Of a DNA stretch of 64,000 bases, positions 1 to 64,000 are shown in pieces (the stretch's first letter is position 1; each line of letters opens with the position of its first letter). This stretch comes from Kiritimatiellia bacterium. GTDB lineage: Bacteria > Verrucomicrobiota > Kiritimatiellia > JAAZAB01. The notes below the pieces were generated by a model that made no database searches, was not told the DNA's origin, and was given only the letters and a program-made list of their open reading frames with translations. Position numbers and translations under genes: made by a program. The DNA lies in contig JAXGPF010000010.1 in the NCBI GenBank assembly GCA_040767085.1, positions 173,133-237,132 on the forward strand, in the 5' to 3' direction.

Positions 1-459
1 TTCCAGTTCGCGCCCGCATTCGGCGCACTTGGCCGCGCCCTGGTCGCTGTCGGTATAAAAACGCTCGCAGGGCACGCAATACCAGCCTTCGTAGCGGGCC
101 TTGTAAATCTGGCCGCGCGCGTGCAAATCGGCCAGAATCCGCTGCACTACGCGCGTATGGCGCTGTTCCGTGGTGCGGATGAAGTCGTCATGGCGGATGT
201 CCAGCCTGCGCCAGAGTTCCTGAAAGCGCACCACGGTCCGGTCGGCCTGTTCCTGGGGGGTGATGCCGGCTTTAGCGGCGGCGCGCTGAACTTTCTGGCC
301 ATGCTCGTCCGTGCCGGTCAGGAAGCGGGTAGGGCGGCCGCGAAGCCGCTGGAAGCGCGCCAGCGTATCGGCCAGGATGGTCGTGTAGGCATGGCCGATG
401 TGCGGCAGGTCGTTCACATAATAGATCGGCGTGGTAATGTAAAAATGACGATCGGGCAT
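1..459 (-). CDS. metG: Methionyl-tRNA synthetase, N-terminal part (runs off window start)
   Basis: Not in ORF track. Reverse strand from ATG 459 reads MPDRHFYITTPIYYVNDLPHIGHAYTTILAD...FLTGTDEHGQKV (HIGH and GTDEHG motifs). GGAGG just upstream. Confidence 0.95.
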   Translation of the reverse strand, partial: MPDRHFYITTPIYYVNDLPHIGHAYTTILADTLARFQRLRGRPTRFLTGTDEHGQKVQRAAAKAGITPQEQADRTVVRFQELWRRLDIRHDDFIRTTEQRHTRVVQRILADLHARGQIYKARYEGWYCVPCERFYTDSDQGAAKCAECGRELE

Positions 460-567
460 CTGACCCCTCCCCGTGATTGACGCCGGCCCCGCGAGAGCCG
501 GGCGGCGGAACACCTCTCAACCCCGTTAAAGTAAGCCAATACCGTGCAAATGCCAAGCAAAAACAAT

Positions 568-596
568 TTGACGCCGGGCGGAAGTCCGGCTAGATT
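568..596 (+). promoter_or_regulatory. Putative sigma70 promoter for the SurA/PpiD-like gene
   Basis: TTGACG-17 nt-TAGATT. Confidence 0.45.
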
Positions 597-670
597 ATGT
601 CTTTGCTTTTTCTTTGTTTTTTCTTTGCTTTTTCTGTCAGTCGGAAATAACGCCCGGGAGAATTTATAAC

Positions 671-2428
671 ATGATGTTCATATCAAAGTTCAACGCCCTG
701 ATCCGCAATCGCCTGGTCTGGGGCGCTTTCGCCGTGCTGGTGGTTATCTCATTTGTTGGATGGGGGACGCAGAGCGTGGGGCAGCATGAGGAAACCCAGA
801 AAATCGGCAAGTTGGAGGATGGCGCCGTGCGGGCGGAAGATTTTCAGGCCGCCTGGTTTAACGCGTACCTGGCCACTTCGTTGATGTTTGGCCGGCCCAT
901 GACGGTTAATCCCCGGACCGACCAGGCTTTGAAAAAACTGGCCTGGCGGCGTCTGGCGGCGGCGCGCCAGGCCCGCGCGGCGGGTTGGAAAGTGGCGGAC
1001 GGCGAAGTCGCGGCATTGATCCAGCAGCAGCCTCAGTTCCAGGATGCCGGCCGGTTCGATCCCTCCCGTTACCAGGCTTTCCTGCAGAATTTCCTGGGCG
1101 GCATGTCCTTGACGCCTGTGCAATTCGAAGCCTACCTGAAAAATGAAATCCTGCTGAACAAGGCGCGGCAGATGCTGACACCGCTGGCCTGGATTCCGCC
1201 GGCGGAAGTGGAGCAGGTCTACCACCAGTTGTACGACGAAATCACGGTGAGTTACGCCATCCTGAGCCAATCCAACCTGAATTACGCCGTGGATGTCACC
1301 GAGGCGGAAGCGCGCGGGTATTTCGATGGGCACCGGGAAGAATTCCGGATTCCGGAAAAGGTGCGCGTCAAGTATGCCGTCATACCCATGGCGCCGGCGG
1401 CGGATCTGGACTTGGATGAAGAGACCTTGAAGTCGTATTATGACGAGCATATCGAGGATTTCACCGTCCGCGACACCAATGACTGGCAGAATGCCGAGCC
1501 GTTTGAAAACGTGCGCGAACAAATCCGGCGGACGCTGGTGCGCCAGCGTGCCGAGGATGCGGCGGCGGAGCGGGCCGCGGAATTTGAGGTGGCCCTTGCC
1601 CCCGACCGCCAGGGCCGGGCCCTGGATTTTGACGCGGCGGCGGAGAAGGCCGGGCTGGAAGTGCGCACGACGGACTATTTCGCCGAGGACGAACTGCTGC
1701 CGGAGCCGCCGGCCGGCCTGGAATTCAACCGCGCGGCCTTCGAATTGCGGAAAACGCCGGAGGATTACTTCAGCCGGCCGGTGCCGGGTGCGGATGCCTT
1801 TTATCTCCTGGCCCTGGATGACCGCCGCGACGCGCGGCTGCCGGAATTCGACGAAGTGCGCTCGGCCGTGATGGAAGCGGCGCGCGCGCAGGCCATGGAG
1901 GACGAATTGCACCGCCTGGCCGCGGCCATCCTGGAGGCGGCGCAAACCGCCCGCGCAGCCGGCCGGCCGTTGGCGCCGGTTTTCGCCGGGTATGGCGTGG
2001 AATTGACCGTCACCGATCCGTTTGCCTTGCAGACCGGGCTCGAGGGCGTGATCGAGGATACAGGCGAAGATTTTCAAGTGGTGTTGCGCGAAACGCTGAA
2101 ATGCAATCCGGGCGAACTGACCGGCCTGGTAGACATCCCCGGCGGTTATGCCATCGGCTGCCTGGAAGAACGACAGCCGGCTAATCCGGCCTTGCTGGCT
2201 TCCATCCGCTCGGAATTGACCGGTTACATCCGCAAGCGGCGGGATGAATTGGTGTTTAACGAATGGCAGAACTACCTGGTGGCCAAGGCGGAAATCCATA
2301 ACCTGAAGTCCGACGCCGAAATGGCGGAACTGGATCAGGAAGACCGGGAACCGGACGAAGAAGAAGCCGCGGATGAAGCGCCGGCCGGCGAAGCCGCGGC
2401 CCGGCCGGATGACGCCGGCGCCCGATAA
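671..2428 (+). CDS. SurA N-terminal domain / PpiD-like periplasmic chaperone (peptidyl-prolyl isomerase family)
   Basis: N-terminal membrane anchor (LVWGAFAVLVVISFVGWG), PQFQDAGRFDPSRY and YFDGHREEFRIPEKVRVKY as in PpiD. Start taken at ATG 671. Confidence 0.8.
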   Translation: MMFISKFNALIRNRLVWGAFAVLVVISFVGWGTQSVGQHEETQKIGKLEDGAVRAEDFQAAWFNAYLATSLMFGRPMTVNPRTDQALKKLAWRRLAAARQARAAGWKVADGEVAALIQQQPQFQDAGRFDPSRYQAFLQNFLGGMSLTPVQFEAYLKNEILLNKARQMLTPLAWIPPAEVEQVYHQLYDEITVSYAILSQSNLNYAVDVTEAEARGYFDGHREEFRIPEKVRVKYAVIPMAPAADLDLDEETLKSYYDEHIEDFTVRDTNDWQNAEPFENVREQIRRTLVRQRAEDAAAERAAEFEVALAPDRQGRALDFDAAAEKAGLEVRTTDYFAEDELLPEPPAGLEFNRAAFELRKTPEDYFSRPVPGADAFYLLALDDRRDARLPEFDEVRSAVMEAARAQAMEDELHRLAAAILEAAQTARAAGRPLAPVFAGYGVELTVTDPFALQTGLEGVIEDTGEDFQVVLRETLKCNPGELTGLVDIPGGYAIGCLEERQPANPALLASIRSELTGYIRKRRDELVFNEWQNYLVAKAEIHNLKSDAEMAELDQEDREPDEEEAADEAPAGEAAARPDDAGAR

Positions 2429-2467
2429 AATCCGCCTGTTCGCCGCCACAACCCGCCGCCGGCCGTC

Positions 2468-3187
2468 TCAGAGCGACCGCCGCGCCCGCCGGGCGCGCTG
2501 CCGCCGGTAACGGTAGATCATCGCGATGAAACGCAGCGTGTCGCGCATGGGATTGATTTTGCTTTTTTCGTCCCGGTAAATCACGGCGATGGGGACGGCG
2601 TCAATCCGGATGCCGCGGGCGGCCACATGCAGGAGGATTTCCGATTCGGCGGCATAACGCGTGGATTCCGTTGAAATAAACGGGATTTCGTCGCACCGGT
2701 AGAGACGGAAGCCGCATTGCGTGTCCGGCACATATTGGCGCATTTCCCGGCTGAGCAGCCAGCTCATGAAGCGATTGGTCAGTTTGCGCACCAGGGGCAT
2801 ATTGCCGGTGGCGCCCATCCGGTTGCCGATCAGGACCGGAATGCCGGTCCGCTGGTAGGCTTCGATAAAGTCCGGCAGATCGTCCGGGTCATGCTGTCCG
2901 TCGGCATCCATGGTGATCAGGTAATCGAATCGGTGCTCCCGCGCATACTTGAACCCGGTGTTCAGCGCCGCGCCCTTGCCCTGGTTGCTTTCGTGGCGGA
3001 TCACCGTGGCGCCGGCCGCCGCGGCTTCCGCGGCGGTGCGGTCGGCGGAACCGTCGTCCACGACGACAGTATCGGCGACATGCCGCCGGATGCGGCGCAC
3101 CACCTCGCCGATGCGCCGTTCTTCCATGTAGGCCGGCACCACCACGCAGCAACGCTGCCGCCCGCGGGGATTGTCTTGCGTGGTCAT
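2468..3187 (-). CDS. Glycosyltransferase family 2 (DPM1-like)
   Basis: VVPAYMEE, VVDDGSAD, NQGKGAA, TMDADGQHDP, DTQCGFRLY motifs. Confidence 0.9.
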   Translation of the reverse strand: MTTQDNPRGRQRCCVVVPAYMEERRIGEVVRRIRRHVADTVVVDDGSADRTAAEAAAAGATVIRHESNQGKGAALNTGFKYAREHRFDYLITMDADGQHDPDDLPDFIEAYQRTGIPVLIGNRMGATGNMPLVRKLTNRFMSWLLSREMRQYVPDTQCGFRLYRCDEIPFISTESTRYAAESEILLHVAARGIRIDAVPIAVIYRDEKSKINPMRDTLRFIAMIYRYRRQRARRARRSL

Positions 3188-4050
3188 CCTTTTTCCTTTC
3201 GCCAAAAATCTTCAAACATGAACCATTGCAGCGGATTCTGCCTGATTTCCTCCTGCAGGATATCACGGATGCGCTGCCGGAGTTCGTCCAGGGATTGACA
3301 GTCGGCCGGCATCAGGGGTGAATAGCAGCGCATCAGGAACCGGTCGTCCGGCTTGCGGGAAATGAAGATGGGCAGCACCGGGGCGCCGATGTGCATCGCC
3401 AGGCGCGCCGGCCCGCTGGGCAGGCGCGCCGGCGCGCCGAAGAATTCGATGGGCTCGTGGTGGGGGCTGAAATCGCGGTCGGCCAGCATGGCGGCCAGGC
3501 CCTGGTTTTTCAACACCTGGATGACGCTCCGGGCCGCCCGGCCCAGGGCGATGCCATGGATGCCGCGCCCGGCGCGATGCTGCTGGAACAGCCGGTTGAC
3601 GCTGTGGGCGCGTTCCGGCTGAAAGACGGCGGAAAGCCGGTAGCCGAGGGCGGTCATGATGGCGCCGCCCAGTTCCCAGTTGCCGAAATGCGCGGTGACG
3701 ATGATCACGCCTTTGCCGTGGGCGCGGGCTTGGGCCAGGTAATCGAAATTTTCCATGTCCACCAGCCGGCGGACATCTTCCGGGCGCATTCGAGCGAACC
3801 GGAAAAAATCAACCAGGTACTTGCCGAAGTGTTCGAAATTCATGCGCGCCATGCGCGCCAGTTGTTTCGGCGGAACGGACTGGCCCTGGTGCCGCATGAT
3901 CTGACGCAGGTTGCGCCGGACTGCCCGGCGTCCTTTGCGATCGCACAAGCAAAAACAATCCGCAATGCGCATGCCCAGCCAATAGGCGAAAGGATGCGGC
4001 AGTTTCTGGCTGATGATTTGCGCCAAACGGTAGGGAATGTATAAATTCAT
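3184..4050 (-). CDS. Lysophospholipid acyltransferase, LpxL/HtrB/PatA family
   Basis: TAHFGNWE, LADRD, FFGAPA, NPLQWFMF. Start placed at MNLYIPY (4050). Confidence 0.85.
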   Translation of the reverse strand: MNLYIPYRLAQIISQKLPHPFAYWLGMRIADCFCLCDRKGRRAVRRNLRQIMRHQGQSVPPKQLARMARMNFEHFGKYLVDFFRFARMRPEDVRRLVDMENFDYLAQARAHGKGVIIVTAHFGNWELGGAIMTALGYRLSAVFQPERAHSVNRLFQQHRAGRGIHGIALGRAARSVIQVLKNQGLAAMLADRDFSPHHEPIEFFGAPARLPSGPARLAMHIGAPVLPIFISRKPDDRFLMRCYSPLMPADCQSLDELRQRIRDILQEEIRQNPLQWFMFEDFWRKEKG

Positions 4051-4123
4051 TGGTCCGGTTGCCTGGCCGGCTGACGCTGCCATCCTTTTACGCCATAAAC
4101 ACGCCGCATGATAGCGGAATCGG

Positions 4124-5011
4124 TCAAGGCTGGCAAGCTTCGCCGCCGCAAGTTGCGCCGGCCAGGCGGTCCGCCTGGTAGGATGACCGCACCAGCGGCC
4201 CGGCGGCCACCCCGGCGAAGCCCAACTGCAGCGCGAACTGGCGGTAGTTTTCAAACTCAGCGGGAGTGACGTAACGCGCTACCGGGAAATGCCGCCGGGA
4301 AGGCGCCAGGTACTGGCCCAGGGTGAGCGCCCGGCAGCCGTTATCCAGCAAATCCCGGAGGGCTTGCCGCAATTCGGCATCATTTTCACCCAGGCCCAGC
4401 ATCAGCCCGGATTTGACCAGCGTCCGCGGCCGGAGCCGGGCGGCGCTGCGCAGCACTTGCAGCGAGCGGTCATAATCCGCCTGCGGCCGGATCAACGGCT
4501 GCAGACGCCGGACCGTTTCCAGGTTGTGATTGAACACTTCCGGCGCCGCCGCCAGCACGGCGGCTATGGAAGATTCCTGGCCCTGGAAATCCGGCGTCAA
4601 GACTTCCACGCGCACGGGAATGGCATGCAGGGCGCGGATGACGGCCGCGAAAATTGCGGCGCCGCCGTCCGGCAGGTCGTCGCGGGTAACGCTGGTCACC
4701 ACCACGTAACGCAGTCCCAACCTGACGGCCAGTTGCGCCACCCGCGCCGGCTCATCCGCCGCCGGCGGGACGGGCGCGCCGTGTTTTACCGCGCAAAACC
4801 GGCAGCGGCGGGTGCAAGTATCGCCAAGGATCATGACCGTGGCGGTGCCGCGGTTGAAACATTCCTGGCGATTCGGGCAGCGGGCGCTTTCACAGACGGT
4901 CGGCAGCCCCGCCGCCCGCAGGGCGTCATGGACGACGCGGTAATGCTGTTCCGCGGCGGGCAATCGCACGCGAATCCAGGGCGGCAGACGATGGGACGGT
5001 TCAGCGGACAT
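4124..5011 (-). CDS. lipA: Lipoyl synthase
   Basis: CESARCPNRQEC (CX4CX5C), CTRRCRFC radical SAM motif, RSSY. Start could also be 5032. Confidence 0.95.
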   Translation of the reverse strand: MSAEPSHRLPPWIRVRLPAAEQHYRVVHDALRAAGLPTVCESARCPNRQECFNRGTATVMILGDTCTRRCRFCAVKHGAPVPPAADEPARVAQLAVRLGLRYVVVTSVTRDDLPDGGAAIFAAVIRALHAIPVRVEVLTPDFQGQESSIAAVLAAAPEVFNHNLETVRRLQPLIRPQADYDRSLQVLRSAARLRPRTLVKSGLMLGLGENDAELRQALRDLLDNGCRALTLGQYLAPSRRHFPVARYVTPAEFENYRQFALQLGFAGVAAGPLVRSSYQADRLAGATCGGEACQP

Positions 5012-5031
5012 GGTTGGCCATAATTCCGACA

Positions 5032-5418
5032 TTAAATTTGTTCTCCCGGCGCCGGCCGGCAACTCTGCTCGTCCGACGCTTCAATCCGGCGCGCCTGGCA
5101 TAGTTTTTCAAAACCATTGAAATTCCAGCGGGCTGGAAAATCCCGGCATTGCAGCGGCTTGACGGCATGCACCCGGCAAAGGTTTTTTTCCAGAAAAATA
5201 CAGGCGCCATCCGATTGCTCCGTCAAAATCAATCCCAGGCGGTCGGGCGCGAGGGTGGTGAAGCGGGCGATGAATTCGGCCGGAGGCATGCCCAAGTGGC
5301 CGGCCAGCGGAGCGATTTCCTCCGGCCGCAGGCGCACGACGCCCGGCCAGCGGCAGCAGGCGCCGCATTGCCGGCATAAATATTGAATGGACACATTCAT
5401 TGCCATGCCCGTCATCAT
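5032..5418 (-). CDS. YkgJ family cysteine-cluster (CxxCxxCC) protein
   Basis: CRQCGACC, CIFL...C.VH..KP.QCRDFP. Exact start uncertain. Confidence 0.85.
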   Translation of the reverse strand: MMTGMAMNVSIQYLCRQCGACCRWPGVVRLRPEEIAPLAGHLGMPPAEFIARFTTLAPDRLGLILTEQSDGACIFLEKNLCRVHAVKPLQCRDFPARWNFNGFEKLCQARRIEASDEQSCRPAPGEQI

Positions 5419-5472
5419 GGCAAAATCTTTTGCGAATTGCAATCCCCCGGCACTTGAATTAGTTTATACGGC

Positions 5473-8034
5473 ATGATGCCAATAAATGCTCCCCCGGAAA
5501 ATCCGCCGCCGTCCGGCCGGCGTCTGGTCCGGATCGCCCTGGTTTATGGCGCCGGTATCTGGTGCGCGGCTTGGTTTGACCGCTGGGATTGGCGGTGGGT
5601 GCTGGCGGCGTCCGCCGCCATGCTGGCGGTATGCCTGGCGGCGCAATGGCTGCGCCCGGTCTGGTTGGCGCGCGCCGGCCTGTGGGCGGGCTGGTTTTTG
5701 GCCGCCTGGGGCTTGACGGGCGCGCGCTGGGATGCCGCCGGCCCGGAGCAGTTGGGCCGCCTGCTGCAGCGTGCCCGCGAGTCCGTGGAATTACAGGGGC
5801 GCATCGCCGGACAACCGGTTTTTTATCACGCCAAGGCGCGTTCCGCCGGCGCGGCGGAGCTGAGGGGATTATGGCTCTTCGATTTTGATATATCGCATAT
5901 CCGCCGGCTGCCGGATTGGCAGCCGGCGCGGGGGCGTGTGCGCGTTTTTTTAGCGGGCGCCGAAAGCCTGCAGCCGCAGAGCGGATCCGCATGGCGCCTG
6001 GCGGGCGCGTTGACGGATCATCTGTCTCTGCACTCGGAGCGGCGGCAATGGCAATGGTACTGGCCGGCCTCGCTCGGTCAGCCGTCCGCGCCGGCGCCCG
6101 CCGGGTGTCCACCCCGGGCATCGGCCGCCTTGAAAACAATGCGCCGTTATACCCTGCGAGCGGATCCGCGTTCGGCGCGCCTGGCGGCGGCGGCCAGCGC
6201 CTGGCAGCCCGGTCCGTATTTTCAGGCTTGGCGCCGGCGCGCCGGAGAGTTGCTCGCCCTGGGCTTGGCCGGCCGTCCGGATGTGGCCGCCATATTACGC
6301 GCATTGATATTGGGGTATGACGAGGAATTGCCGTCCGATTTGCGCCGGCGATTTGTCGCAACGGGCACATTTCACCTTTTTGCAATTTCCGGCACCCATA
6401 TGGCGTTGCTGGCCCTGTTGGCGGCCGGCGTGCTGCGGCTGGCAGGAATCTCCCGGATTTATTGGTTTCTGGGGGTCGCGCCGGTGCTGGCGTTTTTCAC
6501 CGCCATGGTTGGCGCGCCCGCCAGTGCGGTGCGCGGCAGTTTAATGGCTGGCCTCTGGCTGCTGGGGATGCTGGTCGGGCGCCGCGGCGACGGGGTGTCC
6601 GCGCTGGCCCTGGCGGGATGGTTGATTTTGCTGTGCGCCCCCGCCCAGTTGTTTGCGCCTGGCTTCATCCTTTCCTTTGTGACCGTCGCGGGCCTGATGT
6701 GCATCGCTCCTTTCTGCACACGGCTCCGGGCGGACGCGGCGCCGGCGCCGATTGACCCGGCGCGCAAACGCTGGCGCGTTTGGATGCGCCAGGTCTGGCG
6801 CGCCTGCCTGTTCAGCACGGCGGCTTCCACGGCGGCGTGGCTGGCCGCCATGCCGTTGATGGCCTGCTGGTTCAACGTCTGGTCGCCTCTTTCCGCCCTG
6901 GCCAATGTGCCGGTCATACCGCTGGCCGGCATATCGCTGGGGCTGGGATTCCTGGCCATGCTTCTGGGCGGCCTGCATCCCGGGTTGGCCGCCGCCTGCA
7001 ACTGGATGAATATTGCTCCGGTCATCCTGATGCGCGACTGGCTCGCATTCGTGCAGTCCATTCCCGGCTGCCAGCTGCTCGTCAGCAGCCCGCCGGTTTG
7101 GGCGATCTGCGCCTGGTATGCCGGATGGGGCATCCTGGTCTGGCGGCGGATCAAACTGACAGTTGCCCGGCGCGCCGCGCGGGCGGCTGCCGCCGATTCG
7201 TCATCTTCCAGCAAGTTACCGGCTGACCCGGCATACGGCGCGCTTGCGGATAAGCCGCGGCGCCAGTGGGACTGGCGCTTGCCGGCGGCGCTGGCCCTGA
7301 TCGCAGTCTGGCCGGCCTGGGATTTCACCGATGGCTGCGCCGGCCGCGTTCAAATCATGAATGCCGGTGGAAGGGCAGTAGTCCTGGGGTGCGGACCGGG
7401 CCTGGTCCGCCGCGCCTTCTGGCTGGTCAACGCCGGCAACCTGCGCCAGGCGCGCCAGTTAAGGCAAATGTTAGCCCAAGCCGGTGTGAACCGGTTGGAC
7501 CTGTGGATGCTCTCCGGGATGGATGCCGGGAATGTCAATGCCGCCGCGGATTTGATCGAAAGCGGAGAATTTAAGCCGGCCCGTACGGTTTATCCGGCCG
7601 GCGCGCCACGTTACCGCGTGTTTGCCGGCCTACTCCGGTGTCTGGCGCAGGCGGGAGCGCATTTAACAGAGGCAACCCAGGCCGTATCGGGCGAATTGGC
7701 CGGCAACCTGGTATGGCAAGCCCGGCCGGGTGCCGATGCGCCGGGCCGGATGACAGCGGAAACAGCTTGGGCGGCATGGGCTGCGGCAATAACGCCGGGC
7801 GATGCCGAAGGTCAGTTGCCCCCAAGGATTGCAATTGCACCGCGGCATGCAGCCGGGCCAGGCGGAGCAGGGGGACGGATGATCATCGAATGCGCGCCGC
7901 ATGGTTTCGGGCCGCAATTCATGGCCGATGACGCGGAAAGCCGCGTGGCACTTGCGCCGGGACAAATGTTGACCTTGGACTTTACCAGGCAAGGCGTATG
8001 GGCGCGGTGGATGGGCAGCGCGGCTGGCAGGTAG
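5473..8034 (+). CDS. comEC: ComEC/Rec2 family competence (DNA uptake) membrane protein
   Basis: ALILG, TGTFHLFAISGTH, ASAVRG, GFILSF, multiple TM segments. Confidence 0.85.
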   Translation: MMPINAPPENPPPSGRRLVRIALVYGAGIWCAAWFDRWDWRWVLAASAAMLAVCLAAQWLRPVWLARAGLWAGWFLAAWGLTGARWDAAGPEQLGRLLQRARESVELQGRIAGQPVFYHAKARSAGAAELRGLWLFDFDISHIRRLPDWQPARGRVRVFLAGAESLQPQSGSAWRLAGALTDHLSLHSERRQWQWYWPASLGQPSAPAPAGCPPRASAALKTMRRYTLRADPRSARLAAAASAWQPGPYFQAWRRRAGELLALGLAGRPDVAAILRALILGYDEELPSDLRRRFVATGTFHLFAISGTHMALLALLAAGVLRLAGISRIYWFLGVAPVLAFFTAMVGAPASAVRGSLMAGLWLLGMLVGRRGDGVSALALAGWLILLCAPAQLFAPGFILSFVTVAGLMCIAPFCTRLRADAAPAPIDPARKRWRVWMRQVWRACLFSTAASTAAWLAAMPLMACWFNVWSPLSALANVPVIPLAGISLGLGFLAMLLGGLHPGLAAACNWMNIAPVILMRDWLAFVQSIPGCQLLVSSPPVWAICAWYAGWGILVWRRIKLTVARRAARAAAADSSSSSKLPADPAYGALADKPRRQWDWRLPAALALIAVWPAWDFTDGCAGRVQIMNAGGRAVVLGCGPGLVRRAFWLVNAGNLRQARQLRQMLAQAGVNRLDLWMLSGMDAGNVNAAADLIESGEFKPARTVYPAGAPRYRVFAGLLRCLAQAGAHLTEATQAVSGELAGNLVWQARPGADAPGRMTAETAWAAWAAAITPGDAEGQLPPRIAIAPRHAAGPGGAGGRMIIECAPHGFGPQFMADDAESRVALAPGQMLTLDFTRQGVWARWMGSAAGR

Positions 8035-8275
8035 TGACGACCAGAAGTTACCACGAAAATTGGAATTGAAAAGATTTAAAGCAATCATGGAGCGTGTAAA
8101 TTAATTTTTGCACGGTTATCTGCTGGCGATGCAAAATTCCGGGAAAACAATTTGCAGCAGCGGATTTTTCCCTTGCCTGAAATGCGTCGGAATTGTATAA
8201 GCCGCATGGTGATATGTGCTGGACGGCTGCATGGCAAAGCCGGACGGCATGCAAACCAACCGGAGGGAAGTGCGC

Positions 8276-8902
8276 ATGCAAATCATCGGAGTCTGCGGAA
8301 ATTACCGGCCGGGCGGAGTGACGGAACGCTTGCTGGATGCGGCCCTGGAAGGCGCCCGCGCGGCTGGCGCTGCGGTGGACGTGCTGACACTGCGCGATCT
8401 CAATTTCGAATTCTGCCGGAACTGCAAGCATTGCTGGCAGTCGCCGGGAGACGGACCGGCGGCGGATTGCGTCATCCGGGACGATCTCACACCCTGGCTG
8501 GAGCGGATCGCTGCCGCCGATGGCTTGATCCTGGCCGCGCCCGTGAATTTCGGGTCGCTCACGGCGCTGTTCAAGAAATTCCAGGAGCGTTGCCTGGTGC
8601 TGACCCGGCTCAACCCGTTGACCGGCCTCCCGCGCCGGCTGGCTGGCGTGCCGGCAGTGCCGGCTGCGCGTTACCGCGGCCGGCCGCGCCCGATGCTGTG
8701 CCTGACTGCTTCCGGTGCGCCGGCGTGGGTAGGGCGGCTCATGATGCCCTGCGCCCGGAAGCAATTCCGGGCGCTGGGAGAGGCTTGGGGCGGCCGGATC
8801 GCGGGCTTGATCTGGGCCGGCGGCAGCATGGCCCCGGGGCATCTGCCGGAAGACCGCCTGTTAGCCGCGGCCCGCGCGGCCGGAGCGTGCCTGTCGGATT
8901 GA
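8276..8902 (+). CDS. Flavodoxin-fold / iron-sulfur flavoprotein (NAD(P)H-dependent FMN reductase family)
   Basis: GNYRPGGVT, FCRNCKHC...CVIRDD, ADGLILAAPVNFG. GGAGG before ATG 8276. Confidence 0.85.
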   Translation: MQIIGVCGNYRPGGVTERLLDAALEGARAAGAAVDVLTLRDLNFEFCRNCKHCWQSPGDGPAADCVIRDDLTPWLERIAAADGLILAAPVNFGSLTALFKKFQERCLVLTRLNPLTGLPRRLAGVPAVPAARYRGRPRPMLCLTASGAPAWVGRLMMPCARKQFRALGEAWGGRIAGLIWAGGSMAPGHLPEDRLLAAARAAGACLSD

Positions 8903-9105
8903 GAAGGGAATAGTTTCACGGCGGAATCCTCCTCTTTGCCAGAGTGGCCTGGCCAACTCGACAAGTTAATCAATAATACCTGAAATCGGTTTTGATATGC
9001 AATGGCATTTTCCGGCCGCCCCGGCATTCGGATTTTGGCTGCTGTGCTGCCGGTCGGGTTTGAACCAGCCCCTTCCAAATCACGCCATGGCGTTATTGCG
9101 GTCTT

Positions 9106-9129
9106 GGAGGGACGACTTCCACGTCGTCC
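9106..9129 (+). repeat. REP-like palindrome
   Basis: GGAG tetranucleotide followed by GGACGAC-TTCCAC-GTCGTCC hairpin in an intergenic region. Confidence 0.5.
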
Positions 9130-9246
9130 GTGTATCAGGCGAATTGCGGCCTGGTCGGGCTGAATGCTAGACATCTCAAGTAATATCTGCTAAACACCTG
9201 CAAAACGCACCCAACCCGGCGCGGCGGTGCGGCCGGGCCTTTTACT

Positions 9247-10599
9247 ATGAACATCGATAGCGGCTTTGGCAAAATGAAGGCAAAACTGTTTTTGAAAAGC
9301 GCGGCCGGCATGCTGGCCTGTATCCTGGCGCAGGGGATCGCCGCCGGCGCCGAATATGCCCTGCATGTTCAAACGTGCAAACCGGAAGCGCTCTATGCGG
9401 TCGGCGAAAAGATCGTTTTCAGCGTGATGCTCACCGCGGACGGGGCGCCCTTGCCCGGCCAGACCGTGAACTATGCCATCACGCGCAACGGCCGCCGCGA
9501 TCCTGTCCGAGGCGCCATCACTTCCGCGGTAACGCCGGCTTCAATTGCAACGGTCATGGATAACCCGGGTTTTGCGCTATGCGCGGCGACCTTCACTGCG
9601 CCCACCGGCCAGACGGTGCGCGGGCTGGCCGGTGCCGGCGCCGCTCCCCTGGAGATCAAGCCCGGCCTTGAATTGCATGATGAGTTCGACCGATTCTGGG
9701 ATGCCCAAAAAGCGGCGCTCGAGAAGCTTCCGCTGGAATTCAGCCTGGAACCCGTTCCCGCGCCCGCCGGGTATGCGGGGAAGGTGGAATGTTTCGATAT
9801 CAAGGTCAATTGTCCTGGCGCCAAGCCGGTTTCCGGGTATTTGGCCAAACCCGTCCAGACGGTGAAAGCATCACTGCCGGCCATCGTCACCTATCACGGG
9901 GCGGGGGTGCGAAGCGCGAAAATCGAATTGGCCTGCTCCTGGGCGGAGAAAGGCATGCTCGCGCTCGATATCAATGCGCACGGCATCGCCAATGGGCAAC
10001 CCCCGGAGTTTTACGACCGCCTTAACACCACGGACTTGAAAGGTTATCCGCATTTAAACAAGGGTGACCGTGAAAAGTGTTATTTTCTGGGCATGTTCCA
10101 GCGGGTTTACCGGTCGCTGCAGTTTATCAAAAAACAGCCCGAATGGGACGGCAAATGCCTGGTCACCCGCGGCAGCAGCCAGGGTGGCGGGCAGTCTATC
10201 GCGGCCGCCGGATTGGATTCGCAGGTCACTTTTTGCGCGGCGCTGGTGCCAGCCCTTTGCGACCATTACGGCTATCTTGCCGGACGGGCGAATGGCTGGC
10301 CGCGGCTCATCGCGGTTGATCAATCCGGCCAACCGGCGCAGGTGGATGTCGTCGCCGCGGCCAAATACTTTGACGGCGTGAATTTTGCCGCGCGGATCAG
10401 GGCGGAGGCGATCTTTACCGCCGGGTTGATTGACAACACCTGCTGTCCGTCTTCCGTCTACTCCGCTTATAACTGTGTTCCCGGCCGGAAAGCCATCTTC
10501 AACAATCCGCGCTTCGGCCACCATAATCCGCCGGAAGCCGAGCAGGCCGTGGACCAGGCCATTGACGCGCATGTCTGGGCCATGCGCGCGCGAAAATAA
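9247..10599 (+). CDS. Acetyl xylan esterase / cephalosporin-C deacetylase (CE7-like), secreted
   Basis: Signal-peptide-like N-terminus, YHGAG, GSSQGGG nucleophile elbow, GLIDNTCCPSSVYSAYN, GH. Confidence 0.85.
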   Translation: MNIDSGFGKMKAKLFLKSAAGMLACILAQGIAAGAEYALHVQTCKPEALYAVGEKIVFSVMLTADGAPLPGQTVNYAITRNGRRDPVRGAITSAVTPASIATVMDNPGFALCAATFTAPTGQTVRGLAGAGAAPLEIKPGLELHDEFDRFWDAQKAALEKLPLEFSLEPVPAPAGYAGKVECFDIKVNCPGAKPVSGYLAKPVQTVKASLPAIVTYHGAGVRSAKIELACSWAEKGMLALDINAHGIANGQPPEFYDRLNTTDLKGYPHLNKGDREKCYFLGMFQRVYRSLQFIKKQPEWDGKCLVTRGSSQGGGQSIAAAGLDSQVTFCAALVPALCDHYGYLAGRANGWPRLIAVDQSGQPAQVDVVAAAKYFDGVNFAARIRAEAIFTAGLIDNTCCPSSVYSAYNCVPGRKAIFNNPRFGHHNPPEAEQAVDQAIDAHVWAMRARK

Positions 10600-10620
10600 C
10601 GCCGCCCGCCGCGGACGCCG

Positions 10621-12069
10621 TCAGGCCAGGCTGGCCAGATCCATGTTGCGGGCGGCGGCTACTTCATCCAGCCGGCCGATTTCGGTGGTGGCGGGCGCCG
10701 CATGCAACGCGTCGGAATTGGTACGCGCGATTTCCGCCAGTTCGGCCATGACCTCGGCGAAGCGGTCCAGGGTTTCGCGCGTCTCGGTTTCCGTGGGCTC
10801 CACCATCATGGCTTCCGGAACGATCAGCGGGAAATAAACCGTGGGCGGGTGGATGCCGCGGTCAATCAGGGCCTTGGCGAAATCCATGGCGCGCGCGCCG
10901 CCGGCTTGCCGGGGATCGACGCTGAGGACGAACTCGTGCATGCAGGGGCCGGAGTAATTGGCGGCGAAATGCTTGCGGAGCTTCTCGAGCAGGTAATTGG
11001 CGTTCAGCACGGCATGGTTGCTGACCGCGCGCAAGCCCTCGCGGCCGATCATCAGGCAGTAGGCGTAAGTCCGCACGAGCACGCCGAAATTGCCGTAAAA
11101 GGGCGCGACGTAGCCGATGCTTTTGGGGTAATCGTAGTCCAGGGCGAATGCGCCGTCCGTCCGCTTGATCACGCGGGAGATCGGCAGGTACGGCCGCAGC
11201 CGTTCGACGACGCCCACCGGGCCGGCGCCCGGCCCGCCGCCGCCGTGCGGCGTGGAGAATGTCTTATGCAGATTGAGGTGGCAGACGTCGAATCCCATGT
11301 CCGCCGGCTTGCACCGGCCGAGGATGGCGTTGAAATTGGCGCCATCGTAATACATCAGGCCGCCGGCGTCATGCACCAGCCCGGCGATCTGTTCCACGTC
11401 CGGCTCGAACAGCCCCAGGGTGTTGGGATTGGTCATCATCATGCCGGCGGTGTGTTCGTTCAGCGCGGCTTTGAGGGCTTCGACATCCACCGTACCGCGC
11501 GCATTGGACGGGATGGTCACGACTTCAAACCCGGCCAGCGCGGCGCTGGCGGGATTGGTGCCATGGGCCGAGTCGGGAATGAGGATTTGCTTTTTTTGCC
11601 GGCCCTGGTCGCGCTGCCAGGCCGCCATGATCATGGCGCCGGTGAGTTCCCCATGCGCGCCGGCCAGCGGCTGGAGCGTGAATTCGCGCATGCCGGTGAT
11701 TTCGGACAGCAGGCGTTCGGTTTCATACAGCAGGCGCAACGCGCCCTGGGTCAGCCGCCCTCCGTGGCTTAATTGCGGCCACAGCGGATGAATCTGGGCA
11801 AACCCCGGCAGCGCCGCCGCGGCTTCGCAAGCCTTGGGGTTGTACTTCATAGTGCAGGAGCCCAGCGGGTAGAAGTTGGTGTCCACCGAAAAATTCCGGC
11901 GCGAGAGATTGGTGAAATGGCGGACGACTTCCAATTCCGACGCTTCCGGCAGCGCCGGCGGCGCTTCCCGGAGAAATTTACGGTCAATCAAGTCCCGCAC
12001 CGGTACGGTCAGGCGCGGTGCGCGGGCCGCGCGCCGGCCGGGAACGCTTTTTTCGTAGATCAGTTGCAT
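10621..12069 (-). CDS. gcvPB: Glycine dehydrogenase (decarboxylating) subunit 2
   Basis: YPLGSCTMKYNPK, PDSAHGTNPASA, HLNLHKTFSTPHGGGGPG. Confidence 0.97.
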   Translation of the reverse strand: MQLIYEKSVPGRRAARAPRLTVPVRDLIDRKFLREAPPALPEASELEVVRHFTNLSRRNFSVDTNFYPLGSCTMKYNPKACEAAAALPGFAQIHPLWPQLSHGGRLTQGALRLLYETERLLSEITGMREFTLQPLAGAHGELTGAMIMAAWQRDQGRQKKQILIPDSAHGTNPASAALAGFEVVTIPSNARGTVDVEALKAALNEHTAGMMMTNPNTLGLFEPDVEQIAGLVHDAGGLMYYDGANFNAILGRCKPADMGFDVCHLNLHKTFSTPHGGGGPGAGPVGVVERLRPYLPISRVIKRTDGAFALDYDYPKSIGYVAPFYGNFGVLVRTYAYCLMIGREGLRAVSNHAVLNANYLLEKLRKHFAANYSGPCMHEFVLSVDPRQAGGARAMDFAKALIDRGIHPPTVYFPLIVPEAMMVEPTETETRETLDRFAEVMAELAEIARTNSDALHAAPATTEIGRLDEVAAARNMDLASLA

Positions 12070-12089
12070 TTTAATCCCTTCCGGTAAAA

Positions 12090-13430
12090 TCAAAGCGCCG
12101 CTTCCAGGGCGGCGGCGAAAATGTCAATTTCTTCCTTGGTGCGTTTTTCCGTGAAAGCCAGCAGCAGTTCCCGATCCATGCCCGGATAATACCGCGCCAC
12201 CGGGAAGCCCGCGGCGAAACCTTTGTCAATCATGGCGCTGACGACGTCGGCGGCGTGGACCGGCAGTGTCAGGCAGAATTCGTTGAAGAAATAATGCCGG
12301 TAAGTGGGCGTCACGCCGGGAATGGCGGTGAGTTTCCCCCAGGCATAGGCGGCATTGGCCGCGCAGATTTCCGCCGTCTCCGCCAGCCCGTGTTTCCCCA
12401 GCAGGCAGAGGTAGATCAGCGCGCGCAGCGCGCAGAGCGCCTGGTTGGAGCAGATGTTGGACGTGGCTTTTTCCCGGCGGATGTGCTGTTCGCGCGCTTG
12501 CAGCGTCAACACGAATCCGCGGCGCCCCCGGGCGTCCTTCGTCGCGCCCACCAGCCGGCCGGGCATTTTATGCACGTGCTTCGCGAGGGTGGCCATGAAG
12601 CCCAGGTAGGGTCCGCCGAAGGAAAGCGGCAGGCCCAGGCTCTGGCCCTCGCCGGTGACAATATCGGCGCCCATCGCACCCGGCGGACGCAGCAGCCCGA
12701 GAGACAGCGGATAAACGGACATGATGCCCAGCGCGCCGGCGGCATGCGCGGCGCCGATGATGTCCGTGAAATCATCCAGGCAGCCGAAGAAATTCGGGTT
12801 CTGCAGGATGACCGCCGCCGTGTTGCGGTCCAGCATCCCGGTCAGCGCGGCGCGGTCCGCCAGGCCGCTTTTCAGGGGCACTTCCCGGAATTCGAAATCC
12901 AGGTTAGCGGAGAGGCACTTGAGCATGGCGCGGTAAATGGGGTTGACGCCGGCGTCTATCAGCACCCGGCGGCGGCGGGTGATGCGGAAGGCCATCATGA
13001 TCGCCTCGAACAGGGCCGTGCCGCCGTCGTAAAGCGAGGCATTGGCGACCTCCATGCCCGTCAAGCGGCAGATGGCGCTTTGGTATTCATAGATGGCCTG
13101 GAGGGTGCCCTGTGAAATCTCGGGCTGGTAGGGCGTGTATGCGGTGAAAAATTCCGCGCGGCCCGCCAGTGCGTCCACCGCGGCCGGGATGAAGTGGTCG
13201 TAGAACCCGCCGCCGCAGAAGTTGACCAGTTGCGTGGCATTGGCGCCGGCGAGGCGTTGGAGCTTGCCGGCCATTTCCATTTCGGAGACGCCCGTCGGGA
13301 TATTGAAGCCGGCCGTCTGGAGACCGGCGGGGATATCGCGGAATAACTGTTCGAAATCGGCCAGGCCGATCGCGTGCAGCATTTCCCGGGCTTCGTCGGC
13401 GCCCGGGGCGTGGAAGAGAGTTGCGCTCAT
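12090..13430 (-). CDS. gcvPA: Glycine dehydrogenase (decarboxylating) subunit 1
   Basis: TAYTPYQPEISQGTLQ, NASLYDG, REQHIRREKATSNICSNQ. Confidence 0.97.
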   Translation of the reverse strand: MSATLFHAPGADEAREMLHAIGLADFEQLFRDIPAGLQTAGFNIPTGVSEMEMAGKLQRLAGANATQLVNFCGGGFYDHFIPAAVDALAGRAEFFTAYTPYQPEISQGTLQAIYEYQSAICRLTGMEVANASLYDGGTALFEAIMMAFRITRRRRVLIDAGVNPIYRAMLKCLSANLDFEFREVPLKSGLADRAALTGMLDRNTAAVILQNPNFFGCLDDFTDIIGAAHAAGALGIMSVYPLSLGLLRPPGAMGADIVTGEGQSLGLPLSFGGPYLGFMATLAKHVHKMPGRLVGATKDARGRRGFVLTLQAREQHIRREKATSNICSNQALCALRALIYLCLLGKHGLAETAEICAANAAYAWGKLTAIPGVTPTYRHYFFNEFCLTLPVHAADVVSAMIDKGFAAGFPVARYYPGMDRELLLAFTEKRTKEEIDIFAAALEAAL

Positions 13431-13458
13431 GATTGCTCCTGGATTGATAAAAATGTTT

Positions 13459-14553
13459 TCAGGCCGGCGGCGTTTTCCGGCGTGCGGTGCCGCCGGTGTA
13501 GAGGGGCAGGGGGGCCACTACCGCCGGCAGCCGGCGGCCGCGGGCTGAAATTTCCAGTTGCCGCCCGGGCGCGGCGCAGGCGCGGTCCACATACGCCAGC
13601 GCCGCCGCCCGGTTGAGGCTGGGGGCGAACAAGCCGCTGGTGACCGCGCCGGCTTCCGCGTCGCCGCTGAACACGATGTCGCCCGGGCGCGCGGCCATGC
13701 GGCCCGGCAGCAGCAGGCCCACCAGGTCGCGGCGCCGGTCATCTTCCAGTTCCCGCCGCACGGCGTCGCGCCCGATGAAGTTTTTATCGAAATTCATGAA
13801 ACGGCCCTGCGACGCCCCGGCGGGCGTCCGCTGGCGGCTCAATTCATGCCCGTAGAGGGCGTAACCCGCTTCCAGGCGCAGGGTATCGCGCGCGCCCAAG
13901 CCCGCGGGTTTGATCGCGCCCGCGCCCAGCAGCAGGCGCCAGAAATGGCGCACCCGCGCGGCGGGCAGAAACAGTTCGTAACCCCATTCGCCGGTGTAAC
14001 CCGTCCGGCTGAGCAGGCAGGGCGTATCCTGCCAGACGACTTCCTGGAAGCGGAAATATTTCAAGTCCGGCACCTGGCCCGGGAAAATTTCCGCCAGCGC
14101 CGCGTGGGAACGCGGGCCCTGGATGTCCAGCTTGGCGGTATCCGGCGAGCAATCCAGGAAGGTGGTGTTGCTGGAGACATGCTCGCGGATCCAGGCGGCA
14201 TCGCCGGCCGCCGTGCCGGCGTTGACCACCAGCCAGAACCGGTCGGCGCCCATGCGGAAGCAGATCAAGTCGTCAATCACCCCGCCGCGCTCGTCCAGCA
14301 GGTAACCGTATGCGCCCGCGCCGGCGGGGATGGCCGCAATGGATTGCGTCAGCAGGCGTTCCAGGTCCGCTTCCGCGCCCGGGCCGCGCAATTCGAATTC
14401 GCCCATGTGGCAGATGTCGAAAACCGTGGCCTGGCTGCGGGTGGATTGGTGCTCGGGGATGATGCCGGTGTAGAGCAGCGGCATCTCCCAGCCGGCGAAG
14501 TCCACCATGCGGGCCTTCAAACCGGTGTGTTCTTCGTAAAGCGGTGTTCTCAT
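13459..14553 (-). CDS. gcvT: Glycine cleavage system aminomethyltransferase T
   Basis: MRTPLY, FAGWEMP, FDICHMGE, SRTGYTGE, GLGARDTLRLEAG. Confidence 0.96.
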   Translation of the reverse strand: MRTPLYEEHTGLKARMVDFAGWEMPLLYTGIIPEHQSTRSQATVFDICHMGEFELRGPGAEADLERLLTQSIAAIPAGAGAYGYLLDERGGVIDDLICFRMGADRFWLVVNAGTAAGDAAWIREHVSSNTTFLDCSPDTAKLDIQGPRSHAALAEIFPGQVPDLKYFRFQEVVWQDTPCLLSRTGYTGEWGYELFLPAARVRHFWRLLLGAGAIKPAGLGARDTLRLEAGYALYGHELSRQRTPAGASQGRFMNFDKNFIGRDAVRRELEDDRRRDLVGLLLPGRMAARPGDIVFSGDAEAGAVTSGLFAPSLNRAAALAYVDRACAAPGRQLEISARGRRLPAVVAPLPLYTGGTARRKTPPA

Positions 14554-14658
14554 GCGAACCCCCAAGGTTGTTGGAACGACGGCCATGAATTGAAAAATTT
14601 TAATTTATGATACCAGAATCCCGGTTTGATTTTCAAGCTTATCTTTCGGTTTCGATGC

Positions 14659-14687
14659 TTGACGCTGCCGGGGCGATTCAGTAGCAT
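14659..14687 (+). promoter_or_regulatory. Putative sigma70 promoter for STAS-GPP34 genes
   Basis: TTGACG-17 nt-TAGCAT. Confidence 0.45.
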
Positions 14688-14724
14688 GTTGCACGTAAAC
14701 CGATTGAGGATTGAGGAGACGCGC

Positions 14725-15060
14725 ATGCATTTCACCGATCGGCAGGAGGGCCGGGTGGCCGTGGTGGCGGCGGGGGGACGGATGGATGCCCCCGGGGCGC
14801 CGCTGATGGAACAGCATTTGCGGCATTTGGCGGACGAAGGCCGGACGCGGGTGGTGGTGGATTGCGCGGATTTGGAATACGTCAGCAGCGCCGGCTTGCG
14901 GGTATTCCTGGCCGCGGCCCGGCAGGCCCGGAACGCCGATGGCGCCTTTGCGCTGGCCAGCATGCCCAGGAGCGTCCGCGAGATTTTCGATATCGCCGGA
15001 TTTTCGGCGATCATACCCATTTTTAATACGGTGGCGGAGGCCGTGCAGGCCTGCAGCTGA
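14725..15060 (+). CDS. STAS-domain anti-sigma factor antagonist (SpoIIAA/RsbV-like)
   Basis: GRMD...VVVDCADLEYVSSAGLRV...IFDIAGF. GAGGAG before ATG 14725. Confidence 0.9.
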   Translation: MHFTDRQEGRVAVVAAGGRMDAPGAPLMEQHLRHLADEGRTRVVVDCADLEYVSSAGLRVFLAAARQARNADGAFALASMPRSVREIFDIAGFSAIIPIFNTVAEAVQACS

Positions 15061-15080
15061 AACAAACAGGAGAATGTATC

Positions 15081-15731
15081 ATGTTGACCTTTGCCGAGGA
15101 AATTCTGTTGCTGGCGCTGGACGATCAGCAGGGCGTGATCAAGCCCCTGCCGGTGTCCGCCATGGAATACGCTTTGTCGGGCGCTGTGCTGATGGATCTG
15201 GCGTTGGCGAACCGGATTGACACGGACTTGAAACAACTGCGCGTAGTGGACGGCGCTCCCACCGGCGACGAGATCCTGGACGAGACGCTGAAGATTCTGC
15301 AATCCCAGCCGGCGCCGCAGACTACCACCCACTGGCTGAGCTACCTGGCCGGGCAGGCGAAGGATTTGCAGGACCGGGTCCTCAAGCGGCTGGTGAAGAA
15401 GGGCATCCTGAAACTGGAAAACCGCAAAATTCTCTGGGTGTTCCAGGTGCGCCGATATCCCTTGCAGGACAACCGGGAAGTCAAGGAAGTCAAAACCCGT
15501 CTGCGGGAGTTAATCATGAGCAGCGAAATTCCCGACGCCCGCGAGGCGGTGTTGATCGGCCTGGTGAACGCCTGCCGCCTGTTTGACGAAATATTTTCCG
15601 AGACGGAGTTGGACAAGTATCGCCCGCGGATCGCCGCTTTGGCCAAGTTGGACCTGATCGGCCAGGAGGTGGCGCGCTCCATTCATGAAATCGCCCAGGC
15701 CATGGCGCTGGCCATGCCGATGATGGTGTGA
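15081..15731 (+). CDS. GPP34 family protein (bacterial GOLPH3/Vps74 homologue)
   Basis: MLTFAEEILLLALDD, ALSGAVLMDLAL..RI, PTGD.ILD, L..L..KGIL..E..KILWVF...RYP pattern. Confidence 0.8.
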   Translation: MLTFAEEILLLALDDQQGVIKPLPVSAMEYALSGAVLMDLALANRIDTDLKQLRVVDGAPTGDEILDETLKILQSQPAPQTTTHWLSYLAGQAKDLQDRVLKRLVKKGILKLENRKILWVFQVRRYPLQDNREVKEVKTRLRELIMSSEIPDAREAVLIGLVNACRLFDEIFSETELDKYRPRIAALAKLDLIGQEVARSIHEIAQAMALAMPMMV

Positions 15732-15732
15732 A

Positions 15733-16110
15733 TCAAGCCTGGTTTTCCAGCGTCTTGCGCTGCATCACGGCCAGGTAGCGGTCGGCTTCCTCCAGGCTGG
15801 AGAAAATCGCTTCCTTGGGCAGGGCGGCGGCGATTTCAAAAACCTTGGCGATCTGCGGCGGCAGCCGGACCATCATAAAGCTCCGGTTCTGCGACTCCAG
15901 CGCCTTGCGCGCCTTGAAAATCAGCCGGAGCCCCATGCTGCTGATGTAATCCAGCCCGGACATGTCGCAAACCAGCACCCGGAATCCCGGCGCCGCCAGG
16001 GCGGGCAGGAGTTTTTGTTCGCACAGCGGCGCGGTGGCGGTGTCCAGCCGGCCGGACAGGGACACGAGGCAGCGGCCATTTTCGGGTTTGGCAATACGGA
16101 TGTCAAACAT
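15733..16110 (-). CDS. STAS-domain anti-sigma factor antagonist
   Basis: LSGRLDTATAP, DMSGLDYISSMGLR, KVFEI. Confidence 0.88.
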   Translation of the reverse strand: MFDIRIAKPENGRCLVSLSGRLDTATAPLCEQKLLPALAAPGFRVLVCDMSGLDYISSMGLRLIFKARKALESQNRSFMMVRLPPQIAKVFEIAAALPKEAIFSSLEEADRYLAVMQRKTLENQA

Positions 16111-16270
16111 CTTCAGCTCCTTGTGGCTAGCGGGATTGGATGATTAAGCACAGCGGCAAATTATCACAAGCGTCTTCGGAATGCCAGCAAAATTGCAGAA
16201 TTATCTTTTGTGTTTCGGCGGCGATGTGCTATGATCACTAATTAATTTTTCCAACCAAGGATCAAGGCGC

Positions 16271-17293
16271 ATGCGCGAAAATTACGCCGCGGAGTTGAAT
16301 CGCAAAGATCTGGAATTGGACGTTAGCTTGCGGCCGGCGAAATTCCCGGATTTCATCGGACAGGTTAAAATCCGCGATCGGCTGGAGTTGTTTGTCGCTG
16401 CGGCGCGGGGCCGGAACGAGGTGCTGGACCACGTCCTGCTTTCCGGCCCCCCCGGCCTCGGCAAGACCACGCTGGCCTACATCCTGGCGGATGCCATGGG
16501 CAGCAACGTGCGCGCCACTTCCGGCCCCGTGATCGACAAACCCGCCGACCTGGCCGGCATCCTCACCAGCATCGAGCCGGGGGATGTGGTGTTTATTGAT
16601 GAAATCCACCGCATGCAGAAATCCGTGGAAGAGTACCTGTATTCCGCCATGGAAGATTTCGTGATTGACATCATGCTGGACCAGGGCGCCAATGCCCGCG
16701 CGGTCCGCTTGAACCTTCCGCGTTTCACCCTGGTCGGCGCCACCACCCGCAGCGGCCTGCTTTCCGCTCCGCTGCGCTCCCGCTTCGGCCTGGCCTGCCG
16801 CCTGAATTATTACGGCCACGCGGATTTGCAGGCGATCGTGTTCCGGTCCGCCCGGCTGTTGAAGGTGGATGTGGATGCGGACGGCGCGCTGGAAATCGCC
16901 GCGCGCGCCCGCGGCACGCCGCGCATCGCCAACAACCTGCTGCGGCGCGTCCGCGACTACGCGCAGATACGCGCGGACAATAAGGTCACCCGCCCGGTCG
17001 CCGACCGGGCGCTGGCGATGCTGGAGATTGACCGGTACGGCCTGGACGAGATGGATAAACGCCTGCTGGAAACGCTGGTGCATAAATTTTCCGGCGGCCC
17101 CGTGGGATTGAACTCGCTCGCCGTCTCCGTCGGAGAAGAGCCCGACACCATCGAGGAAGTTTACGAGCCTTACCTGATCCAGGAGGGATACCTGCAGCGC
17201 ACACCCCAGGGGCGCCTGGCCACCGCCTTGTGTTACGAGCGGCTGGGTTTGCCCGCGCCGGGAGCGCGGTCCCGCCAGGGGGAATTGCTCTAA
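16271..17293 (+). CDS. ruvB: Holliday junction branch-migration helicase RuvB
   Basis: [43 protein letters not shown]. Confidence 0.98.
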
Positions 17294-17345
17294 CCGGCGG
17301 TTGCATTTTGATAGATACATAACCCGACATCCACGAGGTGAAATC

Positions 17346-19211
17346 ATGCCGAATAACAAACGCTCCAGCAAGTCCCAGCAGCCCGCCGCCGCCCGCGGCC
17401 CGCGCGGATTCGCCCCCGCGGCGCGCCGCCTGGCCGGCCATGTCCCGACTATCGCCATTACCCCGGTGGCCGACGGCCGCCCCGGCGCGTACGAATCCAA
17501 CCTCGCCGGCACCTGGGGCATGGCGGATAAGGTCGCGCGCCTGATCCGCGAAAACGTGGTGCTGCCCGATGGCACGCCCGTGCGGGTGGTCACGCCCCCG
17601 GAAATCGTTTACGGCGCGCGCACCGGCGCGCTGGCCCAGGAATATTACGCCCGCGAAGGCGTCAGCGCCAATATCTGGGTCAGCCGCTCCTGGGCCTACA
17701 GCGATGAATTGATGAGCGCCTGCCAGGGGCTTGGCAGCAGCGAATGGATTCAGGCCGCCTACGGCTTGAACCAGACTGACCGGCCGGGCGCGGTCTGGCT
17801 GAAGGCTTTTTGCGCGGCCATGGATGAAAAGGAACGGCCGATCTTTTCCATCTACAATCCGGACTTGGAGGCGGAAGACGGCGAATTGGCGCCCTACGTG
17901 CGCGAGCGCCTCCTGCGTTTCGCGCGCTGCGCCGCGGCGGTGGCGGAAATGCGCGGCAAAAACTACCTTTCGCTGGGCGGCGTCTCCATGGGCATCATCG
18001 GCGCGGATGTCCGGCGCAATACCTTCCTGCATTACCTGGGCATGGGCGCTGTTTCCGTGGACATGGTGGCCATCAAGGGCCGGATTGACCAGGGCTTCTA
18101 TGACCACGAGGAGCTGGAGCGGGCCTTCCGCTTCCTCAAGGAAAACGCCACCTTCGAGTTCGGCGCCGGCGCGCGCCCATCGGCGCCCGACGAACTGCTG
18201 CGCACCAGCATCCTGATGACCATGATCACCCGGGACTTGATGATCGGCAATCCCAAACTGGCGGATGCGGCTTTTGCCAAGCGCCATGGCTTCAAGGTCA
18301 ATGTCGAGCGCGCCCAGGGCGCGAACGCCATCGTTGCCGGCACCCAGGGCCAGCGGGCCTGGACCGATTTGTATCCCAACTTCGACTTGACCGAAGCGCT
18401 CCTGAACAGTTCGTTCGACTGGAGCGGTGGGCGTCCCCCGTTTGTCGTGGCGACGGAAAACGATTCCAAAAACGCTATCGGCATGCTCGCGGCGCACCTG
18501 TTGACCGGGCTGCCCCAGTTGTTCGCCGATATCCGCACCAACTGGACCGCGGACAGCATCCGCCAGGCCACCGGGCATGATATTTCCAAGCTGGCCCCCG
18601 CCGGATTTATCGACAAGCGCAATTCCGGCGCCGGCGCGCTGGAATACGCGCTGGACCTACCCGGCCTGGCCGGCCGCGGTTGGACGATGCCGGCGATTGC
18701 CGCCCGCCTGCGGGATGACGCGGGCTTCCAGGCGCAAGTGGCCCGGGAAGCCTTCCGCCGCACGAAGTTCATCCATGCCGCCCTGGAATATTTCCCCGGC
18801 GACGGCCTGTCCAGCCATTACCGCACGCCGGGCGGCATTCCGGTTACGGCTTATCGCTATAACATGGTCGGCGAACGGTTGACCTGTTCCGTCGTGGAGG
18901 GCGATACGATTGACCTGCCGCCGGCCGTGGCCGAGCACGTCAACCGCGTCACCGATCCCACCTGGCCGGAAACCGCCTGGCGCCCGCGCGGCATGTCGTC
19001 CTTCGAATACATGACGCGCATCGGGCCGAACCACGACGGCAATTCCTTCGGCTGTATCGGCGCCGACATGCTCACCTTGAACGCCATGCTGCGCATTCCG
19101 GTGGACCTGCATAACGTGGCGCCGGCAGACGTTTTCCGCCCGACGCTCTGGGACCGGTTCGGCGGAGACGATTTCCGGGCCTGCGCCTTTTTGGGGCCGC
19201 TGTATCGTTAA
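17346..19211 (+). CDS. fucI: L-fucose isomerase
   Basis: TDRPGAVWL, YLSLGGVSMGI, RDLMIGNPKL, QGQRAWTD, LNSSFDW, ATEND, TDPTWP. Confidence 0.88.
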   Translation: MPNNKRSSKSQQPAAARGPRGFAPAARRLAGHVPTIAITPVADGRPGAYESNLAGTWGMADKVARLIRENVVLPDGTPVRVVTPPEIVYGARTGALAQEYYAREGVSANIWVSRSWAYSDELMSACQGLGSSEWIQAAYGLNQTDRPGAVWLKAFCAAMDEKERPIFSIYNPDLEAEDGELAPYVRERLLRFARCAAAVAEMRGKNYLSLGGVSMGIIGADVRRNTFLHYLGMGAVSVDMVAIKGRIDQGFYDHEELERAFRFLKENATFEFGAGARPSAPDELLRTSILMTMITRDLMIGNPKLADAAFAKRHGFKVNVERAQGANAIVAGTQGQRAWTDLYPNFDLTEALLNSSFDWSGGRPPFVVATENDSKNAIGMLAAHLLTGLPQLFADIRTNWTADSIRQATGHDISKLAPAGFIDKRNSGAGALEYALDLPGLAGRGWTMPAIAARLRDDAGFQAQVAREAFRRTKFIHAALEYFPGDGLSSHYRTPGGIPVTAYRYNMVGERLTCSVVEGDTIDLPPAVAEHVNRVTDPTWPETAWRPRGMSSFEYMTRIGPNHDGNSFGCIGADMLTLNAMLRIPVDLHNVAPADVFRPTLWDRFGGDDFRACAFLGPLYR

Positions 19212-19235
19212 GTTTGGAACTGGCAAAACAACAGT

Positions 19236-20291
19236 ATGGCCATGACACCCGATAAGCCCGCGACATCCTTCACCTTTAAACTGGATGAAGCCCAGCAAAT
19301 TCTGCTGATGGAAATCCTGCACGGCGGCAATTACCGCCCGGTGCCCATGGAATATACCCAGGCCGCCGCCGATGCCGATGGTTGCCGTGTGGCGCTGTAC
19401 AACAGCGGCAAATGCCTGGTGCAGGGCAAAAAAGCCGCGGATTTCGTCCAGTTTGTCCTGGAGCCGCAGGTCCTGGGCGCCGTCCGGGTGGGGTACGAAA
19501 AAATCCTGGACGCCGCACATTATCAGCCGCACATGGGCGTGGATGAAAGCGGGAAAGGCGACTTTTTCGGGCCGCTGGTGATTGCCGCCGCTTATGCCGA
19601 CCGGTCCTTGGCCGAGCGGATGCAGACCATGGGCGTGCGCGACAGCAAGCGCATCACCAGCGATAAGCGCCTGCTGGAAATTGCGCGCGACCTCCGGCAA
19701 TTGCTGGGGCGGCGCTACAGCCTGGTGCGCATCGGTCCGGCGGCTTATAACCGCCTCTACGCCAAGATGCGGAGCGTCAACCGCATTCTGGCCTGGGGCC
19801 ATGCCCGCGCCATCGAAAACCTGCTGACGGTGACCCCGGATTGCCCGCGCGCGGTTTCCGACCAGTTCGGCAGCCAGCAGCAGGTCTTGCGCGCCCTGAT
19901 GGGCAAGGGGCGCAAAATTAAACTCGAACAAATGCATCGCGCCGAATCCGATCCGGCCGTCGCCGCCGCGTCCATCCTGGCGCGCGCAGATTTCTTGACT
20001 GCACTGCGGGAGATGGGCGAAAAGGCCGGCGTCAAATTCCCCAAAGGCGCATCCGCCGCCGTGGTCGCCGCCGCGGGCGAGTTGGCGGACAAACATGGTC
20101 CGGCCGCCTTGGTGCAAAATGCCAAATGCCATTTCCGCACCGCGGATGTGGTGTTGCAAGCGCGCGCCCTGACCCGCGCCGTGCTCGGGCCGGATGGGCA
20201 GGCGCAATCACAGGCGCAGCGGGATGCCGAAGCCGGCAAAGGCCCCTCCGGCGGACGTTTTCATCAGGCACATAAGGGCAAAGGCACATAG
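19236..20291 (+). CDS. rnhC: Ribonuclease HIII
   Basis: N-terminal TBP-like YNSGKCLVQG, GVDESGKGDFFGPL, GVRDSK, DQF, VAAASILAR. Confidence 0.93.
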   Translation: MAMTPDKPATSFTFKLDEAQQILLMEILHGGNYRPVPMEYTQAAADADGCRVALYNSGKCLVQGKKAADFVQFVLEPQVLGAVRVGYEKILDAAHYQPHMGVDESGKGDFFGPLVIAAAYADRSLAERMQTMGVRDSKRITSDKRLLEIARDLRQLLGRRYSLVRIGPAAYNRLYAKMRSVNRILAWGHARAIENLLTVTPDCPRAVSDQFGSQQQVLRALMGKGRKIKLEQMHRAESDPAVAAASILARADFLTALREMGEKAGVKFPKGASAAVVAAAGELADKHGPAALVQNAKCHFRTADVVLQARALTRAVLGPDGQAQSQAQRDAEAGKGPSGGRFHQAHKGKGT

Positions 20292-20350
20292 GGGCGGATT
20301 GCCAGGGGCACGAACACAGAGGGGCAGAGGGGCAGATGGGCAAACAGGTT

Positions 20351-20413
20351 GATCCAATTTCAAAAGTCGTCTCCTGCCACCTTGCGTGGCAGGAACGCCA
20401 GGTTGTGCAAAAA
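20351..20413 (+). repeat. Truncated left end of the MITE found intact at 28687-28860
   Basis: aatttcaaaagtcg..cctgccaccttgcgtggcagga.cg..aggtt.tgcaaaaa shared with about 28692-28749. No right end seen. Confidence 0.8.
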
Positions 20414-20448
20414 TTTTTGATTGCCGGTTTGCCGGCGGAAAGGACACC

Positions 20449-21369
20449 ATGATCAGAATTGGAGCAGTCAATCCGGACACTTCGCACTTCGGCACGTTTG
20501 CCAAGTACCTGCATGCCGGCTACCGCGCCCGCTACACCGCCATTTACAACGACGGCATCCGCGACGATGCGGCGATCGACAAGTTCATCGCCGATTTCCA
20601 GCTGGAAAAACGCTGCCGCACGCTGGATGAACTGGCCGATGGCGTGGATGTGGCATTCATCCATAGCTGCAACTGGGCGCAGCACCTGCGCCTGGCCGAG
20701 CCGTTCGTCAAAAAAGGCAAGCCGGTGTTTATTGACAAGCCGATCGTTGGCTCGCTGGCTGATTGCCGGAAACTGGAAGCCCTGGCGCGGCAGGGCGCCG
20801 TCATCCTGGGCAGTTCCTCCCTGCGGTATTGCGACGAGGTGCGCGATTTCCTGGCCAAGCCGGAATCCGAGCGCGGTCAGACTGTCAGTATCATCGGCAC
20901 CGTCGGCACGGATGAATTCAACTATGGCATCCACGTGGTGGAAATGATCGGCGGGCTGGCGGGCACGGGCGCGGTGGCCTGCCGCTGCGTGGGCAGCGGC
21001 GAGGCGGGGGGACGCCGTTGCGAGACTTTTTTCGTCCGTTTTGCCTCCGGTGTGACCGCCGTTTACAACAACTTCCACGAAGTCTGGCACCCGGTCACGG
21101 CCACCATCATGACCACGAAGACCACTTTCCAGTTCACCGTCAATACCGGCCGGCTTTATGCGGCTTTGCTGGACCAGGTGCTCGATCGGATGGAAAACAA
21201 GCCCAACGCCCTGGCGGATATCCCGGCGCTGGTGGAGTCGGTGGCGATCATGCTGGCCGGCCGCCTGTCGCGCGCCCGCGGCGGCATTGAAGTGAAGTTG
21301 GCGGATATTCCCGTCGATGATCCCGGATTCGACGGCGCCGCCTTCGAAAAGTTTTACGCCAAGCGCTGA
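20449..21369 (+). CDS. Gfo/Idh/MocA family oxidoreductase
   Basis: IRIGAVNPDTSH, H...A......GKPVFIDKP, SSSLRY, YGIH. Confidence 0.85.
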   Translation: MIRIGAVNPDTSHFGTFAKYLHAGYRARYTAIYNDGIRDDAAIDKFIADFQLEKRCRTLDELADGVDVAFIHSCNWAQHLRLAEPFVKKGKPVFIDKPIVGSLADCRKLEALARQGAVILGSSSLRYCDEVRDFLAKPESERGQTVSIIGTVGTDEFNYGIHVVEMIGGLAGTGAVACRCVGSGEAGGRRCETFFVRFASGVTAVYNNFHEVWHPVTATIMTTKTTFQFTVNTGRLYAALLDQVLDRMENKPNALADIPALVESVAIMLAGRLSRARGGIEVKLADIPVDDPGFDGAAFEKFYAKR

Positions 21370-21380
21370 AAAGGACCGAA

Positions 21381-22673
21381 ATGATAACCATTAAACAGGC
21401 CGCTGACAATTTCGAACGCGAACCATTGAAGGCGCCATTCGGATTCAAGGGCGGGTATGTCGGGGAATTGTGGCAGACGGCGGCATGCCTGGCGGATGAC
21501 GCCGGGCATAACGGGGTAGGGTTGGGGACGCAAAGCATCCTCTGGTCCGACGCCGCCGTGTTCACCGCCCATTCGGAAGCGGCGGGGAACTGCCTGATGT
21601 ATATGATGACCGCCTTCGCCTTGCGGCGCGCCGCCGGCATGTCTTTTGACACCCCGCTGGACCTGCTGGACCGCCTGCTGCCGGAAACCCATGCCTACGG
21701 CCAGAAACTGAGCGGCCGCCGGGATTTGCGTTTGACTTTCGCTTTGAACGCGCTGGTGGCCGTGGATAACGCCGCCTGGCAGCTTTACGCCGCCGTCAAC
21801 GGCTGCCGCGATTTCGACGATATGCTCCCGGCGGAATTCCGGCCGGCCCTGTCGGCCCGGCACACGCAGGTCGCCTGCATCCCCTTGCTCTCCTACGGCG
21901 TCCCGCTGCCCGAAATCCAGCGGACGGTCCAGGACGGCTTTTTCTTCTTCAAGATCAAAATCGGATGCGACCCGGAAGGCGATGGCGACCGTGCAAAGAT
22001 GCTGGCCTGGGACATGCGCCGGCTGACGGAAATCCATGGCGCCTTGAAGGAATTGACGACACCGCACACGCAAAATGGCCGCATCCCGTATTACCTCGAC
22101 GCCAACGGCCGGTATGACAGCAAGGACCGCCTTTGCCGTTTGCTGGATCATGCCGCCAAAATCGGCGCTCTGGAGCGCATCGTCCTGCTGGAAGAGCCAT
22201 TCCCGGAAGAACTGGAACTGGATGTGCGCGATCTGCCGGTGCGGCTGGCGGCCGATGAAAGCGCCCATTCCGCCGCAGATGCGCGCCGCCGGATGGATAT
22301 GGGGTACGGCGCCATCGCCCTGAAACCGATCGCCAAGACCTTAAGCATGAGCTTGCGCATCGCCCGCCTGGCGGCGGAACGCCGCGTGCCTTGTTTTTGC
22401 GCGGATTTGACCGTCAATCCCATACTGGTGGATTGGAACAAAAACGTGGCCGCCCGCCTGGCACCGCTGCCGGAATTGTCCATCGGCGTGCTGGAGACCA
22501 ACGGCCATCAGAATTACCGCCATTGGGCCGACATGGCGCGGCGGCATCCCTGCCGCGGCGCGCCCTGGACCGCGCCGGTGCGCGGCGTGTTTGATCTGGG
22601 CGATGATTTTTACCGCCGCAGCGGCGGTATTTTCATGGCCAGCCAGCATTACGCCGGCTTGGTGGGGGCTTGA
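21381..22673 (+). CDS. Enolase superfamily protein (mandelate racemase / Ala-Glu epimerase-like)
   Basis: KIK, YLDANG, LEEPF, AADES metal ligands, LKP. Confidence 0.8.
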   Translation: MITIKQAADNFEREPLKAPFGFKGGYVGELWQTAACLADDAGHNGVGLGTQSILWSDAAVFTAHSEAAGNCLMYMMTAFALRRAAGMSFDTPLDLLDRLLPETHAYGQKLSGRRDLRLTFALNALVAVDNAAWQLYAAVNGCRDFDDMLPAEFRPALSARHTQVACIPLLSYGVPLPEIQRTVQDGFFFFKIKIGCDPEGDGDRAKMLAWDMRRLTEIHGALKELTTPHTQNGRIPYYLDANGRYDSKDRLCRLLDHAAKIGALERIVLLEEPFPEELELDVRDLPVRLAADESAHSAADARRRMDMGYGAIALKPIAKTLSMSLRIARLAAERRVPCFCADLTVNPILVDWNKNVAARLAPLPELSIGVLETNGHQNYRHWADMARRHPCRGAPWTAPVRGVFDLGDDFYRRSGGIFMASQHYAGLVGA

Positions 22674-23161
22674 TCCGGCCCGGCTTTGCGCTGCCGGGGT
22701 TCCGCCTCGGCGCGGCCGGGGGCGGGGGCGTCGGGCTCGCTTTCGGTTTTCAGGGAAGTAATGTCCTGCATGGTCTCCGCCATGCAGTCCGGGCACAGCC
22801 CGTGGGAAAATGACAGCAGCGAATTGTCGCTGATGTAATCTTCGATCAATTGCCAGGAAGTATCGTTGATGCGCACCCGGTGGCACTTGGCGCAGACCGA
22901 GATCAGGGTGCTCAGGATGCGTTTTTGCTGGACGTAGGTGTTGCCCACGGCAACGATCGCCGTAAATAAAACCGCCGCGGTCAGCACACAACCGCGCACG
23001 AGCGTGGAGTCGTCCGGCGATTCGCCGAAATAAAAACCGGAAATATCGCGTAACTCATTCACCCAGATCAGAAGCAGCAGCATGACAAAGGTCAACATCT
23101 GCCACAAGCCGATATACGCAAACGGATCGCGCGGCAGGTGGATGGTGTGAGATTTTTTCAT
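22649..23161 (-). CDS. Two-TM membrane protein with C-terminal CxxC...SHGxCxxC domain
   Basis: Two hydrophobic helices, then ISVCAKCHRVR...W..IEDYI.....FSHGLCPDC. Start at MKKSH is supported by an upstream promoter. Confidence 0.7.
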   Translation of the reverse strand: MKKSHTIHLPRDPFAYIGLWQMLTFVMLLLLIWVNELRDISGFYFGESPDDSTLVRGCVLTAAVLFTAIVAVGNTYVQQKRILSTLISVCAKCHRVRINDTSWQLIEDYISDNSLLSFSHGLCPDCMAETMQDITSLKTESEPDAPAPGRAEAEPRQRKAGPDQAPTKPA

Positions 23162-23225
23162 GTCCGGATTCCTGGTGCGTGTGGCCGCCGCGGCGGGCGT
23201 GCCATGCCGATCCTTATTTGCCTCT

Positions 23226-23254
23226 ATTGTATAGATCTTGTCCGGCGCTTGCAA
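23226..23254 (-). promoter_or_regulatory. Putative sigma70 promoter for the 22649-23161 gene
   Basis: Minus strand TTGCAA-17 nt-TACAAT. Confidence 0.55.
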
Positions 23255-23294
23255 AGAATATTTTTTAAAAATATCCGCTGGGTCGGGTTGCATA

Positions 23295-23464
23295 GGATAA
23301 GCCGTGGCGAAAGACGCGCGTTCCCGGCGTGTTTTTAAATAACGCAAAAACGCCACAATAGACCGGCGATACCGTTCCCGGGCGCCGGTATCCAAAGTCT
23401 GCTCGCCGGCCAGCCCGGTATTCCAATCCGCAAACGACACCGGAGTATTGCTGACCTCAGCCAT
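23295..23464 (-). pseudogene. Probable N-terminal remnant of an integron integrase / tyrosine recombinase
   Basis: AGGAGG RBS then MAEVSNTPVSFADW...ERYRRSIVAFLRYLKTRRERAS. Resembles, from memory, the SAM-like N-terminus of PVC integron integrases. It is divergent from the cassette-like genes. Confidence 0.45.
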
Positions 23465-23923
23465 CAATTCCTCCTGATATGCGGGCGTATAACAATTCTT
23501 TATTACTATGTCGATAAAATAAATTCACGCCTGTCAATTTAGAATCAGCCGCGTAAAACCTTGCCGTCGAAATCAAATTAGTATCATATTTCCTGAATTT
23601 TGCACCGCGCAAGTTTGGCGCAGGGCAAGGCGGCGAGGGTGATGGTGTATTCTTATACATGGAACCCTTGCCAACGCTGCCCCGCGCCAAAATCGCGCGG
23701 CCGGCTGCCGGCGAATATTGGCGTTTCCGGATACTATGCTCGCGTAACCATATGGGTGACATCATTTAACCGTGCAAAATTTAATTTGCATGCTCTATGA
23801 TTGCTTCAAATCATTTCAACGCCAATATTCGCGCAAAATTCAGGTATTTGCATGTTAACAAAAAAGATAGTATCCAATGCCAAAGGTGTTTTCCATTCTT
23901 GTTTGTTGCAAAAAATATATTCC

Positions 23924-25309
23924 TGTTCGTAACAAGTCAAGTGTCCGCTTTTTGTAACAAGTGATCTGTCCGATTTGTTATTGTGTGTTGTTGCTCCTGG
24001 GGTGAGGATTTTCCTCCCCCGCGGGGGAGGAAAAAGTTTATGCGACGTCCTCCAGCGACGCCGAAATGTTCAACGGTCCTTGGTAGCGGCCAACCACATG
24101 CGGGCCATAACGGATGGACACCGTGCCATCGAGGTGCTCGCAGACTTTAACCCGGCACTTGGCGAAGCTGAAACGCCATTTTGATGGTCCAATCTGCAAG
24201 CGGCGACTCCCGACAGCCACGGTATTGTCATTTTGAACCTCTCGCGCATGCTGCACACAGAAAATGCTGTCCAAATCCTGCTCACCGCAAGGCACGAAAC
24301 ACGTTCCTGTTTCCCGCGCCTTCACCTTCATGTTGCGATTGAAGGAAGGCAGAAACTGTTGTTGAATATAGACGTTGGCCTCGGCCATCGTCCGGATTCC
24401 CGCCTGCCTTAATTCCTGCGGCAGGCGCCCTTGCCAGGTCTTAAACATCCGCTCTATTCGCCCACGTCCCTGGGGGCTATAGCTCGGAATATGTTCGATC
24501 CCCAACTGTTGCAACGCCCGTCCAATTTGCGTCAATTGACGCCGGTCCACCGCCCCGCCTTCTTTGGGCGTATAAAAGAAATGACTGCCACGATCCGTGT
24601 ACAGACTGCAGAAAACCCCATGTTTAATAATGACTTCTTTCAACCCCTTCATCACCGTTAATGTCCCTTCCTGGGGCACAAGATAGGCCGTGTAGACTTC
24701 GCTGGTGGCATCGTCCATCACCAGGATCAGATCCTGCTTCTGGCCCGCCAGCAGGGGCAACCAGGCATGGGTGCTGCCATCCACCATCAACATCATCCCC
24801 GCCATTGGTCGCCGTTCCCGCTGCTGCCGATGCGGCCCTCGTTTCCGGGCCTTCGCCACCAACCCGGCCGTCTGCAAGGCGCTCTTGACCCACTGATAAC
24901 TGAGCTCGATCCCATGCTCCGCCTGCAGCTTCTCGTGAAAATGCCTCACATTGAAATCCATGTATTCTTCTCGGTACAACCTCAGCACCTGCTTCACCGT
25001 CGCAAGGGGCACGCGCCGCGGCCCCGGTATCTTCCGCCGACGATCCAGCAGCCCGTCGTAACCATACCGCTCGTAGCGCCCTTTCCAGCGCCGCATGGTC
25101 CGGTAGCTCACACCTAGTATCTCCGCCGCCTCCCACCACATTAACCGCCCTTCAATCGCACGCAAGATCACTTCCTGTACCTTCATTGCCCGCTCCAGTG
25201 CTGCCTTCGGATATTCATCCATATAACCCCCCTTTGAATGCACCATCCTGACAGCTTTAAGCGGACAAATCATTTGTTAATTATGCGGCCAAGTCATTTG
25301 TTTACGACA
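23924..25309 (-). mobile_element. IS1202/ISNCY-type insertion sequence, copy 1 (1386 bp)
   Basis: Reverse complement of 39278-40663. TGT...ACA ends, imperfect TIRs, subterminal repeats. No matching target duplication in the flanks. Confidence 0.93.
24038..25222 (-). CDS. DDE transposase (ISNCY/IS1202 family)
   Basis: N-terminal HTH, VDGSTHAW, MDDATS, LYTDRGS, SPQGRGRIER..KTWQGRLP. Confidence 0.93.
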   Translation of the reverse strand: MDEYPKAALERAMKVQEVILRAIEGRLMWWEAAEILGVSYRTMRRWKGRYERYGYDGLLDRRRKIPGPRRVPLATVKQVLRLYREEYMDFNVRHFHEKLQAEHGIELSYQWVKSALQTAGLVAKARKRGPHRQQRERRPMAGMMLMVDGSTHAWLPLLAGQKQDLILVMDDATSEVYTAYLVPQEGTLTVMKGLKEVIIKHGVFCSLYTDRGSHFFYTPKEGGAVDRRQLTQIGRALQQLGIEHIPSYSPQGRGRIERMFKTWQGRLPQELRQAGIRTMAEANVYIQQQFLPSFNRNMKVKARETGTCFVPCGEQDLDSIFCVQHAREVQNDNTVAVGSRRLQIGPSKWRFSFAKCRVKVCEHLDGTVSIRYGPHVVGRYQGPLNISASLEDVA

Positions 25310-25856
25310 GGAATTCCTGTGGCAGTTGCTCTTCCTCTTGCCCCTCCTCGCCATCTTTTGTGTGTGGCATGCCAGAAGCGTCACGAGGAACCGTACGATC
25401 CAAGGCCTCATATCGGCCCACTTGATCGTCGTGGCTGCTATTCCCGTCGTTATCAAGATCGGTGATGTTGTCCTGGAACTCATTCCCTATCATTTCTTCA
25501 AAGAGCTGTTCGGCCTGCTTGAGCGGCTTCATATAATCGCGCTGTGGCATTACTTGGTGATCGTACTGGCTGTTGCTGTCGTTTTGTTTGCTGTTTTCAT
25601 CATCCAGAAAAAGATATTCGACAAGGCTCGACTCTACGAGAAACGGCTCTCCAAGGGCGCGTGCTATGCGTGCGGAAAGAAGCTCCCGGCGAAGAATTCA
25701 GGGGCGTGCCCGTTCTGCGGAGAAAAGCAACTACGGCGATGCACACGATGCGGCGTCGAAACGTATATCACCGGTGTCTATTGTATGCAATGCGGACAAG
25801 AACAGACAGCCCAACAACCGCAGGCAACGGGCACAGGCAGGGGGGCGGTCGTATAA
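25310..25856 (+). pseudogene. 5'-truncated membrane protein with double zinc ribbon (cassette-like), cut by the IS
   Basis: The frame is open up to the IS end with no credible start. TM segments, then CYACG, CPFCG, CTRCG, CMQCG. Confidence 0.7.
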
Positions 25857-25874
25857 AATGATAATACGCTTCGA

Positions 25875-26255
25875 GTGATACATGCGTTGCAAGTTTTGGA
25901 TTACTGCATTGCACGTTCCCAAGGCAATGCTGAGCCTTGGTTCGGCCCGGAGCGCGTTACGGAGGAGTTGCGAATGCGTCTGGAGGAAGTGCCCATTGAG
26001 ACGGAGGTGTTTGTTGGCTCTCTGGTGGACGCCTGTCCATGGTCGGATTTCGTCACTGCGTATTGGCAGAAAGGGATGTTCGCCACCAAAATCGGTTGGC
26101 CATCGGTCATGCCATGTGTTCGTCTGTCAGATGGCGCCATCCTCAAACGGAATGCGCAGCGTCTCGGATTGTATCTCACACCCAACGATCCAAGGGCTTT
26201 CATTCATCGGCTGTCTGAACTCGCTCCCGGCTTAACAAAGGAAATGATCATATAG
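25875..26255 (+). CDS. Hypothetical protein (cassette-like, possibly partial)
   Basis: 126-aa ORF in lower-GC DNA, followed by an attC-like sequence. Confidence 0.45.
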   Translation: MIHALQVLDYCIARSQGNAEPWFGPERVTEELRMRLEEVPIETEVFVGSLVDACPWSDFVTAYWQKGMFATKIGWPSVMPCVRLSDGAILKRNAQRLGLYLTPNDPRAFIHRLSELAPGLTKEMII

Positions 26256-26257
26256 AT

Positions 26258-26314
26258 TTCCAGCAACTACTCCGAGGCGACTCGTAAAAGCTCGCGCCAC
26301 AATGTGCGTTAAGC
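26258..26314 (+). other. Degenerate attC-like site
   Basis: Directly after the stop codon: ttccagc/cagcaac ... ggcg..cgcc internal symmetry ... GTTAAGC core. Confidence 0.35.
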
Positions 26315-26342
26315 GCGTCCAAACCACGGTCATCAGGCGATT

Positions 26343-26780
26343 TTACGCCGGCGGCGGCTCCAGAACGGAACCGTGGGCGTCCAGGTAGCTTTGCAGGATG
26401 ATCTGGGCTGCTGCCTGGTCGCGCAATTCCCGCCGGCGGGCGCGGCGAACATTGCCGTCCAGCAGCATCCGTTCCGCCATGCTGCTGCTAAGGCGCTCAT
26501 CCCACAATTCCACCGGCAGCCCGGTGGCCTCGCGCAATTGCCCGGCAAAATGCTGGACCGCCTCGGCGGCCGGGCCGGCCTGACCCCGCATGTCCAACGG
26601 CCAACCCAGCACGATCTGCCGCACGGCGCGCTCGGTGCAGGTGGCCTTGACCGCCTCCAAGGCATGGCGGACGCCGCGCAGTTCCACCGTCGGCAGAGGC
26701 AGGGCGATGACACCGGTTTCGTCGCTGAGGGCCAGGCCCATCCGGCGCGAGCCGAAATCTATGCCCAGGCACCGGGTCAT
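26343..26780 (-). CDS. ruvX: YqgF/RuvX family RNase H-fold nuclease
   Basis: LGIDFGSRRMGLALSD, VLGWP, WDERLSS, DQAAAQIILQSYLD. Confidence 0.93.
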   Translation of the reverse strand: MTRCLGIDFGSRRMGLALSDETGVIALPLPTVELRGVRHALEAVKATCTERAVRQIVLGWPLDMRGQAGPAAEAVQHFAGQLREATGLPVELWDERLSSSMAERMLLDGNVRRARRRELRDQAAAQIILQSYLDAHGSVLEPPPA

Positions 26781-27901
26781 AACCAGCCCCGGCTGTCCGC
26801 CCGGCGCTTGAGCTGAGCGACGATTTGCTTGACATCCTGGTCGCGGCATTTCGGGCAGACAAGTGTGGCATGGTTGTGCTGCACCACCACCAGGTCATCC
26901 ACGCCGATCAGCGCCACCAGGTGATCCTTGCCGGCCACAATCACATTACGGGCAGCGTCCACTGTAGCGGTGCGGCCGACGCAGACGTTGCCGGCGGCAT
27001 CCGGCTTGAAATGTTTTTCCAGGGCCGACCATGACCCGAGATCGTCCCAGCGGAATTTACCGCGGGCCATGACGATATTACCGGCTTTTTCCATCAGGGC
27101 GTAGTCAATGGAAATCTTTTCCATCCGGCGGTAGGCGCGGGACAAGGCTGCCGCAAATCCGCGCCGGCCGACGGCCGGCGCCAAAGCGTCCATCAGTTGC
27201 GTCAGTTGCGGATGATGGCGGCGGACGGCATTTTGAAAAGACTCCAGCGACCAGACAAACATGCCGGCATTCCAGTAGAAATTGCCGGCTTGCACGTAGC
27301 GCTCCGCCGTGGCGCGATCGGGTTTTTCCACAAATCGCGCCACTTTGTGAAATTCAGTCTGGCAGCGTCGGCCCCGGCCGGGAACGACCAGCCGCGCCCG
27401 CGCCGCTTCCAGGTACCCGAATCCCGTGCTGGGCGCGGCGGGCGGGATGCCGATGGTCAGGAGCAAGTCCTCGGCGGCCGCCAGGTCCAGGGCATCGGCC
27501 AATGTCCGCCGGAACACCGGCAGGTCGCCGATGATATGGTCGGCGGTCAGGATCGCGATTTGCGCCGCCGGATCGCGGGCACGGACGATGGCGGCGCCCA
27601 GCGCCACGGCCGGGGCGGTGTTGCGCGCCTCGGGTTCGCCGATAATATTGTCCGCCGGGAATTCCGGCATGATCTGCCGGATGGCCGGCGTCAATTCAGC
27701 ATTGGTGACGATGATCACCCTTTCCGGCGGAATCAAGGGGTGCAGGCGGCGGACCGCCTCCGCCAGCATGGGCTGCGGGGAAGTGAGCGCCAGCAATTGT
27801 TTCGGCCGGCGCGCGGTGCTCATCGGCCAGAATCGTTCGCCGCGGCCGCCGGCCAGTATGACGGCATAGGCATGGGAATGTGATGCAGGTTTTGGTTTCA
27901 A
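26777..27901 (-). CDS. manC: Mannose-1-phosphate guanylyltransferase
   Basis: ILAGGRGERFWPMS...PKQ, EP..RNTAPA, FVEKPD, WNAGMF, SIDYALMEK, WDDLGSW. Confidence 0.92.
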   Translation of the reverse strand: MKPKPASHSHAYAVILAGGRGERFWPMSTARRPKQLLALTSPQPMLAEAVRRLHPLIPPERVIIVTNAELTPAIRQIMPEFPADNIIGEPEARNTAPAVALGAAIVRARDPAAQIAILTADHIIGDLPVFRRTLADALDLAAAEDLLLTIGIPPAAPSTGFGYLEAARARLVVPGRGRRCQTEFHKVARFVEKPDRATAERYVQAGNFYWNAGMFVWSLESFQNAVRRHHPQLTQLMDALAPAVGRRGFAAALSRAYRRMEKISIDYALMEKAGNIVMARGKFRWDDLGSWSALEKHFKPDAAGNVCVGRTATVDAARNVIVAGKDHLVALIGVDDLVVVQHNHATLVCPKCRDQDVKQIVAQLKRRADSRGWL

Positions 27902-27925
27902 TGGATTGGCTTGTTCCTGGTGAAT

Positions 27926-28684
27926 TTAATTTAAATTCATGATAATTTGAATGCCGCGCAAGGTCAAGCGCGGATCGACATGCACGTTGAAATCCGCGCC
28001 GGCCAGCGCGCGCCGGGCATATCCGCCTGTGGCGCAGACGGCGGCGCCGGCCGGCAATTCCGCCCGGATTGCCGCCAGGGCTTCGCGGAACATGCCGCGC
28101 CAGCCGAGAATCGCGCCGGCCCGCATGGCGGCGCGGGTGCCGCGGGCGATGGCTCGCCGGGCGGCCCCGGCGGACGGCAAAGGCAGGCGCGGCAGGCACG
28201 CCGTGCGATCCGCCAGGTAATCCAGGAAAAGCGCCGGGCCGGGCATGATCAGGCCCCCGGCGAATCGCCCGCCGGCATCCACGGCGTCCACCGTCAAGGC
28301 CGTGCCGAAATCCGCGATGATCACCGGCGCCCCGTAAATTTTAAAGGCGGCGGCGGCATTGGCCAGGCGGTCGGCGCCGATGGTGGCCGGGCGCGGATAA
28401 TCGAGTTTAACGCACAAATTCAAAGTGTGTCGGATCAGGAGCGGAGCGGCGCCGGTCAAGCGCCTTAACTCCGTCTGCCAGATGCCGGTGGCCGCCGGCG
28501 CCACCGAACAGATGGCGGAGCGATCCGGCGCCGCGCCGGCCGCCAGGCGGCGCAGCCAGGCGCGTACGGCCGCCGGCCGGCTGGCTGCCGTTGGCATGCG
28601 CCAGACGCGGCCCGGACCGCGGATACCTGTCAGCGCTGCCGAAACGCTGGAATTGCCGATGTCAATCAGTATAGCGGTGTTCAT
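27926..28684 (-). CDS. coaX: Type III pantothenate kinase
   Basis: IDIGNS, IGADR, DFGTALT.D, GG.I.PG, ATGG. Confidence 0.93.
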   Translation of the reverse strand: MNTAILIDIGNSSVSAALTGIRGPGRVWRMPTAASRPAAVRAWLRRLAAGAAPDRSAICSVAPAATGIWQTELRRLTGAAPLLIRHTLNLCVKLDYPRPATIGADRLANAAAAFKIYGAPVIIADFGTALTVDAVDAGGRFAGGLIMPGPALFLDYLADRTACLPRLPLPSAGAARRAIARGTRAAMRAGAILGWRGMFREALAAIRAELPAGAAVCATGGYARRALAGADFNVHVDPRLTLRGIQIIMNLN

Positions 28685-28686
28685 CT

Positions 28687-28860
28687 GAGATAATTTCAAA
28701 AGTCGCCCCCTGCCACCTTGCGTGGCAGGAGCGAAAGGTTATGCAAAAACACAATGTGTTGTTTTTTAACAATATGTGGCGTTTTAGATAGCCTTGGTCT
28801 CCGGTGGGCTTGTCCGCCTCAGGTGGAACAAGCCCGCCTGGGGACTTTTGAAATAGGTTC
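28687..28860. mobile_element. 174-bp MITE-like element with 18-bp imperfect TIRs and 4-bp target duplication
   Basis: Left gagataatttcaaaagtc, right gacttttgaaataggttc. ATCT on both flanks (28683-86 and 28861-64). Two internal hairpins. Partial second copy at 20351. Confidence 0.8.
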
Positions 28861-29038
28861 ATCTTACATGTAAAAAAAACGCCAAGGGGCTAATAATCAA
28901 TGTCCGTAAGATTAAAGACTGCCGGCGGAGAAAGCAAGCACAAGGTCTGTAATTGCGATATTGCCTGATGGTTCATGATGTGTATAATGCAATCCAAAAG
29001 ACCAGCCACGGTATATTGCGCAACAAAAAGGGAAAACC

Positions 29039-30175
29039 ATGAATGGCAGAGAACGGGTAGCCAACACCATTGCGCGCAAGCCGGCGGATAAAATCCCGCT
29101 GGGATTTTACGCCGTGGATTGCGATATCGTCGAAAAAGTCATCGGACGGAAAACCTTTGTCCGCGATAAAATCGCGGTGCCGCTCGCCCTGGCCGAGGGC
29201 CGGCGCGCTGAAGTCGCCGACAGCTTCAAGCGCGACACCGTCGAGTTTTACCGCAAGATTGACTGCGCCGACCTCATCATTCCCAAAGAGGCCGCGCTTT
29301 TGCCGCCCAAGGATTATGTGCCGCAGCCTTTGAAAAAAATTGCCGACGACCGGTGGGAAGATCCCCGCGGGCGCATTTTTCAGGCGGTGTTCGACGCTAA
29401 TGATTTCATGTGCGTCCATGATCCCACGCGTAAAACCGAATATACCACGCAGGATTTCCAAGGCGCGCTGCCAGTCAGGCCGCCAGACGACTCGGTTTAT
29501 GAAGCGCTGGATTATCTGATTGCCCAACTGGGCGGGGAGCGTTACGTGTGCAGTTCCGCCGGCGCGGCGGTGATGCCGCTGCCGGGCGGTTTCGACACGG
29601 CCATGTTGACTTATGCCCTGCACCCGGAGGTGATCCATGCGGCCAACCGGCGCGCCGTCGCCGTGCTGGAAAAAAACGTGCACGCCGCCGTGCGGCCGGG
29701 CAGCGCCGGCGTGCATATCGGCTGCGATACCGCCGGCACCAACGGGCCCTTCATCTCGCCGGCGATGTTCCGCGAACTCTGCCTGCCTTATATGCGGCAA
29801 AGCGTGGCGTTGATCAAGCAGCATACCGGGCAGGTGAATTTCCACGATTGCGGGATGAACATCCCGCTGATGGAGATGTTCATCGAGGCGGGCATAGACT
29901 GCTACCAGTCGCTGCAAACCACCGCCGGCATGGAAATCGGCCGGCTGAAGAAAATGTTCGGCGACCGCCTGACTTTCTGGGGCGGCATCCCCATGGAAGT
30001 TTTAATAGACGGCACGCCCGCCGCGACGCGCCAAGCCGTGCGGCACGCCATGGAGGCCGGCGCGCCCGGCGGCGGATTCATTCTCGGCCCCAGCCACTCC
30101 ATCGCCTACGGCGTGAAATATGACAATTTCATGGCGCTGGTGGACGAGTATGTCAGAGTGCGCGACAAGTTCTAA
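29039..30175 (+). CDS. Uroporphyrinogen decarboxylase / MtaA-CmuA family protein
   Basis: MNGRERV, GPFISPAMFRE..LP, FHDCG, LTFWGGI, GGGFILGPSHSI. Confidence 0.85.
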   Translation: MNGRERVANTIARKPADKIPLGFYAVDCDIVEKVIGRKTFVRDKIAVPLALAEGRRAEVADSFKRDTVEFYRKIDCADLIIPKEAALLPPKDYVPQPLKKIADDRWEDPRGRIFQAVFDANDFMCVHDPTRKTEYTTQDFQGALPVRPPDDSVYEALDYLIAQLGGERYVCSSAGAAVMPLPGGFDTAMLTYALHPEVIHAANRRAVAVLEKNVHAAVRPGSAGVHIGCDTAGTNGPFISPAMFRELCLPYMRQSVALIKQHTGQVNFHDCGMNIPLMEMFIEAGIDCYQSLQTTAGMEIGRLKKMFGDRLTFWGGIPMEVLIDGTPAATRQAVRHAMEAGAPGGGFILGPSHSIAYGVKYDNFMALVDEYVRVRDKF

Positions 30176-30236
30176 CTTTGCGCAAGCCGGGTGGCTGGCC
30201 CCATACGCTGCCGATGGCACCGTACGACGGTGGCGG

Positions 30237-31121
30237 TCAGGCGTCATCCTGCAATTCCAGGGTCAAATCCACCGACGGCGCAGAATGGGTCAGGCAGCCC
30301 AGCGAAATGGCATCCACTCCCGCCGCGGCCGCGGCTGCCGCCGTGGCCAGGGTAATGCCCCCGGAAGCTTCCAGCTTGCAGCGGCCGGCGGCGATGGCGG
30401 CGCACTGGCGCATTTGTGAGGGGGACATGTTGTCCAGCAGAATCCAGTCGGGCCGGGCTTCGAGCGCCGCCCGCAATTCCGCTTCGCTTTCCACCTCAAC
30501 CTCCAGCGGCAAATCCGGATATTGCTGGCGCGCGGCCCGGATGGCGCCGGCCAGCCCGTCCGGTCCGCGCCAGAAACGGCGGTGATTGTCCTTGATCAGG
30601 ATCATGTCCGACAGGCCGAACCGGTGGTTGGCGCCGCCGCCGCAGAGCACGGCGTATTTTTCCAGGCGGCGCAGGGTAGGGGTGGTTTTGCGGGTGTCCA
30701 ATATCCGGACCGGCCGTCCGCGAGTTTTTTCCACGAAAGCGGCCGTCAGGGTGGCGATACCGCACAGGCGCTGTAGAAAATTCAAGGCCGTCCGTTCCCC
30801 GGTCAGAATGGGGCGCAGCGGCCCGGCCAGGGTCATGATGGTTTCGTCCGGGCCAACCCCAGCGCCATCGAGGCGCGGCGTTTCCACGCGCAGATCTGGA
30901 TCGAGCTGCCGGAAAACCTCCCGGGCGATATCCAGGCCGGCCAGGCAGCAAGGCTGGCGGGTGATGATGGCGCCGCGGCCGCGGGCATCGGGCGGGATCA
31001 GCGCCAGGGTGGTGGCATCGCCGGCGCCGATATCTTCCTGCAAGGCCTGACCGATCAGGGCGCGCAGGGCGGGCCAATCCGCGGGCGGAATCCGGGGCGG
31101 CGGCGGCTGGTGGTTCTGCAT
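30237..31121 (-). CDS. nadC: Nicotinate-nucleotide pyrophosphorylase (carboxylating)
   Basis: EDIGAGDAT, ERTALNFL, DTRKTTP, HRFGL, IKDNH, EVEV, LLDN, EASGGI. Confidence 0.96.
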   Translation of the reverse strand: MQNHQPPPPRIPPADWPALRALIGQALQEDIGAGDATTLALIPPDARGRGAIITRQPCCLAGLDIAREVFRQLDPDLRVETPRLDGAGVGPDETIMTLAGPLRPILTGERTALNFLQRLCGIATLTAAFVEKTRGRPVRILDTRKTTPTLRRLEKYAVLCGGGANHRFGLSDMILIKDNHRRFWRGPDGLAGAIRAARQQYPDLPLEVEVESEAELRAALEARPDWILLDNMSPSQMRQCAAIAAGRCKLEASGGITLATAAAAAAAGVDAISLGCLTHSAPSVDLTLELQDDA

Positions 31122-31208
31122 GGTGTTACCTCCGGGAATGCGTGTGCGTCGGAATTGTATCGCGTGCTGCGGCATTTTTCCAATTTAAAATTTTTCCGAA
31201 TTCGAGCC

Positions 31209-31237
31209 TTGACATCCGGCGGATTCTGAACTAAATA
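31209..31237 (+). promoter_or_regulatory. Putative sigma70 promoter for the GAF-GGDEF gene
   Basis: TTGACA-17 nt-TAAATA. Confidence 0.4.
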
Positions 31238-32255
31238 AATGAAATACAAAATCGGGGGAGTTGCATGACGTGGAATTAACGGATGGGAGAGGATATGGCA
31301 ACCGAAATAAAAGATGCGGCCGCCTGGTTAATCCGCACCATCCAGGAAGTCAGCGGAGCGCTCACCGTGGAACAGGCGCTGCACGAGGTGGTCGAGCAAC
31401 TGAAGGATTTCATCCCGCATAGCAGCCTGGCGGTGATTATGGTGGATCAGAACACCGACGAGCTGGCGATCAAGACTTCCCGGCAGATCAGTTATTCCTT
31501 CGCCAAGAAATTTCACCGGCCGATCAACGGCCAGGTGATTCCGCATGTGCTGCTGAAACACGAAACCGTTGTGTTGAACGATCTGCGGCCGGAAATGACG
31601 GCGTACACCGAAATTAAGCTGGAAGCCGACCTGGCGGCGGCGGTGCTGGCGCCGATCATGCACAGCCAGCGGGCGATCGGTTACCTGCACTGCGACCGCG
31701 CGCAGGGCGCGTTTACTTCCGAAGAAGGCGCCTGGCTGCAGACACTGGGGTTGCTGATCGGCCAGTTGATCGAAAAATACGACCTGCTGGTGCTTTCCCG
31801 GCACCTGTCCCGCGTGGACGATGTCAGCAAGGCTTTGAAATACCACGCCTTTCTCGAAGAATACCGGCTGGAACTGGCGCGGGCCAAATCCTACCGGCAA
31901 TGTCTATCGTTGATTTTCCTGGATGTGGACGATTACACGGGATTCGTCCAGACCTGCGGCATCGAAGCCGGCCATGCGTTGCTGGCAAAAATCCACCAAC
32001 TGATCAAGGACAGCGTTCGGGAAATCGACCTGGTGGGACGGTTTTCCGCGGACGAGTTCATCGTTTGCATGGGCGGGGTGGACCGGGACGCGGCGGCGGC
32101 AGCGTTGGAGAAAATCCGCGCCGGGGTGCGCGGCCAGGCGGCGCCTAATTCCGGCTGCACGGCGACCATCAGCGGCGTCGCCATGACCATGCGGACGCCG
32201 GAGGAACTGGATATCCCGCTCGAAAAAATCCTGGCCGCGCTCGGCAGCGGCCTGA

Positions 32256-33985
<1,730 letters not shown>

Positions 33986-34864
33986 TCAGGCGGACGCTTC
34001 CACGCCGGCGGTGATGTCGGCCAGTTCGCGGTCAATGCCCATCTGGCGGGCCTTGTTGAAAAATAATTGCTGCTGGCGGATCATTTCGTCGGTCTTTTTG
34101 TGTGCCTGCTCCATAATGCTCATCCGGGAACTGTGTTCGGCGACCATCGAGGAAAGCAGCAGCCGGCGCACGCAGGATTGGAGATAGCGCGGCGCCAGGT
34201 AATCCAGAATTTGACCGGCGTCCGGCTCGACCAGCAGCATCTCAGTCGCCGGCCCGTCATCCGGCGCCGGATCGTCAAAGCGCAGGGGCAGCAGCGGCCA
34301 GGCCGCGGCTTGGAAGTGCAGGGCCGACTCGAAATGCGTGTAAACCAGGCGGACTGCGCCGTATTCGCCCTGGCGGTAGGCGGCGGTCCACTCGCGGCAG
34401 AGTTCGGTCGGGTCCGCACCGGCCGCGTCCACGGCATGGATGATGGCGGCTCGGCCGCCGTAGTCGTTCAGCCGGCCGCGGAAATACTCCGCGCCTTTGC
34501 GCCCGACCAGGTACAGCCCGACCGTCGTTTGGGGATCGGCGAGGAGTTGCCGCAGCCCGTCCTGCGCCAACCGCAGCACATTCAGGTTAAGGTTGCCGCA
34601 CAGGCCGCGGTCGGCGCTGATCACCGCCAGCAGAACGCGCCGGGATGGCGACGCAAGCCAGGCCGCGGCCCCCGCCGGCGTCTCCGCCTGCCGCGCCAGC
34701 AGGCGCATCATGGCGGCGGCGCCGGCGACGTAGGGGCCGCTGTCAAGCAGCCGGATTTGGATGCGCCGCAGTTTCACCGCGGAAACCATTTTCATGGCCC
34801 GGGTGATCTGGGCGGTTTTGCGCAGGCTGGCGATGCGTGTGCGGATGGAGCGTAAATTTTGCAT
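33986..34864 (-). CDS. atpG: ATP synthase gamma subunit
   Basis: ITRAMKMVSA.K, DRGLCG, EH..RM..M, NKARQ..I..EL. Confidence 0.95.
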   Translation of the reverse strand: MQNLRSIRTRIASLRKTAQITRAMKMVSAVKLRRIQIRLLDSGPYVAGAAAMMRLLARQAETPAGAAAWLASPSRRVLLAVISADRGLCGNLNLNVLRLAQDGLRQLLADPQTTVGLYLVGRKGAEYFRGRLNDYGGRAAIIHAVDAAGADPTELCREWTAAYRQGEYGAVRLVYTHFESALHFQAAAWPLLPLRFDDPAPDDGPATEMLLVEPDAGQILDYLAPRYLQSCVRRLLLSSMVAEHSSRMSIMEQAHKKTDEMIRQQQLFFNKARQMGIDRELADITAGVEASA

Positions 34865-34867
34865 TAA

Positions 34868-36385
<1,518 letters not shown>

Positions 36386-36416
36386 AAATCAGCCAAGCAT
36401 CAGCGGGCCGCCCGGC

Positions 36417-36980
36417 TCAGGCGATCGCCGTCTGCCGCGCGAGCAGGCATTCGCGGGCGGCCTTCAAGCGCCCGCGGATGCTGCCGTCCAGTATCCGGCC
36501 GTCGTAATACAGCACCATGCCGCCCAGCAAATCCGGCTTGACCGCACAATCCAGTTCCACCTGCTGGCCGAGAATGCCCGCCAGCCGCCGCGCCAGGTCC
36601 TGGCGTTCCGCCTCCGGCATGGGCGCGGGCGTTTCGACCAGCACTTGCGTCAGGCCCGCCGCTTCGCGTTGCAGCGCGCGCCAGGCGGCGGCGATCTCCG
36701 GCAGCAGGTTCAGCCGGTGGCGGCTGACGAGCAGTTGCACCAGGCGGCCGGCCGGCGCGCCGCGTTCCGCGCCCGCCAGTTCCAGGAACAATTCGGTCCG
36801 CCAGCCGGCCGGGAGAGCCGTGTTGCCGCACACCAGGCGCACTTCCGGATGCGCGCGATAAAATTCCGCCAGGTGCGTCAGAAGTTTTTCCTGGTCCGCC
36901 CGCGCGCCGGGGGCGTCGGCGATGTCATAGAGCGCCTGCGCATACCGGCGTGCCAGGTTGGATATCGCCGTCAGGATCAT
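36417..36980 (-). CDS. atpH: ATP synthase delta subunit
   Basis: ARRYAQAL, PDLLGG.......DGS, operon position. Confidence 0.9.
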   Translation of the reverse strand: MILTAISNLARRYAQALYDIADAPGARADQEKLLTHLAEFYRAHPEVRLVCGNTALPAGWRTELFLELAGAERGAPAGRLVQLLVSRHRLNLLPEIAAAWRALQREAAGLTQVLVETPAPMPEAERQDLARRLAGILGQQVELDCAVKPDLLGGMVLYYDGRILDGSIRGRLKAARECLLARQTAIA

Positions 36981-37465
36981 TTCGCCGTCTCCAAGTCCCG
37001 GAGCAAGTCGTCCACCAATCGGTTCTGCAGGGCGGGGGTCATGCCGGCCCGCACGACTTTTTCCGTCAATTGGGCCGACAGTTCGACGATTTCCCCGCGC
37101 ATCTCGCGCAACACGCGCGCGCGTTCAACTTCCAGTTGTTCCAGGCCGCGCTGCATGATGGCGTCGCTTTGCCGGCGGGCTTCCGCCAGGATCGTGTCGC
37201 GCGCCTGCTGTCCCTCGCGGATCGCCTGGCGGATCAGTTCCTGGTTTTTCGCGGCGATTTCAGCCAGTTGCCGGTCGTAATCCTTCCGGAGCTGTTCCAT
37301 GGCGCGGCGCTGCTCGGCCGCCTGCCGCAGGTCATCGGCGATGCGGTCGGACCGCTGGCGCATGAAATTCGACGCCGGCTTGAAAACGATCCGGCCAAGC
37401 AGCACCAGGGCGATGGCGAAGGTCACCGCCTGGGCGATGATTACATTGAGATCGATGTCCAGCAT
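36977..37465 (-). CDS. atpF: ATP synthase b subunit
   Basis: N-terminal TM, KP....M..R...I, coiled-coil body. Confidence 0.9.
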   Translation of the reverse strand: MLDIDLNVIIAQAVTFAIALVLLGRIVFKPASNFMRQRSDRIADDLRQAAEQRRAMEQLRKDYDRQLAEIAAKNQELIRQAIREGQQARDTILAEARRQSDAIMQRGLEQLEVERARVLREMRGEIVELSAQLTEKVVRAGMTPALQNRLVDDLLRDLETAK

Positions 37466-37468
37466 GGC

Positions 37469-37822
37469 TTAATGCGCCGGCGCAAGCTGGTCCAACTGAC
37501 GCTGCAACTCGGCCTGGCGCACCTGCAATTCAAGCACTTCCACCTGGGCCTTGGCGGCTGACACTTTCTTGATGTCCTGGGTGTAGGGATCGGCGAAGAT
37601 CAGGATCAAGGCAATGACCAGGACGTAAATGCTTAAGGATTCGATAAAGGCCAGGCCGATGATCAAATTGTTGCCAATCGGCCCCGCGGCTTCCGGCTGG
37701 CGCGCGATGCCTTCCATGGCGCTGACCACCGCGCGTGCCTGGCCGATGGCCGGCACGATGGTCCCGGCCACGATGATCAGCGCCGCCAGCAGGATTGAAA
37801 TTTCGATAATGCCCACGTTCAT
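37469..37822 (-). CDS. atpE: ATP synthase c subunit with C-terminal extension
   Basis: PAIGQ, ARQPE loop, IESLSIY. About 38 extra residues after ADPY. Confidence 0.92.
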
Positions 37823-37836
37823 GATCCTCCTCCTGT

Positions 37837-38574
37837 TTAATGTCCGTTAACCGCTTCTCCAACGTAAACCATCGCAAGCCCGGTGAATACCAGCGCCTGG
37901 ACGAAACTGACCACCACCCCCAGCAGGATGATCAGGGGGCGCAGGATCAAGGGCACCGGCAGCAGTATTTTGGCGTAAAGGTTGTCGGCGAAAAAAAACA
38001 GCGTCAGCAGGTAAACCATGATGCTCAGGATGATTTCCTTCGACATGATGTTGCCGAACAGCCGCATGGTCAGCGAGAGCGGCCGGATGATTTCTTCCAT
38101 CAGCCGGATGACCAGGAAGAGCGGGGCCAGCCAATAGGGCGGCCCGCAGAAATGGCGTACGTAGCCGCCCGCGCCATGCAGGCGCAGGCGCACGGCCGAG
38201 GCCGCCAGCATGACCGTGATTGCCAGGCCGGCATTGACATTCAAGTTGGCGGTCGGGGATTTGAAGCCCGGCAGCAAACCGATCAGGTTGGCGCAGAGGA
38301 TGAATAAAAAAAGCGTGGCGAAAAAGGAGATGTAACGCGGCCCGGCGGGGCCAATGATCTGCCGGCTGAGCGTGTTGATGCCGTCCACCAGCGCTTCCAG
38401 GAGATTTTGGGGCCCGGCCGGCTGGTTGCGCCAGCGGCGCACGGCCAGCCAGCCGCCGACAAGCATCCCGCCCAGGATCAGCATCCCGGTCAGGATGTCA
38501 GGGGCGATGTAATCGTTCAAGCCGATCCGATGGGCAATATATTCGACAATGTTCGGCGATTCGATCGCGTCCAT
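37837..38574 (-). CDS. atpB: ATP synthase a subunit
   Basis: QN..E, N..GL.PG..SPTANLN, RPLSL..RLFGN, QA.VF..L..VY. Confidence 0.95.
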
Positions 38575-38592
38575 GGCAGATTCCGAAAAATA

Positions 38593-38934
38593 TCAATCCG
38601 GCGAATGGCGGCGTGCCAGGTCTGCCGGCGGAGGGTCGGCGGACACCGTTTTACGCGGGCGGGCGCAAACCGCCATGCCGAGCGTAGCCAGCAGCATTCC
38701 CAGCAGGCATGCCAGCGCAACATGTAAATTATACTGCCGGATCAGCAGCAAAATCAAGCCCAGAATCATGCTGTAGCGCAGGGCGTAGCCGCCCAGGAGG
38801 AGCGCCGCTGACGCGGCGCGGCTTTGCGCGCGGCTGGCGCGCGCGGCGGTGAAGCGCAACAGGCCGTAATTAACCGCGCCCAACATGATGCCGGCCGCAA
38901 AGCCGGCGAGAGAGCCCGGCAGCATCGTGTTCAT
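38593..38934 (-). CDS. atpI: ATP synthase protein I
   Basis: Hydrophobic multi-TM protein before atpB. ATGA overlap with the upstream gene. Confidence 0.7.
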   Translation of the reverse strand: MNTMLPGSLAGFAAGIMLGAVNYGLLRFTAARASRAQSRAASAALLLGGYALRYSMILGLILLLIRQYNLHVALACLLGMLLATLGMAVCARPRKTVSADPPPADLARRHSPD

Positions 38935-39167
38935 TGGCCTCCGCGGGGCATGGTTTGCTGGAAAATATAGAGGAAGCCTGCGACGATGCCCAGCGCCAGC
39001 AGCGCCATCGTCAGCCAGGGTGCGGTGTCGAGATGCTGATCCAGGGTGTAGCCGGCGGCCAGGCCGGCCATGATGCATGCCGCCAGCATGAATCCGATAG
39101 CGCCGAATTTGCCCAAGGCGCGCCAGGCGGCGGCGCGGGTGTTCAAGGTTTTATCATCCGTCGGCAT
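38931..39167 (-). CDS. AtpZ/AtpI-family small membrane protein (first gene of atp operon)
   Basis: G..LA..I..G...GY.LD..L.T.PW......LG..AGF pattern. Confidence 0.85.
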   Translation of the reverse strand: MPTDDKTLNTRAAAWRALGKFGAIGFMLAACIMAGLAAGYTLDQHLDTAPWLTMALLALGIVAGFLYIFQQTMPRGGQ

Positions 39168-39364
39168 AAGTCATTGGCGGGCCGCTGCCCGGCGGTTCGC
39201 GGGATGCGCCCGACGGGGCGCGGCTTGACTAAATACTCGCATGCAAATCATGATTTTGCAAGGGCAAAGTCGCGGGGTGTCGTAAACAAATGACTTGGCC
39301 GCATAATTAACAAATGATTTGTCCGCTTAAAGCTGTCAGGATGGTGCATTCAAAGGGGGGTTAT

Positions 39365-40549
39365 ATGGATGAATATCCGAAGGCAGCACTGGAGCGGGCA
39401 ATGAAGGTACAGGAAGTGATCTTGCGTGCGATTGAAGGGCGGTTAATGTGGTGGGAGGCGGCGGAGATACTAGGTGTGAGCTACCGGACCATGCGGCGCT
39501 GGAAAGGGCGCTACGAGCGGTATGGTTACGACGGGCTGCTGGATCGTCGGCGGAAGATACCGGGGCCGCGGCGCGTGCCCCTTGCGACGGTGAAGCAGGT
39601 GCTGAGGTTGTACCGAGAAGAATACATGGATTTCAATGTGAGGCATTTTCACGAGAAGCTGCAGGCGGAGCATGGGATCGAGCTCAGTTATCAGTGGGTC
39701 AAGAGCGCCTTGCAGACGGCCGGGTTGGTGGCGAAGGCCCGGAAACGAGGGCCGCATCGGCAGCAGCGGGAACGGCGACCAATGGCGGGGATGATGTTGA
39801 TGGTGGATGGCAGCACCCATGCCTGGTTGCCCCTGCTGGCGGGCCAGAAGCAGGATCTGATCCTGGTGATGGACGATGCCACCAGCGAAGTCTACACGGC
39901 CTATCTTGTGCCCCAGGAAGGGACATTAACGGTGATGAAGGGGTTGAAAGAAGTCATTATTAAACATGGGGTTTTCTGCAGTCTGTACACGGATCGTGGC
40001 AGTCATTTCTTTTATACGCCCAAAGAAGGCGGGGCGGTGGACCGGCGTCAATTGACGCAAATTGGACGGGCGTTGCAACAGTTGGGGATCGAACATATTC
40101 CGAGCTATAGCCCCCAGGGACGTGGGCGAATAGAGCGGATGTTTAAGACCTGGCAAGGGCGCCTGCCGCAGGAATTAAGGCAGGCGGGAATCCGGACGAT
40201 GGCCGAGGCCAACGTCTATATTCAACAACAGTTTCTGCCTTCCTTCAATCGCAACATGAAGGTGAAGGCGCGGGAAACAGGAACGTGTTTCGTGCCTTGC
40301 GGTGAGCAGGATTTGGACAGCATTTTCTGTGTGCAGCATGCGCGAGAGGTTCAAAATGACAATACCGTGGCTGTCGGGAGTCGCCGCTTGCAGATTGGAC
40401 CATCAAAATGGCGTTTCAGCTTCGCCAAGTGCCGGGTTAAAGTCTGCGAGCACCTCGATGGCACGGTGTCCATCCGTTATGGCCCGCATGTGGTTGGCCG
40501 CTACCAAGGACCGTTGAACATTTCGGCGTCGCTGGAGGACGTCGCATAA
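39365..40549 (+). CDS. DDE transposase (ISNCY/IS1202 family)
   Basis: Identical protein to copy 1. G-rich RBS before MDEYPK. Confidence 0.93.
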   Translation: MDEYPKAALERAMKVQEVILRAIEGRLMWWEAAEILGVSYRTMRRWKGRYERYGYDGLLDRRRKIPGPRRVPLATVKQVLRLYREEYMDFNVRHFHEKLQAEHGIELSYQWVKSALQTAGLVAKARKRGPHRQQRERRPMAGMMLMVDGSTHAWLPLLAGQKQDLILVMDDATSEVYTAYLVPQEGTLTVMKGLKEVIIKHGVFCSLYTDRGSHFFYTPKEGGAVDRRQLTQIGRALQQLGIEHIPSYSPQGRGRIERMFKTWQGRLPQELRQAGIRTMAEANVYIQQQFLPSFNRNMKVKARETGTCFVPCGEQDLDSIFCVQHAREVQNDNTVAVGSRRLQIGPSKWRFSFAKCRVKVCEHLDGTVSIRYGPHVVGRYQGPLNISASLEDVA

Positions 40550-40551
40550 AC

Positions 40552-40579
40552 TTTTTCCTCCCCCGCGGGGGAGGAAAAT
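40552..40579 (+). terminator. Hairpin after the transposase (also at about 24008-24035 in copy 1)
   Basis: ttttcctccccc / gggggaggaaaa inverted repeat. Confidence 0.5.
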
Positions 40580-40689
40580 CCTCACCCCAGGAGCAACAAC
40601 ACACAATAACAAATCGGACAGATCACTTGTTACAAAAAGCGGACACTTGACTTGTTACGAACAGGGCAAAGTCGCGGGGGGGGAGCGGA

Positions 40690-40930
40690 AGGATGTAAGT
40701 TTTAAGGTTGACCGTTTTAAGGTTTTAGGGCTGAACATTTTCCCCTTTGACCCTCTAATCCTTTGCCCCTCTGATCCTTTGATCCTCTGCCCCTCTCTGG
40801 ACCTTTGCCCCTTTTCTGATTTAACCACGAAGAACACGAAGGGCACGAAGCGGAGAAAATTCACATCAAAAGAACGCAAAGATCGCGAAAGGTCCAGATA
40901 CTGTGCTGCCCCTTTAATCCTCTGCCCCTC
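40690..40930. repeat. Mosaic of degenerate 7-, 8- and 9-mer tandem repeats
   Basis: ttttaagg units, ctttgatc/ctctgccc units, cacgaagaa-cacgaaggg-cacgaag. Confidence 0.7.
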
Positions 40931-40945
40931 TCCAGCCCGGCCCGA

Positions 40946-42790
40946 TCACATGATTTCCAGGGCCGACTCCCAGTTTTTCAGGCGCGCGACATCGTACCCC
41001 AGTTCGGCGTATTCTTCTTCCAGCGCCTGCCGTTCGCGGCCGGCCGTGCCGGCCGGCGCGCGCATGAGCAGTTCGCGCAATTCCCGGCGGCGCCGTTGCA
41101 CGGCGGCGGAGCGCAGGCTCAGGATCAGGTTCTGGACGGACTCGCGGGTTGTAGCAAATTCACTGGTGATTTTCGGCGGCGCCGCCAGCACCCGGGCGGC
41201 GAAGTGCATCAAGGTCTCGTCGTCGGCAGCCGTTTGCGACAGCAGCGCGGCCAGGGGGCATCCCTGGGCGGCGGCTTCGCAACTCAACTCGACGATCCGC
41301 CGGCACAGCGGATGCGTGATGCATTCCAGCGGCAGGTATTGCCGGGCCAGGCTGGCCAGTTCCGGCTCCGCCGCCAGATGTTCCGTCAGCGCCAACTCGC
41401 GTGCGGGCGGAGGCTCGGTGGCCGGCGCGGCGCCTGGCGCTGGCGCTTCCGGCCGGGGGGCGGCGGGAGGCGGCAAGGCGCGCAAGTCCCGCTGCAGCAC
41501 ATCCACCGGCAGGCCCAGGGCGGCGGCGGCCTCCTGCAGCAGCAGGGATTGCTGGACCGCGCTTGGGCTTTTCTGGATCATGGCCAACACCGCCCGGACG
41601 GCCCGCAGCCGGCCGGCTTCCGTGTCGGCGTCGTCAGTGCGGCGCAGGATGTTGATTTGAAAGGCCATCAGCGGGCTGGCTTGCTCCAGCAATTGCCGGA
41701 AGACCGCCGGCCCATCCGGACGGCGCAGGATGGAGTCAGGGTCGTCGCCCTGGGGCAGCGTGGCGATGCGCACGGCCAGGCCGAATTGCAGGAAGACTTC
41801 GGCGGCGCGCAAGGCGGCGTTCTGGCCGGCGCGGTCGGCGTCGAACACCAGCAGCACGTTGTCGGCATAGCGGCGCAGGATGCGGGCATGCTCCTCGGTG
41901 AAGGCCGTGCCCTGGGCGGCGACGGCATTGTCGAACCCGGCCAGGTGGCATTGGATGACGTCAATCTGCCCCTCGCAGATCATGACCCGGCCGGCGTCGG
42001 CAATGGCGCGGCGCGCCCGGTCCAGGGCGTAAAGCACGCGCCCCTTGTGGAAGATGATCGTTTCGGGCGTATTGACGTACTTAGCGCCCTGGTCCTCTCC
42101 GGATAAACTCCGGCCGCTGAACCCGATCACGCGGCCCTGCTCGTCGCGGATAGGAAACATCAGGCGGTTGCGGAACCGGTCGTACCAGTGCGGCTCATGG
42201 GGCCGGCCAACACTCCGGCTGGCGGCCTGCACGGCCAAGCCGGCCTGTTCCAGGAGGGCGGGCTTGAACTTGCGGCCGGCCCAGGCGAGCAAGGCGTCCC
42301 ACTTGTCCGGGGCGTATCCGATCATGAAATCTTCCACGGCGCGCTCCGAAAGCGCGCGCGCCGCCAGGTAGCGCCGCGCGCTTTCCCCGGCCGGACCTTC
42401 ACGGAGGCATTGCTGGTAAAACCGGGCGGCCGCCTGGTTGATCGTAAAAAGCATTTCGCGGGGGGAAGTCTGCCCGGCGGGCGCGCCGCCGGAACGGTCG
42501 AGCGACACGCCGGCGCGGCGCGCCAGGAGTTGCACCGCGGCGATGAAATCCAGTTTTTCATACTCCATCACGAACCGGAAAACGTCGCCGCCCTTGCCGC
42601 AGCCGAAACAGTGGAAAACCTGGCGTTGCGGATTCACGACGAAGGAAGGTGTTTTTTCCTTGTGGAACGGGCAGAGCGCCTTCAGGGTGTTGCCCTGGCG
42701 CTGCAAGGGCATGAAGGATTCGACCACCGCCGCGATGTCGCTGCGGGAGCGGATTTCTTCCAGGACTTCTGGCGGTATCATTGGTGACAT
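40946..42790 (-). CDS. dnaG: DNA primase
   Basis: CPFHKEKTPSF, HCFGC, FRNRLMFPI, KYVNTPET, EGQIDVI, FDAD.AG, DPD. Confidence 0.97.
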   Translation of the reverse strand: MSPMIPPEVLEEIRSRSDIAAVVESFMPLQRQGNTLKALCPFHKEKTPSFVVNPQRQVFHCFGCGKGGDVFRFVMEYEKLDFIAAVQLLARRAGVSLDRSGGAPAGQTSPREMLFTINQAAARFYQQCLREGPAGESARRYLAARALSERAVEDFMIGYAPDKWDALLAWAGRKFKPALLEQAGLAVQAASRSVGRPHEPHWYDRFRNRLMFPIRDEQGRVIGFSGRSLSGEDQGAKYVNTPETIIFHKGRVLYALDRARRAIADAGRVMICEGQIDVIQCHLAGFDNAVAAQGTAFTEEHARILRRYADNVLLVFDADRAGQNAALRAAEVFLQFGLAVRIATLPQGDDPDSILRRPDGPAVFRQLLEQASPLMAFQINILRRTDDADTEAGRLRAVRAVLAMIQKSPSAVQQSLLLQEAAAALGLPVDVLQRDLRALPPPAAPRPEAPAPGAAPATEPPPARELALTEHLAAEPELASLARQYLPLECITHPLCRRIVELSCEAAAQGCPLAALLSQTAADDETLMHFAARVLAAPPKITSEFATTRESVQNLILSLRSAAVQRRRRELRELLMRAPAGTAGRERQALEEEYAELGYDVARLKNWESALEIM

Positions 42791-42891
42791 GTCAATGCTG
42801 GCTCTGATTCATTTTCCCACGCGCTGCGCTGGAGCACACGCCGGAGAATGAGTCCGTCCGAAAAAAACAAACCTGGCGCCGGCGCGGCGGT

Positions 42892-43479
42892 TCAATCCTC
42901 CCGCGGCTGCCCGTCAAGATCAGGCGGGGGGGCGCTGGAATGCGGCGCGGTTTCTGCGGCCGCCTCCGGCTGAAAATCGACTTTAATGGCGCGCACGAAC
43001 CGGATGACCGGCGGCGCCAGCCGGGCGGTGATGCGCCCGGCGCAGGATTTTTGCTGGAGCGTTTCCCGCAGCGGTTCGGAAGGCCAGAGCGCGCCGGCGA
43101 ATAACAGCATGATCACGACCAGGGCGCCCCGCAGCAGACCCATGACAGCGCCGCCGATCCGGTCAATCAGGATGTTGAAATGCACTTCCATCAACAAGGC
43201 CACGATCAGGTGCAGCAAGGCGCAGCAAACGCCCAGCAGCATCACGATCAAGGCGAAGGCGATGGCCTGTGCCATTTCGGGGCTGGCGGAAAGACGGGTA
43301 TGCGCCGCCAGTTGATCGCCGATAACCGCGTAATACCGCCAGCCCATGGCCAGCACCAGCGCCGTGCACAGCAGGCGGAAGAGTTCGCCGGCCATCTTGC
43401 GGCGCAACCCCATGACGATTTCCCAGGCGATCATGCCCAGCGCAATTAAATCGACCGCATTGTAAGAAAACTGCGCCAT
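42892..43479 (-). CDS. cvpA: CvpA (colicin V production) family membrane protein
   Basis: D.I......G.RR...E, DRIGGA..G..RG, several TMs. Confidence 0.75.
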   Translation of the reverse strand: MAQFSYNAVDLIALGMIAWEIVMGLRRKMAGELFRLLCTALVLAMGWRYYAVIGDQLAAHTRLSASPEMAQAIAFALIVMLLGVCCALLHLIVALLMEVHFNILIDRIGGAVMGLLRGALVVIMLLFAGALWPSEPLRETLQQKSCAGRITARLAPPVIRFVRAIKVDFQPEAAAETAPHSSAPPPDLDGQPRED

Positions 43480-43501
43480 AGCAAGCCTCGCTCGTTAAAA
43501 T

Positions 43502-44878
43502 TCACATGGCGTTGGATTGTCGGAGCGCTTCCAGCCGCTGGCGCGCGTTGCGCGCGCGCACATCCGCCGGGAAACGCTCCAGGAACAACTCGTAATGCCG
43601 GATGGCCTGTTCCGCCAGGTTCAAGCTGCGGTCGTAAACCTGGATCAGCGACCAGAGAGCATTGGGATCATCCGGCCGCAGATTCACGGCGATTTTGAGG
43701 GAGACCAGCGCGGCGTCGTATTCCGACTGCTCCATGGCCACGCGCGCCAGGGCCAGGTGGGCCGCATACCACTGATCATCCAGGGCGACGGCCTTCTTGA
43801 AATGCAGCAGGGCCTCTTCCGGGCGGTTCTTTTCCAGGTAATACATGCCGACGTTGTAATGCGCCTTGGAATCTTCGCCGCAGGCGAGGGTGGCCGCGCG
43901 GAGCATGGCGCGGAACGTCTTCTCGTCGCCGGCGCGTTCCGCCGCCCGGACGGCCAGCAGGTAATGATTAACCGCGGCCTCCGCCCGGCCCTGGTTTTCC
44001 AGCAACCGCGCCGTGCGCGCCAGGTCGTCGGGGGAGGGCGGGGCGGGTTGGGCGGGGGCCGGTGCGGCGGCGGCTTCTTCCGGCGGCGGGACGCCGAACA
44101 GGGCGGCGGCATTCAGTTCGCGGTTTAATTCATCCATGGCCTGGGCCGCCAGTTCCATTTGACTGCGGCTGGCGCCGCTCAGGCGGGAATATTCATGAAA
44201 CAGCGAGCGCGCCTGGATCAGGTTATTCTGGCGGCGGCGCACCAGCGCCAGGTTATAAACGGCGGGGGGATAGGCCGGATCCTTTTCCAGGCATTGCTGC
44301 AAAAACCTGGCAGACTGGTCCAGGTTATCCGCCTGCAATTCCACCAAACCGAGCGCCGCCATGATGCGGGGCAGGTGCGGCTGGCGCCGGTGGGCTTCCA
44401 TCAGATAGCCGCGCGCCTGCGGCAGGTCGCCCATGCCGCGCCGGATGGCGCTCAGGTATTCCAGCGCCATGGTGTCATCCGACGCCAGGTCCGACGCCTT
44501 TAAAAACCATTCCTCCGCGGTGGCGGCCCGGTCGAGTTCCAGGTTGATCACGCCCAGGTTATACGCCGGTTCCGGCATGGTTGGGGCGAGATTATGGGCG
44601 GTGCCGAGGGCGACCATGGCATCGTCGGGCCGGCCGGCGCGCGCCAGGGCGATCCCCAGGTGGTTCTGCAGCAAAGCCGCGCGCGCCGGATCATTAGCCC
44701 TGCGCACAGCATACTGCAACTGCTCCACGGCGCGTTGCCAGTCGCCGTGTTCCAGGGCTTTTAATCCATTGTAAGAGGCCAACTTGTCGTCATTGCCGGC
44801 GCAACCTGTCAGAACCAGCGCCAGACAGATTGCTGCGGCAGCGCTGCTTCCGGCCGGTTTCGCGCAAATACTTGCCAT
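43502..44878 (-). CDS. Tetratricopeptide-repeat lipoprotein
   Basis: LTGC lipobox, repeated YNLG/NHLG/HYNVG TPR motifs. Confidence 0.85.
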   Translation of the reverse strand: MASICAKPAGSSAAAAICLALVLTGCAGNDDKLASYNGLKALEHGDWQRAVEQLQYAVRRANDPARAALLQNHLGIALARAGRPDDAMVALGTAHNLAPTMPEPAYNLGVINLELDRAATAEEWFLKASDLASDDTMALEYLSAIRRGMGDLPQARGYLMEAHRRQPHLPRIMAALGLVELQADNLDQSARFLQQCLEKDPAYPPAVYNLALVRRRQNNLIQARSLFHEYSRLSGASRSQMELAAQAMDELNRELNAAALFGVPPPEEAAAAPAPAQPAPPSPDDLARTARLLENQGRAEAAVNHYLLAVRAAERAGDEKTFRAMLRAATLACGEDSKAHYNVGMYYLEKNRPEEALLHFKKAVALDDQWYAAHLALARVAMEQSEYDAALVSLKIAVNLRPDDPNALWSLIQVYDRSLNLAEQAIRHYELFLERFPADVRARNARQRLEALRQSNAM

Positions 44879-45037
44879 GCCCAGGCACTCCGTGGTTGTA
44901 ATAATCAAAGCTCGCGTTATAATAGCGCAAACGACGTCATTGGCGCAACAAATTTAACAGGGCAGGGTGTAATTCATTCCGGACCAATCCTCCCGGATTT
45001 TGATGTTGCCCATGACGAGAGCGCCATTTGATTTTCG

Positions 45038-45114
45038 CGGGGCGTAGCGCAGTCTGGTAGCGCGACAGCTTTGGGAGCTGTAAGTCGTGGGTTCAAATCC
45101 CACCGCCCCGACCA
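45038..45114 (+). tRNA. tRNA-Pro (TGG)
   Basis: CGGGGCG/CGCCCCG acceptor stem, ACAGC-TTTGGGA-GCTGT anticodon arm, GGTTCAAATCC T arm, encoded CCA. Confidence 0.97.
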
Positions 45115-45258
45115 TACTTCGCTCGGAGCTACGTATGGCAAGCCATACTTCGCTCGGAGCGGAGCGACGAGCGAAGTATGCCCTACGTAGCACGGCACCG
45201 CGCCGGGCGAAGTAGGGCCGACTCGATGGTTCCCGCTCGGAGCTACGTATGGCAAGCC
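45112..45258. repeat. REP-like palindromic repeat cluster flanking the GIY-YIG remnant
   Basis: cgctcggagctacgtatggcaagcc at 45120-44 and 45234-58. catacttcgctc/gagcgaagtatg inverted pair. Related unit at 45481-45534. Confidence 0.8.
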
Positions 45259-45275
45259 AGCCTTCTGACAGAACC

Positions 45276-45533
45276 ATGCACCATGTCTACCTGCTCAGGA
45301 GTCTGGCCGAGCCCAAGCAGACATACATCGGCCTGACGGACGACATGCGGGCGCGGCTGAAGAGCCACAATGAGGGTGCCAACTTCCACACCGCCAAGTA
45401 CCGCCCTTGGGAACTGGTCTGCTGCATTTTGGGCTCCACCAACCGGAGGTACGGTTCAAACGAGCGCCAGTCACCCCGATCATGCTTCGCTTGGAGCCCT
45501 ACAAGGGATGAAAGCGAAGCATGCCCTGCGTAG
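45276..45533 (+). pseudogene. GIY-YIG nuclease (short YhbQ/UPF0213-like), C-terminus disrupted
   Basis: VYLLRS....QTYIGLTDD...RLKSHN.G...HT.KYRPWELV, after which similarity is lost. Confidence 0.75.
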
Positions 45534-45695
45534 CCTGGGCAGCAAATAGTCGGGCAGAATGCTGGTGTGCCCGCAATGGCGGCATAAGAAACGCGGAAGC
45601 GGAGGCGGTCGTTGCGTGGATCGTCCACCGTCGCATAAAGCCGACCTCGTAAGCAAGCGAGCAGGATAATCAATTGACAGTCAATGATTGGGCAT

Positions 45696-45724
45696 TTGAC
45701 AATGGGGCACATCGGAGTTATAAA
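45696..45724 (+). promoter_or_regulatory. Near-consensus sigma70 promoter (Pc-like) upstream of the cassette array
   Basis: TTGACA-17 nt-TATAAA. Confidence 0.65.
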
Positions 45725-45795
45725 ATACATAACTAAATCGGCTAGTCAGCTTTCACGAAGTAGGCTTAATAATACTGTTCTGCGGAGAGGAAAGA

Positions 45796-46269
45796 ATGGA
45801 TGATCAGAAGACAACGATAAACCCTCCTCTGTTTCTGGCGAGCACAACCATCGCCTGCTGGCGGTGCGGGGCGGACATGCCGGCGGTCGGCCTGATCGCT
45901 CCCAAAGTGCCGGATAATGAAGACGAAGTATGCATCCTGTCCGACATTACGGAACTCCCGCCGTCCGTCTTGGCCTTCGTCCAGAAACGTTTCCCCACGT
46001 TCAAGCGGAAGTTCTCGAAAACGACGCGGACCGAATACTACGCGAACACCTGTCCGAAGTGCGGGATCCTGTCTGGTGATTTCTACCTGCATTCGGAGCC
46101 GGGTGGCCCATTCTTCCCTGAATCGGAAGCCGACGCCGCCTGTCTGACGGTTGAACAGATCCCCCTGGAGGGCCCAATCGAGGTGGAGGCCGGGCTTGGC
46201 ATGGGTGGCGGAGACCTGATTCTGGAACACGGAAAGAAACGGACGCAGGAGGGTAAAGGTATCAGTTAA
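45796..46269 (+). CDS. Zn-ribbon hypothetical protein (cassette 1)
   Basis: CWRCG and YYANTCPKCG..SGDFYLHSEPGGPFFP. Recalls the C-terminal region of DUF5710 proteins (unverified). GGAGAGG RBS. Confidence 0.75.
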   Translation: MDDQKTTINPPLFLASTTIACWRCGADMPAVGLIAPKVPDNEDEVCILSDITELPPSVLAFVQKRFPTFKRKFSKTTRTEYYANTCPKCGILSGDFYLHSEPGGPFFPESEADAACLTVEQIPLEGPIEVEAGLGMGGGDLILEHGKKRTQEGKGIS

Positions 46270-46487
46270 GGATTCTTGTACTTTCTACCCGGTCAACCAA
46301 GGAAAACAGAAATACATTGCTTTTTAGTCCGGGAATCGCCTATCATCCGGCGTTGATGGAAAGTCCGGCCGGGATTACCATGGGGAAATTCCGAACCGAC
46401 CTGCCGAGCTCAACTGCCGTTCGCCCCGAAACCGAGCTTCCGGTCTCTGTCAGTTGCACTCAACAGTTCGCCGTTCGCCAGACCAGA

Positions 46488-47042
46488 ATGAAGACTGAGA
46501 AGGCAAGAGGGAATAGCCGAGCGACGAGAACGGACATGAGGGTCTTCATGTCCCTGCTCGAACTGTACGACGTGTGCTTGCTCAATGCTGACGACTTACT
46601 GAACGAGGCGCGCTTGCTCCTCAGTCACGGCCATGTTGCCCGCGCGTTCGCGCTTGCCTACACCGGATGGGAAGAGGTAGGGAAAGCCCAACTCGTCGGT
46701 GACTACGCGAACGACATGGTCTCTGAGGAGGAGTTCGAAGCCGCTTTCAGAGATCACAACCTTAAGTCCGCATACAACTGGCGACAGTTCGTCTTGAACA
46801 CCAAAGACATTGGTGCATCGACGATTCAGTATGATCGCGCCCGTGCAAAAGAGGCATTTGAAAAACGACAGGCAGCCTTCTACGTGGGAAAGGATGCTCA
46901 TCTGAAGCCTCTGAAACCCGATGCGGGAGTGACCAAGGAGGAATCTGAAAAGGTGATCCGAGCACTTGCCTCGGAACTGAAGCAGATCAGGGAGGCGGAT
47001 GCGTTCACGGAAAGGATCGGTTCAGCCTCGTTTCTGAAATAG
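46488..47042 (+). CDS. AbiV family abortive-infection (HEPN) protein (cassette 2)
   Basis: CL.NA..LL.EA.LL....H..RA.ALA....EE.GKA, FRDH..K, KRQ.AFYV. Start must lie after the cassette boundary at 46473. Confidence 0.82.
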   Translation: MKTEKARGNSRATRTDMRVFMSLLELYDVCLLNADDLLNEARLLLSHGHVARAFALAYTGWEEVGKAQLVGDYANDMVSEEEFEAAFRDHNLKSAYNWRQFVLNTKDIGASTIQYDRARAKEAFEKRQAAFYVGKDAHLKPLKPDAGVTKEESEKVIRALASELKQIREADAFTERIGSASFLK

Positions 47043-47045
47043 AAG

Positions 47046-47115
47046 GGCGAACAACGCGTCGCTCCCTATTCGCAGTCCGCGCCGGGCTGCTCAAGGGAGA
47101 ACGCGGACGTTGGGA
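47046..47115 (+). other. attC site
   Basis: GGCGAAC (complement of GTTCGCC at 46473) ... imperfect stem acgcgtcgctccct/agggagaacgcg with gcag/ctgc inner stem ... GTTGGGA. Confidence 0.8.
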
Positions 47116-47128
47116 GCAAGGGGGCAAT

Positions 47129-47764
47129 ATGACACCGCTTGATTACGACACCGATCAGAACCTGATCAAGTCATACAACTTCCCGATCATGGTCAAGAGG
47201 GCGGTCCAAGAGATGCAGGGCATGGCAGCGGCCATGATTTATGACGGGCGCTTGGATGACGTTGAGATCAACCTGATGAGTGACTGGCTCAATCGCCACA
47301 TCGTGGAGGCCGGTGATTGGCCCCTCTCGGACCTTGTGGCTATTCTCAAGAATGTCCTCGCAGACGGCGTGGTTACCGAACAGGAAAGACTCAATCTCCT
47401 CAACTTTCTCGCCCAGTTCGCCGCTGGCCCCCAACAGCCAGAAGTCATTCAAGGCATTTTCGACTCTGACGCAAAGATCATTTTCCCAGGCCAGATGTTC
47501 CTGTTCACCGGCAAACTGGTCTTCGGCACACGTAAGAAGGCGGAAAATGCCGTCGTGGCGCGTGGAGGATCAATCGCCCCAGCATCGGTTACAGGTGATC
47601 TCAACTACCTTGTGGTGGGTGAGCTTGGAAGCGAGGCCTGGAAGTTCAGCCGATTCGGATCAAAGATCGAAAAGGCTATGCAAATGCGGAAGACCGGCAA
47701 AACACATTCTTTCATTGTTCAGGAGAAACGTTTCGTTCAAGCTGTGATCGAAGCAGGAACATGA
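47129..47764 (+). CDS. TerB-like + BRCT domain protein (cassette 3)
   Basis: M..DG.L...E...L..WL, L.DG.VT..E, then FTGKL..GTR..AE..V..RGG.....VT..LNYLVVG......W..S.FGSKIEKA. Confidence 0.8.
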   Translation: MTPLDYDTDQNLIKSYNFPIMVKRAVQEMQGMAAAMIYDGRLDDVEINLMSDWLNRHIVEAGDWPLSDLVAILKNVLADGVVTEQERLNLLNFLAQFAAGPQQPEVIQGIFDSDAKIIFPGQMFLFTGKLVFGTRKKAENAVVARGGSIAPASVTGDLNYLVVGELGSEAWKFSRFGSKIEKAMQMRKTGKTHSFIVQEKRFVQAVIEAGT

Positions 47765-47767
47765 AGC

Positions 47768-47833
47768 TTCCAACCAGGCCTTCCTGGCTATCGGCACCCC
47801 GGGGTTGCCTCAGCCAGAAGGCTGACATTGGCC
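47768..47833 (+). other. attC site with mutated core (ATT instead of GTT)
   Basis: TTCCAAC ... gccttcctggct/agccagaaggc and ggca/tgcc stems ... gacATTGGCC. Confidence 0.7.
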
Positions 47834-47837
47834 GAGA

Positions 47838-48926
47838 GTGAAGAGGGCGACCCCAAACGCAAATATGAGAGACGCAAAACGAAATGTGATGATCGACATC
47901 GTGGGCGACGTACCCGAAAGGTTGCGCCATGTTTTCAAGTTCTACGGCATTCCCACTCTGGCAGAGCGGTTCGCGTCCCTGCCACAAGTCATCACCACGG
48001 CCTTGAGCGTATTGCCCAACGACGGAGTGAAGAAGGCCGATCTTTCGACCTTAGTGCGAAACCGAAGTGGTTTGTCAGACGTTTTAATCAGAAAACCGGA
48101 ACTTCTGCAGGCCTATTTGGAAGCGTTCGAAGCTGCACTCACGCAGCTGGAAAAAAACGGGCAGATTACGGCATATGGTGATTTTGTTGTCCACCACAAG
48201 AGGCAAACTAAACATGGCGAGGATGTCGCGCTACGGGAGATAACGGACACGCCCCCGGAGAGCCCTGAAGATGTCCGGCGCCCTGAGCCGAACACCGGTC
48301 TTCTGCGTAGGTCTTCTAGCCACCTTCCAACCATCCCTAACTTATCCGAAGCTTTGCCCACCGAGCAATCACAATTTGCCGAAGTTCCACGCGCCCCTTT
48401 GGACGCCGATGCGCAGAAACAACTGGCGATTTTGGCGAACGAGGTAACGGAAGACGCAGCCCCCACAGCGCCAGAGAATAAACAGCAGCAAACGCCACCA
48501 TCGCTTGTACCCCCAGACCCTCTGAGCCACTTGAAAACACTGATTGAGAAAGAACTTGGCGTTAGTGTGCAGAAACGGCTCAATGAAATCTCCCTCTCTG
48601 AGATTGTCCCAGGCTGTTCTTGTGACTGCACTCTATCCTTGCAGTCGGCGGGCACAGAATTAGAGATCAAAGCCGTGTTTCCTCTTGTCATAGATTGCAC
48701 CATTGAACTTCTCGAGATGGCCGAGGCGGAGCGTCTTTGCAGCAATCTTGGGGTTGCGACTGCTCACGGAGACCGTGTGGTAATTATTCGCAAGTCCGTT
48801 GACTTACGACGGCATGAACCGGCCGAACTCCATGCACTCAGCGCAAAGGTCCTTCAAGAAGTCGTGAAAGTCGCTAAGGTTATTTACGACGGTGAACGTT
48901 TTCGAGACAAATCTCGTACAATGTGA
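47838..48926 (+). CDS. Hypothetical protein, gene 1 of the overlapping three-gene operon
   Basis: 362-aa ORF: folded N-terminus, Pro-rich linker, C-terminal alpha/beta domain. Alternative starts at 47865 and 47889. Confidence 0.75.
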   Translation: MKRATPNANMRDAKRNVMIDIVGDVPERLRHVFKFYGIPTLAERFASLPQVITTALSVLPNDGVKKADLSTLVRNRSGLSDVLIRKPELLQAYLEAFEAALTQLEKNGQITAYGDFVVHHKRQTKHGEDVALREITDTPPESPEDVRRPEPNTGLLRRSSSHLPTIPNLSEALPTEQSQFAEVPRAPLDADAQKQLAILANEVTEDAAPTAPENKQQQTPPSLVPPDPLSHLKTLIEKELGVSVQKRLNEISLSEIVPGCSCDCTLSLQSAGTELEIKAVFPLVIDCTIELLEMAEAERLCSNLGVATAHGDRVVIIRKSVDLRRHEPAELHALSAKVLQEVVKVAKVIYDGERFRDKSRTM

Positions 48927-49407
48927 AGAAACATTGCGGAAGGCAAAAGCCGTCGACCGAATCACGCGGCTGCTTACGTTAGGCCTATTTTCACGCGAAG
49001 CGAAGGTTACCGAGGCCCAACGGGCGTGCTATTCTGCGAAGACCCAACGCGATCAGTTCAATGAGTTTACGGCCCACGCTACGAATCTTGACGACCAGTT
49101 ACTGCAAACCGTCGAATTGCATGGCGTAAGGGTTAGTCGAAATACCTTTGCGGATTTTACGCGGCTTGGTGCAGAAGGATATCCGGTGGACTGGGAGAGT
49201 ATCAGACGGTCCGTATTGGAGCGTGACGGTTTTCAGTGTACTGAAGCAGCTGGTAGGTGCGATGGCCCCCTCCAGATTCACCACATCGTGCCCCTCAGTC
49301 GAGGCGGAACGAACCGGCTTGAGAATCTTGTAACACTGTGCCTCTACCACCACTGCACAAAACATGAACATTTGAGGGCAAAATACTATGGAAGTCTACG
49401 GCGCTGA
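48892..49407 (+). CDS. HNH endonuclease
   Basis: YP.DW..IR..VLERD.FQC...C...L.IHHIVPLSRGG.N..ENL.TLC..HH...H. Confidence 0.9.
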   Translation: MNVFETNLVQCEETLRKAKAVDRITRLLTLGLFSREAKVTEAQRACYSAKTQRDQFNEFTAHATNLDDQLLQTVELHGVRVSRNTFADFTRLGAEGYPVDWESIRRSVLERDGFQCTEAAGRCDGPLQIHHIVPLSRGGTNRLENLVTLCLYHHCTKHEHLRAKYYGSLRR

Positions 49408-51217
49408 CATTGACGGTATCGAAGGACAACTTATCCGCTTTGCCGCCACCAAGGACGAGAACCGGCAAGGGGTTACACTCCTTGGCCTTGCAAAACAGGT
49501 TGTGAGAGAGGGATTCAGTCGCGTCGCCAAGGCAGTTGAGACCTTGGATGGTGATTGGTCGTCGATTCTCACCGATCAGGGATACACCGTTCAACTGGCT
49601 CCACCTGACGTGCCGAAGGTTTCCGCTGGCCTTGATTTGCCGCTCGCAATCATGCTGCTGTACGCAAGCATACTCCAAAATCTTGACACACTCGCAGATC
49701 AAATCACAAAGCTGAATGATGAGGCGGCCAAAGCCACGGACCGGAAAAACGGGGAAGAGATTCGACATCGGTTGCTCGACACCATCGAGAATCTTGTTCG
49801 GCAGCGGGAGCTGATTCTTAAGTACCGAGAACGCCTTACCGCAAATGATGGCAAGTACCTTCTCATCGGGACTCTCGACATTTGCACAGGCAATCTTGCG
49901 CCCCCACAGTACGGTATATTCGGCATGATCTCCGCCGCGCAACCCGGTTTCACGGTCATCATCCCAGAGGACTCACGGATTCACGGAGCCGTCATAGGCA
50001 AGAGCCGGCCAGACATCCGCGTACATGTTGCCAAAAACCTCCGAGAGGTTTGGTACGTTGTTCTTGGCGTCAACAGGCCCCGACCAGCCACATACAAGAT
50101 GTCCGACATTCGCCGCAAACGGCTTTGTCACTACGTCCCGGACTTACGTGCAATCGATGGTGTTGCTCGTGCTAAGAAGGCAATGGTAGTCGCCCTCGCT
50201 GGCGGTCACAACATGCTAATGGTTGGTCCACCCGGACAGGGCAAGACGATGCTGTGCAAGGCTGCGACGGACCTGCTGCCGCGCCTTACGCATGTCGAAA
50301 TGTTTGAGGTGAACAAGGTTTTCAGTGCTGCTGGGGAACTCCGGGCTGATGAAGTAGTGCTTGATAGACCATTCCAAACTGCGACGAATGACGCGACAGA
50401 CAAAGCCATCTTCGGCGGCGGCCACCGTCCGCCGTTGCCGGGCATCGTGTCGCTTGCGCACAATGGCGTTCTCCTTCTTGATGAAATTAACACCTTCAAA
50501 TCTCACATCACGCAACAACTCCGAATCACACTAAGCGACCGCATTCAGAAGGTACAGCGACTCGGAGCCACAATCGAATACCCGTGCAGATTCATCCTCT
50601 TTGCCGCAATGAATCCCTGCAAGTGCGGTTGGTATGGACACTTTCATTGCTCCTCATGCAAGGCCATCTACATCGATCCCGACGTACGCTGTGCCTGTGG
50701 CAATAGTAAGCTCCTGCCAAAGTGCCACTGCTCGCGTCGAGATGTATCGGCGTTCCGTGACCGATTGAGCGGCCCACTACTCCGCCTGCAGGTACTACTT
50801 GACAGGATTGATCTTAAAGTGCTGGTCTCTGCATATGACGCCGAATTGGGCACCTATGACACAACGTCAAACAGTGTGAGACGGCGGATAGAGGGTGCGC
50901 GGAAGATTCAGGGCGAGAGATATGCTGACTCCGTCTTCGGCATCTGCAACGCACATGTTCCTGACCGTTCGCAGTTCGAGAAGTTCTGCCCTTCACTGAG
51001 TTCATCGGTTTCCGAGCTTGTTGATCAACACACCCGACGCATCGGCACAAAGCGAATGGAAGTTAATCTACTTCTTGTTGCGAGAACCATAGCCGACCTG
51101 AACGAAAGCCGACACATCTCTATGGATCATGTACACGAGGCCGTGAACCTGATGGGATTGGAGAGTCCCTACTTCTCTGACAGATTGCACGAAGGCAATA
51201 TGTCACGGATATGGTAG
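49388..51217 (+). CDS. Divergent ComM/YifB-like (Mg-chelatase/MCM-type) AAA+ ATPase
   Basis: LAPPDVPK...LDLPLA, GGHNMLMVGPPGQGKT, SLAHNGVLLLDE, AAMNPCKCG, SGPLL...DRIDL, VARTIADL. Confidence 0.9.
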   Translation: MEVYGADIDGIEGQLIRFAATKDENRQGVTLLGLAKQVVREGFSRVAKAVETLDGDWSSILTDQGYTVQLAPPDVPKVSAGLDLPLAIMLLYASILQNLDTLADQITKLNDEAAKATDRKNGEEIRHRLLDTIENLVRQRELILKYRERLTANDGKYLLIGTLDICTGNLAPPQYGIFGMISAAQPGFTVIIPEDSRIHGAVIGKSRPDIRVHVAKNLREVWYVVLGVNRPRPATYKMSDIRRKRLCHYVPDLRAIDGVARAKKAMVVALAGGHNMLMVGPPGQGKTMLCKAATDLLPRLTHVEMFEVNKVFSAAGELRADEVVLDRPFQTATNDATDKAIFGGGHRPPLPGIVSLAHNGVLLLDEINTFKSHITQQLRITLSDRIQKVQRLGATIEYPCRFILFAAMNPCKCGWYGHFHCSSCKAIYIDPDVRCACGNSKLLPKCHCSRRDVSAFRDRLSGPLLRLQVLLDRIDLKVLVSAYDAELGTYDTTSNSVRRRIEGARKIQGERYADSVFGICNAHVPDRSQFEKFCPSLSSSVSELVDQHTRRIGTKRMEVNLLLVARTIADLNESRHISMDHVHEAVNLMGLESPYFSDRLHEGNMSRIW

Positions 51218-51291
51218 GATTGAGAAATGAAAGTAGACCGCTCTAACAACTGCTTCCAAAGCGCCCGAAATTGGCGAGTGCATCTTCCATA

Positions 51292-51471
51292 GAGAAACTC
51301 CCGACACTGTCGGGAAAATCCGAGATTGCGCAGACGGTGTTTGCACAATCGCTTGCTTCGTCCTTTCCTCTTTCCTAATCCCATTATGTCCGCTTGATCT
51401 CGGTTAATAATCCATTAGCCAGGGCCTTCTATGAGGCCGAGGCGATCCGGGGCGGCTGGTCGGTGCGCCAG
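51292..51471 (+). pseudogene. Internal fragment of a YhcG/DUF1016 (PD-(D/E)XK nuclease-associated) gene
   Basis: Translates ...QTVFAQS..SFPLS*SHYVRLISVNNPLARAFYEAEAIRGGWSVRQ. Stop at 51376 where W is expected. Confidence 0.75.
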
Positions 51472-51495
51472 AGCCGTTGCGTTTGTAATGTGGCA

Positions 51496-51718
51496 ATTTG
51501 CTCCCCATTTGCTCCCCATTAGCGCCCCAAAGCGCTTCAATAGCGCCCCAAGATGGGGAGGAGCAAATTAATGCTCATGCAGGCTTGCCGTGCCGGATTT
51601 TGCCTGAATTGTATATCTTTGACTACAAGCATATTACAAAATATGATGGAGCGGGCTAGTCTGGCGGGCAGGCGAATTTGCCGCTAAACGGCAAGTTTTT
51701 GCTCCTCATTTGCTCCCC
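51496..51718. repeat. 11-bp direct repeats (atttgctcccc family)
   Basis: Exact copies at 51496, 51507 and 51708. Variants at 51518, 51539 and 51697. Inverted variant near 51555-68. Confidence 0.75.
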
Positions 51719-51974
51719 ATGTCGGAGATATGGTAGTTACGGCTAAATTTAAAGGGGTTTATCGAAATCATGGTTGGGTATCGGCCGGAATCTTGACAAA
51801 CAAAAACCGATATGCCATCTTTTAAATCATCGTTGGAGGGATGGATTAAGGATATCTCACAAAGTCGCCAAACTGCCAAGAAAACCTGCCTTGCCATGCG
51901 ATAATTCGGTGAAACCATTGCAAAACCAACTCAATCCTTCTCCGTCAGCACCGGCGCGCCGGGAATTGAATGAA

Positions 51975-52550
51975 ATGTCGGTTTTGTTCCCCCTGCTTTC
52001 GATTTACACGGTTGGTTTCCTGGCCTTGTCTGCGGCGGATTTCCTGCTGGGGCCAGCGCTGGATTTGCCGGAAGGCATGATGCCGCTTTATATTGCCCTC
52101 CTCGGCGCTTATGCCACGGACAAGGAAATCCGGCGCTGGATCGGCCTGACCGAGCCGCCGCGCAAGGGCACGATTTTTGTCTATCTCTGGCTCTTGCTGT
52201 ACCTGGGTTTTTACCTGGTCCAAGTTTTCAAGCCTAACTATGCCATGCCGCCGCACATGCTGTCGGTATGCCTCCAGGTACTGGGGATATTTTTCGGCAG
52301 CAAAACATCCAAGTATCTCCATTCGAATCGTACCAGCCGGCAGGAGGTTGAGTCCGACCGCCGCCGACAGGTGCTGGAAATGATCAAGGCGCAGGGCAGA
52401 ATAACCCGGCAAATGGTGGAACAGGAATTGCGGATTTCCTCTTCTCATGCCAGCCGGCTTCTCCAGACCATGGAACGCGCCGGGTTGATCGTCAGACACG
52501 GCTCATCCCGCAGTACGCATTACACGGCGGCGGAGACGGGACAATCATAA
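51975..52550 (+). CDS. Membrane protein with C-terminal winged-helix HTH
   Basis: About 4 hydrophobic segments, then VLEMIK..G.ITR..V...L.IS...ASR.L..M...G.I..HG..R.T.Y. Confidence 0.75.
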   Translation: MSVLFPLLSIYTVGFLALSAADFLLGPALDLPEGMMPLYIALLGAYATDKEIRRWIGLTEPPRKGTIFVYLWLLLYLGFYLVQVFKPNYAMPPHMLSVCLQVLGIFFGSKTSKYLHSNRTSRQEVESDRRRQVLEMIKAQGRITRQMVEQELRISSSHASRLLQTMERAGLIVRHGSSRSTHYTAAETGQS

Positions 52551-52743
52551 TCGCCAGCCTGATCAATCATTGCATAATAAGGTTGCCAATTCAACCCAAC
52601 TCGCAATGCGTACAATATTGTGTGCGTTAATCAGGCTGGTGCTTTATACGCGTTGCTATTAAACCAGAATATTATTGTAAAATATTGCATTATAAATACA
52701 ATTCGCTTTTTATAAGTAGATAATAATATCTTTTCTGTTTGCC

Positions 52744-53817
52744 ATGGAGCAGAAATATCAACGGGTGGCGGAACTGATCAGGGATGATTGCCGGCGGCGC
52801 AATCTGCCGACGGAGGCATATCTGCCGACGGAAGTTGAGTTGGCGGCTTCCTTCAAGGTGAACCGGCTGACGGTGCGGCGGGCGTTGAAACACCTGGAAA
52901 ACCAGCGGATCGTTTCGCCTGTGACCGGCAAGCGGCGGCGGTTGCTGGCCGCCGCCGGGCCGGCGCCCAAAACCAGCCTGGTGGCCTGTCTCGGGCGCAG
53001 CAGTTCTTCCCCGGCCGGCACTTTCGGCAACCTGGTGTTTGCCCGCATGTTTGAACACATGGCCCGGGTGTTTCAAGCTTCAAATTTAAGCTTGCTGGGC
53101 ATCCCGATCGACGTCTCAGTAACAAAACCGCCCGAAGTTGTCTTCAGTTCCCTGATGAAAGCCCTGCTGGTGTTTGAATCCCTGCCGCGGAGCTTTGCGC
53201 TGCCGGATGTCCATATACCGGTAATTACCGTGAATCCCCCTCCCAATAGTTGCATTCAAGCTGATTTTAAAATTGATTTTGACTCTTTCGGTCTGTCCGG
53301 CCAGGCAGTGGCCAAGCTGTCGGAACTGGGGCATCGCCGGATGGTCTGGGTGGAGTGGGCGGACCGCGGTCTCGGAACTTTCGCGGTAGAGCGGACCGGC
53401 TACGAAAGCGCGTTGAAGCGCATTGGCCTGAATCCGCCGGTTTACCTGGAAATCGAAAATTTCCCGGCGCCGGATCTGATCAAGGTTCAACTCCAGATTC
53501 AGCGGCTCATCCGCGAGCGGCCGGATGTGGACGGATTCATCACCGCCAGCAGCGACTTGAATCCGTTTTTAATGGCCGGGTTGTCCGCCGTGGGCGTGGC
53601 GGTGCCGGAGCAGGCATCGGTGCTGGCGCTGGCCGGGCAGGAGCCTTCCGCCGGCGCCCGCCATGTTTCCGGTTATTACAATGATTATCCGGCGATTGCC
53701 GAAACGATTTGCGAATATACGCGCCTGATCATTGCCGGACAGGTCAAAAATGTCGATCGGATCACTCTGGGTAAAAACCGCTGGGAGCCGGGCGAAACAG
53801 TGCGCAAGCGTAATTGA
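52744..53817 (+). CDS. GntR-HTH + LacI-type sensor domain transcriptional regulator
   Basis: KYQRV...LPTEVELAASFKVNRLTVRRAL, L..LGHRR, ER..GY..AL, G..VPE..SV. Confidence 0.88.
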   Translation: MEQKYQRVAELIRDDCRRRNLPTEAYLPTEVELAASFKVNRLTVRRALKHLENQRIVSPVTGKRRRLLAAAGPAPKTSLVACLGRSSSSPAGTFGNLVFARMFEHMARVFQASNLSLLGIPIDVSVTKPPEVVFSSLMKALLVFESLPRSFALPDVHIPVITVNPPPNSCIQADFKIDFDSFGLSGQAVAKLSELGHRRMVWVEWADRGLGTFAVERTGYESALKRIGLNPPVYLEIENFPAPDLIKVQLQIQRLIRERPDVDGFITASSDLNPFLMAGLSAVGVAVPEQASVLALAGQEPSAGARHVSGYYNDYPAIAETICEYTRLIIAGQVKNVDRITLGKNRWEPGETVRKRN

Positions 53818-53863
53818 ACCATGGAGAAATAATATGCGCCAAAACGCAACAAGGAAACGTACA

Positions 53864-56707
53864 ATGCAACATCAATACGGCCCGGCGCCGTTCTGGACAT
53901 GGGCGGGCAATATCACTCCGGAAAAGATTGATCGGGACCTGAAACGGTTCCGCGATATGGAAATCTACGAACTGGTCATCATGCCATTGTACGGGCTGGT
54001 GCAGCCTTACCTGGGGCGGGATTACCTGCGGTTGTATGAGCATGCCTGCAAGCGTTGCCGGCAATACGACCAGAAAATCTGGATTTACGACGAATTCAAC
54101 TGGCCCAGCGGCACCTGCGCCGGCAAAGTCCTGCGCGAACACCCGGAAGCACGCAAAAAAATCATCCGATTCGAATTCCCCGGCATCGGACAATCCGGCC
54201 AGCCAACCTGGAAAATCGAGGAATACGCCGGGTTCGACCTGGCGGCTTACGGCTCGGAATGGTCGCTGAATTCCACGGGATACCTGGATACGCTCAGCGC
54301 CCCGGCGGTCGGCCATTACATCCGGATGACGCACGAAGCTTACCGTGACGCGATCGGCGGCTATTTCAGGGATGTAATTCTCGGGTTCTTTACCGATGAA
54401 CCGGTGCTGCTGCGTGCCGGGCGTGCCCTGCCTTTTACGCCGGGGTTGTTTGAACTCTTCCGGCAACGCTATGGCTACGACCTGGAAAAAAACATCCTGG
54501 GGCTTGTGACCGATACGCCGCTGGCGCCGCGCCTCCGCCGCGATTACTGGGCGCTGGTGACCGAATTGTTTAAAATCAACTTCTTCCGCCAGTACGCCGG
54601 CTGGTGCGGCAGGCATGGCCTGCAGATGACCGGGCACCTGCTTTACGAGGAAATGCTGTCCGGCCAGGTCCAGTTTAACGGCGATGTGTATGACACGCTG
54701 GCCGAAATGCAGGCGCCGGGCATTGACATGCTGCAGGGCTTGACCAGCTTTGACCGCCGCGGCCTGCGCGATGCGTTCGGCGGCGAGGCTTGCGCCGATA
54801 TCACCGGCAAACTGATCGAAAGTGTCGGGTTTTTCGCCGGCAAGCAACGCCTGCTGTGCGAAGTGTGCGGCGTGACAGCGCATAGCGGGACGGCCCAGTT
54901 TTACAAGCGCGCCATGGATTATCTTTTCCACCACGGCATCAGCCTGATGAATGACAACCTGTTTGCCGACTCGCAAGGCGGTTTCCGTTCCGGATTCGGC
55001 TGCCATTCCTTCTGGACGCCCTGGACGCGGCATTACAAGCTGCTCTCGCGCCATGTCTGCGCGATGTCGCGGCTGAATTCCGGTTCGCGCCTGGAAACCA
55101 ATCTCGGCATTTTGTACCCCCGGCAGGATCTTTGGCGGCGGTTCGGGCCGCCGGGCACATTTCATGGCAGCCAACCGCCAGAGCCGGCATGGCATGCCAC
55201 CCAGCAAACCTTTTTAAACCTGACGCACGGCCTGATCCGGCGGCATTGGAATTACTATTATGTTTTCGAACAGGCCCTGGCCCGGGCGGAATTCCCGCGG
55301 CACGGGATGCAGATTGACGGGTTTGAATGCCGGGCGCTGATTTTGCCCGACCTGTACGCGGTCTCGGAAACGGACGCGGCCATGCTCAAGCGGTTTCTCG
55401 ACAATGGCGGCTGCTTGATTTGCGCGCAACGGCGTCCGCTGATTTTCGGCGCGGATGGCCGGACGCGGGCGGCAACGTGGCTCCGCGGTCCGCGGGTGTT
55501 CGATGTGCGGTGCGGCATGTCAGAATTGGCTGACCGGACCGCGCGGATGCTGGAAAAAATCGCGCCGCGTAAGGTGGCCATCAGCGGCGACCATACGGAT
55601 GCAGTCATGTTGACCCACCGGCATGCCCGCGGCCGGGAATGGGTGTTCCTGACTAATTTTGGCGAGCAAGCCGCCGATGTGCGGACGAATCTGGACGGCC
55701 ATTGGCGGCTCGCGGAACCCGGCGGGATGGCTGATGCCGGTAAATCCCCGCGGCGCTTTCTCCTGCTGCCGAACGAGTCGGTGTTGTTTGCCAGGACTGA
55801 TCGGAAAGCGCCGGCATTACCGGCGCCGGCTCAATCCGGCACGGCAATGCGGCTGCCGGCGGAATGGTCGTTCCGCCTGCCCCAGGGCAACACCTTGAAC
55901 CTGCCGTTGCAAATTTTCAGCGGCGCATGCCGCGGAAAATTCCCGCCGGCTGCAGGCGGGAAATGGTCCGCGCCCTTCGCGGAGATTGCGCCCTTTGACC
56001 TGCTGCCCGGCCACACATACTGGCTGCGGGCGGAATTAAACATTGAAGGAATCTCCGGGGGCTTGCATTTGATCGCCGACGGCCGCGATCAATGCGAGGT
56101 GTTTCTCAATCGCCGCCGCGCGGCCGGCCATGCCGGCCGGCCATTGTGGGATGACGCCAATCTGACTTTCAATTTGCCGGGTTGTGCGCGCCCCGGCAAG
56201 CATGAAATCCTGATCCGCTATACCCCGCACCGGGAGCGAAAATATGCCAGCCGATTCTGGCCGCTGACCAGCCTGCCGCCCTTCGTGCTGGCCGGCGGGT
56301 TTGTCGTGGATCCCAAGCGCCATCGCGAAGGATTCAGGGTGCTGCGGCCCGTTCCCAAAATTATGCCGCTGGGCGATTTATTTGCCATGGGGCTGCCGGG
56401 CATTGCCGGTCTGGTGGAATATTCCACCACGGTTAATTTATCCCGCCAACCGCGGCAGATGCTGCTTGACCTTGGCGCGCAGCGGGATACATTTGAAGTG
56501 GTCGTCAACGGACGGGATGCCGGCGCGCTGCTGTGGCCGCCGTACCGGCTGGAGATCGGCGGGCTGATTAAAAAAGGCCGCAACCGCATAACTTTGCGCC
56601 TGCGCACCGCCATGAGCGGAATTCTTTCAAATTCATACCGCAAGCTGGAAACCAGCCGGCCGCCGGTGGGCTTGCTGGAAATCCCGATGTTGGTTGCTGG
56701 CGATTAA
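53864..56707 (+). CDS. Glycoside hydrolase, GH106 (alpha-L-rhamnosidase)-like with C-terminal sugar-binding domain
   Basis: PFW.W, WIYDEFNWPSG..AG.V, GFFTDEP, GHLL.EE, PGID.L, VNG...G...WPPY..EI...K.G.N. Start could be 53834. Confidence 0.75.
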   Translation: MQHQYGPAPFWTWAGNITPEKIDRDLKRFRDMEIYELVIMPLYGLVQPYLGRDYLRLYEHACKRCRQYDQKIWIYDEFNWPSGTCAGKVLREHPEARKKIIRFEFPGIGQSGQPTWKIEEYAGFDLAAYGSEWSLNSTGYLDTLSAPAVGHYIRMTHEAYRDAIGGYFRDVILGFFTDEPVLLRAGRALPFTPGLFELFRQRYGYDLEKNILGLVTDTPLAPRLRRDYWALVTELFKINFFRQYAGWCGRHGLQMTGHLLYEEMLSGQVQFNGDVYDTLAEMQAPGIDMLQGLTSFDRRGLRDAFGGEACADITGKLIESVGFFAGKQRLLCEVCGVTAHSGTAQFYKRAMDYLFHHGISLMNDNLFADSQGGFRSGFGCHSFWTPWTRHYKLLSRHVCAMSRLNSGSRLETNLGILYPRQDLWRRFGPPGTFHGSQPPEPAWHATQQTFLNLTHGLIRRHWNYYYVFEQALARAEFPRHGMQIDGFECRALILPDLYAVSETDAAMLKRFLDNGGCLICAQRRPLIFGADGRTRAATWLRGPRVFDVRCGMSELADRTARMLEKIAPRKVAISGDHTDAVMLTHRHARGREWVFLTNFGEQAADVRTNLDGHWRLAEPGGMADAGKSPRRFLLLPNESVLFARTDRKAPALPAPAQSGTAMRLPAEWSFRLPQGNTLNLPLQIFSGACRGKFPPAAGGKWSAPFAEIAPFDLLPGHTYWLRAELNIEGISGGLHLIADGRDQCEVFLNRRRAAGHAGRPLWDDANLTFNLPGCARPGKHEILIRYTPHRERKYASRFWPLTSLPPFVLAGGFVVDPKRHREGFRVLRPVPKIMPLGDLFAMGLPGIAGLVEYSTTVNLSRQPRQMLLDLGAQRDTFEVVVNGRDAGALLWPPYRLEIGGLIKKGRNRITLRLRTAMSGILSNSYRKLETSRPPVGLLEIPMLVAGD

Positions 56708-56738
56708 GCAATACCACCGCGCAATATCCATATATTAG

Positions 56739-57034
56739 CTGCGCGACCTGGCGCGGATTTTCGCGGAACGCGGGCATATCTTTGAAATTATGAATATAAC
56801 ATCTGGCATTGGTATCCCCGGATGTTGCCGGAACGGTTTGCCGCCGGGTTCGGCGAAATCGTCAGGATGTTTGCCGCGGCCGGCGCAAGATTTTCGCTGG
56901 GTTCCGACGCGCATTCCCTGTGCGGCGTGGGCAACCTGGGCTGGGCGCTGAAAGTGGCGCGGGATTGCCGGGTGGCGGCGCATGTTATCCGGCCGGTCTG
57001 GCTGAATGAGAAATGCGTCCAGGCGAATTCATGA
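56739..57034 (+). pseudogene. C-terminal fragment of a PHP-domain phosphatase, frameshifted
   Basis: LARIFAERGHIFEI in one frame, FSLGSDAHS in another. No N-terminal part. Confidence 0.65.
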
Positions 57035-57075
57035 GTAAAACAGCATCGTAAGGCCAGCAGGATGCACAAGGTAAT

Positions 57076-57735
57076 ATGATTATTTTCATTGTCACCGATT
57101 CGTACGATAATTTCTGCAAGGGTGGTTGGCTCAAGGCGCGCAACACCCTCCAGGACATTGCGCGGGATGACTGCCTGGTGATGCATTACACCCAGGCCAC
57201 CCTGGACACGGTGCAGCGGATCCGTCCCCGGGCCATCTGCGGCAGCGGCGGATGCGCGCCTTACGATTCTTACGATATCCTGGACTGCGCCGCGTACAGA
57301 CGCCTGGTAACTGAAAGCGCGATCCCGCAGCTCGGCATCTGCCGCAGCCACCAGTTGCTGGCGCATTACTTCGGCGGGCGGATCGGCCGGATGCGCAAAC
57401 TGAAACCGGATGAAACGGACCTGGCGGAATACAGCCCGGGCTATTTCAAGGAGTGGGGCGTCTGCCCGGTGCGCGTGATCAAAGACGACCCGCTGTTTGC
57501 CGGATGCGGCAAAACCATCCGGGTGCGCCAGGCGCATGCCTGGGAAGTCAAGCGGCCCGGCGCAGGCTTCGTGCGCCTGGCGGAGTCGCCGCATTGCGCG
57601 GTGCAGGCCGTCCGCCACCGGCAGCTACCGATTTACGGCGTCCAATTTCACCCGGAATTCCGGCAGGCCGCCTATCCGGACGGATTGCGCATCCTGAAAA
57701 ACTTTTTCAAATTTGCCCGCGCCCGGCGGGTATGA
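57076..57735 (+). CDS. Class I glutamine amidotransferase-like protein
   Basis: SGG, LGICRSHQL nucleophile, YGVQFHPE. Confidence 0.88.
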   Translation: MIIFIVTDSYDNFCKGGWLKARNTLQDIARDDCLVMHYTQATLDTVQRIRPRAICGSGGCAPYDSYDILDCAAYRRLVTESAIPQLGICRSHQLLAHYFGGRIGRMRKLKPDETDLAEYSPGYFKEWGVCPVRVIKDDPLFAGCGKTIRVRQAHAWEVKRPGAGFVRLAESPHCAVQAVRHRQLPIYGVQFHPEFRQAAYPDGLRILKNFFKFARARRV

Positions 57736-57739
57736 AAGC

Positions 57740-59491
57740 ATGAACCTCATCCAAGCGCCGGCGGTTGCCGGAATATTGGCGGCATCCCTGTTTGCCATCC
57801 TCGGCGCTGGTATTGCTTCATCGCAATCCGTAGGCAACGAGGAACGCGACGCCCGCGCCGCCGGCGAGTTGAAATCCTATCTGAAACAATATCCTGCCGC
57901 GGATGCGGATGGCGATGGCATCCTGGCGGTGGCCGAACGCGATCGGCACCGGCGGCAGACGGTTCTTGCAAAATTCCCGCCCGGCGCAACCAATTATTCC
58001 ACCATGATTCCCATGCGCGACGGCGTGCGCCTGGCGACGGAGATTTTTCTGCCGCCGGGACCAGGCCCCTGGCCGGCGGTGCTGACCCGAACCGCCTACG
58101 GGCGCTGGAGCGCGGCGCTCCGGGACGCCGGCACGTTCGGCCAACATGGAGTGGCCTTTGTCACCCAGGACTTGCGCGGCGACGGCGATGCGGAAGGCGC
58201 CGGAACACTCGATCCGCTTTCCTTCGACAATGAAATCGAAGACGGTTACGATGCCGTGGAATGGGTCGCGCGCCAGCCATGGTGCAACGGGCGGGTCGGC
58301 ATCCAGGGCACGAGCGGACACGGCTTTGCCGGGTGCATGGCCATGCTGGCCAATCCGCCGCACCTGGTGGCGGTGCAATCCATCAATTCCGGCGGCAATG
58401 CGTATCTTTACTGGACCTTCCAGAACGGCGCGCGGCGTTACATGTTCAATTGGATGAAGAATCGCAATGCGCCCGTGCCGGACTGGCCGAAACCGACCAT
58501 CCGGTTGTTTGACCGCGCCGCCTATGACGCCCGGGTGCGGCGCAGCGCCGCGTCCAATCATACGGTTTTCATCGCCAAGTCCGGCTGGTACGACATCTTC
58601 GCCGAGGGCGGTTTGGATTACCTGGCAGCTTTCGGCGCCGCCGGCAAGGTATTTGTCACCATGGACGCCAGCGGGCATGGACCGATGCAGGGCCTGAAAT
58701 TTCCGCGCCGCGCCTTCCCGGCCGGCATTAAAACACCGGAGTTTATTTCAGTATTGAAGGGTGCTGCCGAATTACCGGAGCGTTCCATGCTGTTATATTA
58801 CCTGATGGGCGATGTTGTCGCATCCAACGCTCCCGGCAATGTATGGAAAGTTGCCCATGCATGGCCCCTGCCGCATATTGCAACACGGTTTTACCTGCGC
58901 GATTCGGGCGCTTTGGCGCACGAAAAATCCGACGCCACAAATGCCTGCCTGAGTTATGTTTATGCTCCGGGCAATCCCGTCCCGACGCTGGGCGGGGCGA
59001 TGATGGGTTCGCCCGGACCGGTGGATCAGCGGCCGCTCGCGGCGCGGACCGATATCCTGCGGTTTTTGTCGGAACCTTTGGCCAAGCCGCTGGAAATAAC
59101 CGGCAAAGTCCGCGCCGAACTGTGTGTCAGCGCGGATGTGCCAGATACGATGTTCGTGGTCAAACTGCTGGATATTTATCCGGATGGCTACGAAGCCATC
59201 GTCAGGGAAGGGGCCATGACCGCCCGGTTCCACAAGGGGCTGGACCAGCCCGCGCCGCTGGAACCCGGCCGGATATACAAACTGGAGATTGACATGTGGA
59301 GCACGGCCTATGTTTTCAACGCCGGCCACCGGCTGGCCGTGCATGTCGCCGGCAGCGATTCTCCGAAGTACGAGGTCCATCCCAACACCTATGCGCCCTG
59401 CGCCGGGATGGATGCGGCGACGCCAGCGCGCCATACCGTTTACCTGGGCGGCGCCAATGCTTCCTGCGTGATTCTGCCGGTCATTCCCTGA
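57740..59491 (+). CDS. CocE/NonD family serine hydrolase, secreted, with EF-hand-like motif
   Basis: IPMRDGVRLAT, RTAYG, QDLRG, DGYD.VEW...QPW.NGRVG..G.S, GWYD.F, PLEITG, DADGDG. Confidence 0.9.
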   Translation: MNLIQAPAVAGILAASLFAILGAGIASSQSVGNEERDARAAGELKSYLKQYPAADADGDGILAVAERDRHRRQTVLAKFPPGATNYSTMIPMRDGVRLATEIFLPPGPGPWPAVLTRTAYGRWSAALRDAGTFGQHGVAFVTQDLRGDGDAEGAGTLDPLSFDNEIEDGYDAVEWVARQPWCNGRVGIQGTSGHGFAGCMAMLANPPHLVAVQSINSGGNAYLYWTFQNGARRYMFNWMKNRNAPVPDWPKPTIRLFDRAAYDARVRRSAASNHTVFIAKSGWYDIFAEGGLDYLAAFGAAGKVFVTMDASGHGPMQGLKFPRRAFPAGIKTPEFISVLKGAAELPERSMLLYYLMGDVVASNAPGNVWKVAHAWPLPHIATRFYLRDSGALAHEKSDATNACLSYVYAPGNPVPTLGGAMMGSPGPVDQRPLAARTDILRFLSEPLAKPLEITGKVRAELCVSADVPDTMFVVKLLDIYPDGYEAIVREGAMTARFHKGLDQPAPLEPGRIYKLEIDMWSTAYVFNAGHRLAVHVAGSDSPKYEVHPNTYAPCAGMDAATPARHTVYLGGANASCVILPVIP

Positions 59492-59499
59492 ACAAGGGA

Positions 59500-59640
59500 G
59501 AGCAGAGGATCAAAGGCACAAAGTGGGAAAGTATTCAGTTTTCAGGCGTAAAACCTTAAAACGATAAACCTTAAACTTACGCTGCCCGGTTCGTCCTCCA
59601 GGAATCACACACGCGCACACTCTCACAATCCCACACGCTT
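59500..59640. repeat. Short-repeat intergenic mosaic, inverted relative of 40690-40790
   Basis: taaaaccttaaaacgataaaccttaaacttac matches the reverse complement of 40694-40727. gcagaggatcaaagg is also shared. Confidence 0.65.
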
Positions 59641-59665
59641 TCCTGGCGGATGCTTTCCGGGCGGG

Positions 59666-60571
59666 TCAGAGTTTGCGGCGCAGGCAATAGGTGGTCAGGA
59701 TGGTGGCAATCTGCGCCACCAGGGCCGTATGGTCGGCGCCCAGGGGCAGGCGCACGCTGGTAGCCGCGGCGACGGTCTTGTAGTCGCGGTACAGGTTCTT
59801 CAAGTCCAGCAGGCTGGCGGCGGGATTGGCGACCCAGTGGTCAATGGTTTCCAGCACCATTTCCTCGTATTGATCCAGGACGTCGGTGAGATAGACGCCG
59901 GTTTCCTCGGGTGTGCCGCCGGGCGCCGAGCGCCAGACGATTTCATACAAATCGTTGGCCATGTTGGTGGCGGTGTCGGCGGTGCCGGTTTCGTACAGCC
60001 GCAGCCAGGCTTCGGAAATTTTCCACTTGGCCGGTTGGCCGTCCTTGCGGCTCAGCAGGATGGCGAAGTATTGATCCTCTTCGCCGCAGCCGCAGTCGCC
60101 GTCTTCGTCCGGCGCGTCGCAGCATTCATTCCAGGCGCGCTTGAGCAGGGTGGTCTCATTCCAGCGGCTGAAGATGCGTTCACGGTCGTTGGGATCCACG
60201 ATGATGAATTTTTCGTCATCTTCATCCTCGATGCAGCCGATGACCGCCACCCAGTGTCCCAGGTCTTTCACCAGCAGCATTGACGGCAGGCCCTTGCGCA
60301 AATGGCGGCGCAGCCGCCCGGCGAACAGTTTGCCCTTGCGCTTGTCGTCAATGTGCAGGAACTCCGAGCGGACACCATACCGGGCGGCGGCTTTGCGATT
60401 TTGCTTTTCATCGGTGCCGGCCCAGAAAATACGGCGCTGAACGCCCGCCGCGCGCGCCAGGTCGCGCTGGGTAGCTTCAATCCCCAGGATGTACAGACAG
60501 GTGGAAAGGCTGGACGGCCCGCAATAACTCGGCATTTGCGGAACTTGCATGGGCGCTAATTCAGCGGCCAT
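59666..60571 (-). CDS. C39-like papain-fold cysteine peptidase
   Basis: Q..SYCGPSSL...L..LG, GT, GHWVAV.G, IVDP. Confidence 0.8.
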   Translation of the reverse strand: MAAELAPMQVPQMPSYCGPSSLSTCLYILGIEATQRDLARAAGVQRRIFWAGTDEKQNRKAAARYGVRSEFLHIDDKRKGKLFAGRLRRHLRKGLPSMLLVKDLGHWVAVIGCIEDEDDEKFIIVDPNDRERIFSRWNETTLLKRAWNECCDAPDEDGDCGCGEEDQYFAILLSRKDGQPAKWKISEAWLRLYETGTADTATNMANDLYEIVWRSAPGGTPEETGVYLTDVLDQYEEMVLETIDHWVANPAASLLDLKNLYRDYKTVAAATSVRLPLGADHTALVAQIATILTTYCLRRKL

Positions 60572-60689
60572 AATAAATTACCTCGGGCATGGATTGGGCC
60601 GGAACAGGCTTGAAGCATTCATACTAGCACGATTTTAATTGAACAAAAGCATAAAATTGCTTGCAAATCCCGGGAACTCAGGCTAAAAA

Positions 60690-61757
60690 ATGGGTATGCC
60701 AGTACAAATCAACCATTTAGCGCATCGCAACCGTCCTGCCCGGAATATGCCGCCGGTGCTCCTGGTTTACAATCTGGACCGGGCATGGCCGGCCCATGAT
60801 ATTCAGGAGGCGGTCGAGGAAACGGAAAAACTGGGGCGCGCCATGCGGCGCCATGGCCATTCGGTCAACCTGATCCGCGTCTGCAATGCCGATTTACCGC
60901 TGCAACTGAAGCCGTATGACCCGGACCATTGGATTGTGTTCAACTGGTGCGAGGGGTTGCCCGGCGTGGACCACAGCGAGGCGGTGGCGGCGCGCATGAT
61001 TGCCGATATGAATTTCGTTTACACCGGCGCGACGCCGGAAGCCTTGAGCGCCAACTGGAACAAGCAGCAGATCAAAATCCTGCTGCAGCATGCCGGCGTC
61101 ACGACGCCGCGCTGGCAGATATACGAAGATATGGCCGCCGACGGCTGGCATTGTTTCCCGGCGATTGTCAAGCTGGCAAATGAACATTGCAGCCTGGGCG
61201 TGACGGCGAAATCGGTGGTGCTGAACCGCAAGGAATTAAAACAGCGCATCCGATATGTGCTGGATAAATTCAAGCAGCCGGCGTTGGTAGAGGATTTTAT
61301 TGACGGGCGCGAGTTTCACGTATCGCTCTGGGGCAACCATGACATTGCCGTGTTGCCGCCGGTGGAAATGGATTTCTCGGCCTTGAAGAACATTCACGAC
61401 CGCCTTTGCACCCATGGCGCCAAATTCGATCCGAATTCCCTGCATTATCGCAAGATCGTGACCCGTTTCAAAGCCAAGTTGTCGGCCGCGGAGTACGCCA
61501 GCATGGAAAAAACCGCCGTGCAGGCTTACCGTACGGCCGGCTGCCGGGATTATGCGCGGATTGACATCCGCTTGCGTAAAGGGATTTTTTACGTGCTGGA
61601 CATCAATCCCAACTCGGACTTGACGTCCGAAGCCAGCACAGCCTGCGCCGCCGCCGAAGCCGGGTATTCATACGGCGCGATGGGCAGCCGCATCGTCCGC
61701 CTGGCGGCGGAACGCCATCCGCTGTTTGGCGGCGGCAAATCGTCGATCGGTCTTTAG
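60690..61757 (+). CDS. D-Ala-D-Ala ligase-like ATP-grasp enzyme
   Basis: VFNWCEG, YTG, K..K..L...GV.TP, FP.IVK...EH.SLG, LVEDFIDGREF, RDYARID.R, DINPN. Confidence 0.85.
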   Translation: MGMPVQINHLAHRNRPARNMPPVLLVYNLDRAWPAHDIQEAVEETEKLGRAMRRHGHSVNLIRVCNADLPLQLKPYDPDHWIVFNWCEGLPGVDHSEAVAARMIADMNFVYTGATPEALSANWNKQQIKILLQHAGVTTPRWQIYEDMAADGWHCFPAIVKLANEHCSLGVTAKSVVLNRKELKQRIRYVLDKFKQPALVEDFIDGREFHVSLWGNHDIAVLPPVEMDFSALKNIHDRLCTHGAKFDPNSLHYRKIVTRFKAKLSAAEYASMEKTAVQAYRTAGCRDYARIDIRLRKGIFYVLDINPNSDLTSEASTACAAAEAGYSYGAMGSRIVRLAAERHPLFGGGKSSIGL

Positions 61758-62194
61758 CGGGCGGGATGCTCGGCCGCGACGGTAATGGCCAGCCCGCCGC
61801 GCGGATTAAACCGGCCCGTCACCCGCGCCCGCCGGGGCCGGATGGCCTTGACTACATCGTCCAGAATCCGGTTCACAGCCGCCTCGTGAAACGTCCCGTG
61901 ATTGCGATAGGCAAACAGGTAGAGTTTCAGCGACTTGCTTTCCAGGCAAAGCCGGTTGGGAATGTACTCGATCGTGATCACCCCGAAATCCGGCTGGCCG
62001 GTGATGGGGCAGAGCGCGGTGAATTCCGGGCAGTGGAAAGTGATCCAGTAGTCCCGGCGGGGATGCGCATTGGGAAACGCCTCCAGGCGCGCCTGGTCCG
62101 GGCGGGCGGGATATGCCGTGCGGGACTGTCCCAGCAAGGTTAATGCAGGTTGCGGCCGTTTGGATGGCTTGCGCGATTTGGAATTATTTTGCAT
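61754..62194 (-). CDS. queF: NADPH-dependent 7-cyano-7-deazaguanine reductase (short type)
   Basis: EFTALCPITGQPDF, ESKSLKLY, FHE, F.PRGG. Confidence 0.96.
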   Translation of the reverse strand: MQNNSKSRKPSKRPQPALTLLGQSRTAYPARPDQARLEAFPNAHPRRDYWITFHCPEFTALCPITGQPDFGVITIEYIPNRLCLESKSLKLYLFAYRNHGTFHEAAVNRILDDVVKAIRPRRARVTGRFNPRGGLAITVAAEHPAR

Positions 62195-62201
62195 ATGCCG
62201 G

Positions 62202-62229
62202 ATTATATGCATCCTGGAAACGGTGACAA
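62202..62229 (-). promoter_or_regulatory. Putative sigma70 promoter immediately before queF
   Basis: Minus strand TTGTCA-16 nt-TATAAT, 7 nt before ATG. Confidence 0.5.
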
Positions 62230-62333
62230 TCTTTTAAAATGCTTGGCCTATGCCAGGTTTCGGCACGGAACTACCAGGATGGCTCACCGCAGATTCGCCC
62301 GCCAAAATAAGAAGCATTGTTAAAACCTATGCG

Positions 62334-64000
62334 CTAGGGCACGGGGACGCCCGCCAGGCCGGAAAAAAACGGCCCGGCCTTCCGGTACGCGTTGCCGGAA
62401 AGCCAGACATGCCAGCCGTCGTTGAACACCGCCGGATCGGCCCGGCCATCGCTGTCGTAATCGCCCGGGCAGGGCGCGCCGGATGTTTCAAGCGCGAGGC
62501 TGTTCACGGCATAGCCGCTGGCGGAGAGGGCGGCCGTCCAGACGGCGCCGTTCACCATGGCCATGTCGGCTTTGCCATCGCCGTCGAAATCGGCGGCTGC
62601 CGGCTGGCCGGCGCCCAGGCCGAAGTTGAAGGAGTAGGGGTTGGCATAATTTTCCGTGGAAAGCGCCGTGTGCCAAACCTCGCCCAGGATCAACAGCGGG
62701 TCGGCCTTGCCATCGCCATCGCAATCGGCCAGGAGCGGTATGCCGGCGGCGGCGCCCAGCGCCACGGCGGTCATGGCGTAATTTTGCGAGGAGAACCAAA
62801 CCCGCCAGGCGCCGTCCGGCATCACCACGACGGGGTCGGCCTTGCCATCGCCATCCGCGTCGGCGGCCAGCATGGCGCGGCCGGGATCGCCCAGGTTCAT
62901 GGATGCCGGCGTGTAATTCGCGTCCGAGAGCCAGACGGTCAAAACGCCATCTTGCGCCAGCGCGGGATCGGCTTTGCCGTCGCCGTCGAAGTCATGCCCG
63001 CCATGGCTGGTAATGGCGAGGGAAACGCGGTAAACGCCGGCGGTATGGCCGTCGCCGAAAATACCGACATAAGCCATGCCATTGGTGTCAGGGCGCCAAT
63101 TGACGGCGGCATTCGGGACGATCAAAGCAACGCCATCGGCGGTGGGATTGCAGATGAGGGCCGAGCAGCCATTGCTGGACGTTATCCGCACCTGGTAATC
63201 TACTCCCGCACGCACAGCGATGCGGCGCCAGGTCCAGCGGTCAACGCCGGTCAAAGCGCCTGCGCAAGCGCCGCCCGCCGGCAAAATCGGGACCTGGTGG
63301 GCATCAGTAAAGCCAAATCCACCGCACAGCAGTCTTTCGCCACCATTGACTCGGACAGCCTGGATGGAGGCCGGGCCACGGTTGCTTATCCCCAGGACGA
63401 AGGCGGTATCGCCGTCATGAGGGTCAAGATAGCCGTTGCAGGCTAATGAAGCGGCATGCAGGATATTATGCCGCACATCCAGCAGCAGGCCGAAGTTGGA
63501 TGTCAACAGCCGGATATAATCGAGGGGATGCAGGTTGTCAACAAGGTAAACCCGGGAAACGCGGTTCTGCCAGGCTTCCGGGATGGGAGCCGGGGTGTAG
63601 CGGTGGCCTTTGGGCGATGTCAAATGGTAGGCCCCGGTAGCGCGGCGGGCCATCAAAACGGTATAGCCGGCCGTATTGGTGACCGTCATTTCAAGGGTCT
63701 GGGAGTCCGGATCAGAAAACCAGCCATTGGCCCGGGGGACAAGGTTGGAATGCATCTGCGGTTCTGGTTGGTCCAAGTTGACCGTCCAGGACAAGGCGCC
63801 GGGGCCAGGCGTCAGCTCATCCAGGCTGTCGCCGGTGATGTATATACCCGCCAGGGCGTCAATTTCCAGTTGCGGAATATTCGTGACAGGCGAGAAGGGC
63901 GGGACATAAGTGTTGGTCGGCCAGTGCAAAGCGCCGCCGGTTTTATCCAGCACGGCCCAGCGCAACGTTTCCACGGCCGTCTGCATCAGGTTGTGGGCGG
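62334..64000 (-). CDS. Large protein with C-terminal FG-GAP/VCBS repeats (5' end outside window)
   Basis: Five D(F/A/C/Y)D(G/S)DG(K/R)AD repeats. The frame stays open to the window end. Confidence 0.8.
   Translation of the reverse strand, partial: AHNLMQTAVETLRWAVLDKTGGALHWPTNTYVPPFSPVTNIPQLEIDALAGIYITGDSLDELTPGPGALSWTVNLDQPEPQMHSNLVPRANGWFSDPDSQTLEMTVTNTAGYTVLMARRATGAYHLTSPKGHRYTPAPIPEAWQNRVSRVYLVDNLHPLDYIRLLTSNFGLLLDVRHNILHAASLACNGYLDPHDGDTAFVLGISNRGPASIQAVRVNGGERLLCGGFGFTDAHQVPILPAGGACAGALTGVDRWTWRRIAVRAGVDYQVRITSSNGCSALICNPTADGVALIVPNAAVNWRPDTNGMAYVGIFGDGHTAGVYRVSLAITSHGGHDFDGDGKADPALAQDGVLTVWLSDANYTPASMNLGDPGRAMLAADADGDGKADPVVVMPDGAWRVWFSSQNYAMTAVALGAAAGIPLLADCDGDGKADPLLILGEVWHTALSTENYANPYSFNFGLGAGQPAAADFDGDGKADMAMVNGAVWTAALSASGYAVNSLALETSGAPCPGDYDSDGRADPAVFNDGWHVWLSGNAYRKAGPFFSGLAGVPVP

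Follow-up and report, generated by a model that had tools for sequence, protein, structure and literature searches.

A candidate undescribed three-gene module pairing a long-form ComM/YifB-like ATPase with an HNH nuclease in a tRNA-linked bacterial island

What might three overlapping genes, coding for a protein without a Pfam match, an HNH nuclease and an unusual relative of the ComM ATPase, be doing together in a low-GC block of a Kiritimatiellia genome? We analyzed the 64,000 nucleotide stretch of DNA that contains them (the window; contig JAXGPF010000010.1, assembly GCA_040767085.1), for which a preliminary description had proposed a new defense system. On balance, the sequence comparisons set out below lead us to favor the view that the trio is one self-contained, horizontally moving module that acts as a restriction-like system against phages or plasmids.

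An island behind a tRNA gene

The three ORFs are co-oriented on the + strand (47838..48926, 48892..49407 and 49388..51217), overlap by 35 and 20 nt, and have a G+C content of 0.52-0.55 compared with 0.60-0.66 in the flanks, all in agreement with the preliminary description. The features of the region are:

45038..45114, + strand, tRNA-Pro(TGG), left edge of the low-GC island; G+C falls after the tRNA
46317..47042, + strand, AbiV-family gene (PF18728, 3.1e-21; PADLOC AbiV, 8.7e-5), a neighboring defense gene outside the trio
47779..47840, no strand, imperfect hairpin upstream of gene 1, the supposed attC site
47889..48926, + strand, gene 1, predicted modular adaptor/targeting protein, 345 aa from the ATG at 47889 (longest ORF from the GTG at 47838, 362 aa)
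48892..49407, + strand, gene 2, 171 aa, predicted HNH nuclease whose N-terminal helical region is specific to the family (PF01844, 7.3e-8)
49388..51217, + strand, gene 3, long-form ComM/YifB-like AAA+ ATPase, 609 aa (PF01078, 3.4e-58; PF13335, 3e-15; PF13541, 5.6e-10)

The ATG at 47889 is the more likely start of gene 1, rather than position 47838, because the database, which also contains two relatives, has gene 1 in a 345-aa form and the relative P0002 (62% identical) aligns from this ATG.

The low-GC block begins directly after the tRNA-Pro(TGG) gene, and is better called a tRNA-linked island than an integron array. In two genomes of the same genus the DNA following tRNA-Pro is unrelated to that of the window i.e. 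the slot is variable, and in one same-genus genome it holds HmaA (9.8e-145), HmaB (4.5e-106), a CBASS cyclase (1.2e-114) and PDC-S01. The island in the window contains no integrase, relaxase or replication genes. Upstream of the trio, AbiV and BRCT genes had been reported; the AbiV assignment held, and the supposed BRCT gene had no Pfam match at E<=0.01, although it gave weak NCBIfam matches (6e-7 to 3e-4) to the C-terminal part of the LigA and PolIII-epsilon models, which we take to be the BRCT domain.

The trio had also been said to start right after an attC site, and this integron framing is not supported. When the bottom strand of the proposed site at 47765-47837, an imperfect hairpin, was folded, its stability was -17.6 kcal/mol (z -2.0), a value equaled by 7 of 200 shuffled sequences, and the next spacer (47043-47128) folded at chance (z -0.9; 39 of 200 shuffles equally stable). 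The genome, which is 95% complete, has no integron integrase above cut-off, the best TIGR02249 score being 101 bits against a cut-off of 265. We consider it unlikely that the trio and its neighbors are integron cassettes, or cassettes of an attC cluster that lacks its integrase, even though there are five or six small co-oriented units without clear internal promoters (a promoter scan found 5 sites where 4.2 were expected) and two spacers carry imperfect inverted repeats ending in CAAC...TTGG. Besides hairpin stabilities at or near chance and the missing IntI, the position of the block at a tRNA gene speaks against cassettes, as does a search of the spacers, in which no repeated family turned up.

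Three proteins and their relatives

The gene 2 product matches PF01844 above the family cut-off and is 37-82% identical to its counterparts at other loci. It has the beta-beta-alpha-metal core of HNH endonucleases, with the catalytic His, Asn/His metal ligands and a Cys/His zinc site; H130, H131, N141, N145, H153, H154, H158, C116, C123 and C150 do not vary among 17 related sequences. Residues ∼95-165 weakly match the HNH effectors ZorE of Zorya II (7.5e-5) and the DpdF-linked HNH protein (5.6e-9), and the catalytic core weakly matches Cas8f-HNH (7.9e-6) and McrA (2e-4). However, gene 2 differs from all of these in its N-terminal 95 residues, which are particular to its own family, and no ZorA/B, Dpd or Cas genes lie near the trio.

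Gene 3 has the three-domain build of ComM/YifB i.e. a Lon-like N-terminal domain, a Mg-chelatase-type AAA+ domain and a C-terminal chelatase domain. ComM/YifB (PDB 8RXD, 8RXT) is its best solved relative by both sequence (2.3e-46) and fold, the AlphaFold model (pLDDT 85.8) matching ComM 8rxt_A with E 2.9e-33 and TM 0.85 on the target. The motifs that had been described, Walker A (GPPGQGKT), Walker B (LLLDE), AAMNPC and VARTIADL, are all kept, as both the ORF and an alignment of 20 long-form clade members with 4 canonical ComM sequences confirm; in this alignment the Walker motifs, the sensor-1 residue N409, R473 and the Ps1-beta arginine R391 vary little or not at all. Despite these likenesses, gene 3 is only 27-36% identical to ComM/YifB and falls below the NCBIfam equivalog cut-offs (TIGR00368, 282 vs 362.4 bits; NF007365, 170 vs 530 bits). 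It differs from canonical ComM in the following:

49682..49843, + strand, insert of about 55 aa (residues 99-152) that adds a helical hairpin to the Lon-like domain (helices H99-116 and H122-152 in the AlphaFold model)
50630..50722, + strand, extra Cys-rich stretch (CSSC...CAC) within the embedded Zn finger, roughly residues 415-445, from alignments
50777..50794, + strand, 18-nt in-frame insert (LLRLQV) beside the LLDRID motif, polymorphic

The first two of these, together with the replacement of RPFRxPHH by RPFQTATN, had been described as changes gained by this particular gene, the hairpin as a coiled coil of ∼60 aa. All three are present, and none is particular to this gene. The hairpin is found in 20/20 long-form clade members and 0/4 canonical ComM sequences; C421, C424 and C435 are clade-invariant and form a second cluster in addition to C411, C446 and C448, which are common to canonical ComM; and an altered RPFQ motif occurs clade-wide. 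The alignment thus indicates that the remodeling of gene 3 is ancient and clade-wide.

The gene 1 product, previously suggested to be an adaptor or regulator, has no match in Pfam, PADLOC, NCBIfam or PHROG, but a profile search collected a family of 295 representatives (E<=1e-3). AlphaFold predicts a winged helix, an acidic linker and a domain resembling YbjN and type III secretion (T3SS) chaperones, a layout that fits the suggested role:

47937..48200, + strand, winged-helix domain, residues 17-104 of the 345-aa form, block pLDDT 74-89
48510..48899, + strand, YbjN/T3SS-chaperone-like C-terminal domain, residues 208-337, block pLDDT 72-89

The modeled winged helix resembles those of cullin WHB, histone H1/H5 and Rpa2 (VIA-align Z 7.5-9.3), and its core domain also occurs at the C-terminus of very large proteins that combine an SF1 helicase with REase_MTES_1575. 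For the C-terminal domain, Foldseek gave E values of 2.6e-4 to 1e-2 (TM 0.47-0.62 on the target), and VIA Z scores against DR_1245, AmyR/YbjN and type III secretion chaperones were 10-11.4 over 112-130 residues. The likeness lies in the predicted alpha-beta fold; the domain is 8-20% identical to these proteins with no sequence-level match, it shares its chain with a winged helix and an acidic linker, and secretion genes are absent. Type III secretion chaperones and YbjN bind partner polypeptides, although the shared fold is not proof of a shared function.

The C-terminal domain is the portion that is conserved among gene 1 relatives, while the N-terminal heads are swapped: Mrr_N, EVE, HARE-HTH, NusA_N and REC occur, and Sel1 is also present. 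Mrr_N, EVE and HARE-HTH are heads as in type IV restriction enzymes, and the N-terminal domain of NusA binds RNA polymerase. Mrr_N was found in 6 and HARE-HTH in 1 of the 43 relatives scanned, and EVE in the gene 1 relative of one trio locus (L006). Since the heads are so heterogeneous (NusA_N, REC, Sel1), a single modified-DNA target for the whole family is unlikely. The linker is acidic in 14/14 relatives, and 7 of the 14 have a strongly basic winged helix (net charge +7 to +19) compared with a near-neutral +1 in the window. In the window's gene 1 only the core winged helix, and no modified-DNA reader head, was recognized. With neither a reader head nor a basic winged helix, DNA binding by this copy is an assumption. 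Gene 1 is also the most variable of the three proteins, the median pairwise identity (21 pairs from 7 loci) being 21% for gene 1, 39% for the HNH nuclease and 49% for the ATPase.

Conservation, distribution and neighbors of the trio

We examined conservation of the trio mainly from the HNH side, and from the ATPase side at two or more loci. A metagenome scan with the HNH alignment returned 18 loci, and in 13/13 of those with DNA beyond the HNH gene a clade ATPase followed immediately downstream. Where upstream DNA was available, a co-oriented gene 1 relative abutted the HNH gene in 16/16 loci and was linked by BLASTP to other gene 1 copies. The HNH/ATPase overlap is an identical 20 nt at 10/16 loci. 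Searching genome contigs with the ATPase alignment likewise gave the order gene 1-HNH-ATPase at both L006 and L007 (at least two loci). The gene order proposed in the preliminary description is therefore conserved elsewhere. Among 46 flanking ORFs from 8 loci there was no BLASTP match between loci, which makes the trio the unit.

Gene 3 is an extra copy, coupled to the HNH gene and gene 1 in a variable island. The source genome carries, on a different contig, a canonical comM of 511 aa, which scores 326 bits against PF01078 compared with 179 bits for the island copy, so the ATPase is not, as would have spoken against the original proposal, the only comM of its genome; a canonical comM was found elsewhere in 3/3 trio genomes checked. 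The long-form clade comprises at least 114 protein clusters separated by a score gap (at least 327 bits for members vs at most 250 bits for others), and a quick IQ-TREE phylogeny split 26 long-form from 15 canonical sequences, the host's own comM included, with SH-aLRT 100. The clade ATPase was found in 0/400, 0/400 and 0/134 other genomes sampled from three phyla, 0/934 in total. It is highly improbable that gene 3, with its partners as accessory factors, is a variant of housekeeping ComM specialized as a helicase for recombination/repair or competence. Its overall ComM fold and domain order would agree with such a role, but the canonical comM in each of the three genomes, the absence of the clade from the 934 sampled genomes, the low G+C, the variable slot after a tRNA and a score under the YifB equivalog cut-off all argue against it.

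Known defense genes accompany the trio at several loci, as the preliminary description had anticipated: AbiV in the window, IetA/IetS directly downstream of the trio at L006 (2.8e-72 and 7.9e-29) and an Mrr type IV enzyme at L007 (5.4e-87). In the congener, the corresponding tRNA-Pro slot holds Hma and the CBASS cyclase. PIN and Fic genes also occur near trio loci. At 2 of the 7 independent long loci (L060 and L063) the nearby genes are mobile-element or replication genes only. In this small sample of 7 independent long loci, the trio behaves as a sporadically distributed resident of variable neighborhoods enriched in known defense genes.

The same neighborhoods bear on whether the trio instead serves mobile elements in a selfish or maintenance role e.g. 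DNA processing in transfer, replication or recombination, HNH homing aided by a branch-migration motor, or exclusion of competitors. L007 is part of an element that also encodes two integrases, an HTH_17 protein and a D5-type primase; next to L063 are a resolvase and a relaxase, and next to L060 a family A DNA polymerase and a nuclease resembling Cas4. The known role of ComM is in recombination (PMC11612176). Mobile-element context discriminates poorly, however, since defense systems are often cargo of such elements. Clade members were absent from 72,556 plasmid and 50,697 phage records, in which all matches were at most 37% identical, and from 25 IMG/VR loci; the flanks differ at every locus, and the window's island lacks mobility and replication genes. 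A selfish role is thus improbable in our estimation, and we continue to favor defense.

Carriers of the module are mostly uncultured bacteria sequenced in metagenomes of landfills, sludge and digesters; none of the listed runs carrying it is an RNA run. These carriers, and the absence from the plasmid and phage collections searched, may explain why screens centered on E. coli and Bacillus would have missed it. As had been expected, PADLOC called neither gene 1 nor the ATPase: with PADLOC-DB 2.0.0, gene 1 and 6 relatives matched 0 families and the ATPases gave weak generic AAA+ matches only (E 3.9e-5 or worse). We found no PADLOC model or publication describing the trio, a rare module that is probably an undescribed system. 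All the computational checks proposed in the preliminary description favored its reading of the trio.

A possible mechanism and its relation to known systems

In the three-protein complex that we infer from these predicted parts, gene 1 would be the targeting or adaptor subunit, its winged helix recognizing the target (as would the added Mrr_N, EVE, HARE-HTH, NusA_N or REC heads in relatives) and its acidic linker and chaperone-like domain holding or docking partner proteins. The long-form ATPase would form a two-tier ring on dsDNA like ComM and translocate by ATP hydrolysis, and the HNH nuclease, brought by adaptor and motor, would cut foreign DNA. The ring movement, the identity of the target and the defensive outcome are likewise conjectural parts of this scheme.

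A rather unlikely alternative is a toxin-antitoxin or abortive-infection module, in which an HNH toxin is silenced by the chaperone-like domain of gene 1 until the ATPase, acting on protein, frees or activates the nuclease upon a phage cue, so that self DNA is damaged rather than foreign DNA selectively restricted. The modeled fold of partner-binding chaperones, the acidic linker in all 14 relatives, the overlapping genes and the AbiV, PIN and Fic genes in the vicinity are consistent with this, as is the placement of YifB in the MoxR clade, whose members are otherwise protein remodelers (PMC7159879). Against it, the ATPase retains the DNA-contacting Ps1-beta arginine and the two-tier architecture of ComM, a ring that encloses dsDNA (PMC11612176), and the Mrr_N, EVE and HARE-HTH heads point to nucleic acid recognition.

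The restriction of foreign DNA that we prefer has a parallel in logic in McrBC-type type IV restriction, where an AAA+ motor ring likewise works with a nuclease of its own and an exchangeable DNA reader, and no methyltransferase is involved. However, the trio's motor is of the ComM/chelatase clade and not McrB, its nuclease is HNH and not the PD-(D/E)xK enzyme McrC, and its candidate reader stands apart as a protein that bears a chaperone-like domain. None of the three proteins matched the McrB/McrC models of PADLOC; gene 2 weakly matched one mREase_IV model (PDLC03656, 2.7e-4), and gene 1 and the ATPase matched none. BrxL of BREX is a defense ATPase in which a Lon-like domain is joined to an MCM/chelatase-like AAA+ ring on DNA. 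No BrxL model was among the PADLOC matches of gene 3 (E<=0.01) or of two relatives (E<=1e-4), and no other BREX genes are present at the trio. A BREX survey (PMC12839542) makes no mention of ComM or YifB.

A bolder reading, to which we give slightly less than an even chance, is that a previously unrecognized three-component immune family has domesticated a ring translocase derived from ComM to serve as its motor. The chaperone-like adaptor would couple the HNH nuclease to the ring and bear swappable sensor heads, among them the modified-DNA readers Mrr_N, EVE and HARE-HTH, and in the branch with NusA_N would keep nuclease and motor attached to transcribing polymerase, giving transcription-coupled surveillance of foreign DNA. 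To our knowledge, the only role ascribed to ComM so far is that of a motor for recombination in natural transformation. If this reading is true, the NTPase-nuclease immune systems would gain a new family of motors, and the trio would show another path from DNA-repair machinery to immunity and provide a compact three-gene test case for the way in which a ring-shaped dsDNA translocase is directed to foreign DNA. The head swaps of gene 1, NusA_N included, lend themselves as a natural series to the question of what systems of this kind detect.

The window's own ATPase carries one further peculiarity, the LLRLQV insert next to LLDRID, which was found in the window only among the 24 aligned sequences and could impair this copy. 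The gene 3 model has pLDDT <50 at residues 463-467. Contigs from runs X1, X2 and X4 are without the insert, and that from X3 has it.

The three genes and the ATPase subfamily

The three co-oriented, overlapping genes in lower-GC DNA that had been claimed from the sequence are present as ORFs with overlaps of 35 and 20 nt, and the G+C over them, 0.52-0.55, lies below the 0.60-0.66 that prevails in the window:

47838..48926, + strand, gene 1, longest ORF, 362 aa
48892..49407, + strand, gene 2 (HNH nuclease), 171 aa
49388..51217, + strand, gene 3 (ATPase), 609 aa

Gene 1 likely begins at the ATG at 47889, as judged from the 345-aa form in the databases and from a 62%-identical relative that aligns from there. 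Pfam finds no family in gene 1, an HNH domain in gene 2 (PF01844, 7.3e-8) and the full ComM/YifB set in gene 3 (PF13541, 5.6e-10; PF01078, 3.4e-58; PF13335, 3e-15). Promoter and terminator scans gave nothing above shuffled sequences, and the sole Rfam match over 44800-52900 is a tRNA.

The ATPase was compared with other long-form ComM-like proteins (the clade) and with housekeeping (canonical) ComM in an alignment of 20 clade members and four canonical proteins. This bore out the ATPase motifs listed in the preliminary description (Walker A/B, AAMNPC and VARTIADL) and the replacement of RPFRxPHH by RPFQTATN. The N-terminal insert and the CSSC...CAC cluster described there are also present but were not gained by this ATPase itself, since they are clade-wide: an insert of ~55 aa, an extra Cys-rich stretch (with C421, C424 and C435 invariant) and the RPFQ variant are common to all 20 members. 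A recent gain of the inserts by the window's gene is thereby ruled out. In the passages of PMC11612176 that describe the enzyme, ComM is a two-tier hexamer with an embedded zinc finger, which holds dsDNA in a 24 Å channel and touches it through Ps1-beta and H2i loops. The clade keeps the Ps1-beta arginine (R391 here), Walker A/B, sensor 1 and R473. The AlphaFold model of the ATPase (pLDDT 85.8) matches Legionella ComM (Foldseek to 8rxt_A, E 2.9e-33, TM 0.85 on target), with the insert modelled as a helical hairpin (residues 99-116 and 122-152); by architecture and fold the protein is a member of the ComM/YifB superfamily.

It is not the only comM of its genome, which has a 511-aa canonical comM on another contig; PF01078 scores 326 bits for that gene and 179 for the island copy. 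Each of the genomes of two related loci, L006 and L007, also contains a canonical comM. A search of 5.8 billion proteins found at least 114 clade clusters (585-605 aa plus fragments, 42-81% identity, 327-1131 bits), and below them came a score gap, with canonical ComM (507-511 aa) at no more than 250 bits and ~32% identity. As had been expected of a paralogue, the ATPase stands apart from housekeeping ComM in a quick IQ-TREE phylogeny of 41 sequences, where 26 long-form proteins and 15 canonical ones (the host's comM included) fall on opposite sides of a split with an SH-aLRT of 100 (three clade rows were left out of the group label and were all placed inside the clade anyway). It also misses the YifB equivalog cut-off (282 vs 362.4 bits). 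Since it falls short of this cut-off, is not the housekeeping comM and does not group with canonical ComM in the tree, the ATPase is a separate subfamily. A recombination variant of ComM is a highly improbable explanation of the trio.

One feature sets the window's copy of the ATPase gene apart:

50777-50794, + strand, in-frame 18-nt insert encoding LLRLQV, adjoining the LLDRID motif

This insert contains CCTGCAGG, has CTACT repeats on its flanks and is unique among the 24 aligned sequences. It is absent from the contigs of three of four sequencing runs (X1, X2 and X4) and present in X3. Either the strains differ here or the assemblies do.

Conservation and distribution of the trio

The three-gene order recurs elsewhere, as the preliminary description had suggested should be looked for. 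An ATPase-alignment scan of genome contigs gave at least two clade loci, L006 in a Sedimentisphaerales MAG and L007 in a Hydrogenedentota MAG (both species-representative genomes), and in each the order is gene 1-HNH-ATPase; the L006 HNH protein is 40% identical to that of the window (E 4e-47). Conservation was surveyed chiefly by way of the HNH gene, through an HNH-alignment scan of metagenomes that yielded 18 loci, one of which (L057) is identical to L006. A clade ATPase lies directly downstream of the HNH gene in all 13 loci that extend past it, the five remaining loci ending inside the HNH gene or no more than 76 nt past its stop codon, and an abutting co-oriented ORF lies upstream in all 16 loci with upstream DNA. 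Complete copies of these upstream ORFs are 307-554 aa long, and BLASTP (E<=1e-3) ties every one of the 16 to the gene 1 of another locus. The exact 20-nt HNH/ATPase overlap is found in 10 of 16 loci. A fourth gene in the module was ruled out, as the 46 flanking ORFs of eight loci gave no match between loci.

Eight studies of landfill, sludge, digester or biofilm metagenomes contain near-identical DNA; no RNA run is listed among the 22 runs that carry it. In phylum samples searched at E<=1e-80, with scoring limited to the top candidates of each genome, the clade ATPase turned up in none of 400 further genomes from the window's phylum (two of the same genus included), none of 400 of the phylum of L006 and none of 134 of that of L007.

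The upstream AbiV gene was recovered as claimed (PF18728, 3.1e-21). The supposed BRCT cassette has weak NCBIfam matches to LigA C-terminal and PolIII-epsilon families but no Pfam match at E<=0.01:

47129-47764, 211-aa protein upstream of the trio, phrog_3989 (3.2e-46, function not given)

The end of LigA that the C-terminal half of this protein weakly matches is presumably BRCT. At related loci, IetA/IetS lies directly downstream of the trio (L006), and the neighbours include Mrr, an SNase-type candidate, two integrases and a D5-type primase (L007), Fic and PIN (L051), HSDR_N, SWIM and PIN (L054), resolvase and relaxase (L063), and a family A polymerase and a Cas4-like nuclease (L060). A selfish mobile-element function, for which one might point to the integrases, resolvase and relaxase, appears unlikely. 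Searches of PLSDB and INPHARED (tblastn) returned canonical-type ComM only, at no more than 37% identity, and no clade member, and the 25 IMG/VR loci found with the HNH alignment match the catalytic core only, none with a clade ATPase. PADLOC 2.0.0, from which no call had been expected, assigns gene 1 to no family here or in six relatives and gives the ATPases weak generic matches only.

Gene 1 architecture and a proposed mode of action

By median pairwise identity over 21 pairs from seven loci (gene 1, 21%; HNH, 39%; ATPase, 49%), gene 1 is the fastest-evolving of the trio at the sequence level. Its profile matched 295 proteins at E<=1e-3 among 1.84 billion representatives; in the best 150 of these 295, the core N-terminal and C-terminal domains occur together in 76, the C-terminal domain alone in 18, and the core domain alone, inside other proteins, in 56. 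A protein atlas search gave no usable match for gene 1, and PHROGs has none for it and none specific to the ATPase. The AlphaFold model of gene 1 has a mean pLDDT of 69, with 72-89 for its two domains:

residues 17-104, winged helix
residues 208-337, alpha-beta domain

The linker between them is modelled as disordered, is acidic in 14/14 relatives and contains a conserved [IV]PDLPE motif, and in its fold the alpha-beta domain resembles YbjN and type III secretion chaperones (VIA Z scores of 10-11.4; Foldseek E-values starting at 2.6e-4). Among 43 scanned relatives, six carry an Mrr_N head at the N-terminus, two a NusA_N head (P0126 and P0128, the latter adding two topoisomerase-type zinc ribbons), and one each a HARE-HTH, a receiver domain and a DUF4357 head. 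An EVE head is found on the L006 gene 1 and Sel1 on that of L056. In the window's gene 1 there is no added head, and the winged helix has almost no net charge.

In one branch of gene 1 the NusA N-terminal (RNA-polymerase-binding) domain replaces the winged-helix head (50-59 bits overall), and in three loci it scores 55-59 bits against a cut-off of 23.8:

L051:4940-6004, NusA_N-headed gene 1
L052:273-1313, NusA_N-headed gene 1
L053:171-1220, NusA_N-headed gene 1

The core winged helix recurs at the very C-terminal end of proteins of 950-1700 aa that combine an SF1 helicase (AAA_11/AAA_12) and REase_MTES_1575:

P0225, P0245, P0251, P0263, P0270, helicase + REase_MTES_1575 proteins with the core winged helix

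The trio's conservation and coupling, the paralogy of its ATPase, the intact motifs, the predicted folds and the genomic context are all established. The trio is probably a three-component restriction-like immune module, a reading with good in silico support; what we infer is the assembly of the proteins into a complex, the movement of the ring along DNA, the kind of signal and the defensive outcome. The winged helix of gene 1, or an added head, would select the target, and its linker and chaperone-like domain would dock the partner proteins; the ComM-like ring would load on dsDNA and then translocate, and the HNH nuclease would cut. Complex prediction with ATPase residues 1-250, HNH and, as partner, gene 1 residues 140-345 gave scores of 0.25 and 0.15 (mark 0.32), which speak neither for nor against a complex. 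The trio could instead be a toxin-antitoxin or abortive-infection device whose ATPase remodels protein; set between the chaperone-like domain of gene 1 and the DNA-contacting arginine kept in the ATPase, this strikes us as rather unlikely.

We liken the working of the proposed immune module to McrBC-type NTP-dependent restriction, from which it differs in both its motor family and its nuclease family. We rate it as belonging within NTPase-nuclease immunity with a modular reader, a known kind. A literature search found no paper linking ComM/YifB/chelatase-like ATPases to HNH in defence. Passages of PMC7159879, PMC12839542, PMC13092281 and bioRxiv 10.1101/2025.09.30.679545 make no mention of such a system, which their supplements could list.

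The island after tRNA-Pro

The attC site claimed before gene 1 is not supported: it is an imperfect hairpin (bottom strand, -17.6 kcal/mol) equalled by 7 of 200 shuffles, and the hairpin of the neighbouring spacer is at chance level (39 of 200). The best match to an integron integrase in this 95%-complete genome scores 101 bits (TIGR02249) against a cut-off of 265. The low-GC block starts right after a tRNA gene:

45038-45114, tRNA-Pro(TGG)

Two same-genus genomes share the left flank and the tRNA with the window (79-98% identity). Past the tRNA, only 120-244 nt of repeat sequence are common to the window's island and the two congeners, or to the congeners themselves. The slot holds HmaA (9.8e-145), PDC-S01, a CBASS cyclase (1.2e-114) and HmaB (4.5e-106) in one congener (L106, G320:C10:400-12500) and metabolic genes in the other. 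Within the genus, this tRNA marks a hot spot for defence islands. The weak hairpins, the lack of an integron integrase above the cut-off, the tRNA border and the variable slot therefore place the trio in a tRNA-linked, variable defence-island slot, and an integron location is not demonstrable. We consider an integron/attC cassette context, which is a separate question from function, quite improbable. The contigs of four runs contain no joint skipping the island.

Directly after tRNA-Pro, within 45115-45545, are paired 32-nt repeats (45120 and 45234; 94% identical), with hairpins at 45113-45180 and 45481-45523 and, between these repeats and hairpins, a short GIY-YIG ORF (45249-45533; PF01541, 2.2e-9). 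With one congener the island has only about 120 nt of DNA in common, and these lie in this repeat region. Downstream of the trio, a 550-nt non-coding stretch contains the 11-nt unit TTTGCTCCCCA in 3-4 tandem copies and again 190 nt later (51486-51530 and 51698-51720), an array that could be iteron-like or protein-binding. The segment 51413-51480 reads like what we take to be the start of a YhcG/DUF1016-type nuclease ORF and may be a gene remnant at the right side of the island. Elsewhere in the window an insertion sequence is probably present twice: two 411-aa ORFs lie in lower-GC patches (24038-25273, - strand; 39314-40549, + strand), and a 171-aa ORF is nested in each.
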